Positions 1 through 64,000 of a stretch of 64,000 bases of DNA are shown piece by piece (position 1 is the stretch's first letter; each line of letters begins with the position of its first letter). The stretch spans positions 31,009-95,008 of the forward strand of contig PCWG01000035.1 of the NCBI GenBank assembly GCA_002787235.1, written 5' to 3'. Both the position numbers and the translations under genes were made by a program. The stretch comes from Nitrospinae bacterium CG11_big_fil_rev_8_21_14_0_20_45_15 (GTDB taxonomy: Bacteria; Nitrospinota; Nitrospinia; Nitrospinales; VA-1). Under the pieces are notes generated by a model. The model did no database searches. It was not told the DNA's origin and worked only from the letters and a program-made list of their open reading frames with translations.

Positions 1-124
1 GACGGGATTGCCTATTATCAATTTTCGAGTTTCTTACTGCGTCAACATTATCTGGGAAAAGATTTTTGATTCTCATTGCAAAAAATATTGAGCGTTCAAT
101 GAAAGCCCGCAACCAGTCACGACC

Positions 125-1297
125 ATGAAACAAGATACCTTCTACGATCTTTTCAAACGTTTGCTGATATGGGCAATGATCCTTGTCCTTGGAACCTGGA
201 CGTTTGATCACTGGGAAGAAATCAATTACAAAATTTTTGGGCGACCGGGAGCCGCTGATCTCGATTTTAATAAAGTCGAAAATTTACCGCGACCTGCGCC
301 GCTCATTTCAAATGACGAGCTAATCACCACTCGGGTCTTTGAGCAAGCACACTCTGCGGTCGTCAATATCACCTCAACCACTTTGACCATCGATTCCTGG
401 CGCAGGGTCATGCCCCAGCAGGGCCAGGGCACGGGCGTCGTCATTGACAAGGAAGGGTATATCCTGACCAACCACCATGTGGTCGATGGTGCGAACAAAG
501 TGGTTGTCACGCTGGAAGGTGGAAAAAGAATCCCCGCCGCACTGATCGGGACCGCTCCATCAGTCGATCTCGCGGTTCTCAAAATCCCAGGCAGATATGT
601 CGAAAATGTTGCACGCCTCGGCGATTCGGCCTCAATACGTGTCGGACAAAAAGCCATCGCTATAGGCAACCCCTTCGGCCTTTCGCACACACTCACTTCA
701 GGCATTGTCAGTGCCATCAATCGCCAATTGCAAAATGGGGATGGCAGTGTGCTGGAAAATTTAATTCAAACAGACGCCGCAATCAACCCGGGAAATTCTG
801 GTGGACCGCTTCTGAATTCCAGCGGAGAAGTGATCGGCATCAACACGGCGATCTTCAGTCTTTCTGGAGGCTATCAGGGAATCGGCTTCGCGATCCCAAT
901 CAACCGCGCCCGCGAGGTAGCCTCCCAATTGATCACATCGGGCCGGTTCGCCCAGCCATGGTTGGGTGTTTCTGGATTGGCGATGACCAAAGACCTTGCT
1001 GAAATGATTGGAGAAACCACAGAAACAGGAATACTGGTCGTTGAAGTGGTTTCAGGAAGCCCCGCCGATCTGGGAGGAGTGCGTGGCGGACAAAAGGAAT
1101 TGATCATCGGCAACATACGCCTCGCAGTCGGAGGCGATATCGTGTTGACTCTGGATCACAAAAAAGTCGAATCCATGGAAGATTTGACCCGAGAGATAGG
1201 GAAAAGAAAAATCGGAGAGACTGTACAACTTCAGATACTTCGCAATGGACGTCCCCTCGTGCTTGAAATCACACTACAAGAAAACCCAAAGCACTAA
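125..1297 (+). CDS. HtrA/DegP-like serine protease with N-terminal membrane anchor and one PDZ domain
   Basis: TNHHVV (His), VDLAVL (Asp), QTDAAINPGNSGGPL (Ser) trypsin motifs; C-terminal PDZ (WLGV...GSPA...GDIV). Confidence 0.93.
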   Translation: MKQDTFYDLFKRLLIWAMILVLGTWTFDHWEEINYKIFGRPGAADLDFNKVENLPRPAPLISNDELITTRVFEQAHSAVVNITSTTLTIDSWRRVMPQQGQGTGVVIDKEGYILTNHHVVDGANKVVVTLEGGKRIPAALIGTAPSVDLAVLKIPGRYVENVARLGDSASIRVGQKAIAIGNPFGLSHTLTSGIVSAINRQLQNGDGSVLENLIQTDAAINPGNSGGPLLNSSGEVIGINTAIFSLSGGYQGIGFAIPINRAREVASQLITSGRFAQPWLGVSGLAMTKDLAEMIGETTETGILVVEVVSGSPADLGGVRGGQKELIIGNIRLAVGGDIVLTLDHKKVESMEDLTREIGKRKIGETVQLQILRNGRPLVLEITLQENPKH

Positions 1298-1342
1298 CGA
1301 TAAAAATATCACACAGCCCCAGTGTTGTTCTTTAGAAAGGAG

Positions 1343-2722
1343 CTATCGATCATCGCCCATTTCCTTGAGTGCCTTTTCGTTCTCAGGATCTATTTGCAAA
1401 ATAATTGAAAGTTGCTGTTTTACTTTTTCGGACGCGCCCTGTTTTTTATAAATCTCATAGAGTTTCCAATGCAGGGAAAGAAAATCCACGCCGAGTGCCA
1501 CCGCACGATTGAACGAATTCTCTGAGGACTCCCACTTCTTCAAATCAAAATAAGAATTCCCTAAATTAAAATACGCCATTTCGAATTCAGGATCGACCTT
1601 CACCGCCCTTTGCAAATAAGACAACGCCTTCTCAGGCTCACCCAACTTGTTTAAAGTCGCGCCAAGATTGGACAGGGCCTGTACAAAATTTGGAAACTGT
1701 TTGACCGCTTTGTCGAAAAGGTCTTTGGCTTCTGCAATTTTTCCGGCTCTAAAATAAAAACTTCCCAGATTGGTCAAAGCTTCTGCAAATCGCGGATTTA
1801 ATTCCAAAACTTTTTTATAATTCGCAATCGCCTTATCTGTATCCCCCAAGTCCCTGTATGCCGTAGCGAGATCGTTGTAGGCAGGAACCCAGTCTGGTTT
1901 TTGTGCAATGACTTTGTTGAAGGATTCAATGGCTTCTTCAGGCTCGCCTTTTTCATAAAGGTAGAAATTGCCACGAAAATAATCTGCTTCTGGAAATTGC
2001 AAATCCTGTTCGACGAACGTAGCCAGAGAAATATCCTTTTTTTCGTTCAAGAAGGGTTTGATCTCATCAATCGGCAGAGCAAGATTGAGGGAACGACCGT
2101 CAATCGTAGCGATACCCACCACGCGATTGTCTTTGTCCAGTAAAGGCCCCCCGCTGAATCCTGAATCAAAGTCGGCGGTTGTATAGATGTAAGAAAAATC
2201 TGGATTCGCCTGCGGCAACACACCCACAATAAATCCATACGTTTGGAAAAGGCGTCCCGATGTATTTCCTTTATCACTGATGACCCTTTGAGTGGGATAG
2301 CCCAATGCCTGCGTGAACTGAAACACCTCAAGTCCTGCAGAATTTCCCAATTCCAAAGTAGAATAAAAATCCTCTTGAAGTTTTAAAATCGCAAAATCCT
2401 TGACTCGATCGACTTTGATCACCCTTTCGACACGTGCACTTCTCCCATCTGGGAAAACAGCATCAATACGAGCCGCATCAACCAGAACATGGTAGTTGGT
2501 AACCAAAATACCGGAAGGATCCACAACAAATCCCGTGCCCGTACTCAAATCGTTTCCATTCTTATCTTTTGCGAGAAGAAGAGTCACCGCCCCTTTATTA
2601 ACTTCAATCGCCCATGCCGTGGGATAAAGAAAGGTTACCTGAAGCGCAAAGCCAAGAAGGAAAAAATAAAGGATCTGCTTAAAGCGACTAAAATTCATTG
2701 TCATTGACCGTGAAAGGAACAT
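1343..2722 (-). CDS. Exported trypsin-like serine protease with C-terminal TPR repeats
   Basis: GTGFVV, TNYHV, KDFAIL, DSGFSGGPL; several 34-aa TPRs (AYNDLA.AY..LG, ALTNLG, ALSNLG, AYFNLG); hydrophobic N-terminus; start may be slightly downstream. Confidence 0.85.
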   Translation of the reverse strand: MFLSRSMTMNFSRFKQILYFFLLGFALQVTFLYPTAWAIEVNKGAVTLLLAKDKNGNDLSTGTGFVVDPSGILVTNYHVLVDAARIDAVFPDGRSARVERVIKVDRVKDFAILKLQEDFYSTLELGNSAGLEVFQFTQALGYPTQRVISDKGNTSGRLFQTYGFIVGVLPQANPDFSYIYTTADFDSGFSGGPLLDKDNRVVGIATIDGRSLNLALPIDEIKPFLNEKKDISLATFVEQDLQFPEADYFRGNFYLYEKGEPEEAIESFNKVIAQKPDWVPAYNDLATAYRDLGDTDKAIANYKKVLELNPRFAEALTNLGSFYFRAGKIAEAKDLFDKAVKQFPNFVQALSNLGATLNKLGEPEKALSYLQRAVKVDPEFEMAYFNLGNSYFDLKKWESSENSFNRAVALGVDFLSLHWKLYEIYKKQGASEKVKQQLSIILQIDPENEKALKEMGDDR

Positions 2723-2861
2723 GTTTCCAGTGAGTTCGTTTTAGAAATTCCCCAAATACCAGCTTTCTCCATTATTTACACGGAGGCCAGCCTAACGTAA
2801 TTGTAAGTTCGCCATCCTCTGAAAACAATCTTTTTTCTGGGGACAGGCATTCTAAAATGCG

Positions 2862-2895
2862 AAAAAAAAACCGCCTCCGAAAATCTCGGAGGCGG
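2862..2895 (-). terminator. Intrinsic terminator of the DUF4399 gene
   Basis: CCGCCTCCGA-AAATC-TCGGAGGCGG perfect 10-bp stem followed by U9 on the minus strand, just past the stop at 2917. Confidence 0.85.
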
Positions 2896-2916
2896 CCGGA
2901 CTGTTCTAAAAATTAT

Positions 2917-3324
2917 TTACTTAACTTCGATCGAGATAGAATCCGTGATCGCTGGATCATAAGGAACATGATTTCCCATTGCGAACAAAGCCTTGATCGT
3001 GTGATGACCATGAGAAAGAGTCAGCTCTTTACATGTTGAACCATCGCCCATATGAATATGGTGATCGTCCTTGCCAATCGGCTTGGACAGATCATGAGGA
3101 ACATCGGTATCGACTAACAAATGATGATGTCCTTTGCCTTTATGAACGCCCTCTTTTGCAGGTTGCACTTCCACGCCATGTGTTTCCATACATACTTTCA
3201 CAGGGCTGGAAACCGTGCTACCGTCCTTCGGTTCAACAATTTTCACGCTATCCATTGCAAATGCAACAGAACTTCCAATACTGAATACAGAAACCAATGC
3301 AACCGCCGCTACTAACCTTTTCAT
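2917..3324 (-). CDS. DUF4399 family His-rich exported protein
   Basis: Signal peptide (AFA); P.DG.TV.SPV, GHHHLLVD, HIHMGDG, L..G.HT, GNHVP motifs. Confidence 0.85.
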   Translation of the reverse strand: MKRLVAAVALVSVFSIGSSVAFAMDSVKIVEPKDGSTVSSPVKVCMETHGVEVQPAKEGVHKGKGHHHLLVDTDVPHDLSKPIGKDDHHIHMGDGSTCKELTLSHGHHTIKALFAMGNHVPYDPAITDSISIEVK

Positions 3325-3714
3325 TCAAAAACTCCTTTTTTTTTATAAAAAATTTAAAATTGTCGAGTACTAAACCTAACGAGGCTTTGCCTAAAACCTC
3401 TTGGCTAACTATAGATTAACAGAAGAATATCAAGGACTGTTATAATTTTTTAACGAAAAATAACACTTCCCTTTCCACTTTTTAGCAATAACAAATTTCT
3501 TATAAGTAGGCAAATCCAATTTTCAAAAAAGTAGAATTTTCTTTCCATTAACGCTTCAAAAATGGTTAAATACCTCCTATAGGTTATTTTTCAGAAAAAT
3601 TTATGGGGTGCTTTGAAAGCCGTATTTTGACATGGTTTCATAGTCGCAAGTTTAAGTTGAACAACTTTCCATAATTTCCATAAACGATGTGCTTTTAGAT
3701 TTTGGAGGATTTTG

Positions 3715-4611
3715 ATGGCTGTTACGGGTGAATGCAGGTTACTTCATACTTGCGAAATGTGTGAATTTAACAACGATACCGATTGCAAAGCAGACAAGAA
3801 TGAACACAACCGCTGGCTCGTCAACAAGCGAATGGGCGACATTAAATTCAAGTTGATCATCGGCAGTAACAAAGGTGGCGTGGGCAAAAGTACCGTGACC
3901 ACCAACCTGGCAATCGCTCTCGCTGAAAAAGGTTTCAAAGTGGGGCTTGCCGATGCCGACTTGCACGGCCCCAATATTCCCAAACTATTGAACATTGAAT
4001 CTGTTCGTTTACGTTCTACAGATGAAGGCATTGATCCTTATGAAACTAAAAATGGATTGAAAGTTGCCTCATTGGGTTTTTTGATTGAAGATCCTAATAT
4101 GCATATCGCCTGGCGCGATGCTGTAAAGTATGATTTCATCATTGAACTGCTCGGCAATATCAATTGGGGTCCCTTGGATTATCTTCTTTTCGACTTGCCA
4201 CCTGGTACCGGAAATGAGCAAATCACGATCATAGATTTCATTGGCGATGTTGATGGTTGCGTGGTCGTAACCACACCGCAAGATCTTGCGGTACTCGATG
4301 CCAGAAAGATGATTTCATTTGCCAGAGACAGCAACGTGCCCATTGTCGGTGTTATAGAAAATATGAGCACAATGACGTGTCCACACTGTCATGAAGATGT
4401 GGATGTCTTCAAAAAAGGCGGTGGAAAAAGACTCGCAGAAGAACTCGCTCTCCCCTATCTGGGAAGCATACCACTCGACGTCGATATCACGATTCGTTCT
4501 GATAGCGGAGACCCTGTTACGATTTCAAAACCAGATTCTCCGTCTGCACAAGCATTTTTCAAGCTGGCTGAAAACTGCCACAAGTTTTTGAATCCTGAAG
4601 AATCCCTTTAA
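3715..4611 (+). CDS. mrp: Mrp/NBP35 (ApbC) Fe-S cluster carrier ATPase
   Basis: KGGVGKST deviant Walker A, DADLHGPN, DLPPGTG, VTTPQ, ENMS..CPHC; ATG at 3715 after GGAGG. Confidence 0.93.
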   Translation: MAVTGECRLLHTCEMCEFNNDTDCKADKNEHNRWLVNKRMGDIKFKLIIGSNKGGVGKSTVTTNLAIALAEKGFKVGLADADLHGPNIPKLLNIESVRLRSTDEGIDPYETKNGLKVASLGFLIEDPNMHIAWRDAVKYDFIIELLGNINWGPLDYLLFDLPPGTGNEQITIIDFIGDVDGCVVVTTPQDLAVLDARKMISFARDSNVPIVGVIENMSTMTCPHCHEDVDVFKKGGGKRLAEELALPYLGSIPLDVDITIRSDSGDPVTISKPDSPSAQAFFKLAENCHKFLNPEESL

Positions 4612-4623
4612 AATACAGGTACA

Positions 4624-4671
4624 TTTAAAGCTTTAGCCTGTCAATAGAACCCGACAGGCTAAAGCTTTAAA
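4624..4671 (+). terminator. 19-bp perfect inverted repeat after mrp (probable terminator)
   Basis: TTTAAAGCTTTAGCCTGTC - 10-nt loop - GACAGGCTAAAGCTTTAAA. Confidence 0.6.
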
Positions 4672-4826
4672 AATTTTTATAGATAAGTTTTGACCCAACA
4701 ATCCATTTGCTCTTTATCTTTTTGTTAGAGATAATATGAATGAGTGGTGTCAAGTTAACTCCTACCGGAAAGTTTTCTCAGTCGCTTGTCGCCCGAAAAA
4801 TTTCTGACTTCCACACACAAATACCC

Positions 4827-5888
4827 ATGAGAATATCTACTATCATTCTTTTGCTCATTCTCCTTGGCATATCAGTCGGCTCTGCCAATGCCGATATTCC
4901 CGCCAATGAAAAGTTTCAGAACAATCCTGTCATCGCTATTGTGGATGGGAAAGTACTGAAGATGGATGACATCAAGTCTGCCCAAATGCACGATGCAATG
5001 GAACAGTTGTATCGGATGCAGATACAGGCTCTGAAAAGAAAAGCTCTGGAACAGCTTGCAGTAGCCCATCCAGAATTGACAAAAGAGGCTCCCGCAAAAG
5101 TGACCGAAGAAGATATTGAGACCTTTTATAAAACTGCAATGAACCCGGAGTCCGGTGATTTTGAAACGATAAAAGACGATATTCGAAAATATCTGATCAA
5201 TGTCAGTCGACTGAACTTTATTGAGCAACAATACCAGACCGCTGTGGATAAAGGTTGGGTCACTGCATTCCTTTCTCCCCCCACCGATTTTCATCTGTCG
5301 GCCGAAGTGGGTGACGGAGATTTCTTTTTTAATGAAAATGATGGTGCGGATAGAAAAATTTTTCTGCTTGAGTTTTCCGACTTTCAATGCCCATTTTGTC
5401 AACGTGTCCAATCAACTTTAGCTGACCTTCGCAAACGATACGGCCATGAAGTCCAGTTTGGCTATCGCCACTTTCCACTTCCGTTTCACAAGGAAGCGGT
5501 TTCTTTGGCGGAAGCTTCCGAATGCGCCCGCGATCAAGGAAAATTTTGGGAATTGCAGGCCTTGTTTTATGACAGGACGTCGCAAGCATCCGATTTGAAT
5601 CGCGTGATAGGATTGGCAAAAACCGTTGGTATAAAGCGTATCAACGAATTCAAGCAATGCTGGATGAGTGGCAAATACAAAGCGCGCGTCGAAAATGACA
5701 TTCGAGATGGTCGTGCTATTGGCATTCAGGGAACACCTACCTTTATTCTTGGTCTCTACGATAAAGACCAGAAAATCGTAACAGGAGAAATGTTTTCAGG
5801 AGCCGTTCCCGAGGAACGCTTTTCAATGTCCATCGAAAAATTTCTCAAACAAATACGTAGCGAAGACAAAACAAAATCAGAACGGTGA
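4827..5888 (+). CDS. DsbA-family thiol-disulfide oxidoreductase with SurA-like N-terminal helical region
   Basis: EFSDFQCPFC active site, YRHFPLPFH, GTPTF cis-Pro loop; signal peptide starts at ATG 4827 (ORF track extends to 4740). Confidence 0.85.
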   Translation: MRISTIILLLILLGISVGSANADIPANEKFQNNPVIAIVDGKVLKMDDIKSAQMHDAMEQLYRMQIQALKRKALEQLAVAHPELTKEAPAKVTEEDIETFYKTAMNPESGDFETIKDDIRKYLINVSRLNFIEQQYQTAVDKGWVTAFLSPPTDFHLSAEVGDGDFFFNENDGADRKIFLLEFSDFQCPFCQRVQSTLADLRKRYGHEVQFGYRHFPLPFHKEAVSLAEASECARDQGKFWELQALFYDRTSQASDLNRVIGLAKTVGIKRINEFKQCWMSGKYKARVENDIRDGRAIGIQGTPTFILGLYDKDQKIVTGEMFSGAVPEERFSMSIEKFLKQIRSEDKTKSER

Positions 5889-5891
5889 TTT

Positions 5892-6437
5892 TTGATGTCT
5901 ATAAAAACAGCTTTTCTGGTGATTGTATTTTTTTTACAAACGGTTCCCCTGCAAGCTTTTCAAACATTTTCGGAATTTCCACAGGAACCCTCTGACCCAT
6001 ACCATTTATCCGCGAATATCGTAGTCGAACCCAAAGCCGTTCGTCCCGGCGATTCATTTGAGTTGCGAGTTTGGCTCGACCTCGATGAGGGCTGGCATAT
6101 ATACTCGATGAAAGCATCGTCAGAGAGTGAAGATTACCCCACACAGATCACTCTCGACAATTCGCTCTTTTTAGGTCAAGGCCAATGGAAAGAACCCAAA
6201 CCCGAAATAATATTTGACGGGGCACTGGGGAAAATGGTCAAAACACATAAAAATGTGATCGAATTCAGGCGGTTTTATTGGGCCCCCCGCGACTTGAAAG
6301 AAAAATTTTACAATCTATCTGGCTCTATCATATACCGAGCCTGCGACAATAGAATTTGTACCCTGCCCAGAAAACTGACATTTTCTGCGCCTTTGGAAAT
6401 ATTAAATCCCACAATGAAACTGGAGAGGCCCGAATAG
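5892..6437 (+). CDS. Standalone DsbD N-terminal (Ig-like) domain protein
   Basis: GWHIY motif and YRACDNRICTLP (Cx4C); signal peptide; follows DsbA. Confidence 0.8.
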   Translation: MMSIKTAFLVIVFFLQTVPLQAFQTFSEFPQEPSDPYHLSANIVVEPKAVRPGDSFELRVWLDLDEGWHIYSMKASSESEDYPTQITLDNSLFLGQGQWKEPKPEIIFDGALGKMVKTHKNVIEFRRFYWAPRDLKEKFYNLSGSIIYRACDNRICTLPRKLTFSAPLEILNPTMKLERPE

Positions 6438-6469
6438 CCAAACTCCCACACACTGCCCCCTTTTGACTC

Positions 6470-7744
6470 ATGAAGTCATTTAAAGATCGGCTCCCCACTA
6501 AACTCATTTCGCTATTTCATACTCTGGCTGAAGTTGCAAACGCTCAGGGTATCGAAGCCTATCTGGTGGGAGGCTTTGTTCGCGACTTGGTCCTTGAAAA
6601 AGAAAATGAGGACATTGACGTCGTCGTTTCAAATTCGGGTGACACATTTTCCAAGGCTGTCGCCCTGCATTTCAAATCACAGGTGGATAAACGTTCGCAA
6701 TTTGGGACCTATTCCATCTGCCTTGCTGATGAAGGCATTCAGCTCGATATTGCCACCGCAAGGAGCGAAAGCTATGCCTCACCCTCTGCTCTGCCCGACG
6801 TTGTGCCCGGAGATTTAAAAGCCGATCTGTTCCGAAGAGATTTCACTATCAACAGTCTGGCCCTCGGTCTCAACGCTTCCTCCGCTTTTACGCTGATTGA
6901 TTATTTTGGAGGTTATGAAGACTTGAGCAATGGCATCATCCGCGCGCATCACGAAAATAGTTTTATCGACGATCCGTGCCGAATTTTTCGCGCACTGCGA
7001 TTTGAAACACGATTCAATTTTCGATTGGAAACAAAAACCCAGGCCTGGCTAAAAAATTCAATCGCTCAAAAAATTCCCGATCTGCTGAGCGGTCACCGTC
7101 TCTGGAATGAAATCCAGCGGACCTTGCAGGAAAATGACCTTTATGCAAATATCAATATTTTGCATGAATATTCCTTGTTGCCACTACTCAACACAAAGAT
7201 TGAAAGCCTCTTGCAAAAGCCCGATTTCCTGAAAAATATTGTTCGCCAACTCGCATGGGTTCAAGAGAGAGACTCTGAAGCCCACATTGAAAGATGGATC
7301 GTACATTGCCTGGCCTTGGTGACACCTTTGACTGATGAAGAAATCGAAGAGCTGGCCCAAAAATGTCAATGGAGCAATTTCCTCAAAGATAAAATTCTTT
7401 GCGGTCACTCTGCCATCCAGACTGCTCTGCCCGAATTGATGAACGAGTGTGAAAAAAGCCCGAATAAAATTTTCGAGCTGTTCCATCTCCTTTCACCCGA
7501 AGCTCTGGTCGTGGCACTGGCTCAATCTGATACGCCAAAAGCTAATCATGCCACTGAATTGTATTTAAACAAAATCAGGCAGGCCGGGCGCATCGAACTG
7601 AATGGGGACGATTTGATTCGACTCGGCATTTCCCCCGGCCCCATGTTCAAAAATATTTTCTCAGCACTGCGGCGGGCAAGACTGGATGAACAAATCACCA
7701 GTCGGGCAGAAGAGGAATCTTTCGTCAAAAAGAATTTCATTTAA
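6470..7744 (+). CDS. Class II tRNA nucleotidyltransferase (CCA/A-adding type)
   Basis: LVGGFVRD..DID, ATARSESY, DLFRRDFTINSLA, DDPCRIFRALRF. Confidence 0.9.
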   Translation: MKSFKDRLPTKLISLFHTLAEVANAQGIEAYLVGGFVRDLVLEKENEDIDVVVSNSGDTFSKAVALHFKSQVDKRSQFGTYSICLADEGIQLDIATARSESYASPSALPDVVPGDLKADLFRRDFTINSLALGLNASSAFTLIDYFGGYEDLSNGIIRAHHENSFIDDPCRIFRALRFETRFNFRLETKTQAWLKNSIAQKIPDLLSGHRLWNEIQRTLQENDLYANINILHEYSLLPLLNTKIESLLQKPDFLKNIVRQLAWVQERDSEAHIERWIVHCLALVTPLTDEEIEELAQKCQWSNFLKDKILCGHSAIQTALPELMNECEKSPNKIFELFHLLSPEALVVALAQSDTPKANHATELYLNKIRQAGRIELNGDDLIRLGISPGPMFKNIFSALRRARLDEQITSRAEEESFVKKNFI

Positions 7745-7798
7745 AAATGCGTTAAAGATTCGTCCTTAAACCCATCTCAAATCAAGGACACAAAAACC

Positions 7799-9145
7799 AT
7801 GACGCAACTTTCAGAAAAAATACATAACCGCCTGGACGCCTGGTTTCTGCTCAAAGAAAATAAAACCAATGCGTGGGTCGAGTTGCGCGCCGGACTCACA
7901 ACCTTTATCACTGCATCCTATATAATCTTTGTCCAGCCCACAGTATTAGCCCAGGCAGGAATGGATTTTGGTGCCGTGATGACGGCCACATGTCTCGCAT
8001 CTGCCTTCGCCTGTATCCTCATGGGCACCCTCGCCAACTATCCCATCGCTCTGGCACCGGGCATGGGGATCAACTTTTATTTCACCTACACGGTCGTGAT
8101 TGGGACGGGTCTGCCCTGGCAAACTGCCCTGGGAGCTGTTTTCCTTGCCGGGTTAATTCTGGTGGCTCTCACCCTCTGCAAAGTTCGCGAATTCATCATC
8201 AATATTATCCCGGCTTCAATGAAAAGTGGAATTGCCGCCGGCATTGGTTTGTTCATCACCTTCATAGGACTCGTTCAAGGCGGATTGGTAACATCGCATT
8301 CCGGGGCACTCTTGCAGATGGGTGACCCGCATTCCCTTCCCGCCGTATTTACATTTTTCGGAATCATTTTGATAGGAGGTCTCCTCTTCCGCAAAGTTCC
8401 GGGAGCCTTGCTCATAGGATTGCTGGTTCTATCTGCGATAGGCATTCCCCTGGGGTTGATCTCCTACAAGGGTTTGATTTCGGCCCCCCCCAGTCTGGCT
8501 CCCAGTTTTTTGCAAATGGATGTCGCTGGTGCAATGACAATGGAAGTCTTGACCATTGTGACTGTTTTTGTATTTGTGAATATTTTTGACACTGCGGGAA
8601 CTCTCGTCGCCGTCGGACGACAAGCGGGACTGTTGGAAAATGGCAAACTTCCCCGCCTCAATCGCGCCCTGTTACCCGATGGACTGGCAACGACATTGGG
8701 GGCGACGCTGGGTATCTCTACGGTCACCTGCTACATCGAAAGCTCGGCGGGAGTCGCCGAAGGGGGACGTACAGGTCTGACCAGCATCACCGTTGGTATA
8801 TTATTTTTACTGTCTATTTTCTTTTTTCCACTGGCTGAAATGATCGGTGGCGGATACAAACACGGCGAAATCACCCTCTATCCCATCACCGCTCCCGTAT
8901 TAGTGGTCGTCGGATGCCTCATGACCTCGCAAACCCTTCATATTGACTGGAGTCGGTGGGACACTTCTCTGCCATCGTTTCTGATCCTGTGCGGGATACC
9001 TTTAACTCACAACATCGCCGATGGAATGGCCTTTGGCTTCATCGCCTATCCGCTCATCAAACTTGTGGGCAAACAAGGCGGCGAGGTTCATTGGGGACTC
9101 TACCTCATAGCGGCCCTGTTTCTCTTGCGCTATGGATTCATGTAA
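7799..9145 (+). CDS. NCS2/AzgA-family purine (adenine/guanine/hypoxanthine) permease
   Basis: ELRAGLTTF, ANYPIALAPGMG, FDTAGTL, YIESSAGVAEGGRTGLT; polytopic membrane protein. Confidence 0.92.
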   Translation: MTQLSEKIHNRLDAWFLLKENKTNAWVELRAGLTTFITASYIIFVQPTVLAQAGMDFGAVMTATCLASAFACILMGTLANYPIALAPGMGINFYFTYTVVIGTGLPWQTALGAVFLAGLILVALTLCKVREFIINIIPASMKSGIAAGIGLFITFIGLVQGGLVTSHSGALLQMGDPHSLPAVFTFFGIILIGGLLFRKVPGALLIGLLVLSAIGIPLGLISYKGLISAPPSLAPSFLQMDVAGAMTMEVLTIVTVFVFVNIFDTAGTLVAVGRQAGLLENGKLPRLNRALLPDGLATTLGATLGISTVTCYIESSAGVAEGGRTGLTSITVGILFLLSIFFFPLAEMIGGGYKHGEITLYPITAPVLVVVGCLMTSQTLHIDWSRWDTSLPSFLILCGIPLTHNIADGMAFGFIAYPLIKLVGKQGGEVHWGLYLIAALFLLRYGFM

Positions 9146-9239
9146 ACACGCGTCAATAAGCTCTTTTAAAAACCAGATTGTGATATACTTAGCTCTTCTC
9201 ATAAAGCACAACAAGACTATCCATTTACTGGAGTGATTC

Positions 9240-9836
9240 GTGGCCAGCGTCGAATATTTGATCAAACAGTTTCTAACACCCGATAAAAAAATTCTTAATT
9301 TGAGTAATCAAAAGTTGGGCGATAAAGGAGCGATTGCTATCGCTAATTCTAAGGTTTTGAGTAAACTCAAACGCTTGAGTTTGCCCAATAACAGTATCAG
9401 CGATGAAGGAATACTGGCTATTGCCGAGTCCGAATATTTCAAAAACCTCACCGAACTCGACATCTACGGAAACTTGATTGGAGACGACGGCGTCAAAGCC
9501 ATTGCCGCATCCCCATATTTTAAAAAGCTGAACAAACTGTCCCTGTACAGCAATCTCGTTGAAGATGACGGTGCCATCGCTATTGCAGAATCAACCACTT
9601 TGATAAAATTAAAACATCTCTTTTTGACAGGCAACCGGATAAGGCGAGAAGGCGTCGAAGCACTTCGAGCGGCAAAATGCCGATCCCGATTGTGTCATCT
9701 TCATCTGGATGAAATTGAAGATTTCATTTACGAAGATGATATCGATGACGATGATGACGAGATCGCCATCACAAGCCTTGAGGATCTGAAAAGAATCAAA
9801 GAAAAAATGGCTGAAAGAAAAATTAAAAATGCCTGA
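9240..9836 (+). CDS. Leucine-rich repeat protein (RI/GALA-like) with acidic C-terminal tract
   Basis: About five 27-aa repeats L..L.L..N.I.D.G..AIA.S; EDDIDDDDDE tract. Confidence 0.8.
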   Translation: MASVEYLIKQFLTPDKKILNLSNQKLGDKGAIAIANSKVLSKLKRLSLPNNSISDEGILAIAESEYFKNLTELDIYGNLIGDDGVKAIAASPYFKKLNKLSLYSNLVEDDGAIAIAESTTLIKLKHLFLTGNRIRREGVEALRAAKCRSRLCHLHLDEIEDFIYEDDIDDDDDEIAITSLEDLKRIKEKMAERKIKNA

Positions 9837-10407
9837 CGTTTTCGTCCCAACATTCCGCAAGAAATCATTCGCTATCTTATTAGCAATACTTCTTTGCGCG
9901 TTTCTTGGATCGATCTCTCATGCTCAAACTTTTCATAAAACAGCACCTGTCGATTATGCAGAGCTTTTTAAAAAGAACTTGAAAAAAGGTGGGCAATATT
10001 TAAATTTGAACGGGCAGAAAATCGGCGACGATGGCATTGCCGCTCTGGTCAAAAATCCTCTCATTCAAAATCTTGTTAAAATAGACTTGCGCTACAACGG
10101 CATCTCCACCGAGGGTGCCCGTATGCTTGCGCAAGCATCCTTTCCAAAACTGAAAGAACTGATTCTCAGACACAATATTTTAGGTGATGAGGGTGCAGAA
10201 GCGATCGCACTGTCAGAAGGCTTTCCAAAGCTTGAAGCCTTGCAATTGGGTTGGGCGGAAGTGCGCGACCGGGGGGCACTTGCATTTATAGACCGCAAAA
10301 TCACTGCGCTGGAGAAGCTGGATTTGCGTGGAAACTTTCTCGCAGACAGCACGAAGGACACTCTCAATAAAAAACTTTCCCACTTGAAGTCTTTAAAACT
10401 CTACTGA
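9829..10407 (+). CDS. Exported leucine-rich repeat protein
   Basis: Signal peptide (SHA-Q), same LRR consensus; overlaps upstream gene by 8 nt. Confidence 0.8.
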   Translation: MPDVFVPTFRKKSFAILLAILLCAFLGSISHAQTFHKTAPVDYAELFKKNLKKGGQYLNLNGQKIGDDGIAALVKNPLIQNLVKIDLRYNGISTEGARMLAQASFPKLKELILRHNILGDEGAEAIALSEGFPKLEALQLGWAEVRDRGALAFIDRKITALEKLDLRGNFLADSTKDTLNKKLSHLKSLKLY

Positions 10408-10497
10408 GCATAATAGGAGCTTCGGATAAACCAAAGTTAAAACCACTGGTTGAATCCAAACGTCCTGTATAGCATCCCGCATAAAAATAAAATTCAT

Positions 10498-11487
10498 TCA
10501 GGAATCGATTTTATTTTTTGAGTTCAATGTGCTCTGGATATTGTTGAATACTGAAAGTGCCTGAGCTACCATCGACCCGGCATCACCCGTATTTGCAGGA
10601 AGCAAGATGGTGTTTGTTTCCTTTGCCAATTTTGAAAATGCCGAAATGTACTGTTCGGCCAATCTCAACGCGACCGCCTTTTCACCCCCTGTTTTTTGAA
10701 CAGACGCAGCAACCATTTCAATACCATCAGCAGTCGCACGGGCAACAGTTAGAATAGCCTCGGCTTCTCCTTTTGCCCTGTTTATTTGATCCGTCATAGC
10801 CGCTTCTGATTTTAAAACCACTTCTTGTTTGTAACCTTCTGCAATATTGATCTGCGATTGTCTTTGCCCCTCTGACTTCAATACCTCGGCCCTTTTTTGC
10901 CTTTCCGCCGCAACTTGAAGCTCCATTGCCTGTCGAACATTGTCAGGGGGTGTTATGTCTTTGATCTCATAGCGCAAGCACTGAATGCCCCATGCAACAG
11001 AAGCTTCATTAATACTCTGAACAATATTGACATTTAGCATATCCCGTTCCAGAAAGGTTCTATCGAGAGTGATTTTTCCTAATTCTGACCTCATGGTGGT
11101 TTGTGCCATTTGGGAAATAGCGTACCGGGCATCAGCCACACCATAGGAAGCCTGTTTGGGATCGGTAATTTTAAAGTATAGAATGCCGTCAATAATCAAG
11201 GTGACATTATCATTCGTGATGGCACTTTGGCTGGGAATATCTACCGCTGTTTCCTTAAGAGAATGCTTATAAGCGACACTGTCGAGATAAGGAATGATAA
11301 AATTCAGACCAGGAATCAAAACTTCGTTAAACTTACCCAATCTCTCAATGACCCATGCCTGCTGTTGAGGGACAAGCCTGACCCCTTTTGTAACCGTTAG
11401 GAAGATAAAAAATGCAACAACAAGATAGAAGGTAGATATCGAATCCATATCTTTAATGGCCTCAAGTAGAAAGTATATAATGTCCAT
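10498..11487 (-). CDS. SPFH/stomatin-like membrane protein (QmcA/paraslipin type)
   Basis: VIERLGKF...PGLNFIIP, QSAITNDNV, AQTTMRSELG, AERQKRA..SEG; alternative start ATG 11448. Confidence 0.92.
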   Translation of the reverse strand: MDIIYFLLEAIKDMDSISTFYLVVAFFIFLTVTKGVRLVPQQQAWVIERLGKFNEVLIPGLNFIIPYLDSVAYKHSLKETAVDIPSQSAITNDNVTLIIDGILYFKITDPKQASYGVADARYAISQMAQTTMRSELGKITLDRTFLERDMLNVNIVQSINEASVAWGIQCLRYEIKDITPPDNVRQAMELQVAAERQKRAEVLKSEGQRQSQINIAEGYKQEVVLKSEAAMTDQINRAKGEAEAILTVARATADGIEMVAASVQKTGGEKAVALRLAEQYISAFSKLAKETNTILLPANTGDAGSMVAQALSVFNNIQSTLNSKNKIDS

Positions 11488-11960
11488 TATTTTTGAGATT
11501 TTTCTTCCACAATCAAAATTCCCTTGCAGACTTCCCTTATAACGACCTCTTCTCCAACTTCAATAATTAGATTATCATCGCCCTCTGAGTGAAGTTCACA
11601 CTTCATTATTGCTCCCGACCATTTCACTTCGCCGGATTTCCCCTTTTTCAAGGCAACTCCATAAACAATCGCGGTACTACCCACAATATCGTCAAACCCG
11701 GAATCTTTCACTTCAATAAATTTCTTTAAAGGCTTCCACAAACAAATGGCCCATGCACCGGTTGAAAGGAAGAACAATATAAACTGAGAGCTTGCAGTGT
11801 CAATCCATCCCGTTAACAAAACCCCTCCAACTGTGACGGCACCCAGGCCCGCAAACACCAAACCAATCCCTGGAATAAAAAAAACTTCAAAAATAATGAG
11901 GAAAACACCAAAGGCTAGCCAGATTGAGCTTATTGGAAAATCGAAAGTCAAAGGATTCAT
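11487..11960 (-). CDS. Short NfeD-family protein (YbbJ-like)
   Basis: N-terminal TM helices (W...G..L..E..IPG), C-terminal OB fold (GEVKWSG); TAATG overlap with SPFH gene. Confidence 0.85.
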   Translation of the reverse strand: MNPLTFDFPISSIWLAFGVFLIIFEVFFIPGIGLVFAGLGAVTVGGVLLTGWIDTASSQFILFFLSTGAWAICLWKPLKKFIEVKDSGFDDIVGSTAIVYGVALKKGKSGEVKWSGAIMKCELHSEGDDNLIIEVGEEVVIREVCKGILIVEEKSQK

Positions 11961-12173
11961 CCTCTATAAAATTAGCTGAACTGAAAATGATTGCATGACG
12001 CTGAATCAAAACATCCCAATATTAAAGTAACATAAATTACAATCTATTAGTCACTCCAATTTAGACTTACCTGATTTGTTAACGTAAATTAAACAGCCTT
12101 TAATAATTAAATATTCCAAGAGTTCATTCAAATGCATGCTCTGTTAGTCCTCGCCTCCACTGCACGACAAGTC

Positions 12174-13739
12174 CTAATTTTTTGAAATGTTTTCGAATTC
12201 CTCAATGCGTTCCATAAGTCGATGCATCTTTTTGTCCAGGGTCGTAATATGGCGACCGATCTCGTCGATCTCTTTTCTTTCCTTGGATAAATAAACCGTC
12301 CGGCATTTTTCCAAATGTTGCCCGATATGTTCGATCATATCGTGCACCTCTGTGCTTTCAAGCGACAGGTCCTCTGCCGTTTCCTGAAGCTCGATCATCG
12401 TTTCTTCAACCTCTTCCTGATTGGATAAGAGTAATTTCTTTTTACGCCCTCGGTTTCTTTGATAAAGAATCCAAAATCCTGAAAAAACAAGACCCAGTAA
12501 ACCCAGAGTGGCAAGATCAACCAACAATACAAAATAGGAACCAAAAAAACGTCCGGTATGAATTTCTGTGATCAGTTTGACCAAATCCATTTTGCGATCT
12601 TCTGACGCAAGTTTTTCACTGTTAGTTTCCAGCTCAGGCACACGCCAGGTTTTACCTTCATCAGAAGAAACGATCAATCCCTGGTCACTTGCCAACAATA
12701 AAACCGAATGGTTTACCTCCCCAAGATAAAGCAAATCCCCGATTTTAATCGGAGCATTTAACTCATCTTTGACATCGCTCAAAGAGATCTCTTTCCATTC
12801 ATCACCCCCATTTTTCGTTTGAAAAATCTGATCTATTGAAGCTACGATCAAATGAGAAATATTTTTTTCAGACGATTGTATGAGATGAACCGACTCAATA
12901 TCGTTGTTTCGATCACGAACCCATGATCTGCCACCATTGAAAGATTTATATAATCCTTCTTGAGTCCCCGCATAAAAAAATTCGGGTTCTGCGGAAAGTG
13001 AAATCAAAGAATGTGGAATGGGCAACCGATCTTCCCAGACATTTTCCCAATCCGATTCTTCATTTTTTCTATAAACCCCCTGATTTGTCAGTAAATATAC
13101 GGTATCCAGATCGACTGAGGAAAATACAACTTGATGAATGGTTGGTGGAGAATCGGAATTTTTTCCTGCAAAAGAGAGTTTCCAGCTTTCACCCCCATCG
13201 TCGCTTGAATAAAGCCCCCCATTGGTCACTGCGTAGACAATGTCAGGGTCCTTTTGGTGAACTGCCAGGTGACTTACAACGGGATGAGCCAGGCCGCTCG
13301 CGACATCGAACCAGTCACTCCAATGCTCGCCGCCATCTTCCGATTTGAAAATTCCCTGCGGAGAACCCGCATAAACAATGTCCGGCATTTGAGGAGACAA
13401 AGCAAGGGCGCGGATGTCTTGAGAGAACAAACCTTCTTTAAGATGCGTCCATGTTTTGCCCCGATCGACCGATCGAAACAAACCGTGACGGGCACCCACG
13501 AATAATTTTGTTCCCTCTGGCGTTCCCGCAAGTGCTTGAACTTGTCTTTTACCAGATTCAATTTGAAAATATTTATCAGGAAGAAATGCGCCATCCACCT
13601 CTTTGTGATTGAGACCCAGCTCATCGTAATGCATGAGCAATACACCTGTAACAGATAAAATCACCAGGAAGAAAGCACAAACCACACCCACCCAACGGTG
13701 TAAAAACCGTGAATTTTTAAACAAGGAGCGCACGTTCAA
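12174..13739 (-). CDS. PepSY-associated TM protein with periplasmic BNR/Asp-box beta-propeller and His-rich cytoplasmic tail
   Basis: LHRWVG...SVTG N-terminal helix and [10 protein letters not shown]-terminal helix; repeated S.D.G..W boxes ([39 protein letters not shown]). Confidence 0.78.
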
Positions 13740-15859
13740 ACCAATCCCTTATTTCCTTCCGTCGATACATTCAGCCGAGTCAAGCGTTCGAACTCGCTGG
13801 ACAATTGGTCTTCAACGGAGTGGACGTGGTTATACAGCTCATGAACTTTCTCATCGATCTCCTTCAAATGCTCTGATAATTCTTTGAGATCCTGATCTTT
13901 GGTGTCCTTTAAAAACACTTCACATCGTTTCGCGTGTTGCGAAATATGAGCGACCAGATCGTGAACGATAGCGATGTCTTGTTGAATCTTCCCAGCTTCT
14001 GCATGCAATTGTTTGTTTTCCACTTCGGGCTTGAACACAAAGGTATAAAGAAGTGCGAGGATATAAGCCAGAGCCAGAACCATTTGACCTGAGAAAGTCT
14101 CCCATGAAGGGTACATACCCAACCAGGAAATCTCTGGAGCAAAATCAGCCGCCGTCAAAGACAACTGCTCACCCATTTGCAACTCATGCAATCCTTTTCC
14201 CATGAACACGAAAGCCATGAAATACAGAAAAACACTGGTCACCGCAAAGAACCATTTGATAGGAATTTTCATACCGGCTTTGGAGATCAGGTAGTAAATA
14301 CCTGCAAGAATTAAACTTCCCACAAGAAATCCTGGAATGATTCCAGCCGTCCCCGGTCCCGCATACAAATAAAGAGCTTTGTAAAAAAGAACAGTCTCAA
14401 ATCCTTCTCGGTAGACTGATAAAAAGGCCACCATGCCCAGCGTGAGCAGACTTCCCTCTGACACCGCTTGTCGCATTTTCCCAGAAATATAACTTTGCCA
14501 TTTCGCCGCTTCTATTTTTGTCACCAGCCAATAACTGACCCAAAACAAGGCGACAACCGCGACAAGCATGATCCAGCCTTCCAGCAATTCCTGGCTGACT
14601 CGACTGATTTTAAGCACTTCGTGAAGAACATAAGCAGTGATAAAACTCGCCACAATACCAATGCCGGCCCCATAATAAATTGATTTTACCTTATCTTCAT
14701 TGCGGGATTTTGTTAGAAAAGTTATCAGTGCCGCGATGATAAGAATCGCCTCAAAACCTTCACGCACGATGATGGATAACGATTGCAGGAAAAGCCCGAC
14801 AAACCCAATATTCTCTACCAGAACGTCGCTCGCCTGAGTCAAATCCTCATGTATATTCTTATGAATGCCTTCGACCAGATCCTGCGGGGCCTTGCGTTTG
14901 ATTTCCGCACGATATCGGCTGAAAGAGGATTCCAGTCGCAGACCGAGTTCCTTGCGTTTGTTGACCAGCCCACCCTCAATCGATTCGTAGACCATGTAAG
15001 CGTCGAATGCCATCTCCGACGCCGTATCTGCATCACCTTCCTTGAATAGTTGCAAACTTTGATCTAGCAGAGTGCGTGTCTCAGCAATTGTGTCCAATGC
15101 GTTTTTATCGCCAGAAGACGCTTCCGCCACTTTCGCAACGTCAGGCAAAGGAAGCTGAACATCTGCATTAGAAAATGAACGAATGTAATAAGTCACATCC
15201 CATATTTCCGCTTCCGTCAAGAACTCCGCCCAGGCAACCATTGCGGTATTCGCAATGCCAACGTTGATGACCTGGAAATTATCGTAAGGTCGCGTATCCG
15301 CATTGCCCGTAAACTTGGGATCGGACAAATCGGTGGGAGGCGGTGTGAGAGTAGCCGCAAGTGGACCGTTGCCCTTGCCTTCGAGACCATGACACAATAC
15401 ACATCGGCTTTGATAAATCAGCTTGCCATTGTCCAAATTGACCGCTTGAGCCGGGGTAAATTTGATCTCAACTTGAAACTGTTTCTGAAGATTTTCGTTG
15501 ATCGCGTTGATTTCCGCCCGAACTTTTCCAGGATCTATTTTCGTTCGACTGCTTTCCTCCAACGCATCAAACGCCGCTATCAACGCCGACGATTCAGCTC
15601 CCGGATGTTTCGCAGCCAGCGATTTGAAACGAGTCGAGGCCTGTCCTAAAAAAATAAGACTTTCCTCATATTCCGCTGAATTTATAATTTTGCCGTCCGC
15701 AATACCCTCGTGATATTCCTTGGCCGCGATATTCAACATCATGACTATTTTTTTAACCTTCATTTCCACCTCTGCCGTCGAAGCAGAAGACAAAACAGGG
15801 TGACCGAGCGAAAGGAAGATTAAAAATAATAAGGATAAAGCAGACTTCAATGAATTCAT
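13736..15859 (-). CDS. Cytochrome c-FTR1 family iron permease (EfeU/PbrT-like) with His-rich C-terminal tail
   Basis: Signal peptide; CVLCH heme c motif; two REGFE motifs ([15 protein letters not shown]); GLHELQ. Confidence 0.9.
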
Positions 15860-15927
15860 AAGTTTAGGTTTCCTGAAAGCTTGAAAAAGTGTCGTAAAAT
15901 GTGCTGGCTACACATTATAAATAAAAA

Positions 15928-15942
15928 TGATAATTATTATCA
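15928..15942. promoter_or_regulatory. Fur box
   Basis: TGATAAT-T-ATTATCA, a perfect 7-1-7 Fur palindrome about 70 nt upstream of the FTR1 start. Confidence 0.85.
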
Positions 15943-16138
15943 ATAAAAATTAAAGCAACAAATGGCGTTTTTACTCACTTACTATAAAGGATTCAAAAAT
16001 TATTGCCCCCTGAGTGCCCTTTTACTTTCCATAAATTGAGTGGGCCTCAAAATTTTTCTTTATTCTAAAAATCCACTATTTGCAACAAATCTCAGGCAGT
16101 CCGACAATCACCAAGCGTTCAAAAATCAACCTGCAGAT

Positions 16139-16999
16139 TCATCGTATCCTTGAAAAAAGAGGAGAGTTTTTATTCGCAAATAGATAATTTCTTCTCCTTA
16201 AAGGGAAACTTAGCCCCTTCAATGGACTCAAAGAGTCCTTTTTAAATTCATAAACGCTATACCCTTTCGCCGCAAAAAACTCATCTACACCTCTCACCAT
16301 ACTTTCACTAGAGTCCTTAAGTTCAATCATAATCAGTGGAAGATGCTTTTGAATCAGTGCCTCTCCCCCTTTAATAACATCAAATTGCAAACCCTCCACA
16401 TCAATTTTCATAAATACGGGGGGGGGCAGGATTTCCAGGAAATTATCCATCTTATCCGTTTCAATTTTCTCGACTTTATCGTATCCATCAATTTTTAATA
16501 GCGACGCCGTCCCTTGCCCAATTTCCATATTTTGAAAATATAATTCGGCAATCCCTTTCTTTTCTCCCAATCCCTTTTGCACCAATTCAACGTTATCAAA
16601 GTGGTTTAATTCTATATTTTCACGCAAAAATTTCATCGTAAAAGAACTCGGCTCAAAAGAGACGACTTTTCCAAGCGGCCCGACTGATTGGGCAAAAAAA
16701 CATGTGTAGAATCCGATATTTCCTCCAATGTCCCAGCAAACGTCTCCCGGTCTCAGAAGCCTTGAAATGTTATTTATCTCGTAGCGTTCATCATGACTTC
16801 CGTAAAAATAATAGTGTTGATGCTCGGGATTTTTAAGACAAACTTTTAGTTTGAATTTATGCTTTGTTGTGAAGGTAACAAAGGAATCATCCGGCAAGAC
16901 CATTCGTCTTGTCAAATTCAACAAACCCGCCTTTCCATCAGTGATTGGGGAGTACTGCAAATAAAATCTAACGATCCCGTTCAATATTTTTTTTAACAT
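16139..16999 (-). CDS. FkbM-family SAM-dependent methyltransferase
   Basis: DIGGNIG, SFEP, MKIDVEG motifs. Confidence 0.88.
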   Translation of the reverse strand: MLKKILNGIVRFYLQYSPITDGKAGLLNLTRRMVLPDDSFVTFTTKHKFKLKVCLKNPEHQHYYFYGSHDERYEINNISRLLRPGDVCWDIGGNIGFYTCFFAQSVGPLGKVVSFEPSSFTMKFLRENIELNHFDNVELVQKGLGEKKGIAELYFQNMEIGQGTASLLKIDGYDKVEKIETDKMDNFLEILPPPVFMKIDVEGLQFDVIKGGEALIQKHLPLIMIELKDSSESMVRGVDEFFAAKGYSVYEFKKDSLSPLKGLSFPLRRRNYLFANKNSPLFSRIR

Positions 17000-17145
17000 T
17001 ATAGAAAGCCATCCTTGATTTGATTTAAAAAGCGATCAGGCCGAAGTCGTTCAATATTATCAGGATCGCGTTTCGGCAATCGCCCTTTTAAATTCGCATA
17101 ACGACGTCGTGCGACTCATGTCAGGTTTGGAAAAATTTGAGACCG

Positions 17146-17850
17146 TTAGGGGCTGAACATATAGCCTTTTTCTCGGATGGTAAGAATACGGCGTGGTTTT
17201 TGTGGGTTTTTTTCGAAATACTTTCTCAATTTGGCAATGAAATTGTCCACCGTCCGTGTCTCGGTTTTGGGATCATAGCCCCACACACGTTCGAGCAATT
17301 CCTCCCGAGCCACAACCTCCCCTTTATTGGAAACCAATAGTTTCATGACCATTGTTTCCTTGGCCGTCAGAAAAAATTCGCCATCTTTCCCACGCGCCCG
17401 CCCTGCCCCGAAATTGATCCACATATCGTCGAAATGGAAAATTTCCTGGTCGTGCACCGGCTCCTTGTACCATTCCAAACGACGAAGGATGCCCTTGACA
17501 CGCAACAAAAGTTCAGGAAGATGGAAGGGTTTTGTCATATAGTCATCCGCCCCTGCTTCCAGACCCTGCTCGCGATCTTCATCGGTAGACTTGGCGGACA
17601 ACATCAGAATAGGAAATCGTATGTTCGTTTTGCGAATGCGTTTGGCAACTTCCATGCCACCAACTTTTGGAAGCATGAGGTCTAGAATCACCAGATCAAA
17701 ATCTTCTTTGGCCAGAAGATCCAAAGCTTCCTGACCATCTCCTGCAAGAGCGGTCACATAACCTTCCTGCTCAAGATTGAATTTAAGGCCTCGCGCCAAA
17801 TGCGTTTCGTCTTCGACCAAAAGAATGCGCTTTCCCTGAGTTGTGTTCAA
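17146..17850 (-). CDS. OmpR/PhoB-family response regulator
   Basis: ILLVEDE, LDLMLP, GADDYMTKPF, RTVDNFI.KLRK; TTG start at 17850 behind AAGGAG (ORF track extends to 17916). Confidence 0.9.
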   Translation of the reverse strand: MNTTQGKRILLVEDETHLARGLKFNLEQEGYVTALAGDGQEALDLLAKEDFDLVILDLMLPKVGGMEVAKRIRKTNIRFPILMLSAKSTDEDREQGLEAGADDYMTKPFHLPELLLRVKGILRRLEWYKEPVHDQEIFHFDDMWINFGAGRARGKDGEFFLTAKETMVMKLLVSNKGEVVAREELLERVWGYDPKTETRTVDNFIAKLRKYFEKNPQKPRRILTIREKGYMFSP

Positions 17851-18305
17851 AATCGGATCACTCCTTCGACTCCGGGGCAACCGCCCCGCCAACTGCTGAT
17901 TAAAAAATGTTTCCAAAATTTCGAGGTATCAAACTAAAATCCTCCCAGCACACTCACACTCAATGGCCGATAACACCTGACCCTCAGGCAAAATCAAGCC
18001 TCTAGCGCGATCGGTAAACAGTTTATTGCTACCTATCAATCGATCTATGATCTCAAATGATTTTATAAAATCACCTAAGATTCTACTCCCATTAAAACTT
18101 TTTCCCAAATGTCTTTTAAGCTTGATCTGCACAGACTTAAGGATATTCCAAAAGGGTTGAAATAACGCCGATCCGGAAAAACCAAGCACCGTTTTTTAAT
18201 GGCAGGAAAGAATACCCTATCTGACAAGTAAGAGGCAGGCGAATGCTGGACTGGATCAAGATGGTTGATATTGCTCGAATTGTTTTATTAAAAGGTTACA
18301 ACTTA

Positions 18306-19307
18306 TTACTGCGTCTCCAGCCATTCTGTGACGACAAAAAAAACAGCAGCCAAACTTTCTTCAGAGCATTTGTCCAGAGTATCGCTGAGCTTATGCCAGT
18401 CGGGGTAATCCATATCGATCAAAACGGCAGAAGGAATACCTATTTTTAAGAAGGGATAATGATCGTCATAAATCGAATATTTGCTCCTATCTTTGAATTG
18501 CGATATGTCGTTGCGTTTGGCAATGGAAAAAAGGGATTCCACCATGTCCGGAGCGGATTTAAGAGAATAGTTTTCCTTGAAAATTTCCAGATGGCTATCC
18601 GCAAGCATGTCCAAAATCAGGACACCACGGGGAGTCCCTTCTCCGCCTCGGCCCTGAATTGTGGTAGCCATGTGAATGGAGCCCAGCAACATCTGCCCCG
18701 ATTTTAGCATTCCATAATCTTCACCGTCAAAAAACACAAGATGAACCGGCTGTCGGGGAGGGTGCGATTTCAACCACTCGGCCAATCCCAACAATAAAGC
18801 CGTTCCCGATCCCCCATCATTGGCTCCTAAAATGGGTTGCTTTGCCCTATCGGGATTGCTTTCCTCATCCGCAAAAGGCCGGGTGTCGTAATGCGCGCCG
18901 ATCAACAAAGGTTTTCCCCCCGGCTCTGAACCATTGAATTTTAAAATCAGATTTTGGAATTTGCCTTCGTTTCCACGGAGCGATTCAATGGGATAAAATG
19001 ACTGGGATTCCACTTCATCGGCATACTTCAATCCGGTATCCTGAATCAGCTGGATGGTTTTTTTGTAACCCTCACTGCCCAAATACCGGGGGCCAAAATC
19101 GCATAAGACTTTCAGGTAATCCCAAACAATTCGGGAATACGGTCGGAACTCTGGTTGGCTGAAATCATTGGCCAACCCCAGACGGGGGGAACTCCAACTG
19201 ATGCAGATAAATAGAAGTATTATCAGGGAAGTAAAATGAAGCGGTATCTGCTTCAAAAGGAGGGATAAATCAAACGGTGGGCAACGATGTCCCCGGATGA
19301 TCATCAA
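18306..19307 (-). CDS. M28-family peptidase / glutaminyl cyclase-like protein
   Basis: [29 protein letters not shown]; start uncertain. Confidence 0.85.
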
Positions 19308-19717
19308 TATTTATTCTTATTTTCGATAAACTGAAAATAATCATTAAGAATTTTTGCGTGATCAAAAACCAGAGGATCGGGCAAAGTGTCCCGAGTGAAA
19401 ATACCGATTTCCTTTGCATCTGTTCCGGGATTGGGTGCACCTTTAGCTCTCCCAATAAATACCGTAGAGATATTATGCTGGCGGAAATCCCGATGCGGGT
19501 CAGAATAAGTTCTCAACTGGCCCACAAGCTCCACATCCAACGCGGTCTCCTGTTTCGCCTCACGCACTGCGGCGGTCTCCAGAGATTCGCCGTAATCGAC
19601 ATACCCTCCGGGTATAGCCCATCCGTGGGGCTCATTGAATCTTTTAATGAGAATAATTCCCTTGTCCTCAAATTCAATGATAACGTCAACTGTTGGAATC
19701 GGGTTTTTATATTTCAC
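19304..19717 (-). CDS. NUDIX hydrolase
   Basis: [25 protein letters not shown] Nudix box (E to Q variant); YSDP.RD.R.H. Confidence 0.9.
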
Positions 19718-19834
19718 GACTTTTTATCCTGCTCCAGTTTCGAAAGATTTAAATCATACCCCTATGATATTCAAAATTTTTGTAAAATCAATCTCTTTGA
19801 GCCATAATAGATTAATTTTTCGCATTCAGAATTC

Positions 19835-19863
19835 TTGACACACCCCTGTTTTCGCAGTATCTT
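19835..19863 (+). promoter_or_regulatory. Sigma-70-type promoter upstream of flgM
   Basis: TTGACA-N17-TATCTT. Confidence 0.6.
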
Positions 19864-19903
19864 GAATCTTGTGAACTATAGGAATTTTTTTTAGCTTAGA
19901 GAC

Positions 19904-19930
19904 TAAAGTTTGACCGGTCCCTTCCGATAA
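19904..19930 (+). promoter_or_regulatory. Sigma-28 (FliA) promoter of flgM
   Basis: TAAAGTTT-N11-TCCGATAA versus consensus TAAAGTTT-N11-GCCGATAA. Confidence 0.8.
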
Positions 19931-20018
19931 AGAGGTAAATCTAATAGGTGAAAAGAAACTCACCTGTTCGGAAAAATTAAAATACTAAAAACTTTCCTTA
20001 TATTTAGCAGGTAGCGAA

Positions 20019-20327
20019 ATGGAAATCCCAGGAAACGACTTCAGAATAAAAAGCAAGGCCATTCAGGATCGGGCTCGAGTAGATTCGAAAGCCCCGGCAA
20101 CGAAGGCTGATTCGACTTCCCCAACCGTCTCAACCTCCAGCACCGTGAATGTTTCGTCCTTTGCTAAAGATGTTCAAAAAGCACACTCAGCTGTCAATTC
20201 AGCTTCAGACATTCGTGTCGATAAAGTTGAGAAGATAAAACAACAAATAGCGAATGGCACCTATCACGTTGACAGTCAGGATTTGGCAGAATCGGTTTTG
20301 CGAGACATCATTGGCGAAGCAGGTTAA
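20019..20327 (+). CDS. flgM: Anti-sigma-28 factor FlgM
   Basis: V.VSS..., DIRVDKVEKIKQQIANGTYHVDSQDLAE C-terminal signature. Confidence 0.9.
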   Translation: MEIPGNDFRIKSKAIQDRARVDSKAPATKADSTSPTVSTSSTVNVSSFAKDVQKAHSAVNSASDIRVDKVEKIKQQIANGTYHVDSQDLAESVLRDIIGEAG

Positions 20328-20377
20328 ACCATCGTCATTGAGTGAGTGCTTCCTCAATCGTTCGCTTTATTTGTTCG

Positions 20378-20413
20378 TGAGTTGCTAGTTAGCCCCAATT
20401 AATTAGCAACTCA
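20378..20413 (+). terminator. Stem-loop downstream of flgM
   Basis: TGAGTTGCTAGTTA ... TAATTAGCAACTCA inverted repeat; weak U-tract. Confidence 0.4.
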
Positions 20414-20795
20414 ATTCGTTACTTGATATTGTTGGCAGTCTGGCTACTTTCAAAATCCCCTCCTTAGTTATTTCTTCCATAAAAAAAACAGCTTTCCAAA
20501 TCTGTCCTAATTCTGTAATAAAATTCTACTCCGCAGAAAGAATCAGGTAAAACTGAGCCTTTCTCGGGCAAGAATCGCTTGGAATCGAAAACAAAAAAGA
20601 ATTTTTATATAAAATGGAAGCTATATGAACTATCTTTAAAATTCATAGAAGTATTTTATATAGTAGATATCTTCAGCATTCTCAGCTTTAATCTCTCATC
20701 CCAACAAACTTTGAGAAACAAAATGCGACTTTACTTACGGTGTGCGCGATTTTCAGTGGACAATTGCCGGGGGATTTTTTTAACTAAAGCCTGTT

Positions 20796-22994
20796 ATGTC
20801 AAATTCATCTGAAAAATTTCAATTTGCAAAACCAAACTCACTTTGGCAAAACCACCGAGAAAAATTAGCCTGGTTCATTTTAATTTTAGATCTCATTCTC
20901 ACTGTGGTGTTTTGGAATTCTGTCAATAACGCCATTTACCATGAAGCCGAGACAAGATTTTCGTTTAGGGTAGATTCGATCCGTTCTGCTATCAAAGATC
21001 GGATGATGACTTATGAGCAAGTGTTACGTAGCGGGGTGGGTTTGTTTAAGGCCTCGGACAAAGTATTACGAAGTGAATGGGAAATTTTTGTAAATGATTT
21101 AATGATTGAAAAAAGATACCCCGGAATCCAGGGAATCGGCTTCTCTCTCAAAATCGATCCCAAAGACAAAGAAGAACATGTCCTGGCAATCAGGCAAGAA
21201 GGTTTTCCCGATTACAATATAAAACCAGAAGGAGAACGAGAGGAATACACCTCTATCATTTATCTGGAACCCTTTACAATTCGCAATCGCCAGGCTTTTG
21301 GATACGACATGTTTTCCGAAAGTGTTCGCAGAAAGGCTATGCAAACAGCGCGAGATACGGGAGATACGGCTATCTCTGGCAAAGTAACGCTGGTTCAAGA
21401 GATTGATGACGATGTGCAAAGTGGTTTTTTGGTTTACCTGCCCCTTTATAAAAAAAATATGCCTCTGGATACTATTGAAGAGCGTCGCAGGGCACTTCAA
21501 GGTTATGTGTACAGTCCTTTTAGAGCCAAAAACCTCATGCGTGGAATTCTAGGCCCAAAAGCAGAGGATGTAAATTTTGAATTGTACGATGGGGATAAAA
21601 TGGAGGAATCCACCTTGATGTACAATACTCGCGAGAGTATAGACATCAAGGTTGATTTACAGGATTATTCCCCTCTATTTGAAAAAACATTATCCTTGAA
21701 TCTTTACGGTCATCGTTGGTCTCTCCGATTTACTTCTCGTCCTGCCTTTGAAACAACCATCAACACTCATCAGTCAAATTTTGTCCTGATATTGGGTGGC
21801 ATATTTAGCTTGCTGTGTTTCGCAGTAATTCATGGAGCTTTCACAACCCGAAGAGAAGCCATTCAAACGGCAAAAGCGTTGTTCGATAAACTGAAAAAGA
21901 CTGAGGAAAGACTGAGCTTTGCGTTAGACGGAACCAACGGTGGATTTTGGGATTGGAATATTAAAAAGAAAGAAATTTTTTTTAGTCCTCAGTGGTCCAC
22001 TGTACTAGGATTTGAACCCAATGACTCCTCTCCTAATGCACGATCTTGGGAAGAACTGGTACATCCTGATGACACACCCTCGTTAAATAAACTCCACACC
22101 GAACACTTAAAAGGTGAGACTCCTTTTTATGAAATAGAATATAGGATTAGAACGAAATCAGGAAACTATGTTTGGGTGCAGGACCGAGGAAAAGTGGTCG
22201 CCCGGAATGAGGATGGCGAACCGGTTAGAGTTTATGGATTGCAGACCAATATATCCAAGCGCAAGCAGGTTGAGGATAAGATCAAGATCGCTCAAAAACA
22301 AGTATTGGCTTCTCATAAACTGGCGGCAATTGGAGAGTTGTCAGCCGGAGTCTGCCATGAGGTTTTAAATCCCGTCAATATAATTTCGGTTCTCGCTCAG
22401 ATGCTACAGAGAAAGAACAAACAAGATCCCCAAATACAGCAATTCTGTTTCAAAATTGACAACGAAATAGAGCGGATAAAAAAAATTATGGGTGGGTTGT
22501 TGGAATTTTCCCGCAAAGGCAATGCAAAACTTGAAAAAGGAACCTTAAGGGAGGAGATTGAAAAAGTGTTGTCCATAGTGGAGGAAGAATTTAAATTGGA
22601 CAATATTATAATCGTCAGGGATTGGTGTGGCAAAAAAGTCAAAATTAATTACGACTCAGATAGAATGAGGCAGGTATACTTGAATCTTTTGAATAATTCT
22701 AAATATGCCATGCCAAATGGCGGCACGATAACCGTTGGCTGTTCCACGATAACAAAACATGGTAAAGAAGAATACCATCAGTTCAAGTTTAGCGATTCCG
22801 GTACGGGTATGAGCGATGAAGTCGAGTTAAAGGCTTTCGATCCGTTTTTCACTACGAAACCTCAAGGTGAGGGAACCGGTATGGGGCTATCAGTAGTCCA
22901 TGGAATCATTGAAGAACATGGTGGAGAAATTTTTTTAACAAGCACCAAAGGTGAAGGCACAACAATTCTGATCAATTTGCCTGTTGCCGATTAA
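20796..22994 (+). CDS. CHASE-PAS sensor histidine kinase (NtrB-like HisKA/HATPase)
   Basis: CHASE (YPGIQGIG, YLEP..RN.QAFGYDM, ARDTG), PAS (GFWDW, VHPDD, EYRIR), H-box CHEVLNP, FDPFFTTK..G.GTGMGL. Confidence 0.92.
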   Translation: MSNSSEKFQFAKPNSLWQNHREKLAWFILILDLILTVVFWNSVNNAIYHEAETRFSFRVDSIRSAIKDRMMTYEQVLRSGVGLFKASDKVLRSEWEIFVNDLMIEKRYPGIQGIGFSLKIDPKDKEEHVLAIRQEGFPDYNIKPEGEREEYTSIIYLEPFTIRNRQAFGYDMFSESVRRKAMQTARDTGDTAISGKVTLVQEIDDDVQSGFLVYLPLYKKNMPLDTIEERRRALQGYVYSPFRAKNLMRGILGPKAEDVNFELYDGDKMEESTLMYNTRESIDIKVDLQDYSPLFEKTLSLNLYGHRWSLRFTSRPAFETTINTHQSNFVLILGGIFSLLCFAVIHGAFTTRREAIQTAKALFDKLKKTEERLSFALDGTNGGFWDWNIKKKEIFFSPQWSTVLGFEPNDSSPNARSWEELVHPDDTPSLNKLHTEHLKGETPFYEIEYRIRTKSGNYVWVQDRGKVVARNEDGEPVRVYGLQTNISKRKQVEDKIKIAQKQVLASHKLAAIGELSAGVCHEVLNPVNIISVLAQMLQRKNKQDPQIQQFCFKIDNEIERIKKIMGGLLEFSRKGNAKLEKGTLREEIEKVLSIVEEEFKLDNIIIVRDWCGKKVKINYDSDRMRQVYLNLLNNSKYAMPNGGTITVGCSTITKHGKEEYHQFKFSDSGTGMSDEVELKAFDPFFTTKPQGEGTGMGLSVVHGIIEEHGGEIFLTSTKGEGTTILINLPVAD

Positions 22995-23083
22995 AAAACA
23001 AAAGTCTGCGTCATCTTTTATTTCCAACTGTGTTTTGACTGGTATTAGAAATTAAATAGTTATCATCACCTTTTATAACTAAA

Positions 23084-23461
23084 ATGCAATCAAACATCCC
23101 GAAAAAAATATTAATCATAGATGATGAAAAGGAACTCTGCTCTATTCTGACGGAATTTTTTTCGACAGAGGGATTTGTAGTAGAGGTGGCTCATAATGGA
23201 ATAGAAGGCCTGTCCCAAGTAGAAAAATTCGCACCTGATGTCATTTTACTAGATATTAAAATGCCTCAGATGAGAGGCGATGAGTGTTTGGCTAAGATAG
23301 TAAAAATTACGACTTCACCCATCATTATCGTTTCAGGATCACTCAGTGAAAAAAGAAAAGAGTATTGCATGGTCTCAGGTGCATATGAATTTATTTCCAA
23401 ACCGATCAACCTGGATTTTGTTCTAGAGAAGGTACACTCAGCCCTGAAAAATAAGTGCTAG
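23084..23461 (+). CDS. Single-domain response regulator (receiver)
   Basis: ILIIDDE, LLDIKMP, ISKP. Confidence 0.9.
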   Translation: MQSNIPKKILIIDDEKELCSILTEFFSTEGFVVEVAHNGIEGLSQVEKFAPDVILLDIKMPQMRGDECLAKIVKITTSPIIIVSGSLSEKRKEYCMVSGAYEFISKPINLDFVLEKVHSALKNKC

Positions 23462-23650
23462 AAATTGATTCGTAAGGAGCTATCGATCTGACTCTTTCTG
23501 GAAACCTTCAGTTCAGGGGAAACCATATAGCGAGTGTTGCAGAGACCGCTACCTATATCAATCAGAGAACAAATGATTGTTAAATCGCGACCAACGACCT
23601 GTTAAGAGGTTTACAGGGAGGCAACATCTAAACATTTGCTACTTAAAAAG

Positions 23651-23878
23651 CTAATTTCGCGTAGGAACAGACGCAGGAAGGGATTGCAGGAACTCCGTCA
23701 ATTTTAGAAGCAAGTTATTGACATCCATTCCGTGCATGAGAGCCCCATTTTCCAGAGTGTCAAAGTTCACGGCGAAACATTCGCCGCAACTCATCTTCAA
23801 ATCGCCAAAAAAGCGAATGGTTTCGGGGTGTGCGCTGATGATTGCGTTTATAGGAGTATCTTTATTGATGACAAGCAT
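23651..23878 (-). CDS. DUF1858 family small protein
   Basis: I.KD..I..II..HPET..FF, CxxC....DTLE.GA.MHG.D. Confidence 0.75.
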   Translation of the reverse strand: MLVINKDTPINAIISAHPETIRFFGDLKMSCGECFAVNFDTLENGALMHGMDVNNLLLKLTEFLQSLPASVPTRN

Positions 23879-23969
23879 GAATTAGTCTCTTTATTTTACT
23901 TGCCGTTAGTATCACCATATGCTAGCATTGAATCCATTCTGAAACAATGATTTTTTATTGGAGTTTGTG

Positions 23970-24161
23970 ATGTCAAAGAAGTGTGAAGTTTGCGATAAAG
24001 GGCCGATGTTTGGCAACAACGTCAGTCATGCAAATAACAAAACCCGCCGACGCTGGAATCCTAATTTGAGAAAAATCAAGGGTATAGTCAAGGGTGTCGT
24101 TAAGTCTATGAAAGTTTGTACCCGCTGTCTCAAAAAAGGAAAAGTAACAAAGGTTCTTTAA
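23970..24161 (+). CDS. rpmB: 50S ribosomal protein L28 (Zn-ribbon, Cys-containing form)
   Basis: [31 protein letters not shown]...VCTRCLK; ATG 23970 after GGAG. Confidence 0.97.
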
Positions 24162-24295
24162 GTCGTTCCGGGTCGATATTCCCCTGGAACGTTAGGCCTG
24201 TCTCATTAAGGGGTCAAATCTTTATTTAATACATAATTCGACATACTACGCCGTCGGGATTGCAACAGGACAGGTTTTTCCCCTGTCAATGGCAC

Positions 24296-26485
24296 CTAGC
24301 TTCTGTGCGCAGTCCCCGCATTGGCTTTGATTCGCTCGACGTGAATCACACCTGAAACGGCATTGATGGCCGACATGGTTTTGTCCAGTTGCCCTAAATC
24401 GGAAATTTCGATCAAGAAATCAAAATACGCTCGTTTGTTTGGCCCCTGCTTGATATTTGCTCGTGTGATATTGGTCATGCAATCAGCTACGGCTTGGGTG
24501 ATTTCTGCAAGTTGGCCCGGCTTGTCCTCCGCTACGATACTGATACGCACTTCAAAACGAGTCTGCCCCTCTTCTCCCCACTCCACCGCCACGAGACGTT
24601 CGGATTCTCCACCCAGATCTCTAACGCTGGGACAATCGATATGATGTACCGTCACACCTCTGGCACGTGTGATATAACCTGCGATGGGCTCGCCCAACAC
24701 GGGATTACAACATTTTCCAATTCGCAAGTGAATATCTTCATTCAAGCACTTGACACGAATAGGACTGGCCGAGTTCTTATAGGGGCTGATCTCTTTTAGC
24801 TTAACCTGATGCAAACCTTCAATTCTACGAGCCTCCAGAACCTCGTGAGGCACCAACTTTTGAACGATTTGCAGGGGTGCTATTTTACCCACGCCGACTC
24901 CTAGAAACAAGCCTTCCAGATTCATCACTCCGGCCCCTTGCAGAACTTCGCCCATGTGTTGCTCATTGATCAATAACGATGGGTCCATTCCAAATTCACA
25001 AATGACTTTTTCCAACAACTCGCGTCCCAATTTCAAACTGCGTTCTTTATCCATGGCATTGATGTAATGAGTGATCTTGCCTTTGGCCTTGGACGTTTTT
25101 ACGAAGGAAAGCCATTCCCGGCTTGGGGAGTTTTCCTTTGAAGATGTGATTTCAACCTGGTCTCCATTGCGTAATTTAATGCGAAGGGATACTGGCTTTC
25201 CGTTGACCTTGGCGGAATGGCAGTGGTTACCGATATCTGTGTGGACGGCATAAGCAAAGTCCACCGGCGTAGCACCGCGCGGCAATGCAAGCACTTCTCC
25301 CGCAGGGGTGAACGCATAGACTTCCGTCGAAAAGAGATCGATTTTAAATGCGTTCAAAAAATCTTTCGGATTTTTTATGTCTTTTTGGTTTTCAATCAGA
25401 TGCCGTACCCAGTTCAATCGGGAATCCGTAGAACCTTCATTTTCATGCCCGATCTTCTCTTTGTATTGCCAATGCGCCGCAATGCCTTCCTCACAAATTT
25501 TGTGCATCTCCTGCGTTCTTATTTGCACTTCGATACGCTCCCCTTCAGGGCCTATCACCGTTGTATGCAAGGATTGATACTGGTTTGGTTTTGGCATCGC
25601 AATATAATCTTTGAATCGCCCCGGAATCGGTTTCCACAAAGAGTGAATCAATCCTAAAACCGCGTAACAATCTCTCAGAGAGTTTGTTAAAATACGAATA
25701 CCAATCAGGTCGTAGATCTCTTCAAACGTAATGTTCTGTTCGACCATTTTTTTGTAAATGCTGTAATCTTGCTTGGTTCGACCTTGAATCACTCCCTCAA
25801 TACCGGACTCCTTCAACTCATCTTCGATGAGAACGCAAACCTTCTCGACATAGACGGACCTAAACTCTCTTCCACGTTCCATCTTCTCGCGTATGAGAGC
25901 ATAAGCTTCCGGGGCTACATGCGGCAAACAACCACTTTCCAATTCATTTTTTATCCAGCTGATTCCCAGGCGATGAGCAATGGGTGCATAGATATCCAAA
26001 GTCTCACGCGCGATGCGGTAGCGGCTTGCTTCGGACAAAGAATCCAGCGTTTGAATATTATGAGCGCGATCTGCAAGCTTGATCAACACCACTCTAATGT
26101 CTTTGGACATGGCCAGAATCATTTTTCGATAATTTTCCGCCTGACTTTCTTCTTTGCTTGAAAACTGAATCTTGCTGATTTTGGTAACGCCGTCTACAAG
26201 CTGACAGACCTCGTCCCCAAAACGCTCCATGATTTCTTCTTTAGTGGCAAGAGTGTCTTCTATGGTATCGTGCAGTAACCCTGCGGCAACGGATTTCTCA
26301 TCCATTCGCAAACGCGTGAGGTTCCAGGCGACTTCCACAGGATGAGAAAAGTACGCCTCTCCTGATTTACGACTCTGGTTCCTGTGAGCTTTCGCGGAAT
26401 AAAAATACGCATCGAAAACCACATCTATTTCAGCGGTTGGATGATACGCCAAAATCGCATCAGCTATGTCATTCAGCTTTCTCAT
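24296..26485 (-). CDS. spoT: Bifunctional (p)ppGpp synthetase/hydrolase (long RSH)
   Basis: HD hydrolase LLHDTIED, synthetase RFKDY and YQSLHT..EVQIRT, TGS (TPVDFAYAVHT), CC (KCCNP) and ACT domains. Confidence 0.95.
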   Translation of the reverse strand: MRKLNDIADAILAYHPTAEIDVVFDAYFYSAKAHRNQSRKSGEAYFSHPVEVAWNLTRLRMDEKSVAAGLLHDTIEDTLATKEEIMERFGDEVCQLVDGVTKISKIQFSSKEESQAENYRKMILAMSKDIRVVLIKLADRAHNIQTLDSLSEASRYRIARETLDIYAPIAHRLGISWIKNELESGCLPHVAPEAYALIREKMERGREFRSVYVEKVCVLIEDELKESGIEGVIQGRTKQDYSIYKKMVEQNITFEEIYDLIGIRILTNSLRDCYAVLGLIHSLWKPIPGRFKDYIAMPKPNQYQSLHTTVIGPEGERIEVQIRTQEMHKICEEGIAAHWQYKEKIGHENEGSTDSRLNWVRHLIENQKDIKNPKDFLNAFKIDLFSTEVYAFTPAGEVLALPRGATPVDFAYAVHTDIGNHCHSAKVNGKPVSLRIKLRNGDQVEITSSKENSPSREWLSFVKTSKAKGKITHYINAMDKERSLKLGRELLEKVICEFGMDPSLLINEQHMGEVLQGAGVMNLEGLFLGVGVGKIAPLQIVQKLVPHEVLEARRIEGLHQVKLKEISPYKNSASPIRVKCLNEDIHLRIGKCCNPVLGEPIAGYITRARGVTVHHIDCPSVRDLGGESERLVAVEWGEEGQTRFEVRISIVAEDKPGQLAEITQAVADCMTNITRANIKQGPNKRAYFDFLIEISDLGQLDKTMSAINAVSGVIHVERIKANAGTAHRS

Positions 26486-26563
26486 ATACCATCTTCAGGC
26501 TCGAATTTAACAAGCCTAACAAGTGCTCTATTTTTTTGTTTTTTTTGCCTTTATGGCTATTAA

Positions 26564-26592
26564 AGGATACCTAGAAGCCGTATTTTTGTCAA
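26564..26592 (-). promoter_or_regulatory. Sigma-70-type promoter of rel/spoT
   Basis: Minus strand TTGACA-N17-TATCCT about 80 nt upstream of the start. Confidence 0.55.
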
Positions 26593-26667
26593 ATATTGTT
26601 TCCATAAACAGGCCCTGTATAATTATCATACTAACCATTTCAGCCTATTTTAATTATACTCTTGTCC

Positions 26668-28803
26668 ATGAAACCTGAGACTGCAAAAAAGAATATTCCC
26701 TCCACCAACGATCCGCTTCAGTTTGTCAAAGGAGTTGGCCCCAAACGGGCCTTACTGTTAAAAAAACTTGGACTGGAAACCGTTGACGATGCCTTGCGTT
26801 TTCTTCCCTTCCGCTACGAAGACTTGAGCCGTGTCAAAAAAATTTCCGAACTCGTCCCGGGTGAGCACGTCACTTTGGCAGGAACCATTGCCAATACGGG
26901 AACAACATCTATGGGAATACGAAAAAAAGTTTTTGAAGTCATCGTTCAAGACGAGACCGGATTCACAAGGGCAAAATGGTTTCAGTTCACCGAAAAGTAC
27001 ATGAAGAAAAAATTTCCTGTCGGGAATTTTATCGTCCTTTCTGGCAAACCTGTTATCAACCGTTACGCAGGATCGGGTCTGGAATTTGTTCATCCCGAAG
27101 CAGAATCGTTTGCCGAAGAGTTTCCGGGAGAAGAGAGCATTGGCCAGATATTTCCCGTATACCACGCGACCGAAGGTCTGCCCATCAAAGCCTTGAGAAA
27201 CGTTATGAAGAACATCATCAACGTTTATCAAGACCGGATTGAAGAATTTCTTCCTGAGTATTTACTAGAAAAATACAATTTTCCAGGCCGTGCCCAGGCT
27301 CTCGCGAACGCTCATTTTCCACCCAAGGACACGGACACCGTGGAGCTGGAAAATTTTAAAACCGCAGAACAACAACGTTTGATCTTTGAAGAATTGTTCC
27401 TCATCCAATTGGGATTGGCTTTCAAGCGCAACCTCCGAAAAAATGAAACCTTTGGACGTGCAATGACCACGCGCGGCCCACTCATTCGTCAACTCATCAA
27501 GTTCCTTCCTTTCGAACTTACAGGCGCACAAAAAAGATCGCTTGGTGAAATCATGGAAAATCTCGAACAAAATTTTCCCATGAACCGCCTTTTACAGGGA
27601 GATGTCGGAAGCGGTAAAACCATTGTCGCCTTGACCGCACTTCTCACCGCAGTGGATAACGGCAGACAGGGCGCGATGATGGCCCCCACGGAACTCTTGA
27701 GCGAACAGCATTTCTCCAGCCTGCTTCCCTTTTGCCAAAAGCTTGGCGTCTCCATTGAACTGGCGACGGCAACAGGAACCGCTAAAGATCGACGTGAACT
27801 CCGCGAAAAAATAGCCAATGGAACAGCGCAGATTGTCGTTGGAACACACGCGCTCATTCAGGAAGGCGTCAACTTCAATGACCTCGGTCTCATTGTTGTG
27901 GATGAACAGCATCGCTTCGGGGTACTGCAACGCGATGCGATTGGCAAAAAAGGCAACCAGCCACACGCGCTCATCATGACAGCCACCCCCATCCCGCGCT
28001 CGTTGTCACTCACTCTCTACGGAGACTTCAGCGTATCCTATCTCGACGAATTGCCTGCGGGCAGACAACCCATAAAAACACAAATCTTTTATGAAAAAAC
28101 CCGCGAGAAAGCGTATGCCCTGCTCTATAAAGAAATACTGAAAGGCGGGCAGGCCTATATCGTTTGCCCTTTGATCGATGAGTCCGAAAAGTCCAGCCTC
28201 AAAGCCGTTGTTGAAACTCTGGCATATGTCAAAATGAAATTCCCAGATGTTTCCGCCGAATTGATACACGGGAAAATGAAACGTGAAGAGCGACAAAAAA
28301 TCATGTCCGATTTTCAGCTGGGACTGGTGCAGGTGCTGGTCGCCACCACCGTCATCGAGGTCGGAATCGACGTGCCCAACGCATCAGTGATCATGATCGA
28401 ACATTCGGAACGTTTCGGTCTGTCGCAATTGCACCAGTTGCGAGGGCGTGTCGGTCGCGGGGAACGTGCTTCGCACTGCCTCCTCATCGCATACTATCCA
28501 TTGACGGAAGAAGGAAAAGCACGACTCAATGCCATGAAAGTATTTTCGGACGGATTCTCCATCGCGGAAGAAGATCTAAAAATTCGCGGGCCGGGCGATT
28601 TTCTCGGTGCGAGACAATCGGGCATGCCCTTTCTAAGAATGGCCAATTTGTTGAGAGATTTTGAATGGATAGAAATCGCTCGCAACGAAGCCAAACATAT
28701 CATGGAAAATAATCCTGAATTAAACACACCCGATCTGAAAAAATTGAAACAGGCATTGGGCCATTATCTTGGTGATAAACTGGATTTGATCAACGTGATC
28801 TGA
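26668..28803 (+). CDS. recG: ATP-dependent DNA helicase RecG
   Basis: KGVGPKRA, wedge domain, RLLQGDVGSGKT, DEQHRFG, TATPIPR, QLHQLRGRVGRG, TRG motif. Confidence 0.97.
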   Translation: MKPETAKKNIPSTNDPLQFVKGVGPKRALLLKKLGLETVDDALRFLPFRYEDLSRVKKISELVPGEHVTLAGTIANTGTTSMGIRKKVFEVIVQDETGFTRAKWFQFTEKYMKKKFPVGNFIVLSGKPVINRYAGSGLEFVHPEAESFAEEFPGEESIGQIFPVYHATEGLPIKALRNVMKNIINVYQDRIEEFLPEYLLEKYNFPGRAQALANAHFPPKDTDTVELENFKTAEQQRLIFEELFLIQLGLAFKRNLRKNETFGRAMTTRGPLIRQLIKFLPFELTGAQKRSLGEIMENLEQNFPMNRLLQGDVGSGKTIVALTALLTAVDNGRQGAMMAPTELLSEQHFSSLLPFCQKLGVSIELATATGTAKDRRELREKIANGTAQIVVGTHALIQEGVNFNDLGLIVVDEQHRFGVLQRDAIGKKGNQPHALIMTATPIPRSLSLTLYGDFSVSYLDELPAGRQPIKTQIFYEKTREKAYALLYKEILKGGQAYIVCPLIDESEKSSLKAVVETLAYVKMKFPDVSAELIHGKMKREERQKIMSDFQLGLVQVLVATTVIEVGIDVPNASVIMIEHSERFGLSQLHQLRGRVGRGERASHCLLIAYYPLTEEGKARLNAMKVFSDGFSIAEEDLKIRGPGDFLGARQSGMPFLRMANLLRDFEWIEIARNEAKHIMENNPELNTPDLKKLKQALGHYLGDKLDLINVI

Positions 28804-28859
28804 ACAACAAACGCATCTTATTTTTTCGTAGGCCTCGCCTACCTGAATCGTGCTTCCAC

Positions 28860-29237
28860 ATGAAAATAAATTTTCAATTCAACCGCGCCGATCTGGTCCT
28901 GATAACAGCACTGGCAATCTTGAATTTGTTCTTGCTGTTCCACAACCCAATGAACGAAGCCGGGAACTATGCTGTAATTCAGGTGAATCAAAAAGAATTT
29001 GCACGCGCCGCACTCTCTAATAATCAGATCATCAAAGTTCCAGGCCCTCTTGGAATCACCGAAGTACAAATTGAGGACGGTCGTGCGAGAATCATCAAAT
29101 CGCCCTGTCAAAATAAAATATGCATCAAATCAGGATACATCCAATACGCCGATCGCATTTCCGCCTGCATTCCCAATCGAGTGCTCGTACGCATCGTCGG
29201 CGTTTCCAGAGAAACTGTCGATACCATTGTCGGATAA
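28860..29237 (+). CDS. NusG domain II-like (Lin0431-type) exported protein
   Basis: N-terminal TM; GPLG.T.V.I.DG..RI..SPC.NKIC...G.I......CIPNRV. Confidence 0.8.
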   Translation: MKINFQFNRADLVLITALAILNLFLLFHNPMNEAGNYAVIQVNQKEFARAALSNNQIIKVPGPLGITEVQIEDGRARIIKSPCQNKICIKSGYIQYADRISACIPNRVLVRIVGVSRETVDTIVG

Positions 29238-29267
29238 ACCGCTAATAACTCTTTCTACCAATTAACT

Positions 29268-31373
29268 ATGCGTTCCACTTTCTTATTTCTTTTATTGTTT
29301 TTAACGTTTGGCACTGCTGGAAATGTTCTGGCTTCGCAACCCCTGCATCATCAAATTGAAATCGAGTTACAGCCCGATAGCTCCAGCCTGCAAGCGGTCG
29401 ATCGCGTCACCGTCGTTTCTTCATCAAACAAGTCCAGCGACATCGTTTTTTTTCTGGATAAAAATTTAAAAATCAGTTCTCTCGAATTGCCGTCCGATCT
29501 CTCCTATTCTATTTCGCTCAAGGAGGACGAACCTTCAATCCATTTGATTCATATTCAAAAGAATTCGCAGAGCGACTGGCCCGATCCCTTGTCCCTGACA
29601 TTTCATTACGCAGGGCCCTATGCGACTGAATCGGACAAACAAAATCCTGAAATATTTCTGTCCGGCTCCCATAATTTCTATCCACAATTGAATACCGATG
29701 CGCCTGAGTTAATGACTTTCGAAATGACGACAACACTGCCCGCAGGCTGGTCGGCTGTCAGTCAGGGTGAAAAATCTCCAGGACTTGTTGCAGACACAAG
29801 AACCCGGACAACCTGGAGAAATGCGCATCCAAACAATGAGATTTTTCTCATCGCCAATCATTATTATGAGTACGAAGATATTTGGGAAAACGTGTCCCTG
29901 CAAGCCTATCTCCTGCAAGACGATCCCGAACTGGCGCAACGTTACCTGACGGCGACAAAAAAATATCTCGCCATGTTCTCCGCATTGCTTGGCGTCTACC
30001 CCTACCCCAAATTTGCACTGGTCGAAACGCCCGGGCCTGCCGGGTACGGAATGCCCTCGTTCACCTATCTTGGATCGAGAGTGATTCGCCTGCCCTTCAT
30101 TCTCGAAACTTCTTACCCGCACGAGATACTCCACAATTGGTGGGGCAATGGCGTGTTTTACGATCCACGTTCTACAAACTGGTCGGAAGGTTTGACCTCT
30201 TATCTCGCCGATCATTTCCTGCAGGCCGTTAAAGGGCAGGGTCCGCAATACCGCTTTCAGGAACTGATGAAGTACGACAGTTATGTGAATGCTGAAAACG
30301 ATTTTTCTATCGATCAATTTCGTTTCGCCGAGAGCCCGGCAGAGCAAGCCATAGGCTATGGAAAAACTTTGATGACTCTGCACATGCTGAGATTGCAATT
30401 GGGAGATGCCCCCTTTCTTGAGGGATTGCGACGGTTCTACAAACAATACCGTTTTCAGTATGCCGACCTGAAGGCAATGAGAAATACTTTTGAATCGGTC
30501 TCCCACACTGACTTGAAATATTTTTTTGAACAATGGACGCAACAAATCGGCGCACCGCAAATAGAATTGAGTTCTGCGGAATTCAGCCCTGCCGGAGAAG
30601 GCTTTGAACTCAATCTGACCATCACTCAAAAAAATTCAAAACCCTATTCATTGCAACTGCCCATCGCTGTATGGGAAGAAGGCAAAGAGCAACCCCTCTT
30701 GATACGCTTGAACGTTAAAGATGCGAGCCAATCCTTTCGCATCGAATTGCTTGCAAAACCCACCGCCGTTCTGATTGATCCGTACACAGACCTGTTTCGA
30801 AAGTTGAATGAAGGAGAAATCCCCGCTAGCATCGGGCAAACTTACGGAGCGCAAAAACAAATCGTATGGCCCTCTTCAGAGGAAGACAAATTAAACTCTG
30901 CTTATCAAAATTTAGCGGTGGGTCTGGTGGGGAATTCAGAAATGCTTACAGGCGATCCATCGACTCTGCCTGAAGGAAGTCTTTGGCTGTTGGGAAGGAA
31001 CCATCCTCTGAAAGAAAAGCTGAAATCCAACTTGAGCGAACGCGGATTCCAATTCGACTCCATAGGAGTGACGATTGAAGGCAAGCATTATCCATGGGCA
31101 GAACATGGTTTCGTCTTCACCCTGCCCCGCTTTGATGGGCAAAAGGGAACGCTCAGCTGGATCGTTGCCGGAACTGAGAAAAGCGTTCCCGGACTGATAC
31201 GAAAATTACCGCATTACAGCAAATACGGCTACCTCGTATTCAAAGGAGATGCCCCCGACAACCAGGTCAAAGGCCAGTGGCAGGCCACACCCTCTGGCAG
31301 AGAAAAAGTATTCGCACCGGGCAAGCACATCCTTCCCACGCAAAAACCTCTCCATGCGGAAAGTGTCGAATGA
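29268..31373 (+). CDS. Exported M1-family (gluzincin) aminopeptidase
   Basis: Signal peptide; YPYPKF, GYGMPS, HEILHNWWGN...WSEG (HExxH-x18-E), GYGK. Confidence 0.88.
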   Translation: MRSTFLFLLLFLTFGTAGNVLASQPLHHQIEIELQPDSSSLQAVDRVTVVSSSNKSSDIVFFLDKNLKISSLELPSDLSYSISLKEDEPSIHLIHIQKNSQSDWPDPLSLTFHYAGPYATESDKQNPEIFLSGSHNFYPQLNTDAPELMTFEMTTTLPAGWSAVSQGEKSPGLVADTRTRTTWRNAHPNNEIFLIANHYYEYEDIWENVSLQAYLLQDDPELAQRYLTATKKYLAMFSALLGVYPYPKFALVETPGPAGYGMPSFTYLGSRVIRLPFILETSYPHEILHNWWGNGVFYDPRSTNWSEGLTSYLADHFLQAVKGQGPQYRFQELMKYDSYVNAENDFSIDQFRFAESPAEQAIGYGKTLMTLHMLRLQLGDAPFLEGLRRFYKQYRFQYADLKAMRNTFESVSHTDLKYFFEQWTQQIGAPQIELSSAEFSPAGEGFELNLTITQKNSKPYSLQLPIAVWEEGKEQPLLIRLNVKDASQSFRIELLAKPTAVLIDPYTDLFRKLNEGEIPASIGQTYGAQKQIVWPSSEEDKLNSAYQNLAVGLVGNSEMLTGDPSTLPEGSLWLLGRNHPLKEKLKSNLSERGFQFDSIGVTIEGKHYPWAEHGFVFTLPRFDGQKGTLSWIVAGTEKSVPGLIRKLPHYSKYGYLVFKGDAPDNQVKGQWQATPSGREKVFAPGKHILPTQKPLHAESVE

Positions 31374-31383
31374 ATGTCCGTCT

Positions 31384-33084
31384 TTATCGAATGCGATTTA
31401 AAACAGCAAGCGTTTCGTAAAGTCGAGGCAAAACAAACAATCCTGTGTTGTAGGGCGCAATGGATGTCAATCCCGTATCTTCAATCTCATGAAAAATTTT
31501 TCGCAAACCGGCAACGTCGCTTAATTCGGAATCGTTTTGCAATTCGCGCAGTTTCCGTAGTACCCAACCGCAAATTATCAACTGCCCCTCTTCCTGCAAC
31601 TGTTCCAAACCTTGCGTGTCCACTTCATGATTACCCAGCGTGAGGAACGACAAACCGCGTGTTTGAATGACAACGTCTTTATTACCTCTGGAAAAATCGA
31701 TACGTTCTAAACCACGCCGCCTCTGAACGACCGTTGGGAATGGATGTGTGGTTTCCTTGACTCTTCTTCCCGGTTCTTTTTTGACGATCTCTTTTGCTTC
31801 TTCCGTTACCCATCTCGGTCTATAATTTTCCATCGCAATCACTTGCGTTGCGGGTTCAAAATAGTCGCCACAGCCTCCCATGACCAACAAAATTCCAAGA
31901 CCCAGTTTTTGGTGAATCTCTTCCACACGATCCAGAAAAGGCGTGATCGGTTCCATATCGGAACGGATCAAAGCCTGCATCCGTGCGTCGCGAATCATGA
32001 AGTTGGTCGCACAGGTGTCCTCATCCATCAATAAAAATTCCGAGCCCGATTCGATCGCTTCAATGATATTCACCGCTTGAGAAGTCGAGCCGCTGGCCGA
32101 ACGGGTAGTGAAATGCTGAGTGGAGGCCACCGAAGGCAATCTGCCCATAAAACCAGAAAGATCGATATCTTGTACCGGACGACCGTCTTCCGCGCGTATT
32201 TTAACCGCCGAGCTTACGGTTGCAATGCGTTCGCGTCCGTCCCCAGAAATATGTGGATGAATGGCCGACTGAATCGCATTCAGCAAAGCACTCTTGCCAT
32301 GAAATCCACCGCCTACGATCAAATGGATTCCCTTGGGAATCGGCATTCCTTCCACTCTCCCCGCATGAGGCAACTCCACACAAGCCGACATTCCCTGTGG
32401 AGCTTGAAAAAGAACCGCCTGTTCTTCCAAAGGCAAATCACTGTGTCCCGCCGCTCGCGGCAGTAACGATCCGTTGGCGACGAACGCTGACCAATCGTTT
32501 TCATGCAACAAGGTTTGCAATGCCATAAAATCTTCCAGCGTGGCAATGGACCTTTCGATGCAGGCGAAATCCAGCGCATCTGGAAGCAATGATTTTCCCC
32601 ATACAGGTTGAATGAATTCTTCAAACATTCGCAAACATTCCATTTCAAGAATCGACCTGCCACTTGCGGGCAGACCTGCAAAAAAAATCAAAGTTAAGCG
32701 TTGATCTTCAATCCTCGCGCCACTCCGGCAAAGAACCGCTTGTCCTACCGGTTGCACACCAATGACTCCACTTTTACCCGTTCCTTTGATCTTTAATGTG
32801 GAATTCCTGATATTGCGATTCAATTCGCGTAGCAAGAAATCCTCCAATGCCAGCTGTCTAACCGGTGTGTCAAAATAACATTCAGGAAAACCAACAGCAC
32901 CCAGATCCAATGACACCGAAAGCCGTGTCGGTTGCGCAAAAGGATCGCCTTGAACGTGTTCAAAACACACATCGAGAGGAGAAAATTTAAAAGCACTGCC
33001 CTGCAATTCTTTATAGGCCTTGTAACCTCGTCCCTTCAATCTTATGATGCGTTCCTTCAAAACAGAAGGCATTTGAATTTTCAT
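31384..33084 (-). CDS. Standalone ABC-class P-loop ATPase (ABC_ATPase / MRB1590-like family)
   Basis: Y..YK.L.G, HVQGDPFA.P, GGGFHGKS, GDGRE, IRAEDGR, ASGSTSQA, DEDTCATNFMIRD; ATG 33084 avoids the overlap with the upstream gene. Confidence 0.85.
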   Translation of the reverse strand: MKIQMPSVLKERIIRLKGRGYKAYKELQGSAFKFSPLDVCFEHVQGDPFAQPTRLSVSLDLGAVGFPECYFDTPVRQLALEDFLLRELNRNIRNSTLKIKGTGKSGVIGVQPVGQAVLCRSGARIEDQRLTLIFFAGLPASGRSILEMECLRMFEEFIQPVWGKSLLPDALDFACIERSIATLEDFMALQTLLHENDWSAFVANGSLLPRAAGHSDLPLEEQAVLFQAPQGMSACVELPHAGRVEGMPIPKGIHLIVGGGFHGKSALLNAIQSAIHPHISGDGRERIATVSSAVKIRAEDGRPVQDIDLSGFMGRLPSVASTQHFTTRSASGSTSQAVNIIEAIESGSEFLLMDEDTCATNFMIRDARMQALIRSDMEPITPFLDRVEEIHQKLGLGILLVMGGCGDYFEPATQVIAMENYRPRWVTEEAKEIVKKEPGRRVKETTHPFPTVVQRRRGLERIDFSRGNKDVVIQTRGLSFLTLGNHEVDTQGLEQLQEEGQLIICGWVLRKLRELQNDSELSDVAGLRKIFHEIEDTGLTSIAPYNTGLFVLPRLYETLAVLNRIR

Positions 33085-33094
33085 AAAATAACTT

Positions 33095-33952
33095 TCAATT
33101 TCGGGTAAATTTTCCTGCAAAACCGTCAGAAGACACACCCACCGGCAAATAGTTTCGGGCAATGTTCGCCATTCGATCCCGGTAAGAAAGAAGAATCGAT
33201 TCCTTATTCACCTCTGCCATGACTTTAGGGAGTTCTGTTTTTAAAGTGCGGTTGCCATCTTCCGTACCGTCACCTAAAATGAAGTGATCTAGTATCACCG
33301 CACCAACACCCTCACTGGCTAGAAGTTGAAAAAACAAGTCAGGATTTCTTAATGGGTACAGTGGCGATAAACACGCAACGGTGGCGATGCCCTGCTTGCT
33401 GAAAAGTACCAGGGCCTGCAATCTTTTGTCCAACGAACACGGCGGTGGGGGCAGTCCCGGTAAACTGTCCCGATCTCCTTCTATGGATATATGGATCCGC
33501 AGATTGCAAAGCCGAGATAATTTCAGAATGTATTCTGCATCATCAACAATCCTGTCTGTATGCGTTTGCAAAATCAAAACATCAGGGGGATCATCAATCA
33601 TAGCGAAAAGAAGCTTCTTCGTGACATGATATTTTTGCTCGGCCGGTTGCCAGGGGTCGGTTGAGCTTGATAAAAAAATAGAAAACGGGATTCCGCGTTT
33701 TTTCGCCCAGGCACGTTCTGCACTTGCAGTTTCCCGGTAAACCTCATCCGCGTTTACTTTCACATCTACAAAACGGCCCCATTCCCTGGACTGCATAATC
33801 CAGGGATTGAATTGGACGTAGCAGGCCACTCCGCATGACGATCGGCCAAATCCGCACCCGATATAGGGATTGAGAGAGTGAGAAACCACTTGCGCAAGAT
33901 ATCCGCCAGCACGTGTCAAAATAGACCGACAATGAATTTCTTTTATGATCAT
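33095..33952 (-). CDS. SplB-like (spore photoproduct lyase-related) radical SAM protein
   Basis: SLNPYIGC...CY, WGRFVDVKVNA, LSSSTDPWQPAE.KY.VT..LL. Confidence 0.8.
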   Translation of the reverse strand: MIIKEIHCRSILTRAGGYLAQVVSHSLNPYIGCGFGRSSCGVACYVQFNPWIMQSREWGRFVDVKVNADEVYRETASAERAWAKKRGIPFSIFLSSSTDPWQPAEQKYHVTKKLLFAMIDDPPDVLILQTHTDRIVDDAEYILKLSRLCNLRIHISIEGDRDSLPGLPPPPCSLDKRLQALVLFSKQGIATVACLSPLYPLRNPDLFFQLLASEGVGAVILDHFILGDGTEDGNRTLKTELPKVMAEVNKESILLSYRDRMANIARNYLPVGVSSDGFAGKFTRN

Positions 33953-34039
33953 ATAAACTCAAGTCGAATTAAAGTTTCCGAACCTGCTACAATACCCTGC
34001 CCATTATTATAAGACATACAAAAGGTTGGAAAACATTCT

Positions 34040-35620
34040 ATGTTTTTAAATGACGATAATAAAAGACTGTTTCAAATCGTTGGTTTTTTCGTTTTGCTAT
34101 TCGCACTCGGTTGGGAATTGGAAATCAACGTACCCAGTGATGTCTCCACAGGTGTTCTGTATCTTGCCCTTGCAGGGTTTGCTTATCAAACCCGCAATAG
34201 AAACTATATCCTCACCGCCGCCGCCATGGCGATCAGTCTGGAATTTATCGGATATTTTAAATCACCGCAACAGTCCACCTCCGAATACGCATTGGCCAGC
34301 CTGATCATCGCAATATGTATCATTACAATCACCACGCAACTTTTCCTGAAACGAAACCAGTCAGAGAAAGAACTCCATGCGATCCAGGAACATTTGCACA
34401 TAAAACAAATTGCTCTGAATTTGGCGAATACCGCCTACAAGCGTGAAACCACATTTGTACAACTCCACAAAGATATTGCCGTTGCCGCTAACGAAGCTGG
34501 AAATATTGAGGAAACTCTGAAACTCTGTCTCAAGCGGATATGCCATCACACCGGCTGGCCTGTGGGGCACCTTTATTTACCCGAAAGTAGAAACTCCAGT
34601 TATCTTCTCCCCACGACCATCTGGTATCTGGAACATCCAGAATCATTCAAGAATTTTAAGGAAATTTCTGAGACCACCGCTATGGCTCCCGGTGAGGGTT
34701 TACCGGGAAGAGTTTTGAAAAGTGGAAAACCCGAATGGATCATCGATGTGGGCGCAGACCCTAATTTCCCAAGATCTCGCTTGGCCAAAGACATCAATGT
34801 CAAGGCGGGATTTGCATTCCCCATTTTTATTGGGGAGGAAATTGCCGGAGTTATGGAGTTTTTTTCTTCCCAGGCTGTGGAACCCAATCCGCAACTTCTA
34901 GACATCATGTCTCAAATTGGTGCCCAGTTGGGGCGCATATTCGAACGCAAATATGCGGAAGAGGAAATCAATGATTCTCAGGAAAAATTACGCAATTTAT
35001 ACCATCGCCTGCAATCGGTACGCGAAGAAGAGAGAACCCGCATCGCCAGAGAAGTACATGATGAGCTTGCCCAAATTTTAACCGCAATAAAATTCAAGGC
35101 AACTCTTCTTGAAAAAAAGCTAGTCACTATTGAACCCGATTTGACAAAATACACGCAGGCAATTACCAACCTTGTCTCAGAAAATATAAAGATTGTAAAA
35201 AAAATCGTCATGGACCTCCGCCCACCAATTTTGGACGATTTTGGAATTTCTGAAGCCATTGAATGGCAAATCAATGAGTTTGCCACCAACTCGGGTATCG
35301 AATGCTCCTATATTCTAAAATCAAAAACAGACCAATGGGATAAAGAAAAAGCAACCGCCCTCTTCAGAATCTTTCAGGAAGCATTGACGAATGTCGCCCG
35401 TCACTCACAAGCAAAAAATTTACAGGTTGAACTTGAACAAAAAAATGGTATTTTTAAATTGACCCTCAAGGACGATGGCATAGGCATAACTACCCATCAA
35501 ATCACCGATCCAACATCGCTGGGCATTCTGGGTATGCGAGAACGTGCGACCCCCTGGTGCGGGAATATAAACTTTGAATCAGCCGCTGGTGAAGGCACTT
35601 TAGTAACGATAGTTCTTTAA
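34040..35620 (+). CDS. Membrane GAF-domain sensor histidine kinase (HisKA_3, NarX/UhpB type)
   Basis: N-terminal TMs; GAF (GEGLPGRV...FAFPI); EERTRIAREVHDELAQ, LRPPILDDFG, QEALTNVARHS, DDGIG. Confidence 0.92.
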   Translation: MFLNDDNKRLFQIVGFFVLLFALGWELEINVPSDVSTGVLYLALAGFAYQTRNRNYILTAAAMAISLEFIGYFKSPQQSTSEYALASLIIAICIITITTQLFLKRNQSEKELHAIQEHLHIKQIALNLANTAYKRETTFVQLHKDIAVAANEAGNIEETLKLCLKRICHHTGWPVGHLYLPESRNSSYLLPTTIWYLEHPESFKNFKEISETTAMAPGEGLPGRVLKSGKPEWIIDVGADPNFPRSRLAKDINVKAGFAFPIFIGEEIAGVMEFFSSQAVEPNPQLLDIMSQIGAQLGRIFERKYAEEEINDSQEKLRNLYHRLQSVREEERTRIAREVHDELAQILTAIKFKATLLEKKLVTIEPDLTKYTQAITNLVSENIKIVKKIVMDLRPPILDDFGISEAIEWQINEFATNSGIECSYILKSKTDQWDKEKATALFRIFQEALTNVARHSQAKNLQVELEQKNGIFKLTLKDDGIGITTHQITDPTSLGILGMRERATPWCGNINFESAAGEGTLVTIVL

Positions 35621-35700
35621 ATCCCTCAGTGTGCACAGTGCATCCCTACTTGGGAAAAGTCTAACAATAATTTTTGCAAATCAACCAACACAACTCAATT

Positions 35701-36354
35701 ATGAAGACGGCAACAAACACATCCGAAAAAATTGAAATCCTCATTGGCGACGACCATCCACTCTTTAGAGAAGGTCTGTGTCATGCCTTTGCGGAAACCT
35801 CAGATATTATTGTCAAAGCTTCCGCCAAGAACGGCAACGAGCTGATTGATTTAGTCCATCATAATTCCTACGATTTGGTCCTGCTCGATCTGAGCATGCC
35901 TGGAAAAAGCGGATTGGAAGTATTAAAACAATTGAAAAGTGAGAACCCTGATTTACCGGTTCTCGTACTAAGCATGCACCCCGAAGATCAATACGCCGTT
36001 CGTGTTATCAAGGCTGGAGCATCAGGCTACATCACCAAGGACAGCGATGTAGATATTCTTATGAACGCCATAAGAAAGGTAGCCAAAGGCGGGAAATATG
36101 CCAGTCCAGAGATCACAGAAAAGCTGGCCTTTGGTTTTCTTGATCCCAGCCACGCCCCTCATGAAAACCTTTCAGACCGGGAGTATCAGGTGTTTTGCAT
36201 GATCGCAAAAGGTCAATCCTTGACTGAAATTGGCAATGAACTTTCTCTCAGCGTCAAGACCATCAGCACGCATCGTTCGCGCATACTGGAAAAGATGAAT
36301 CTCAAGAAAAATGCAGAACTCATCCATTACGCCATCAATAACGAACTCATCTAG
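35701..36354 (+). CDS. NarL/LuxR-family (UvrY-like) response regulator
   Basis: DDHPLFREG, LDLSMPG, GASGYITK, LSDRE..V, LSVKTISTHR. Confidence 0.92.
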   Translation: MKTATNTSEKIEILIGDDHPLFREGLCHAFAETSDIIVKASAKNGNELIDLVHHNSYDLVLLDLSMPGKSGLEVLKQLKSENPDLPVLVLSMHPEDQYAVRVIKAGASGYITKDSDVDILMNAIRKVAKGGKYASPEITEKLAFGFLDPSHAPHENLSDREYQVFCMIAKGQSLTEIGNELSLSVKTISTHRSRILEKMNLKKNAELIHYAINNELI

Positions 36355-36568
36355 CCCCTCCTATTCAATACTATAAACATCTAAAACTGGATAGGAAAAA
36401 TACCTACCCGAAACAAGAAAACGATTTAAAAAAATAAATCCTTCCGCTGATACCATTTCCCCACACGAAAGACTAGACTTCCCAGAATATAGCGTTTTTC
36501 CAGTTCCAGAAAATGCGTTGTTATGTGTTTCTCTGGTACTTAATTTGAGTACTCTTTTGGGGGTTTAA

Positions 36569-36964
36569 ATGCATCGCAAGACAACTGGCACGATTGCGGC
36601 TCTTTTTCTTTTTGGCGTTCTGGCTTTTTTTTCTGACACCAAAGATTTGTTAGCGGGTGATCTCGAAACTATGCAAACCGTTTCACTCATCCACTCAGAC
36701 ACACCCGTTTCTCTAACATTGTCGCCCACGTCGGAAATCAACATTCGAAATGATTACCCGACGCATCTCGTCAATGTAAAAATCATTGATAAGGCAACGC
36801 AAAAAAAAATATTGACGATTAAGGTATTTCCTGCAGGAGAGAGTATCAGTCTGTCTTTTGGTAAAGCTGGAGTTTATGGCGTTTGTTATCTCGTTGGTAA
36901 TAAGGATTCAAAAGGCATAGATCATTGTATAAATCTGAATTTAGTGAAAGCACGAGAAGTTTGA
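36569..36964 (+). CDS. Exported hypothetical protein, possible cupredoxin-like beta sandwich
   Basis: Signal peptide; PAGES.SLSF.KAG.Y..C pattern; fold call is weak. Confidence 0.6.
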   Translation: MHRKTTGTIAALFLFGVLAFFSDTKDLLAGDLETMQTVSLIHSDTPVSLTLSPTSEINIRNDYPTHLVNVKIIDKATQKKILTIKVFPAGESISLSFGKAGVYGVCYLVGNKDSKGIDHCINLNLVKAREV

Positions 36965-37067
36965 TCTTATTTATTTAGGAAGCTCCATTTGTTTTTTTAC
37001 GAACCCAGACTTGAGTTCGGGGTTCAAATTTAATTCTGTACCTTTAAACTTTTAAAAGGAGAGAACA

Positions 37068-37508
37068 ATGAAAAAAGTATTTGTTATTGCTACCGCACTT
37101 TTGATTGGTTACGCATCCAGTGCTTCTGCGCAAGAAATTGCCAATGGCCAAACTGCATCCTGCAACGATGCAAAATCCATTGAAATTTCTGTAGCGAAAA
37201 TTGCTAACACATCCAACGATAAATTCGGCTACACCAGCAATGATCGTGGAACGGGCAATGTAAGCGTTTGGAAATCTTCAAACTTCACGACGGTTCCGAT
37301 TTCTTTGGGCCCGAACGACAGCAACCATACTTTGGTTGAGACCGATCATGGTTTGACCGGTATTGGTGTTCGTGGAACATACGGCGCGTCCAAAGTTGTA
37401 TTGCAACAACAAAACGCATTCAGCCGAGGTGATTCTATCGGCGACATCAGCGGTTTGGTAAAAATCACCAACATTGGCACCAACCCTGTAAGCGTTAACT
37501 GCATGTAA
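37068..37508 (+). CDS. Exported hypothetical beta-rich protein
   Basis: AAGGAG RBS, signal peptide (ASA-Q), G/S/T/N-rich, one Cys near each end of the mature chain. Confidence 0.75.
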   Translation: MKKVFVIATALLIGYASSASAQEIANGQTASCNDAKSIEISVAKIANTSNDKFGYTSNDRGTGNVSVWKSSNFTTVPISLGPNDSNHTLVETDHGLTGIGVRGTYGASKVVLQQQNAFSRGDSIGDISGLVKITNIGTNPVSVNCM

Positions 37509-37557
37509 TTTAGGTTTGCCCGGCGTATGCTGAGATATCAAACCTCAGTCATTCATT

Positions 37558-37595
37558 AAACAGCCGATCCTTTCGAGGGTCGGCTGTTTTTTTTT
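37558..37595 (+). terminator. Intrinsic terminator
   Basis: CAGCCGATCCT-TTCG-AGGGTCGGCTG stem with UUCG loop followed by T9. Confidence 0.9.
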
Positions 37596-37754
37596 CTTTA
37601 TCAGCGAAGCATTCTCCATATCTCTCGGCAATCCATAATTGTTTTTCAGCTCCCTTTTAAAAATTTTGATAATCTATCGCTTCTAGTATAAAGTCGCTTA
37701 TCGAGATTTCGTAGCCATAGCTTGCCATTCATAAATCTTTCAAATATTTCCATC

Positions 37755-39173
37755 ATGACATTGCCCGTAAAAGTTAGATTTGCGCCCAGTCCCACAGGTT
37801 ACTTGCATATTGGCGGAGTACGAACTGCCTTATTCAACTGGTTGTTTGCACGCAATATGGGGGGGACATTTGTTCTTCGCATTGAAGACACCGACGTTTC
37901 CCGCTCCACAGAGGAATCCATTCAGGAAATCATCTCAGCAATGAAATGGCTGGGGCTGGACTGGGATGAGGGACCTTACCGCCAAATGGAACGCAGGGAA
38001 GTCTACGACCGGGCCGTTGAAAAATTGATCAAAGAGGGCAACGCCTATCGATGTTATTGCTCGGCTGAAACTCTGGATGCCAAACGTAAAGAAGCTCTCG
38101 AACGTAAAGGCAAACCCAAATACGATGGCACCTGCCGAAACCTGACAGGTACTTCCGACGCTCCCCATGTTGTTCGCTTCAAGGCCCCGGCCGAGGGCAC
38201 CGTAACGGTGAAAGACCTTTTGCGTGGCAATGTCACTTTTGACAACGAGGAACTAGACGATTTTATAATACAAAGAACCGATGGAACTCCCACTTACAAT
38301 TTTGTTGTGGTGGTCGACGATGCCGATATGGGGATCACGCATGTCATCCGCGGTGACGATCATCTTTCGAACACACCCCGGCAAGCCTTGATGTACGATG
38401 CCTTGGGCTATCCCCGCCCCCAGTTTGCACATATTTCCATGATACTGGGATCAGACAAAACAAGACTCAGCAAACGTCACGGTGCCACCTCCACCCTCGC
38501 CTACCGCGATATGGGCTACCTGCCCGATGCCTTGATCAATTACCTGGCCCGGCTGGGATGGTCGCATGGCGATCAGGAAATTTTTACACGAGAAGAAATG
38601 ATCCGGTTTTTCAACTTCGACTCCGTCAGCGTTTCAGCCGCCGTATTCAATCCTGAAAAACTGTTGTGGCTCAACCATCAGTACATACAAGCCGCATCTC
38701 TGGAAACATTGGCTTCCCTGCTTGAGAACCTTTTGATTCACGAAAAAATTCTTCCTGAAAATCATGAGATGACACCGGAAGAAATCGCGCGTCCCATCCC
38801 TATTCTGAAAGAACGTTCCCAAACGATCAAGGAGATGGCTGATAAAGCAGAATTTTATTTCAGAGAAAATATTACAATCGACGAAACGGCGGGCAAAAAG
38901 TTTTTAACGCAATCCGCAAACCCCTTGCTGGAAGAGTTGGTCAATGGTTTGCGTGATCTGAGCGATATCACTGAAGAAACGCTTGAAAAACTATTCAAGG
39001 AAATCGTCGAGAAAGCAGATATCAAACTGGGGAAACTGGCTCAACCTGTGCGCGTCGCCTTGACCGGACAAACAGCAAGCCCAGGAATTTACGATGTTAT
39101 CCTTCTGCTTGGAAAAGAACGCACTTTGAAACGATTGTCCGACGCTATCAGCTATTCAACAATCAACCCTTAG
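37755..39173 (+). CDS. gltX: Glutamate-tRNA ligase
   Basis: [37 protein letters not shown]; ATG 37755. Confidence 0.97.
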
Positions 39174-41169
39174 TCGGTTGTTTGTTTGCCAGCTCCGCCA
39201 CATCGGCGACAACCACTTTTCCAGTCAACCCTTTGGACTTGACGGCGTCCTCCAGCATCAACACGCAAAAAGGACAGGACACCGCAATCGTATCCGGTTT
39301 TGCTTGCATGAGTTCGTCCAGTCGTTGATGACTCATTGGCGAACCTGAGGTCTCCTCCATCAGGAATCGTGCGCCTCCTGCACCACAACAGGTTCCACGC
39401 TCCTTCTGATGTTCAATTTCCACAAGATCATTTTCAGATATCACCGCACGGGGCGAATCATAGATTTCGTTGTGCCGCCCAAGATAACAGGCATCGTGAA
39501 AAACGACTTTACCCTCTTCTGCATTGGGTGACAGACGCCCTTCTTTCATCAATTGTTCCAGTAATTCAGAATGATGCAATACCTCCAGATGCACTCCGAA
39601 GTCCGGGTATTCATTTTTCAGGGAATTGAAACAATGCGGACAATGGGTGACGACTTTTACAATCCCCAGGTTCAGAAAAGTCTCAGCGTTTTTTGAAGCC
39701 AGCATGTCGAATAAATATTCGTTTCCTGCCCTGCGGGCAGGGTCTCCCGTGCATCCCTCTTTCCGTCCCAGAATCGAAAAGTCAACGCCTGCGGAAGTCA
39801 AAAGTTCTACCACCGAACGGGCAATCTTTTGACCACGCTTATCAAAGGCCCCATTGCATCCGACAAAATACAAGTATTCGCTCGGCGCGTCCTTGTTCCA
39901 GCGTTTGAGTTCCAGTCCTTCTGCCCAGTCCTCGCGTGTGTCACAACCAAATCCCCAGGGATTGCTGTTCACTTCCAGTGACTTGAAACTCGCGGTGAGT
40001 TCTTTGGGATAACGGTCTTCATTCAAAACCAGCCCGCGTCGCATCTCTATAATTTTTGGAACGTACTCGATACCGACCGGACATTCTTCTTCACAAGCAC
40101 CGCAAGTCGTGCAAGACCAAAGTGTTTCTTCCGATATGACATCCCCAAGCAACACAGACCCTTCGCCCTCTCGAACCTGGCCCTTGAGTAAAAAAGGCGT
40201 TTCTCTTTTAATAAAATCTCTGATTCCAACGGTGAACAATTTTGGAGACAGCGGTTTTCCACTGTTCAAAGCGGGGCAGACATTGTCACAGCGACCGCAT
40301 TCGGTGCAAGAATAAAAATCCAGAATCGATTTCCATGAAAAATCCAGGGCTTGCACCGTTCCAAAAGCTTCTAAGCTTTCATCTTCAAAATCAATTCGGG
40401 ACAATCGTTTGCCTTTCGCAGGCAGATCTGAAAAAAATAAATTCGGCAAAGCGGTGAGGATATGAAAATGTTTGCCTCGGGGAAGAATCGAAACGAAAAG
40501 CAATATGCATGAAACATGTGTCCAGTAAGCGAAGTTATGCAAATGAACAATCCACTCACCGTTTCCAAGAACGGGGGACACTGTCATCCCCAATGGGACA
40601 AACCAGGAGCCAGCAGAAGGGTTCAAAGCAATCCATGCGGAATCAAAAAACACATCGCTGAACATGATCGCCAGAATAAGACCCAGAATAACGATCCCTT
40701 CCCGCGACAAGGTCAAACGAGAGGGACGAATCACCAGTCGGCGAAATAATCCAAAAAGAACCGCAAGTGTGACGCCCAAAACAGCCGCGTCTTTAATGAG
40801 GCTATAACCTTTTTCCAGCCATTCCAGCCCTCCCACAGAAAAATTTTGCGCTGGGAAAAAACCGATCGCAAAAAAATATCCGGCACGCAACAAAAGAATC
40901 AGGAAGCCCCAAAATATGCAAGCATGCATCCAACCGGCAGAAGAATTTTTGAAAAGTTTTTTTTGCCCAAACCCCAAAAGAAGCAAATTTCTCAATCTCT
41001 TACCTAAGGAGGTCCTTGGGACCGTGGGTTGCGCAGACCGAAGAATTTTCCATTTGGGTGCGACCGATTGTGCAAAAATAACAAACGATATTGTCGTTAA
41101 CGTGAGCAATGCCCATGGCTGGATTTCTAATGGAATCCACTCCATAGCTCGGTTTAAAGAATTTTCCAT
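39163..41169 (-). CDS. Membrane-bound Fe-S oxidoreductase, FadF/HdrD-GlpC family
   Basis: N-terminal TM domain with conserved His; [12 protein letters not shown] and [12 protein letters not shown]; two CCG-type domains (GCTG..CPHC; HDAC..CCGAGG..CPFC). Confidence 0.88.
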
Positions 41170-41409
41170 AAGTAAGTATAATTAAGATCTCGAAAACTGA
41201 AATAAAGTGATTCCCATTCACAATACAGTTTTATAGGATTCTGTTGAATTTTTAAACTCTTGTGATATCATTAACGCAAGATAACACTGAGACATAGGGA
41301 ATTCTTTTCAATGGTTTACTGAAGCTTTAATCTATTCAGTGATCCTCGACAGTTCTCCTTGCCTGAAAAACTCGCAACCCTTGTCCTGATTTATAAGGAT
41401 TCTTAATTC

Positions 41410-42345
41410 GTGGCCAACCAATTTTTTTATCCTACGCTGAGATTCGCTTTTATGGGAATGGTGTTTTGGGGAATGACATTACCCACCCTATCCCAAGCCA
41501 TCCCGATGGGAAGCCCCAATGATAAAAATCAGGCCCGGGTTACAGGAGACTGGATGTTTCACCCCAGTGGGGAACAAGTCCATCCTTCCCATTACCCAAA
41601 TTCGGGTGTCGATGGGCTGAATTCTTTTTCGGAATCAAAAAATCTGGCCAAGAGCGCTAACAATGATTTGAAGATCAACGAACCGCATCCCATACCTCAG
41701 TTTATTGAGAGTATGTCCATCTCTGATAAATTTCCGGCTCTCTATCTTGATATTTTAAATACCCCGCCAGTCGATTATTTGCAAAGTAAAATATTTGATG
41801 ACGATGCGTTTAGAAAAATAAAGAGAATACGAGTTTATGATTTCGAAAATAAAACAACGGAACCCTTTCAAAGTGCTGATGCAGGTCAAGAAGTCGCTCG
41901 AAAAATCTCGGAAGAGTTGAAAAACATCTCAACATACACCATAATTCATCCTGCAGAAAACAAGTCGGATCTCAAACTACAGATTTTCGCTCCACACAAT
42001 GGAACCGATACAAACAATGCACAGCAGAATACATCGGCATCTCCTTTTGCAGAGGATGCTCAACAAGCCGATGCCGTGTTGATTGGAGCTGTAACAAAAT
42101 ATTCAGATACTTACATTAACGAACAGGGAATTAGAGAACCTAGCTTTGCAAGTGTTCTTGAGTTTGGTGCATACCTTGTTCAACCCAAAACTGGCAAAGT
42201 CATTTGGGGCGCGCGTTATGTCAATAAAAATGGCGGGGCATCCTCGGGCTGGGTTCGTTTTAAAAATGATTTGAGTAAAGAAGAGCATTCTCAATTGGCA
42301 ATAAAAACCTTGCGCAAAGCACTCAAACCGAAATCATCTCCCTAA
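41410..42345 (+). CDS. Exported hypothetical protein with CsgG/LpoB/TolB-N-like alpha/beta domain
   Basis: Signal peptide; I.VYDFEN.T, ADAVLIGAV, AYLV..KTGKVIW pattern. Confidence 0.55.
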   Translation: MANQFFYPTLRFAFMGMVFWGMTLPTLSQAIPMGSPNDKNQARVTGDWMFHPSGEQVHPSHYPNSGVDGLNSFSESKNLAKSANNDLKINEPHPIPQFIESMSISDKFPALYLDILNTPPVDYLQSKIFDDDAFRKIKRIRVYDFENKTTEPFQSADAGQEVARKISEELKNISTYTIIHPAENKSDLKLQIFAPHNGTDTNNAQQNTSASPFAEDAQQADAVLIGAVTKYSDTYINEQGIREPSFASVLEFGAYLVQPKTGKVIWGARYVNKNGGASSGWVRFKNDLSKEEHSQLAIKTLRKALKPKSSP

Positions 42346-42361
42346 TTTTTCAAAGACCTAA

Positions 42362-43141
42362 ATGAGTTCAACAATATCCCCAAAATCCTCTAATGAGGAA
42401 ACCATGATAGAAGGTCAAGACACTTCTATTGAAAAAAAGAAAAAATTCTGGCGCAATTGTTTTTTGGTCGGTCTCACGATCTCCCTTGCCATGGTTTTTC
42501 CGGAAAAAATCACTCAGTTGAACGAATTTATCAATTCGCCCAGCGTAGACCTGCCGCAGAAGGTGGACACAAAGGATCAGAAAAAGAAACAAGCGAAACA
42601 ATCTCTGAATAAAAATCTGCTCCCCACTAACTACGCTATGGTCAACGCTTCTGCCGACGACAAATGGATTTATTACGATCTGTCGAGCGGTGCGGCAGTA
42701 AAAATAATGGACCCTTCTTCTCTCGAATGGGATTTGGCCTTTAGAAGAAGCCAAATCATCACCAATGGGGGAGCTACCAATCGTTTTGGCAAAGCAGGGC
42801 TTCATGATATGGGGGAAGTCCCTTTTGACGAGGTACTTGAAGTCCCTTCGGATGGCTACATCGCCGATGTCGCGACAAAGACGGAGACTGAAAATCCAGT
42901 ACTCCTGAAATGGTTCAAATACAACTTCCTGACCCATAAATTGACCGCAAAAAAGAACATTTATGCTTTCAAAACAGCTGATGACAAATTCGCAAAAATC
43001 CAATTTGTAAGTTTTAATTGCGATAATGAGGAAACCGGATGTATCCGCTTCCAGTACGCCTATCAGGATAACGGTACGAATAGCTTCATGAAGAACAAGT
43101 TTGCACAGGAAGTCCCCACAGTTCAGGAAGAAAAATCCTGA
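42362..43141 (+). CDS. HmuY-family heme-binding protein
   Basis: WIYYDL, WDLAFRR..I.TNGG, WFKY, KTADDKFAKIQF motifs; N-terminal TM. Confidence 0.8.
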   Translation: MSSTISPKSSNEETMIEGQDTSIEKKKKFWRNCFLVGLTISLAMVFPEKITQLNEFINSPSVDLPQKVDTKDQKKKQAKQSLNKNLLPTNYAMVNASADDKWIYYDLSSGAAVKIMDPSSLEWDLAFRRSQIITNGGATNRFGKAGLHDMGEVPFDEVLEVPSDGYIADVATKTETENPVLLKWFKYNFLTHKLTAKKNIYAFKTADDKFAKIQFVSFNCDNEETGCIRFQYAYQDNGTNSFMKNKFAQEVPTVQEEKS

Positions 43142-43277
43142 TCCTCAACCCGTGGCGGTCTTGCATTTCCCGTTCGTCCCTGAATCAATTATAGAAAAGG
43201 GTTCAAATTCCCTTTCAGTCATGATATTTTTTATCATTCAGTATAAACAAGACAATCAATCCTCGGAGTTCTATTAA

Positions 43278-43856
43278 ATGTCCACCCTTAAAGGAATGCT
43301 TTTCAGTCAGTATGCAGGTGAAGGACTGACACACTTGATCGAAGATTTACAAAAAAAATACAAACCAAAAAAAGGACGCCGTTTCAATCACCAGAATATC
43401 ACCTACGAAATCGGCCGCCCAACGTTGAGCAACAACCAAATCGAATTTGCAATCAGCTCAAAGATTCCTCAGGACGAATTAAAAGATCAATCCAAAATGG
43501 ATATCTATTTTGACAAGATCAAAGCCCTGATGGATAAAGAAAGTAAAAAGCCCGTATCGATTGAGATGGAAAATATTGTATGGGGCACCAAACAGGACTC
43601 TGACAAAAATCGGGATTACGTCAAGCTGATCTATCAATATCCCCTGGACGATCTTTTCGATAACGAAACGGTCATTAAGAAGCATCAGGCACAGGACAAT
43701 GCTGAAGCTTTGGGAGAGATTAAAGGAGCTTATACCGACCAGGGCAAAGTGGTTCTGGACATGGTCCGTGAATCCATTCAGAAAGTTGCGCTCATGCACA
43801 TGGACTGTTTGATGAATGCCAATGACAAAGTGAAAGCAAATTTAAAAATAACTTAA
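43278..43856 (+). CDS. Hypothetical cytoplasmic protein
   Basis: 192-aa ORF with GGAG RBS, colinear with neighbours; no motif recognised. Confidence 0.7.
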   Translation: MSTLKGMLFSQYAGEGLTHLIEDLQKKYKPKKGRRFNHQNITYEIGRPTLSNNQIEFAISSKIPQDELKDQSKMDIYFDKIKALMDKESKKPVSIEMENIVWGTKQDSDKNRDYVKLIYQYPLDDLFDNETVIKKHQAQDNAEALGEIKGAYTDQGKVVLDMVRESIQKVALMHMDCLMNANDKVKANLKIT

Positions 43857-43863
43857 CCCGATC

Positions 43864-44043
43864 ATGCAAAACTTCGCTTATTTCACAGGAAGAGCCCTGC
43901 AACTCTTGGGTCTGGCGACGATGACCCTGGTAGTGTTTTTATTTTTCACCCAAATGTCTATGGAACCACTTCTGATATGGACAATTGTTGGTGGTGTTGA
44001 ATTTTATCTGGGAACCTGGTTTCTGGAAAAAGGGCCTAAATAA
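43864..44043 (+). CDS. Small two-TM membrane protein (59 aa, not in ORF track)
   Basis: MQNFAYFTGRALQLLGLATMTLVVFLFFTQMSMEPLLIWTIVGGVEFYLGTWFLEKGPK; starts 7 nt after the upstream stop and fills the gap. Confidence 0.65.
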   Translation: MQNFAYFTGRALQLLGLATMTLVVFLFFTQMSMEPLLIWTIVGGVEFYLGTWFLEKGPK

Positions 44044-44111
44044 ATAATACTAAATTCATGAGTCGCCTAGACTCCTTAGTTCGGCCCTCAATCTATCTCC
44101 CCAATTAAAAT

Positions 44112-44822
44112 ATGAAAGAATTCTTGGCTCAGTCTGGATTCCTTGCAAAAGCAAGTAATTTTGGAGCCGATTTGAGTTATTCGTTGGCTCTGGTTTTCAC
44201 GGGTTTGTTTCTTTACGCGTGGTATCTGGCAAAAAAATCCGAGGGAACAAAGCACCATCAACTGGTCTTCATCTCAATGACGACCATGATCCTTTATTTT
44301 TGTGCTTATTATTACGCCCGACAACTCGGGGTATTATCACTGGAGGGAAAAGAAGGTTTTGGCGGATCCCTGGAGGTCTACGAAAGCGTATTCAAACCCA
44401 TCCTGGTCACCCATCTTATACTGGTGACTTTAGGGTTGCTCATTGCTCCCTACCTGATCGTGCAAGGCGTCCGTGCGAGTCATAAAGTTGCGGGGAAGCA
44501 TATCCTTAGAGAAGGTGAGCAAAAAATGCAACCACAGACGTTTAAACGGGTCATGCTCATCATATTTGGTTTGTGGGCTGTGATACAAATCGCCAATCTC
44601 ACACGTGCGAACATCTCGGCGGCCTCACACATTGCCTGGGCTCTGATCTTTGCGACAGTCGCCCTCATTGCCAGTCTTGAAAAACTTATAGAGAAAATGC
44701 TTCCTAATGGAGCGCAAAGGCACCGAATATTGGGACGGGGTGCCATGATTATTTATGCGCTCACACTTGTCTCCAGCACCATGACCTACTTGATGCTTTA
44801 CGTTATTTACCCAAAAGTTTGA
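44112..44822 (+). CDS. DUF420-family membrane protein
   Basis: G..HH.L, KEGFGG, ILVTHLILV, HRILGR; about 6 TM helices. Confidence 0.75.
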   Translation: MKEFLAQSGFLAKASNFGADLSYSLALVFTGLFLYAWYLAKKSEGTKHHQLVFISMTTMILYFCAYYYARQLGVLSLEGKEGFGGSLEVYESVFKPILVTHLILVTLGLLIAPYLIVQGVRASHKVAGKHILREGEQKMQPQTFKRVMLIIFGLWAVIQIANLTRANISAASHIAWALIFATVALIASLEKLIEKMLPNGAQRHRILGRGAMIIYALTLVSSTMTYLMLYVIYPKV

Positions 44823-44953
44823 GATTTGGCTCAAATCGCCAAATTCCAAACAAAAAGAAAAGAGCAAGACCGCCTCATTGACTCTTATCGAGTCATTTCC
44901 GGTTGCCTTGCCCAGCTTTGATTCACATTAAAACCTTCAAGGAAATGTTTCAC

Positions 44954-44983
44954 TTGACACTTTTCACGGACCTATGATATCGT
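44954..44983 (+). promoter_or_regulatory. Sigma-70-type promoter for the small-protein transcript
   Basis: TTGACA-N18-TATCGT with extended -10 TG. Confidence 0.5.
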
Positions 44984-44994
44984 CGCCAGAATTA

Positions 44995-45240
44995 AATGAC
45001 CTCGAAATACATAAGTAGGAGGTAAACGGCAGTCAAGCCGTTGACTCCGAGGCCAATATAAACGATTGTATCAAATATTTTTCCATCTTTGCTGGCCATA
45101 CAAGCTCCTGGGCAGGGGTTGGTTGATCGATCAATAACTAAAAGCCTAGAACTTACCATCAGAGATTTGTGGCTGTCAAGACTAAACCAAAAGCAAGTTA
45201 TACTTTATAATTTATAATATAATCAACAACCTATAGGGGC
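44995..45240 (+). promoter_or_regulatory. Putative structured 5' leader or ncRNA (no family recognised)
   Basis: Nested complementarities CCTC/GAGG, GGAG/CTCC, AACGGC/GCCGTT; alternative AGTCAA/TTGACT; second hairpin at 45104-45119. Confidence 0.35.
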
Positions 45241-45245
45241 ATTCA

Positions 45246-45350
45246 ATGGATCTCGAAAAACTTAAGGAAAAAGCAGGGCCGTGGGTTTATGTTGGAACCG
45301 TAGTATTTTGTTTATGGTTCTTTTACTGGTTCGCTTCCGTTTGGCGTTAA
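45246..45350 (+). CDS. Small single-pass membrane protein (34 aa, not in ORF track)
   Basis: AGGGG RBS; MDLEKLKEKAGPWVYVGTVVFCLWFFYWFASVWR. Confidence 0.65.
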   Translation: MDLEKLKEKAGPWVYVGTVVFCLWFFYWFASVWR

Positions 45351-45408
45351 TCTGAACGGCTTAAAAATTTTAGATAAAACTGTATAGAACAAGGGAGACC
45401 TAAGAAAA

Positions 45409-45588
45409 ATGGAAGACGAAGCTAAAAAATTTATTACGGGCAAGTCCATCATGTGGTTTTTAATTGCCGCAATCGCCATGGGTTTTTATTATCTGATCAT
45501 TGATATCGGGTTGATGAAAGTTCAAGGTTTGGACTTCTTCTATCTCTGGAGTTCTGGTGACACAGGCGGAGGCGGAGGCGGACACTAG
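45409..45588 (+). CDS. Small single-pass membrane protein (59 aa, not in ORF track)
   Basis: GGGAG RBS; MEDEAKKFITGKSIMWFLIAAIAMGFYYLIIDIGLMKVQGLDFFYLWSSGDTGGGGGGH; followed by a terminator. Confidence 0.7.
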   Translation: MEDEAKKFITGKSIMWFLIAAIAMGFYYLIIDIGLMKVQGLDFFYLWSSGDTGGGGGGH

Positions 45589-45608
45589 TCCTTTGCTACT
45601 GAAGATTT

Positions 45609-45653
45609 AAAAATGACAAGTTTCTCTAACGAGAGGCTTGTCATTTTTTTTTT
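45609..45653 (+). terminator. Intrinsic terminator
   Basis: ATGACAAGTTTCTC-TAAC-GAGAGGCTTGTCAT followed by a T10 run. Confidence 0.85.
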
Positions 45654-45711
45654 GCCACATTTACGCGTCTCAATGAGATTCCTCATAGACCCTACTCATA
45701 CTCCTTAGTGC

Positions 45712-46371
45712 ATGAAACCAGAACCATCCTGTAGAATTTATTTGATCCGTCACGGCGAAACCGCTAATGCCGGTAAAGTTCGTTTCAACGGTCATCACGA
45801 CGTCGAATTGTCCGCAAAAGGTCAGCAACAGCTTCGTCTCGTCTCCGACGCATTGAAGCATTGTTCTATTGATGCGGTGTACAGTAGCGATTTAAAACGC
45901 ACCATGGAAAGTGCCCGGATCATCGCCGAGCCTCATGACCTGAAGTTAACTACTTTCCCGGAATTGCGTGAACTGTCTTTTGGAGAATGGGAAGGTCTCA
46001 GCGTTGACGAAGTCGAACAGAAATATCCGGGTCAATATTTGAAACTATTTGAAAATATCGACATCGAGTGTCCTCCAGGCGGAGAATCTTTCCTGCAACT
46101 CCAAAATAGAGTGGTCCCTAAATTCCGGGAAATTGTCCAAAGCCACCCCTCCCAATCCATCGTCATCGTCGCACATGGCGGGGTCAACCGCACTTTACTG
46201 TCTCACCTCCTTGAGATGCCCATAAAAAAAATGTTTCGCCTGAATCAGGAGTACGCCGCCGTCAATATTATTCAATACTATGGAGACGAACCTGTTCTGG
46301 AACTTATTGGTGCCGACCATCATCTAATGCAACGAGAAGCCGCTCCTGAAAAAGTCGTAAAATTTCAGTAG
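45712..46371 (+). CDS. Histidine phosphatase (CobC/alpha-ribazole phosphatase-like)
   Basis: LIRHGET, YSSDLKR, LRELSFGEWEG, PGGES, AHGGVN. Confidence 0.85.
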   Translation: MKPEPSCRIYLIRHGETANAGKVRFNGHHDVELSAKGQQQLRLVSDALKHCSIDAVYSSDLKRTMESARIIAEPHDLKLTTFPELRELSFGEWEGLSVDEVEQKYPGQYLKLFENIDIECPPGGESFLQLQNRVVPKFREIVQSHPSQSIVIVAHGGVNRTLLSHLLEMPIKKMFRLNQEYAAVNIIQYYGDEPVLELIGADHHLMQREAAPEKVVKFQ

Positions 46372-46574
46372 TGAGGCACACCGGCAAATCGCCCTGCATT
46401 CCATGCGGTCATGTGTTTCAGGAAGTCATCCTTTGACGGATTCCACGACCGCGATGAATAAATTTTCGGATTAAATCGGGTTCCCGCTCAAAGAAGATGT
46501 TCTATTGAGTAATCTATTTTTCACAGCGAGCCTTGGCCCATTGGGCCTTCGCCCATTCAATGATCTGGGCTTCA

Positions 46575-47381
46575 ATGACAAATTCACTGATAAAAATCCG
46601 TAACGCCGATGTCTGTATCAATGGTGTCCATGTATTGCATTCCTTGTCCTGGGAAATGACTGCCGACCAAAACTGGGCGGTTGTTGGAAACAATGGTGCG
46701 GGGAAAACAACGTTCATGAAACTGCTGTTCGGTGAGTTGATTCCCATGTATGGGGGAGAAACCACATGGTTTGGCGTTCCTGGACTGCGCCCCTTGAGTG
46801 AAATTCGTCAGCACATTGCTTTTGTATCCGCTGAATTTCAGGAAAATTACTCTCCCAATTTGCAAGGCTGGCAGGTTGTCGTATCTGGCCTGTTTCATTC
46901 TATCGGACTTTATGGACCGCCGGTCACGGCTGAGCAAAAAAAAACCGCACTGCAATGGATGGACTTTCTGGACATTGCAAACCTGGCCGAGAAAAGATTT
47001 CATAACTTGTCCTACGGCGAAGCCAGACGCATCTTACTCGCACGCGCGCTTGCACGTCGACCTCGCTTGCTGATTCTGGATGAACCCTGTGCCGGGCTGG
47101 ACATCCCGACGCGCGAACTTTTCCTGAAGACGCTTTCCAAGCTTTCGGAATCTGACACACGAATCGTATACGTCACTCATCACATTGATGAGATCATGCC
47201 GCTGATCACTCACACGCTCTATTTAAAAAATGGCAGGGTCTTTTTACAGGGCGAAAAAGAGAGTATGCTTAAGGGCGAGATACTGTCCAAAGCTTTGGGA
47301 TGTGAGATCTCCGTGCAAAAAAATTCCGATCGTTACTGGATCACTGACAGCCGTTTACAAAATATAAGGACTCCAAAATGA
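46575..47381 (+). CDS. ModF-like ABC ATP-binding protein
   Basis: GNNGAGKT, LSYGEARR, LDEP, VTHH; ATG 46575. Confidence 0.85.
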   Translation: MTNSLIKIRNADVCINGVHVLHSLSWEMTADQNWAVVGNNGAGKTTFMKLLFGELIPMYGGETTWFGVPGLRPLSEIRQHIAFVSAEFQENYSPNLQGWQVVVSGLFHSIGLYGPPVTAEQKKTALQWMDFLDIANLAEKRFHNLSYGEARRILLARALARRPRLLILDEPCAGLDIPTRELFLKTLSKLSESDTRIVYVTHHIDEIMPLITHTLYLKNGRVFLQGEKESMLKGEILSKALGCEISVQKNSDRYWITDSRLQNIRTPK

Positions 47382-47962
47382 AACCCATCGCAATCTTATT
47401 ATCACTCCTGACATTGGCTGTCACCTTACTGCTCACAAGTTCGGCGTATGCCCTCAGCGCGGAAGAATGGTTCAACAAAGGCAACGAATACAGTCAAAAG
47501 GAGCAATGGCAGGATGCGGTCAATGCGTATAAAAAATCCATCGAAATGAACCCCTCTGCAACCGTCGCACATATGAATCTGGGGTTGACCTATAAGAAGT
47601 TAAAAAATTACGACGAGGCGCAAAAAAGCTTTGAAACGGCTGTAGAACTTGAGCCGCAAAATATAGATGCCAGATTCAATCTGGGCAACATCTATAACTT
47701 CTTGAAAAGGTGGGAGGACGCAATCGCGCAGTTGAACATCGTCGTGCATCGCAGTCAAAACGATGCTCAGGCACACGGCAATCTCGGCTGGGCCTATTTC
47801 AACTATAAGGGCGAGCCGCCTTTTAAAATCCTGACGGTCGTCAATCTGGAAAAGGCGATTTCCCTGTTTGAGGAACAAAATATGAAAGCGGCGGCTGATT
47901 CCACACGCGCCATTCTCGAACAAGCTCTCGTCAAATACAAGCCCACGCCTTTATCAAAGTGA
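47378..47962 (+). CDS. Exported TPR protein
   Basis: Signal peptide (AYA); AEEWFNKG, AHMNLG, ARFNLG, AHGNLG repeats; ATGA overlap with upstream gene. Confidence 0.85.
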   Translation: MKPIAILLSLLTLAVTLLLTSSAYALSAEEWFNKGNEYSQKEQWQDAVNAYKKSIEMNPSATVAHMNLGLTYKKLKNYDEAQKSFETAVELEPQNIDARFNLGNIYNFLKRWEDAIAQLNIVVHRSQNDAQAHGNLGWAYFNYKGEPPFKILTVVNLEKAISLFEEQNMKAAADSTRAILEQALVKYKPTPLSK

Positions 47963-48035
47963 TTGAGTTGCAAGGGCACGCACAAACAAGGCGAAACAAA
48001 TTCCCAAAATGGAATCTGTAAAATGAGGAAGTTTC

Positions 48036-48719
48036 TTATTTTCGTTTAGGAAGAAAATTTTCGATTTTCCAGTCAACTTCAAGAACCGCATCGGCTCCCG
48101 CACGGGTTTTATAGTTAACAAAACCATTTTCCGCACCAAATAAGAACAAATCGCGGGTGATTTCAACGTCCTTTTTACAATAGTGGATGATCTTTTCCAT
48201 AAAGCTTTGATCACCGCTACGTTCAAACTCTTTATACCACTCCAGAGAAACCAACCCGTCTGCACTTTTTTCAGCCCCCAACGTGTATTGCGCCAGATGA
48301 TTCAAGGCGAGTCGAAATTTCAATTTCTTATAGACATCCAAAATCATGTCAAAGGTATTGATTTCATGTAAATCAAATTTTGCATAAGGTTGCATGACCG
48401 TATAATCAAACCCGATCACATTGAACCCCACTACCAGATCGGCGGATCGCAGTTTTTCCAACAAGGCATCCGCATCTTCTTCCCGGTAAGTGATGTATCG
48501 CTGTTCCAGACTGTCCCATACAACACCCACTGCCATTTTCATCTTGTGAATATTGGCCCAGCCACCTACATCCATCGATCCCTTTTGCGTTTCAAGATCA
48601 AAATATAAGATCCGCGGCTCTGATTTTTCTTCCAATCCTGCGTCTTTTTTAACTTCTGGAGTCGCAACTTCCTCATCCAAACTGCCAAACAAGCCCAATT
48701 GTTCGTTCATAGCCTTCAC
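48036..48719 (-). CDS. YprB-like RNase H-fold (DEDD) exonuclease domain protein
   Basis: YFDLET, VGFNVIGFD, YCKKDV. Confidence 0.8.
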   Translation of the reverse strand: MKAMNEQLGLFGSLDEEVATPEVKKDAGLEEKSEPRILYFDLETQKGSMDVGGWANIHKMKMAVGVVWDSLEQRYITYREEDADALLEKLRSADLVVGFNVIGFDYTVMQPYAKFDLHEINTFDMILDVYKKLKFRLALNHLAQYTLGAEKSADGLVSLEWYKEFERSGDQSFMEKIIHYCKKDVEITRDLFLFGAENGFVNYKTRAGADAVLEVDWKIENFLPKRK

Positions 48720-48980
48720 TCATTGATGAATTTTAATGGAAAAGACACTTTAGCGCTCGACCGTAGCAAATCAAGTCTTTTCTCCTCAACTCAGTGAATT
48801 TGATCCTCTCACCAAAAAACACCTGTAGCCTTTATTATAACTGTTAATCCAGTTTCAACCACGATAGGGGCATCGCAATCGATGTTTTGCCTTCCATCCG
48901 ATCAATTAACCACAATAAATTCAATTAGCTAATAAATTAATGTCATAAATCAGGCCCTGCCAGGTCACCAAAGATAGCGT

Positions 48981-49008
48981 TAAAGTTTGGCATTTGATTA
49001 CCCGATAC
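48981..49008 (+). promoter_or_regulatory. Sigma-28 (FliA) promoter of fliD
   Basis: TAAAGTTT-N12-CCCGATAC, about 50 nt upstream of fliD. Confidence 0.65.
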
Positions 49009-49056
49009 ATCTAACAAGACAGTAAGTATTCTTGTATCTAAAATTGGGGAAATGGA

Positions 49057-50676
49057 ATGGCGATTGCCAGTCTTTCTGGAATCAATTCAGGTCTTGACTC
49101 GTCAGGTATCGTAAACAATCTGGTTGCGCTTGAAGCTCGGCCGATTGACGTACTGATATCTCAGCAAGAGACGGAAAAAGACAAGCTGGCCGCTTTTCAA
49201 GATCTGCAGTCTCGACTCCAGACCTTCAAAAGCGTCGTCAATACAATCAATACCGAAAGTCGTTTTTTATCCTCTCAAGGAGAATTTTCAAACAGCGACC
49301 CCTCCAGTAATAATACAGTCGTTGACATAACGACGGCCAATACCGCAACTTCTGGAACTTTTTCACTGACCGTAAATCAACTCGCCAGAGAAACAAAAAT
49401 AATCTCCCAGGGATTTGCAACGACAACTTCCGAGATTACCTCCGGGCGGGTCGAAATATATGACGGAACCAAAACCACATTCATCGATATCGATTCCAGC
49501 AACAACACCGTTGACGGACTTCGACTGGCCATAAACAATTCCGGGGCAAACGTAAGTGCCTCTTTCTTAAACGACGGCGATCCGAACTCTCCCATTCGAC
49601 TGCTTATATCTGGCACGAAAACCGGAGAAGACAATGCCGTCACCATTTCTCATAAGTTTGGCAGCATAGGCGGGGACGAGATCGTCCTGACCGATTTTAC
49701 ACAAACCCAATCGGCCCAAAACGCAGAATTAGTGATTGACGGCGTTTCGATATCGAAAAATTCAAATCTCGTCAATGATGTCATCACCGGTACAACCCTA
49801 TCCTTGCAGTCCACAGGAACGGGGACTTTAAATATTTCGACCAACATCAATAATATATCTGACAAGGTTTCAAATTTTGTCGATGGGTTCAATGAACTCA
49901 TGCTGTATTTGAACGAACAGTTGGCGGTTGATGTCTCAGCAGGTAAAACGGGAACGCTGTTTGGAAATTTTACGGTCCAGAATCTACAGCAAAACATGCG
50001 ATCCAGCATCACCAGTTTGGTCAGCGGAGTTTCTGGAGATTTTAAGTATTTATCGCAAATCGGGATTTCAACCAATAAAGACAGCACCATTTCTCTGGAC
50101 AAATCGACACTGACCAGTGCGATTGCCCAAGACCCACAAAACGTAAGTCAGTTATTTTCCAGTAAAGGAACAACCAGCAACACAGGGGTTACCTTTGTAG
50201 GCTTTACCAGCAAGACAAAAGCTGAGACTTATGATATTCGTGTCCGTTCAGGAGTTCCACAACTCAGCAAGTCGGGGGCAAACGATTATACCAACGCAAC
50301 AGGATCAGGTAATTTTTTTGCAGGTGCCAGCGGAACGGATGCTGAGGGCCTCAACTTTCGTATTTCAAATTTGGCCGATGGCGATTATGGCTCCGTCACT
50401 CTTTCTATAGGTGTTGCAGAAATACTGAATCGGACACTGAACACTCTGGTTGACACATCCCAGGGGGGTCCGCTTGCTACAGAAATAGATACGGTCGAAG
50501 AAACCATTAGCAATCTGGAAGACACCATCAATGTGCAAGAAGGTAGATTGACTCTGTTTGAACAAGATTTACAGCGCAAATTCACCAACCTGGAAATCGT
50601 TGTCGGGAAATTGAACTCACAAAGAGACACATTTTCCCAAGCGATTGCAGGGATTCAAAATCTATTCAAGAAATAA
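49057..50676 (+). CDS. fliD: Flagellar filament cap protein FliD
   Basis: GINSGLD..IV..LV..E..P N-terminus, TVNQLA, AQNA...IDG, LSQIGI, L.RKFT.LE....KLNSQ C-terminus. Confidence 0.95.
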   Translation: MAIASLSGINSGLDSSGIVNNLVALEARPIDVLISQQETEKDKLAAFQDLQSRLQTFKSVVNTINTESRFLSSQGEFSNSDPSSNNTVVDITTANTATSGTFSLTVNQLARETKIISQGFATTTSEITSGRVEIYDGTKTTFIDIDSSNNTVDGLRLAINNSGANVSASFLNDGDPNSPIRLLISGTKTGEDNAVTISHKFGSIGGDEIVLTDFTQTQSAQNAELVIDGVSISKNSNLVNDVITGTTLSLQSTGTGTLNISTNINNISDKVSNFVDGFNELMLYLNEQLAVDVSAGKTGTLFGNFTVQNLQQNMRSSITSLVSGVSGDFKYLSQIGISTNKDSTISLDKSTLTSAIAQDPQNVSQLFSSKGTTSNTGVTFVGFTSKTKAETYDIRVRSGVPQLSKSGANDYTNATGSGNFFAGASGTDAEGLNFRISNLADGDYGSVTLSIGVAEILNRTLNTLVDTSQGGPLATEIDTVEETISNLEDTINVQEGRLTLFEQDLQRKFTNLEIVVGKLNSQRDTFSQAIAGIQNLFKK

Positions 50677-50721
50677 ATAAGCCACACAAACGAACAGAAA
50701 CAACGAGGAGTGTTTTGATTC

Positions 50722-51138
50722 ATGGTCCCTGCTAATTTTCATTCTCAATATAGAAACAACGAGATATCAACTTCCAGTCAAGGGAAGTTGATAATAATGA
50801 TGTATGAGGGTGCTATTAAATTTACCCGCATGGCTATCAACAGCATCGAAAAAAATGATATTCCCAAAAAGGGACTCTATATACGAAAGACCCATGACAT
50901 CATAAATGAACTTTCATTAGCTCTCGATCGCGAAAAAGGTGGAGATGTGGCCGAAAAACTGGAATCGTTGTATGACTTCATCATTCGCCAGCTCACCCTG
51001 GCCAATATTAAATCCGATGTAAAATGTCTGGAGTCTGTCATTCGCATCCTCACCCCTCTTCTTGAGGCCTGGCAACAACTATTGATCGACAGTGAACCCA
51101 AATACGTCGCCGCAAAATCCATCACCGCGCACTGTTAA
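50722..51138 (+). CDS. fliS: Flagellar export chaperone FliS
   Basis: Y....I.TSS..KLIIMMYEGAI, II.EL..LD..GG.VA..L..LY, L.EAW. Confidence 0.95.
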   Translation: MVPANFHSQYRNNEISTSSQGKLIIMMYEGAIKFTRMAINSIEKNDIPKKGLYIRKTHDIINELSLALDREKGGDVAEKLESLYDFIIRQLTLANIKSDVKCLESVIRILTPLLEAWQQLLIDSEPKYVAAKSITAHC

Positions 51139-51353
51139 CTCTTTCAGGTATTTACCTTTAAAGAATTCGAGGCATTGCTTTTTAAAATTATTCTGAAATC
51201 AATCCAACCTCAGACAATACTTGTATGACATTGTAATTAGATACTTTATATTGCCAGAAACTGGAAATTTTGTTATCCTCCACGGGTAATTTTGCACCTT
51301 TCAGATTTGAAATTTTCCCCCACCTCTTTCGCGGAAAACCATTTCAAAATTCC

Positions 51354-52334
51354 ATGCATCCACTCCCCTTTGACCGATCTCAACTATTGATCAAACCTTT
51401 GGCTCAGCGTGACCATGATTTGGATATCTCTACCATCAAAGATCTAAAACCTTCAGCACCCAGCTCACTTGTTGAAAAACTGAACCCTCTCGCAAACAAA
51501 ATAATTACTGCTCGCAAAAAGGGTCGCGCTATCGTTTTAATGATGGGGGCTCATGTGATTCGTGCGGGTGTGCAACGGTATTTGATCGACTTGATGCAAC
51601 GCGGCTATATCAGTTGTCTGGCAATGAATGGCGCGGGTATCATTCACGATTATGAATTTGCGCGCGTCGGTGCCACAACAGAAAGTGTGGCTCGTTACAT
51701 TCAAACCGGGGAATTTGGTCTTTGGAAAGAAACCGGAGAATTGAATGATATCCTTGCCACTGCTTACAAGAACAATCCTAAAGAGGGTATGGGGCGGGCT
51801 GTTGGGCAAGCCATCGACGCATCTTCATTTCCACACAAAGACATCAGTTTATTTTGCGCGGCCTATCGTTTGGGTATTTCTGCAACGGTTCATGTTGGCA
51901 TGGGCTACGATATCATTCACGAACATCCCAATTGCGACGGAGCGGCGACAGGTGCCTTGTCGTACAATGATTTTTTGTTTTATACCGGTGCTCTGCAAAA
52001 ACTGGAAGGGGGTGTTGTTATGAATTTTGGCAGCGCGATCATGGCCCCAGAAATTTATTTGAAAGCCCTCAGCATGTGTCGAAATATTGCCCGACAAAAT
52101 AATGAATCGATCCGAAAATTTTCAACCCTCGTCTGCGACTTGCACGATCTCCCGGAAGATTTTACGACAGAACCACCAAGAAACAGTGCCGCTTATTATT
52201 TTCGTCCCTGGAAAACCATGCTCGTGCGAACCGTTGCCGACGGTGGGGAAAGTTTCTATGTCCGCGGAAATCATGCAGAGACACTCCCTGCTCTTTGGAC
52301 CTGCATTGACAACCTTGAAAAAAGTAAACGTTGA
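51354..52334 (+). CDS. Deoxyhypusine-synthase-like fold protein of unknown function
   Basis: MMGAHVI, NGAGIIHDYE, G.FG.W.ETG, TVHV.MG.DIIH.HP..DGAA.G, GSA...PE.YLKALS, G.H; ATG 51354. Confidence 0.65.
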   Translation: MHPLPFDRSQLLIKPLAQRDHDLDISTIKDLKPSAPSSLVEKLNPLANKIITARKKGRAIVLMMGAHVIRAGVQRYLIDLMQRGYISCLAMNGAGIIHDYEFARVGATTESVARYIQTGEFGLWKETGELNDILATAYKNNPKEGMGRAVGQAIDASSFPHKDISLFCAAYRLGISATVHVGMGYDIIHEHPNCDGAATGALSYNDFLFYTGALQKLEGGVVMNFGSAIMAPEIYLKALSMCRNIARQNNESIRKFSTLVCDLHDLPEDFTTEPPRNSAAYYFRPWKTMLVRTVADGGESFYVRGNHAETLPALWTCIDNLEKSKR

Positions 52335-52340
52335 AAATCT

Positions 52341-52823
52341 ATGACCCAGACGAAAATCCTTACTATTGATGCCATGGCTGAAGCCATTGCCGATTTAAAA
52401 AAACAGGGCAAGAAAGTCGGTCTCTGCCACGGATGCTTTGATCTCATGCATCCGGGGCATATCAAATATTTTCAATCCGCTCGCCAAATGGGAGATGCCC
52501 TAGCTGTCACAATAACTCCAGATCGTTTTGTAGATAAGGGGCCGGGAAGGCCTGTATTCAATCAGAATTTACGTGCAGAATCCATTGCGGCACTGGAATG
52601 CGTCAATTTCGTAGCCATCAACGAATGGCTCACCGCAGAAACGACGCTGGAAAAACTGCTTCCCGATTACTACGTCAAAGGTCAGGAATTTGAAAAACTG
52701 GAAGACAAGACCGGGAAAATACAAAAAGAATTTGAGGTCACCAAACGTCTGGGCATTGAAATGCGTTTCACGCATGAGATTGTATTTTCATCGACAGAAC
52801 TGATTAACAAATATCTCAAGTAA
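52341..52823 (+). CDS. Standalone cytidylyltransferase-like (RfaE/HldE domain II) nucleotidyltransferase
   Basis: HGCFDLMHPGH, KGPGRP.F...LRAE, YVKG, FSST. Confidence 0.88.
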   Translation: MTQTKILTIDAMAEAIADLKKQGKKVGLCHGCFDLMHPGHIKYFQSARQMGDALAVTITPDRFVDKGPGRPVFNQNLRAESIAALECVNFVAINEWLTAETTLEKLLPDYYVKGQEFEKLEDKTGKIQKEFEVTKRLGIEMRFTHEIVFSSTELINKYLK

Positions 52824-52867
52824 TTCGATTTCTATTTAAAAATTCAAATCAAAACGAATGGTAAACC

Positions 52868-54400
52868 ATGGATCAACTGATTAGAAAAAAAGTTCTTCTG
52901 TTTGACCGCCTTGTGGAAAAAGTGGATCAACTAAAAAAACAAGGGAAGGTCGTGGTGCAAACCCACGGAGTTTTTGATCTGATACATCCCGGCATCACAC
53001 AGCATCTGGCACTTGCAAGAAAGCAGGGTGATATTTGTGTCGCAACGGTCATCAAAGATAAAGATGTTCGTCGCGGACCGGGACGTCCCATATTCAACGA
53101 AACACTCCGGGCTGAAAATCTTGCCGCTTTGAACCTGGTCGATTACGTCACTTTGGTGGACGATGAAACCCCCTTCGAATGTGTTCGCGTTCTAAAACCC
53201 GATGTCTTTGCTCGCGGTCAGTCCCAAAACGAGCGCGACCACAAAATTCATGAGAAAATTTTTAAACAAGAAAAAGAACTGTATTTTGGTAAAAGCAAGC
53301 TATTTGAAACAGGTCTTTTTTCATACAGCTCGTCACAGTTCATCAATAACTTCACGGAAAACTATTCACCTGAAGTCCGAGATTTTTTAAAGAACTTTTC
53401 AGAAAAATATTCTTTCAACAATATCGTTGACCGCTTGAATCAGTTAAAAAAATTAAAAGTGGTTCTCATTGGCGACGGGATCATTGACGAATACCATTAT
53501 TGCGAGCCTATGGGGAAATCTGCAAAGTCCAATCTTGTGGTCAGCAGATATGTGGATCACGAGGTTTTTGCCGGGGGTGCTTTTGCAATCGCAAACCATG
53601 TTGCCAGTATTTGTGAAAAAGTACAGCTTGTCAGTTTGCTGGGAGAAGAAGATTCAAGGGAAGAATTTATCCGAAACAATTTGAAACCCAATGTGAAGGC
53701 ACAACTCTTCTCACGATCGGATGGGCCTACCGTCATCAAAAAACGCTACCTTCACAAATATCTCAATCAAAAATTGCACGAGATCAACTATCTGAACGAT
53801 CAACCTGTAAATGAGAAACTTGAGAAAAAGATCATCAAATATCTTTCAACCCATCTCCCGAAGTTTGACCTTGTATTGGTTTCCGACTTTGGACACGGTT
53901 TCATTAGCCCTCTGATTTACGATGCTATCGAAAAACACGCTAAAATCCTTGCTATCAACGCCCAAACCAACGGAGCCAATACGGGCTACAATCTCATCAC
54001 TAAATATCACAATCCCAATTATGCCTGTCTGGATGAGCCTGAGGTGAGACTTGCCGCGCAAGCGAAGTATCAAAATATAGATGAAGTTGCATCGTCCATA
54101 AGGGAGCGGCTGAATGCGGACTATCTGATCACCACTCAGGGGAAGAAGGGATCCATCGGGGTCAATCGCGAAAACCAAATCAACCGGACCCCTATTTTCT
54201 CAACCCGGGTCATTGATACGGTAGGTGCCGGTGACGCATTTTTTGCCTACACGGCACCCTGCTTTGCTCAAAAAATGCCTCTCGATTTTGTGTCTTTCAT
54301 TGGAAATGCGGTGGGAGCACTGGCTGTGCAAATCATGGGGAACAAAAAGGCTGTAGAGAAATCTGAGCTCCTTGAGTTTGTAAATGCTTTGTTGAAATAA
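52868..54400 (+). CDS. Fusion of cytidylyltransferase-like domain and PfkB sugar kinase (HldE-like, reversed domain order)
   Basis: HGVFDLIHPGI...RGPGRP; IGD.IIDEY, GGA..IANH, SDFGHG, DTVGAGDAF. Confidence 0.85.
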   Translation: MDQLIRKKVLLFDRLVEKVDQLKKQGKVVVQTHGVFDLIHPGITQHLALARKQGDICVATVIKDKDVRRGPGRPIFNETLRAENLAALNLVDYVTLVDDETPFECVRVLKPDVFARGQSQNERDHKIHEKIFKQEKELYFGKSKLFETGLFSYSSSQFINNFTENYSPEVRDFLKNFSEKYSFNNIVDRLNQLKKLKVVLIGDGIIDEYHYCEPMGKSAKSNLVVSRYVDHEVFAGGAFAIANHVASICEKVQLVSLLGEEDSREEFIRNNLKPNVKAQLFSRSDGPTVIKKRYLHKYLNQKLHEINYLNDQPVNEKLEKKIIKYLSTHLPKFDLVLVSDFGHGFISPLIYDAIEKHAKILAINAQTNGANTGYNLITKYHNPNYACLDEPEVRLAAQAKYQNIDEVASSIRERLNADYLITTQGKKGSIGVNRENQINRTPIFSTRVIDTVGAGDAFFAYTAPCFAQKMPLDFVSFIGNAVGALAVQIMGNKKAVEKSELLEFVNALLK

Positions 54401-54436
54401 TTTGTCACAATTACAAATTTTCCGAAGATACCGTTT

Positions 54437-54961
54437 TCAATCGAACTCGCTTCCTTTCCCTAACATGAACCGTTTCATGGCGACCATCCCTTTGGAAATC
54501 CATAACATCAAAGGGTTGCCAATATAATACCTTCCCTCCTTTTCATAAACCTGACCATTATTCAATAGCCGATCCATTCTCATTCGTATCATATCGTTTG
54601 CATTATAACGTTTGAGAATTTCGTCCATAGTCAAGCCATTGTCGGAATCGTTTAACTCCCTCAAAATTCTAATTCGACGGGCGGTTTCTCCCATATTAAT
54701 AAAATGGAAATAACAGTAAGACAGAGCCATATAGATCACGCCGTTGGTCCAAAACAATGCAATAAAATTCCCTGAGGGTTGACCCAAAAGGTGCAGGTAA
54801 GATTCCATCAGCGTTACTCCAATCAACCCTACCCCACACCCTAAGAAAAGAGATTTCAAAAGAGGCAAACTCGCCAAAAATCGAAATCCAGAAACCTGAA
54901 CCAGAACATTGATTCCCAATCCAACAATTGGACTCATCAAGTTTATCAGATTATGTTCCAT
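54437..54961 (-). CDS. Hypothetical membrane protein (3 TM plus winged-helix-like C-terminus)
   Basis: Hydrophobic N-half; ETARRIRIL..L...GLT..EI...R...L...G.V....GRY. Confidence 0.65.
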   Translation of the reverse strand: MEHNLINLMSPIVGLGINVLVQVSGFRFLASLPLLKSLFLGCGVGLIGVTLMESYLHLLGQPSGNFIALFWTNGVIYMALSYCYFHFINMGETARRIRILRELNDSDNGLTMDEILKRYNANDMIRMRMDRLLNNGQVYEKEGRYYIGNPLMLWISKGMVAMKRFMLGKGSEFD

Positions 54962-54964
54962 CCC

Positions 54965-55480
54965 TTAACCTCCTTTGGAAGCACCTAATAATGAACGATA
55001 AAATCCAAACAATTGAGCCATGAGTTTTCCTTTGGGGGTCAGACAATAACGCCCCTCCTTTAAAACAGCCATATGGTCTGTCAGCAGGTCTCGAATTCTT
55101 GGTTTCACCAAAAGATCATCGTTGAGTATTTGATAAAATTCATTAACAGGAAGTCCTTGATCCCCGGCCTTATGGATTGTCATGACAATAACCAGGGAAG
55201 GACTATCCGCTTCCAATCCGGGATAAGTGTTGAGATAAGATAAAGTCAGAACGAGAAACAACAGGCTGATATGCAGATATTCCGAAACCGTTTTTGGCAT
55301 CAAGTCGCCGCCACCATTGGCCGATAAGAACCCTAATGCACATAGGAAAACAATTCCTGTTGCAAAAAAAATCTGTAAAAGTGTTTTGGCTTGTCGTTTA
55401 GGAAGGCGAATTTTCCAAATCAGCCATTGAATGATAAAAGCCAACAAAAAACAACTCGTTCCTAATAAAAAGATTTTCAT
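54965..55480 (-). CDS. Hypothetical membrane protein, paralog of the adjacent gene
   Basis: Hydrophobic N-half; LSY..Y...E.DSPSL, GL...E, RI.DL, EGRYCLTPKG. Confidence 0.65.
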   Translation of the reverse strand: MKIFLLGTSCFLLAFIIQWLIWKIRLPKRQAKTLLQIFFATGIVFLCALGFLSANGGGDLMPKTVSEYLHISLLFLVLTLSYLNTYPGLEADSPSLVIVMTIHKAGDQGLPVNEFYQILNDDLLVKPRIRDLLTDHMAVLKEGRYCLTPKGKLMAQLFGFYRSLLGASKGG

Positions 55481-55755
55481 ATTTCAGGGAATTAAATTTC
55501 AGGAAATCCACCGGGACAAACCAACGGATACAAGTATTGAATACTGTTGCGCTTTTATAAATTTGGAGAGGGCTCAGTAAAAACTTTTCAACAAGTCGAT
55601 TCAGTTGCGAATAACATTGATCAAACGAAAAGGTTGTTATTCTTCATATTCTTGATAACAAGTATTTTAATGATTTTAAGCATAGTCTTTGTTAAAATTC
55701 AATAACTAAAGGTCTTATTTAATAGGCCTTACATTCAATTGAAATACGCTATTAA

Positions 55756-56355
55756 ATGAAAACCATCGCGAAACAATATTATAATGATTTAAATTCCCTG
55801 CTGGGTTCAATTTCCGTCTCAGACCAGCAAGGCCGCGCATTGGATATTTATCAAGGCATCGAGTTGGTCGGGAATCTCGCCAAAGAAAAAGCCCTTGTTG
55901 GAAACAACAAATTGATGTTCATCGGTAATGGTGCAAGTGCTGCTATTTCCAGTCACATGGCTACCGATTATTGGAAAAACGGCGGCTTGAGAGCGGTAGC
56001 TTTTAATGACAGCTCCCTACTAACGTGTATCAGCAATGACTACGGCTATGTTCATGTTTTTGAAAAGCCTATCGAAATGTTTGCTGATAAAGGAGATATT
56101 CTGTTCGCTATCAGTAGCTCAGGAAAATCGGAAAACATACTGCGTGGTGTAGCTGCCGCAAGAAATAAAGGATGTCAGGTCGTAACATTTTCTGGATTTA
56201 AAGACAGCAACCCACTGAAAGAATTGGGGGATTACAATTTCTATGTCCCTTCCGAGGGTTATGGACCTGTTGAGATCATACATCTATCCATTTGTCACTG
56301 CATCATCGACGCAATCATCATATCTCAGTCCAAAGTTCATAGCCAGGAAGCCTAA
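55756..56355 (+). CDS. GmhA-like SIS-domain phosphosugar isomerase
   Basis: IGNGASAA..SH.A.D, TCISNDYGY..VF, ISSSGKSENI, VE..H...H. Confidence 0.88.
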   Translation: MKTIAKQYYNDLNSLLGSISVSDQQGRALDIYQGIELVGNLAKEKALVGNNKLMFIGNGASAAISSHMATDYWKNGGLRAVAFNDSSLLTCISNDYGYVHVFEKPIEMFADKGDILFAISSSGKSENILRGVAAARNKGCQVVTFSGFKDSNPLKELGDYNFYVPSEGYGPVEIIHLSICHCIIDAIIISQSKVHSQEA

Positions 56356-56452
56356 AATTAAAGAACCAGCATTTACCAGCCACAAAAATTTCGCAGGTTA
56401 AATTTAAGGTCGGTGGCTCCACTAACCTCCTTTCCTCCCTCAAAAGTAGCGT

Positions 56453-57547
56453 ATGGCAGACAAACATCAAATAGACGGACATAAATTGATTTATCACCCT
56501 GAGCGAGTCGCGCAATGGACTCAAGGGAGTGAATCCTGGGATCAGGCAAAATCCATCTACCCGATTTATGTTGAAATCGCACCCATTGGAGGTTGCAATC
56601 ACCGTTGTACCTTTTGCGCTGTGGATTATATTGGATACAAGACCCGCAGTATTGAACCCGAACTGCTCAAGACACGTCTCGGCGAAATGGCGAGACTTGG
56701 CATCAAAAGCGTTATGTTTGCGGGAGAAGGTGAACCCACTCTGTATAAGGCGTTACCGGAAATTTTAGATCATTGTACAGAAGTTGGAATTGACACATCG
56801 TTGACCACCAACATGGTTCCGTTTACCACGAACAATGTTGAATCCTTCGTGAGAAATTGCAAATGGATAAAGACGAGTATCAATGCAGGAACTGCTGAGA
56901 CATACGCTCAAATTCATCAATGCAAGCCCGATGACTTCAATCGTGTGCTGGATAATTTTGCAATGGCTGTGGAAACACGTAAGAAAATCAAATCTACCTG
57001 TACCATCGGCGGACAAATCGTCCTGTTGCCTGAGAATGCAGACGAAGTTTCCGAGCTGGCAGAAAAACTCAGAAAAATTGGTGTCGATTATCTGGTCGTC
57101 AAACCCTACTCTCAGCACAATTCCAGCGTCACCCGGCAATACGAATCGATTGATTACAGCAATTACCTTAACCTTAAAAATGATTTAGAATCATTGAGCG
57201 ATGATAACTTCTCCGTTGTATTTCGAAATGCAACAATGGAGAGAACGCTTGAAAAAGATTTTGAATTTAAGGTTTGTCAGGCAACCCCCTTCTTCTGGGC
57301 CTATATTATGGCAAATGGAGAAGTTTATGGCTGTAGTGCCTATCTTGAGGATGAGCGTTTCTGTTATGGGAACATAACAGATGAGTCTTTCGAGGAAATT
57401 TGGGAAGGTGACAAGCGAAAACAAAATCATCATTTTGTTCTGCATGAGTTAAACATAGAAGAGTGTCGGCATAATTGCCGAATGTGGTCGGTAAATCAAT
57501 ATTTAAACAAACTTAAAAATCCTACGGATCACGTTAATTTTATATGA
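56453..57547 (+). CDS. Radical SAM protein with SPASM/twitch domain
   Basis: CNHRCTFC, GEGEP; C-terminal CQATPF..GEVYGC..YGNI..F.EIW..CRHNC. Confidence 0.9.
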   Translation: MADKHQIDGHKLIYHPERVAQWTQGSESWDQAKSIYPIYVEIAPIGGCNHRCTFCAVDYIGYKTRSIEPELLKTRLGEMARLGIKSVMFAGEGEPTLYKALPEILDHCTEVGIDTSLTTNMVPFTTNNVESFVRNCKWIKTSINAGTAETYAQIHQCKPDDFNRVLDNFAMAVETRKKIKSTCTIGGQIVLLPENADEVSELAEKLRKIGVDYLVVKPYSQHNSSVTRQYESIDYSNYLNLKNDLESLSDDNFSVVFRNATMERTLEKDFEFKVCQATPFFWAYIMANGEVYGCSAYLEDERFCYGNITDESFEEIWEGDKRKQNHHFVLHELNIEECRHNCRMWSVNQYLNKLKNPTDHVNFI

Positions 57548-57578
57548 CCGCAGGCTTTAAATTTATTGGAGATTGTAT

Positions 57579-58688
57579 ATGAATGGATTAGATAAAATCC
57601 TAGATTCGTCCAAGATCCTTTGGCATCAAGATCGACTTGAAAAATGGAAACGCGGAGAGCGTTTTGCTCCTATCACTGTCGATATGTCCCTGACACAGGC
57701 CTGCAACTACTCTTGTGTGTTTTGTTATGCCGCCCTTCAAGAAAACGATGGTTTCAAGATCAGCGAAGATGTTATGCGACGCTTTCTTGACGACTGCGCT
57801 GAGATTGGAGTCAAGGCAATCAGTTTGGTAAGCGACGGAGAAAGCACCATTTCGCCTGCTTTCAAATTCACCGTTCAATACGGACATGCCAAAGGAATCA
57901 ATATGGCGGTGGGTTCCAATGGTTTTCTGCTAACGAAAGAAGTCTTGGAGGATATTCTTCCCTGCCTTACCTATCTCCGCTTTAATTTTTCTGGAGGAGA
58001 ACGGGAACGTTACGCTCAAATCATGGGAGTAAAAGAATCCAGCTTTGATCAGGTTTGCCAGAACATCCGCGATGCGATGGAAATCAAAAAAAGAAGGAAT
58101 CTGGAATGCACCGTGGGAATGCAAATGGTGCTCATGCCTGACATGGCGGATCAAATCATGCCACTTGCCAAATTGGGGAAAGAACTCCGTCCCGATTACC
58201 TTGTCATCAAACATTGCAGCGATGATGAAAAAGGATCATTGGGAGTGAAATATGAAGAATACCGAAAGACTTACGACCTGCTCGAAGCGGCAGAAGCCTT
58301 GTCCGATGAAGAATATTTAGTCAAGGTAAAATGGTCTAAAATCAATGCAGAGGGACAACGAGATTATGAGCAGTGCTATGGAGCACCGTTTATATTACAA
58401 CTTTCTGGAACGGGGTTGGTTGCTCCCTGCGGGCCTTTATTCAACGAGCAATACAAGAGATACCATATAGGCAATATCTGCGATGAGTCATTCAAAGACA
58501 TCGTTTTTGGTGATCGATACTGGGAAGTCATGAAAGAGTTGGGCTCAGACCGTTTCAATGCCAAGACCATGTGCGGAACCCTTTGCCTTCAACACAAAAC
58601 CAATGAGGTTTTAGATAAATTCAAAAAAGGCGAAGGCTCTCTGGATAAACCCGAAGGGGAACCACCTGTTCATTTAAATTTTGTTTGA
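57579..58688 (+). CDS. Radical SAM protein with SPASM/twitch domain (paralog)
   Basis: CNYSCVFC, SDGES; CYGAPF..VAPC..IGNI..CGTLC; ATG 57579 after GGAG. Confidence 0.9.
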   Translation: MNGLDKILDSSKILWHQDRLEKWKRGERFAPITVDMSLTQACNYSCVFCYAALQENDGFKISEDVMRRFLDDCAEIGVKAISLVSDGESTISPAFKFTVQYGHAKGINMAVGSNGFLLTKEVLEDILPCLTYLRFNFSGGERERYAQIMGVKESSFDQVCQNIRDAMEIKKRRNLECTVGMQMVLMPDMADQIMPLAKLGKELRPDYLVIKHCSDDEKGSLGVKYEEYRKTYDLLEAAEALSDEEYLVKVKWSKINAEGQRDYEQCYGAPFILQLSGTGLVAPCGPLFNEQYKRYHIGNICDESFKDIVFGDRYWEVMKELGSDRFNAKTMCGTLCLQHKTNEVLDKFKKGEGSLDKPEGEPPVHLNFV

Positions 58689-58997
58689 TAACGGCGGGTA
58701 TTTTATTTTGTATCTCCAGATATCTACCGAGTGATATAATTGCTCGGTTTGAATTTTAAACAGTTCCAATCTGAAAAAATATTTTTTAGGAAGGCTAACA
58801 GCGTCGCTTGATCACAAAGATCTGTTTTCCCGAAGTACTCAAAGGTAAACATTTCCATAGTCACTAGATACTTGAATTTTTATTCCTGTTATTTTTCTTA
58901 TTGTTCTTTCATGAACGATTGGTCAGCTAATAGGTTCCTCTCTAAATATGATTTTTATCACAACCTCCTTCTTATTTTTTCACTTTTATAGAGCGGT

Positions 58998-60188
58998 ATG
59001 AAAAAATTATCCAAGGCAGCGCACCGAATCGAAGGACAAAAAATGTTTCAAATCCTGGCTAAAACCCGGGAACTGGAACAACAGGGGAAAGAAATTCTAC
59101 ATTTTGAGTTGGGAGACCCCGATTTTTCAACTCCTCCCAATATTACCCAGGCCGCTTACGAAGCCATTCTGGACGGCAAAACCCATTACGCCCCATCCTC
59201 AGGTCTTATCGAATTACGAGAAGCCGCCGCAGATGTGACTAGCCGCTCACGAGGATTTCGCCCGGATTTGGACCAACTTCTCGTCTGCCCCGGTGCCAAT
59301 GTAATCATCTACTATGCCCTCGCATGCACAGTGGACCCTGGCGAAGAAGTCATCGTGCCCGACCCCGGCTTCGTTTCCTATTTTTCCATCCTTAAATACT
59401 TGGGAATCAATGTGGTCAGAATTCCTCTCAAAGAGGAGAATGAGTTCCGCCTGAATCCAGACGATGTAGAAAAAGCCATCACAGAAAAGACCCGAATGAT
59501 CATCATGAATTCGCCCAGCAACCCAACTGGAGCCGTCATGACTCAGGATGAAATTCGCAGAATGTATGAGATCGCTGAAAAGCACGACGTCTACCTCTTG
59601 AGTGATGAAATCTACGCCCGGATGATATACAAGGAATCAGGGACCGATCACTTCTCTCCCAGCCAATTTGATCATTGCCGAGAGCGTACCATCATAGTCA
59701 ATGGCTTTAGTAAATCCTACGCCATGACGGGATGGCGCCTGGGAGTTGCCACTGGACCGGCGGAAGTGATTTCTAAAATGGGACTTTTGCTCGAAACCAC
59801 TACCTCTTGTGTCTCACCCTTCATCCAAAAAGCTGGAATAGAAGCCTTGACGGGTTCGCAAGAGCCGATCATGAAAATGGTTCAGGAGTTTCGCAATCGT
59901 CGTGACAACATCGTGCGAGGCTTGAACAGTCTTCCCGGAGTTTCATGTTTGACACCCCGTGGAGCATTTTACGCTTTTCCAAACATCACTCAAACAGGGT
60001 GGAGCAGTTCTGAATTTGCCGATATAATGTTATCTGAAGCAGGAGTCGCAGTGGCCCCCGGGCCTATTTTTGGGCAATATGCAGAAGGCTACGTCCGATT
60101 GTGTTACGCCAACTCCATCGAATACACAAACCGTGCAATTGAAAAAATGCGACCCATTTTAACGGAGAGGATGGTCTCTGTACCCTAA
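58998..60188 (+). CDS. PLP-dependent aminotransferase class I/II (aspartate aminotransferase-like)
   Basis: GDPDF, NSPSNPTG, SDEIY, GFSKSYAMTGWRLG, GAFY, YVRL. Confidence 0.92.
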   Translation: MKKLSKAAHRIEGQKMFQILAKTRELEQQGKEILHFELGDPDFSTPPNITQAAYEAILDGKTHYAPSSGLIELREAAADVTSRSRGFRPDLDQLLVCPGANVIIYYALACTVDPGEEVIVPDPGFVSYFSILKYLGINVVRIPLKEENEFRLNPDDVEKAITEKTRMIIMNSPSNPTGAVMTQDEIRRMYEIAEKHDVYLLSDEIYARMIYKESGTDHFSPSQFDHCRERTIIVNGFSKSYAMTGWRLGVATGPAEVISKMGLLLETTTSCVSPFIQKAGIEALTGSQEPIMKMVQEFRNRRDNIVRGLNSLPGVSCLTPRGAFYAFPNITQTGWSSSEFADIMLSEAGVAVAPGPIFGQYAEGYVRLCYANSIEYTNRAIEKMRPILTERMVSVP

Positions 60189-60288
60189 GCCTATTCTGGG
60201 AGTATGAAGAATACGCAGTCTGTTTCCCAAAAAAATAACCCGACTCATTTTCCCGCAAAAAGGGATTTTCTATTTTAAGGAGATCATA

Positions 60289-62034
60289 GTGAAACTTTCA
60301 GATTACATGGCGGAATTTTTAGCTAAACATACCGCACATGCATTTGTCGGTCACGGAGGGTGTATCGTCCACCTTTTGGACAGTTTGAATGCGCACCCCG
60401 ACATAAAAGTCATCCCTTGCCAAAATGAACAGGGCAGTTCCATGTCGGCCGAGGCCTATGCACGAGTCTCAGGCAAGATCGGACTGGGAATAGCCACAAG
60501 TGGACCTGGCATGGTCAACTTGATACAGGGAATCGCTTGCGCCTATTTTGATTCTATTCCCACCATTTTTATTGCCGGAGCTCCCCCAGTCCATCATCTC
60601 AAAGGAAATCGGAAAGCAAGGCAAATTGGTTTTCAGGAATGTGAAGTAGTCGGAATCGTGAAACCAATCACAAAATATGCGGTATTGGTGACCGATCCCA
60701 AACGCATCCGCTATGAATTGGAAAAGCTCTTGCATTACGCAACCGAAGGGCGAAAGGGTCCCGTAGTCCTTGATCTCCCAGATGACTTGCAACGCGCCGA
60801 AATCAATCCAGAGGAATTGGAATCCTTTATACCAGACACCACAATTCAGCTCGATACCCCAAAAGATTCCGACATTGACCAAATGCTGAGTTTGATTCGG
60901 GAAGCAAAAAAGCCGGTCGTGATTGTTGGAGCCGGCGTAAAAATTGGCAATGCCGTGCCCAATATGCGTGAGTTTTTAAAAAAATCGGGCCTCCCCTTTG
61001 TCGGAACCTGGTCAACTCTGGATTTGTTCGTCGAAGATGAGCCCGGCTTTATCGGTAGCTTCGGGGTATCTTCCACGCGAGCGGGAAATTTTGCAGTTCA
61101 GAATTCAGATTTGATCATCAGCCTTGCATCACGGCTCGACACGCATGAAACTGGAAGCAATCCTGCAAAATTCGCCATGAAGGCGAAAAAAATCATGATC
61201 GATATCGATCCAGACGAACTGAACAAGGAAAACGGCTTGTGTCTTGACATAGCGATTCAATCCGATATCAATGCGTTCTTTGAAAAAATCAATTCAAAAA
61301 CCATTGAAACACAGGATTTGGCAGAATGGAAAGAACGCACCAAAAAATGGACCGAACGTTATCCTGTATGTCTGCCCGAATATTACGATCAGGTAGACAA
61401 GGTCAATCCCTACGTTTTTATGAACGAGCTTTCCAAGGAAACCAAAGAAGGTGACATCGTCATTCCAGACGCAGGGGGTAATCTCACCTGGACCATGCAA
61501 GCCTACAAATTACGTTCCCGACAGATGCTCTTCAGCGCATTCAACCACTCTCCTATGGGCTATGCCCTGCCCGCTGCAATCGGAGCGCAATTCGCCGAAC
61601 CTGAAAAACAAGTCATCTGTATCATTGGCGACGGTGGCTTGCAAATGAACATACAAGAACTGGAAACCGTCTCTTATTACAATTTGCCCATTAAAATTTT
61701 TCTAATCAATAACGAAGGTTATGGAATCATCAAGCAAACCATCGACACGTGGCTCGACTCCCGATATGTATGCACTGACACAAACAGCGGATTAGGGTTC
61801 CCAGACTTCAAAAAAGTCGCCAAAGCTTACAAGATTGAAACCATGGAAATCCCGAATCAAAAAAATCTCAACCAAAAATTACGGATCGCTCTCGACTTTA
61901 AAGGTCCGTTATTGATCGATGTACGCTTAAAATCCGATCAAAAAATTACGCCTAAACTTGCATTTGGAAGACCCATTGAAGATATGGACCCTCTGCTTCC
62001 CCGAGAAGAATTTGAAGAAAATATGCGGGATTAA
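60289..62034 (+). CDS. ThDP-dependent acetolactate-synthase-like enzyme (YerE-like in this context)
   Basis: NEQG, TSGPG, GPV.LD.P.D, MGYALPAAIG, GDGGLQMNIQEL...NNEGYG. Confidence 0.88.
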   Translation: MKLSDYMAEFLAKHTAHAFVGHGGCIVHLLDSLNAHPDIKVIPCQNEQGSSMSAEAYARVSGKIGLGIATSGPGMVNLIQGIACAYFDSIPTIFIAGAPPVHHLKGNRKARQIGFQECEVVGIVKPITKYAVLVTDPKRIRYELEKLLHYATEGRKGPVVLDLPDDLQRAEINPEELESFIPDTTIQLDTPKDSDIDQMLSLIREAKKPVVIVGAGVKIGNAVPNMREFLKKSGLPFVGTWSTLDLFVEDEPGFIGSFGVSSTRAGNFAVQNSDLIISLASRLDTHETGSNPAKFAMKAKKIMIDIDPDELNKENGLCLDIAIQSDINAFFEKINSKTIETQDLAEWKERTKKWTERYPVCLPEYYDQVDKVNPYVFMNELSKETKEGDIVIPDAGGNLTWTMQAYKLRSRQMLFSAFNHSPMGYALPAAIGAQFAEPEKQVICIIGDGGLQMNIQELETVSYYNLPIKIFLINNEGYGIIKQTIDTWLDSRYVCTDTNSGLGFPDFKKVAKAYKIETMEIPNQKNLNQKLRIALDFKGPLLIDVRLKSDQKITPKLAFGRPIEDMDPLLPREEFEENMRD

Positions 62035-62036
62035 AA

Positions 62037-62951
62037 ATGCCCGGTAAGATCACTATCACCGGCGGAACAGGCTTTATTGGAAGCCACCTTGCCCAACAAA
62101 TCTTGGGAGATGGCATCAATACATTTTCAAGAAATCCGTTGAAAGAGTTGTCTTCAGGGCAACAACACTTTCAAGGCGATATTACAGATTTTGATGCGGT
62201 TCGCAATTCTGTTAAAGATGCAACTGGAATCGTTCATTTGGCGGCAGTGAGCCGGGAAGGACTGGGAGTTTCACAACCACACTCCTGCATCAAAACCAAC
62301 TTTTTGGGGACTCTGAACGTACTTGAAGCCGCCAGAACTTCTAAAGATAAACCATGGCTCATCTTGGCAAGCTCTGCCGCCGTTAAGGAAATAGAAAGCA
62401 ATGAGGTTATTGCCAGTGATACAGAGAGTCTGTATGGAATTTCAAAATTGTTTGGTGAAAAATGTGCCGAGAAATACGCCTCAGACTATGAATTGAAAAT
62501 AATTTCTCTACGAATAGAGACGGTCTATGGTTCGCTTCGCGACAATCCCAATAAAGTCCTGAATCAAATGGTTAAATATGCGTTGGCAAATGAACCCATA
62601 TCCATTCATGATGCAAATTTTGATATCAATCTCATCCATTGGCAAGACGTCGTGCAGGGAATTCAATACTGCATAAAAGAAATTCCTTTCATGCCCCAAT
62701 CTTTTTACAAATGTATTTATCTGGGCGCAGAAAGTTACATAGACATTGAATCGCTGGCACGAACAATTATTCGCCTTGCAAACAGCAAGTCACAAATTAT
62801 TATCCATGAAAAAAGAACCCATGAAAAAGTAATAAAAAGAACTTCTGAAGAAGTGAATCGGTCCCGGGATTTTCTTAAATTTCAACCTTCAATTTCTTTA
62901 GAAGAAGGACTGATGCGACTGATTGATCAATATCGTAAACATTATAATTGA
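62037..62951 (+). CDS. NAD-dependent epimerase/dehydratase (extended SDR)
   Basis: TGGTGFIG, HLAA, ASS, YGISK, VYG. Confidence 0.88.
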   Translation: MPGKITITGGTGFIGSHLAQQILGDGINTFSRNPLKELSSGQQHFQGDITDFDAVRNSVKDATGIVHLAAVSREGLGVSQPHSCIKTNFLGTLNVLEAARTSKDKPWLILASSAAVKEIESNEVIASDTESLYGISKLFGEKCAEKYASDYELKIISLRIETVYGSLRDNPNKVLNQMVKYALANEPISIHDANFDINLIHWQDVVQGIQYCIKEIPFMPQSFYKCIYLGAESYIDIESLARTIIRLANSKSQIIIHEKRTHEKVIKRTSEEVNRSRDFLKFQPSISLEEGLMRLIDQYRKHYN

Positions 62952-63804
62952 CCGAAACAGGTATCAGCGATTCAGAAATGAATTTGTCTTGCCCGTTTCG
63001 AGGTCCCAACCACCCCAAACTATTTTGAATTCACAATCAGACAGCTCCATAGAACTTTCTATTGTTATGCCCTCGTTGAACGAAGAGGAAAATATTGCCA
63101 AAGCAATAGAAAACACGCTCCAGGCATTTGACGACTACGAGATTTCGGGGGAAGTAGTTGTTATCAATGACGGCAGTACGGACGGAACAGAAGATGTTGT
63201 CAAAAAAATACTTCAGAATGAAGCGCGAGTTCAGATAGTCAACCATGATCACGCTCAGGGAGTTGGTGCATCTTTCTGGGATGGTGTGGATCATTCAAAT
63301 GGGAAAATCGTTTCATGGCTTCCCGGTGACAATGAAGGAGATCCTTGGGAAATTGTTCGCTATATAAAACTTCTACAAAATGTCGATATCGTTATCCCTT
63401 TTGTGTTCAACAAAGAAGTTCGCTCTTTGCCACGAAACATGCTCTCAGCTACTTTTCGATTTATCATTAACGCAACGTTTCGGGTCAATTTTAATTATAC
63501 AAATGGAACAGTCATCTTCAGAAAATCTGTCTTGCAAGAGCTGGATTATCGCAGTACAAGTTTTTTCTTTCTTACAGATATCCTGGTTCGTCTGGTAAAC
63601 AAAGGCTACCTCTTTGCAGAAGTACCCATTCGCCTGGGAGTTCGCGGAGCCGGTGTGTCCAAAGCCGTGTCCTTTCCATCCCTCATGCAGGTCATCCGCG
63701 GCTACATTCATTTGTTAAAAGATTGCTATTATTTAAAAAAATTTAAGAATAAAAACAAAGAATTTCATAGCAGTTCAGCGACTGCGCAACGATATGAAAA
63801 ATAA
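62923..63804 (+). CDS. GT2 family glycosyltransferase
   Basis: SIVMPSLNEEENI, INDGSTDGT, PGD; true start is probably downstream of the ORF-track start. Confidence 0.85.
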   Translation: MINIVNIIIDRNRYQRFRNEFVLPVSRSQPPQTILNSQSDSSIELSIVMPSLNEEENIAKAIENTLQAFDDYEISGEVVVINDGSTDGTEDVVKKILQNEARVQIVNHDHAQGVGASFWDGVDHSNGKIVSWLPGDNEGDPWEIVRYIKLLQNVDIVIPFVFNKEVRSLPRNMLSATFRFIINATFRVNFNYTNGTVIFRKSVLQELDYRSTSFFFLTDILVRLVNKGYLFAEVPIRLGVRGAGVSKAVSFPSLMQVIRGYIHLLKDCYYLKKFKNKNKEFHSSSATAQRYEK

Positions 63805-63855
63805 AAAAATTCCCCCCATACTCACTGAATAAAAACAGTTAACAATAGAGAACGT

Positions 63856-64000
63856 GTGTACTTGGAAAATGAAAATAAAATAGACTATTCTTCCTTGCCT
63901 GTATTCGCTGGAGCGGTGGTACTTTCTCTAGATGGGAAAATCCTCAACCAACTCCGTGATGATAAACCAGACATTCTCTATCCAGGTTATTGGTCATGTG
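63856..64000 (+). CDS. NUDIX hydrolase, N-terminal part (runs off the window; not in ORF track)
   Basis: Reads ...AGAVVLSLDGKILNQLRDDKPDILYPGYWSC; LRDD.P.I.YPG.W normally precedes a Nudix box. Confidence 0.65.
   Translation, partial: MYLENENKIDYSSLPVFAGAVVLSLDGKILNQLRDDKPDILYPGYWSC

Follow-up and report, generated by a model that had tools for sequence, protein, structure and literature searches.

The C-terminal tails of two membrane proteins encoded by adjacent genes, an FTR1/EfeU-type permease (P0004) and a PepSY_TM protein (P0003), represent a single, hitherto undescribed cytoplasmic domain of ~50-60 residues. The tail probably binds metal, and linking or regulating the two proteins is a possible role. 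FTR1/EfeU permeases and PepSY_TM reductases occur widely as components of iron uptake, and their assembly with partners and any post-translational control are poorly understood. The module is compact, strongly conserved and apparently unannotated, and as such a candidate for a cytoplasmic domain of a new kind that binds or senses metal. Its reach is limited to Nitrospinota and a few rare metagenomic lineages, and the chemistry proposed for it below is deduced from sequence.

Homology of the two tails

The core modules of the two tails align without gaps and share 14 of 44 residues (V, H, D, H, I, Q, H, C, E, H, D, K, H, L), nine of which are potential metal ligands (5 His, 1 Cys, 2 Asp and 1 Glu), exactly as the preliminary description of this DNA had reported. 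In 200000 shuffles that preserved composition, 14 identities were never attained, nor was the ungapped BLOSUM62 score of 98; no other 44-residue segment in either protein scored above 15. Whole-protein BLASTP of P0003 against P0004 returned the tails with an E-value of 3e-8 across 53 ungapped residues; no other HSP was better than E 0.98, and the remainder of the two proteins is therefore non-homologous, as had been stated. In a six-frame search of the 3.37-Mb genome neither tail matched anything beyond itself and its counterpart (E 8.4e-7 and 5.5e-7), and hhalign of 21 FTR1-type against 20 PepSY-type tails gave a probability of 97% (E 8.5e-11, 59 ungapped columns).

The tails match no existing characterised family. 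A scan of 41 tails against Pfam and NCBIfam yielded no family above cut-off, with coiled-coil families below cut-off only, and a search of PDB sequences yielded no relative, only GCN4 constructs, laminin and other coiled-coil noise. Literature searches on FTR1 with PepSY, Nitrospina iron permeases, bacterial FTR1 fused to cytochrome c, FtrABCD and FoxB yielded no description of the tail. The coiled-coil noise reveals a heptad background that could favour a chance or compositional resemblance of the tails, but this explanation is refuted by the BLASTP, own-genome, hhalign and shuffle results and by the same eight polar positions being near-invariant in every architecture, which leave it a negligible probability.

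The FTR1 and PepSY tails are the least similar pair among the module groups (27% identity), yet conservation within each type is high (82% for FTR1 tails and 73% for PepSY tails), which indicates old, separately constrained lineages. A recent duplication of the tail within the operon was ruled out by the same low identity.

The two-gene cassette and its products

The genes lie in a window of 64,000 nucleotides (the whole stretch of DNA analysed) from a marine nitrite-oxidising bacterium (Nitrospinota). The positions previously given for the tails are correct, but the strand had to be amended to minus for both genes, the plus strand translating with stops; minus-strand translation reproduced the quoted tail peptides exactly (Table 1).

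Table 1. Features of the FTR1-PepSY cassette, in window coordinates.
Feature	Position	Strand	Remarks
P0004 gene: signal peptide, cytochrome c, FTR1/EfeU-type permease and C-terminal tail	13736..15859 (including stop)	-	707 aa; coding part without stop 13739-15859
Periplasmic mono-haem cytochrome c domain, residues ~141-228	15176..15439	-	CxxCH = CVLCH; PF00034 E 4.4e-9; PF13442 E 6.8e-9
FTR1 permease core, residues ~336-613	14021..14854	-	Two REGFE motifs; 7 predicted TM helices, the one holding the second REGFE scoring below the hydropathy threshold used
FTR1 cytoplasmic tail, residues 620-707	13739..14002	-	Core module 13835-13966, residues 632-675
P0003 gene: 2-TM PepSY_TM, periplasmic BNR/Sortilin/Ycf48-like beta-propeller and C-terminal tail	12174..13739 (including stop)	-	521 aa; coding part without stop 12177-13739
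PepSY_TM cytoplasmic tail, residues 453-521	12177..12383	-	Core module 12216-12347, residues 465-508
TTGA overlap of PepSY start codon (TTG) and FTR1 stop codon (TGA)	13736..13739	-	TTGA or GTGA overlap in 17/20 loci
Candidate Fur box, perfect 7-1-7 palindrome TGATAATnATTATCA	15928..15942	.	0 mismatches; overlaps promoter -35 region
Best sigma-70-like promoter, TTGATA, 18 nt, TATAAT	15914..15943	-	11/12 consensus matches

The overlap of the FTR1 stop and PepSY start codons suggests translational coupling, and a Shine-Dalgarno-like AAGGG run sits within the last FTR1 codons. When scored against what we take to be the Fur-box consensus, the perfect site is unique in the genome, and a reversed-pattern control gave 0 matches. 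Allowing up to two mismatches, three matches were observed in the window where 0.36 were expected, and such a Fur-like box directly precedes the FTR1 gene in 22 of 27 related loci. The promoter is a consensus match only, the total of sigma-70-like sites in the region showing no excess over shuffles. The candidate Fur box at this promoter points to the cassette being part of the Fur regulon, and it backs the iron-uptake context proposed earlier. The NfeD/SPFH, FkbM methyltransferase, response regulator and LRR genes were considered as parts of the system and rejected, none being syntenic in 26 of 27 related loci; only in the nearest relative does synteny extend to the LRR genes and the response regulator.

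P0004 falls in the FTR1 family (PF03239, 89.7 bits against a cut-off of 25.3), and its matches to TIGR00145 and the EfeU models are significant yet under the equivalog cut-offs. The hallmarks of the family, as in yeast Ftr1p, are two REGxE motifs in TM helices and seven TM helices with the N-terminus outside and the C-terminus inside; P0004 has these features, its C-terminus being cytoplasmic by hydropathy and the positive-inside rule. It is thereby a relative of yeast Ftr1p, E. coli EfeU and Bordetella/Brucella FtrC, and the periplasmic redox partner that FTR1 systems have is in this case a fused cytochrome c. The tail, by contrast, is rare; orthologous cytochrome c-FTR1 proteins of two Nitrospinota lineages end straight after TM7, and characterised members such as EfeU are, to our knowledge, short and without such a tail.

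P0003 is a PepSY_TM protein, as had been recognised (PF03929, 46.9 against 28.8; PF16357, 35.7 against 27), but not a plain one: the two matches flank the beta-propeller, which occupies a periplasmic loop, and there are only two hydrophobic segments instead of the four or more TM helices of PepSY_TM reductases. The histidine motifs HRW/HKW, LMH and IHTGR are kept at the ends of the TM helices. Like the haem-dependent metal reductases FoxB, FpvG, VciB and CrpH, P0003 is encoded within an iron-uptake gene cluster, and its reductase role is putative; it differs from them in its number of TM helices, in carrying a BNR-type beta-propeller rather than PepSY domains, and in its cytoplasmic tail. FoxB is reported to have a 4-TM bundle with two b-haems held by four conserved His (10.1101/2021.01.28.428567), the modelled PepSY_TM members in PMC13038864 all have at least four TM segments, and Meheust et al. 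2021 connect PepSY-like proteins with iron reduction (PMC8238504). The two TM helices of P0003, set against at least four in characterised PepSY_TM reductases, argue for PepSY homodimers in which two PepSY tails would already be brought together; such a homodimer could restore the four-helix bundle.

Anatomy and distribution of the module

Both tails are cytoplasmic, on the same side of the membrane as previously supposed, according to hydropathy, the positive-inside rule and the periplasmic position of the cytochrome c and propeller domains. The His and Cys positions proved to be conserved across orthologues. Over 134 non-identical instances drawn from all architectures, conservation of the candidate ligands (module numbering) was 97% for H14, 91% for E18, 95% for H19, 99% for H23, 90% for C27, 78% for E41, 100% for H45, 95% for D50 and 96% for H54; eight matches were left out, seven as repeat/coiled-coil noise (P0043, P0047, P0049, P0052, P0053, P0055 and P0056) and P0044 as a chimeric fragment. 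In the 41-row alignment A1 the 'invariant' columns are partly selected, because the regular expression used to build it demanded H14, H19, H23 and C27; all 20 FTR1 tails satisfy that expression, as do 19 of the 20 PepSY tails. The corresponding residues are H466, E470, H471, H475, C479, E493, H497, D502 and H506 in P0003, and H633, H638, H642, C646, E660, H664, D669 and H673 in P0004, where A637 replaces the first Glu.

Hydrophobic heptads run through positions 13, 17, 20, 24, 27 and 31, and again through 39, 42, 46, 49, 53, 56, 60, 63 and 67. Indels of the core module cluster at positions 30-37 (with one deletion at 39), and Pro/Gly peak at position 33. This pattern favours the helix-loop-helix proposed earlier, and the module would form an antiparallel helical hairpin of helix 1, a short loop at positions 32-37 and a longer helix 2. 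The ligands make up a ladder of pairs (H14-H54, E18-D50, H23-H45 and C27-E41, plus H19) that each sum to 68 and are therefore mirrored about the loop. They are also lost together: E18K, H19Q, D50G and H54Q in P0030, H14Q, E18D, H19L, D50H and H54N in P0039, and H19Q and H54Q in P0022/G030, with H23, C27 and H45 retained in all three, while C27 and E41 are jointly lost in the f9 family of mini (propeller-less) PepSY_TM proteins and in P0038/G042. Such co-loss points to two metal sites per hairpin, a loop-distal one of three His, one Glu and one Asp and a loop-proximal one of two His, one Cys and one Glu. The bound metal would most likely be Fe(II) or Zn(II). In the loop and helix 2 the mean net charge is acidic for FTR1 tails (~-4.3) and slightly basic for PepSY tails (~+1.3).

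Cytoplasmic metal-binding domains that regulate transporters or hand off ions include the C-terminal domain of CDF/YiiP, the C-terminal HCH motif of Ctr1 and the His-rich loops of ZIP and CDF proteins. The module resembles them in concept, as a His/Cys/carboxylate site on the cytoplasmic side of a transporter for the same or a related metal, in a good position to sense the transported ion or to receive it; it differs in having no sequence relation to them (no Pfam match), in its predicted hairpin form, and in being common to a permease and its partner protein as well as occurring on soluble enzymes. Its ligand inventory (5 His, 1 Glu, 1 Asp) and its HxxxE, HxxxH and HxxxxD helix spacings are those of hemerythrin/HHE domains (PF01814), but the module has two helices rather than four, with motifs stacked on two faces of the same helix. 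A hemerythrin-like origin was rejected, hhalign against 12 Nitrospinota hemerythrin domains giving a probability of 0.5%, and none of the five PF01814 sites in the genome is at the tails.

A profile search of 1.84 billion representative proteins returned 52 matches, ~45 of them apparently genuine. The module was found on other FTR1 permeases, including tailed proteins with other periplasmic domains (P0028, P0035, P0036, P0038 and P0054), on propeller-less PepSY_TM proteins, and on soluble transglutaminase-like proteins, where two differentiated modules stand in tandem in each chain (19 sequences). A neighbour search with the homologue P0021 returned transglutaminase-core neighbours only, with nothing bearing on the module; metagenome scans for the genomic context of members outside Nitrospinota gave no match for P0028 and one 1.7-kb contig for the tandem family, and a narrow-pattern scan of genome contigs matched records titled Nitrospinota, or mislabelled Nitrospirae/Nitrospirota, only.

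Both tails were present in 55 of the 72 module-bearing genomes of the order, mostly ~1.6 kb apart on the same strand. All 17 single-module genomes have the FTR1 type, and a PepSY protein without a tailed FTR1 was never seen in the 72. Five genomes encode an orthologous cytochrome c-FTR1 that has no tail, and also have no PepSY gene; in quick trees (truncated L032 left out) the tail-less proteins form two separate clades nested among tailed ones, so the tail appears to have been lost twice, both times in genomes without PepSY. As the compared genomes are kin, the co-occurrence counts overstate independence, and only these two loss events can be deduced.

Other genomes depart from strict pairing. 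Five further genomes, 94-97% complete, have a well-conserved FTR1 tail and a PepSY/propeller gene nowhere, which implies a role of the FTR1 tail independent of the PepSY tail. In genomes of genera g8 and g17 the PepSY tail has lost several ligands (E18/H19/D50/H54) and the adjoining FTR1 tail is intact. The tail is present on the four f9 mini PepSY_TM proteins examined, and FTR1 was not found in three of five f9 genomes searched with one query, the f9 genomes being 78-89% complete.

Pairing of the tails and possible functions

The reading that we favour, at a probability of roughly 0.45, is that the module is an autonomous metal-binding hairpin carried by both cassette products and that their tails pack into a four-helix bundle. 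The module would be a self-contained unit on the cytoplasmic end of FTR1 permeases and PepSY_TM electron-transfer proteins, present in Nitrospinales on both products of a putatively Fur-controlled, translationally coupled cassette. Two hairpins would most likely pack side by side, up-down-up-down, and so keep the 2-TM PepSY/propeller subunit attached to the permease. Cytoplasmic metal occupancy could then set the assembly or activity of the complex, although sensing or gating by the tails is speculative. The preliminary description had cast the modules as a working pair, and hetero-pairing is indeed plausible given the tandem soluble proteins, the two co-losses with PepSY, the lack of any PepSY without a tailed FTR1 and the stop/start overlap. 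An obligate metal-bridged heterodimer, however, is not supported, in view of FTR1 tails fully conserved without a PepSY gene, of ligand-poor PepSY tails beside FTR1 tails that keep all of their ligands, and of propeller-less PepSY_TM tails in genomes where no FTR1 was found.

The same three departures favour a possible but more doubtful alternative, in which the hairpin binds metal without FTR1-PepSY contact and serves in cis regulation or sensing, metal hand-off or homo-oligomerisation; the tail could, for example, dimerise the 2-TM PepSY protein to give a four-helix haem-binding TM bundle. Tails on FTR1 proteins with other periplasmic domains, the two TM helices of P0003 against at least four in FoxB and CrpH-type proteins, and the divergence of two internally conserved tail types also fit separate functions. 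Such independence would be harder to square with PepSY always being accompanied by a tailed FTR1 in 55 genomes and with both apparent tail losses falling in PepSY-less genomes, with tandem proteins in which two non-identical modules can function in one unit, with the coupled stop and start of the genes, and with the complementary net charges of the tails. Sites shared between the chains of a hetero four-helix bundle, through which cytoplasmic iron would assemble or gate the permease/reductase complex as originally proposed, are unlikely: loss of E18/H19/D50/H54 from g8 and g17 PepSY tails should orphan FTR1 ligands, yet these stay conserved, even in genomes without any PepSY. In a four-helix bundle one flank of each helix would face the other hairpin, and the ligand pairs do occupy the two flanks (e/b and g/c heptad positions), with Cys27 at a core 'd' position, in a cassette that the Fur box puts in the iron regulon. 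Moreover, among tails of known partner state, replacements of Cys27 are limited to single-module genomes (C27S in G081/G068, C27A in G042, C27K/R in f9) and never occur in paired Nitrospinales tails; among tandem modules there is one exception, the fragment P0025.

A redox cofactor on the His/Cys ladder, either a bis-His haem or a Cys/His-ligated Fe-S or iron centre between two modules, could extend the PepSY_TM haem electron path to the cytoplasm or re-reduce Fe(III) at the permease exit. Both hosts are linked to haem or electron transfer (by the cytochrome c domain and PepSY_TM), an H23-x3-C27 motif is on offer from each of two modules, and many PepSY-like proteins carry cytoplasmic electron-input domains, according to Meheust 2021 (PMC8238504). 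This role is nevertheless very unlikely, since the His residues lie at flanking e/g/b/c positions beside Glu/Asp rather than in a hydrophobic pocket, the module carries high charge and a single Cys, FTR1 itself is not a redox protein, and the soluble transglutaminase-like proteins have no evident redox partner.

A bolder and rather improbable reading is that the tails form a hetero four-helix bundle under the membrane whose metal occupancy reports cytoplasmic iron status and so turns both the cytochrome c-FTR1 permease and the 2-TM PepSY protein on or off. The metal would then be Fe(II), or a centre, such as a Cys/His-bridged cluster, to which each module contributes its core Cys27. If true, the tails would be the first module for post-translational iron feedback to be described in permeases of the FTR1 type, and tandem copies of this sensor domain would serve to control soluble transglutaminase-like enzymes as well. 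Natural deletion variants of the system exist in the tail-less and the partner-less orthologues.

The shared C-terminal domain and its host proteins

The cytochrome c-FTR1 permease P0004 and its neighbour P0003, a PepSY_TM/beta-propeller protein, both end in a His/Cys-rich tail. The core modules of the tails (residues 632-675 of P0004 and 465-508 of P0003) are the 44-mers quoted exactly in the preliminary description, and they align without gaps with 14 of 44 identities, nine of which are potential ligands. The claim that the rest of the two proteins is non-homologous was likewise upheld, as whole-protein BLASTP aligned the tails at E 3e-8 and everything else no better than E 0.98. The observed tail identity or score was reached by 0 of 200000 shuffled comparisons, and in a six-frame search of the 3.37-Mb source genome each tail matched itself and the other tail only. 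In a profile-profile comparison, 21 FTR1-type and 20 PepSY-type tails aligned with 97% probability (E 8.5e-11) over 59 columns without a gap. The similarity of the tails exceeds chance.

The expectation that no known family covers the tail held in Pfam, where the 41 tails drew coiled-coil families only and no model passed its cut-off. A scan of NCBIfam gave no match on the tails, searches of PDB sequences returned GCN4-type noise only, and no account of the tail was found in the literature on FTR1, PepSY and Nitrospina iron uptake. The ligand set (5 His, Glu and Asp, with HxxxE, HxxxH and HxxxxD spacings) is reminiscent of hemerythrin; kinship was rejected when hhalign of the module against 12 Nitrospinota hemerythrin domains gave 0.5%. 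The tail is a real, conserved domain and apparently undescribed.

In P0004, the FTR1/EfeU permease core carries two REGFE motifs and is followed by a tail of 88 residues. In P0003, a BNR/Sortilin/Ycf48-like beta-propeller lies in the periplasm between a PepSY_TM helix at the N-terminus and another, PepSY_TM-like helix, after which comes the tail (~70 residues); the protein is unusual for PepSY_TM in having two TM helices only and a propeller in place of the usual periplasmic PepSY domains. As it nevertheless retains the His motifs HRW, LMH and IHTGR at its TM helix ends, P0003 probably must dimerise to bind haem. The periplasmic flanks of the P0004 cytochrome c domain (residues ~30-135 and ~245-345) hold helical 'EY..(A/G)(I/V).DG.I......EY.E...F' repeats, which are also present in the extended N-terminal regions of the tail-bearing FTR1 proteins P0035 and P0036.

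Conservation, gene context and distribution

Both genes were taken from 20 related genomes, and the pattern H-x4-H-x3-H-x3-C matched 20/20 FTR1 tails and 19/20 PepSY tails; the sole miss, the G030 PepSY tail, carries H19Q and H54Q (positions are those of the module alignment, position 1 being residue 620 of P0004). H14, H19, I20, H23, C27, H45, K52 and H54 are invariant in the 41-row alignment, in which four of these columns had been pre-selected by the pattern. A less biased set was obtained by aligning the hits of all searches to the module HMM. Over its 134 non-identical instances, the His/Cys positions proved conserved at 90-100% (H14 97%, H19 95%, H23 99%, C27 90%, H45 100%, H54 96%), with E18 at 91%, E41 at 78%, D50 at 95% and K52 at 72%. 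At residue 637 of P0004 (13949-13951), which is position 18 of the module, Ala replaces the Glu found in at least 90% of tails; among 21 aligned FTR1 tails, this Ala is seen in P0004 only.

Features in and around the cassette (positions in the window)
Feature	Position	Strand	Remarks
P0004 gene, 707 aa	13739-15859	-	signal peptide, periplasmic mono-haem cytochrome c, FTR1/EfeU core, tail
P0003 gene, 521 aa	12177-13739	-	PepSY_TM, propeller, tail
P0003 start TTG overlapping P0004 stop TGA	13736-13751	-	AAGGG Shine-Dalgarno-like run in final FTR1 codons
Perfect 7-1-7 palindrome TGATAATnATTATCA, presumed Fur box	15928-15942		upstream of cytochrome c-FTR1 gene
Best promoter-like site, sigma-70-like	15914-15943		11/12 matches; -35 hexamer overlapped by the palindrome
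NfeD-like membrane protein and SPFH/stomatin-like protein genes	10498-11960	-	directly downstream of cassette, overlapping stop/start
Two adjacent leucine-rich-repeat (ribonuclease-inhibitor-like) proteins	9240-10407	+	second with signal peptide
FkbM-like methyltransferase and OmpR-type response regulator ORFs	16139-17916	-	upstream of cassette; named by eye from translations

The palindrome, which we take from its consensus to be a Fur box, is the sole perfect copy in its own genome. A Fur-like box (≤2 mismatches) lies directly upstream of FTR1 in 22/27 related loci, two of the five others being contig-truncated there, and a TTGA or GTGA stop/start overlap is found in 17/20 loci; the AAGGG run may explain the conserved FTR1 C-terminus '..KGL.'. 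Since box and overlap are kept and the flanking genes show no synteny beyond the nearest relative, the conserved unit is a two-gene cassette bearing a predicted Fur box, and the domain clearly appears to sit in an iron-regulated context. The NfeD-like and SPFH/stomatin-like genes were rejected as cassette members because none of the 27 related loci checked has them at the equivalent place. The leucine-rich-repeat gene pair is syntenic in the nearest relative (locus L025) only, as is the OmpR-type regulator ORF; the FkbM-like ORF is not syntenic.

The module was found in 80/120 genomes of the phylum. Recurrence on both partners, which the preliminary description had proposed to look for, was common: among the 72 module-bearing genomes of the order, 55 have at least two matches, the second being mostly same-strand and ~1.6 kb downstream. 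The remaining 17 have a single match, FTR1-type in 17/17 and at contig ends in several. The PepSY gene appears damaged in some genomes, perhaps through decay or assembly errors: its tail is divided across two frames in G034 (L054 3638-5382), the gene is divided between two distant loci in G003 (L048, L049), and an 85-aa open frame is its sole remainder in G084 (G084:C1:280117-280308).

Among 1.84 billion representative proteins, the tail profile matched 52 at E≤1e-3 (seven of them repeat or coiled-coil noise), 20 of which reached E≤1e-10. The narrow taxonomic range limits the reach of the module. It occurs in cytochrome c-FTR1, in PepSY_TM with propeller, in FTR1 bearing different periplasmic domains (among them P0036, a fusion with P19 Iron_transport), in propeller-less PepSY_TM proteins of 209-232 aa, in short stand-alone proteins, and in 19 soluble sequences with two tandem modules before a transglutaminase-like core. 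These tandem proteins (P0020, P0021, P0057-P0073) have ~390 aa and a full His/Cys ladder in each copy; their source names, where present, mention a Eubacterium and a Thermoplasmata archaeon. Distances between the module groups are all similar (25-37% identity). A recent local duplication was rejected, since the Nitrospinales FTR1-type and PepSY-type tails are the least similar pair (27%) against within-type conservation of 82% and 73%; judged by these distances, the module is an old family.

Predicted fold and putative metal sites

Both tails were placed on the same, cytoplasmic side of the membrane, as the preliminary description had assumed. The N-terminus of P0003 is basic (4 K/R, 0 D/E) and is followed by a TM helix (17-35), the propeller, a second TM helix (403-421) and RNRGRKKK; in P0004, a signal peptide is present, a basic loop (526-536) precedes a K/R-free one (558-590), and the final TM helix spans 589-613. 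A c-type cytochrome is necessarily periplasmic, and the charges and TM layout therefore put both tails in the cytoplasm.

Hydrophobic heptads (13, 17, 20, 24, 27, 31 and 39, 42, 46, 49, 53, 56, 60, 63, 67), core-module indels at positions 30-37 (with one deletion at 39), a Pro/Gly peak at position 33 and a conserved loop Pro in module 2 of the tandem proteins support a helix-loop-helix. The ligand pairs are mirrored about the loop (14+54, 18+50, 23+45 and 27+41, each summing to 68), with H14/E18 and D50/H54 at e/b, H23/C27 at g/d and E41/H45 at c/g. In antiparallel coiled coils e faces e' and g faces g', and by this rule the registers predict one putative metal site per hairpin face. Losses are correlated: E18, H19, D50 and H54 are gone together in P0030, as are these and H14 in P0039, and H19 with H54 in P0022/G030, with H23, C27 and H45 kept in each; C27 and E41 are gone together in P0038/G042 and in the mini (propeller-less) PepSY_TM proteins of f9, a family in a sister order, and the other cluster is kept. 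These losses agree with one putative site per face, as a pattern and not a statistic because the lineages are few and non-independent. The best-supported reading is that the module would be an autonomous cytoplasmic helical hairpin with two putative metal sites.

Relationship between the two tails

Five genomes (G051, G024, G081, G068, G070; 94-97% complete) have no PepSY/propeller gene beside FTR1 or elsewhere, and their FTR1 tails are still conserved (with C27S in G081 and G068). In five module-free genomes (G008, G015, G106, G029, G038; 91-96% complete), the orthologous cytochrome c-FTR1 ends right after TM7, and the PepSY gene was not found. In an ML tree built from the permease core by a quick method (SH-aLRT only), the tail-less FTR1 proteins fall into two starred clades apart from each other, one of them nested within tailed, PepSY-linked FTR1 from its own genus; partner-less tailed FTR1 has at least three origins in this tree. 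No PepSY was seen beside a tail-less FTR1 among the genomes compared. From the tail-less genomes and the tree, both tail losses coincide with PepSY absence, and the tail can persist without PepSY.

The preliminary description had been correct in its observation; its interpretation, that the tails pair through bridging metals and sense or gate according to iron, was borne out in part only. That the two tails would touch each other is argued by phyletic and gene coupling, by opposite net charge over loop and helix 2 (~ -4.3 in FTR1 versus ~ +1.3 in PepSY), and by the tandem proteins, whose up-down-up-down topology would correspond to two membrane-anchored hairpins side by side. Other transporters carry cytoplasmic metal domains, and sensing or gating by iron would be a reasonable analogy. 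An obligate or metal-bridged heterodimer is argued against by the conserved FTR1 tails of partner-less genomes, by ligand-depleted PepSY tails alongside intact FTR1 tails, and by mini PepSY_TM proteins bearing the tail in genomes that gave no FTR1 match (3/5 f9 genomes searched with one query, these three being 78-89% complete). Comparison of the two-TM P0003 with FoxB, which has four TM helices (10.1101/2021.01.28.428567), suggests that PepSY may instead form homodimers.

The f9 tail was present on the four mini PepSY_TM proteins examined. At the one f9 locus inspected (L050 1995-3219, G114), the gene for a 209-aa propeller-less PepSY_TM, in whose tail Cys27 and Glu41 are replaced, comes after a porin-like gene and one for a lipoprotein-like protein with an FMN-binding domain, an arrangement like that of the flavinylation-associated PepSY-like gene clusters described in Meheust et al. 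2021 (PMC8238504).
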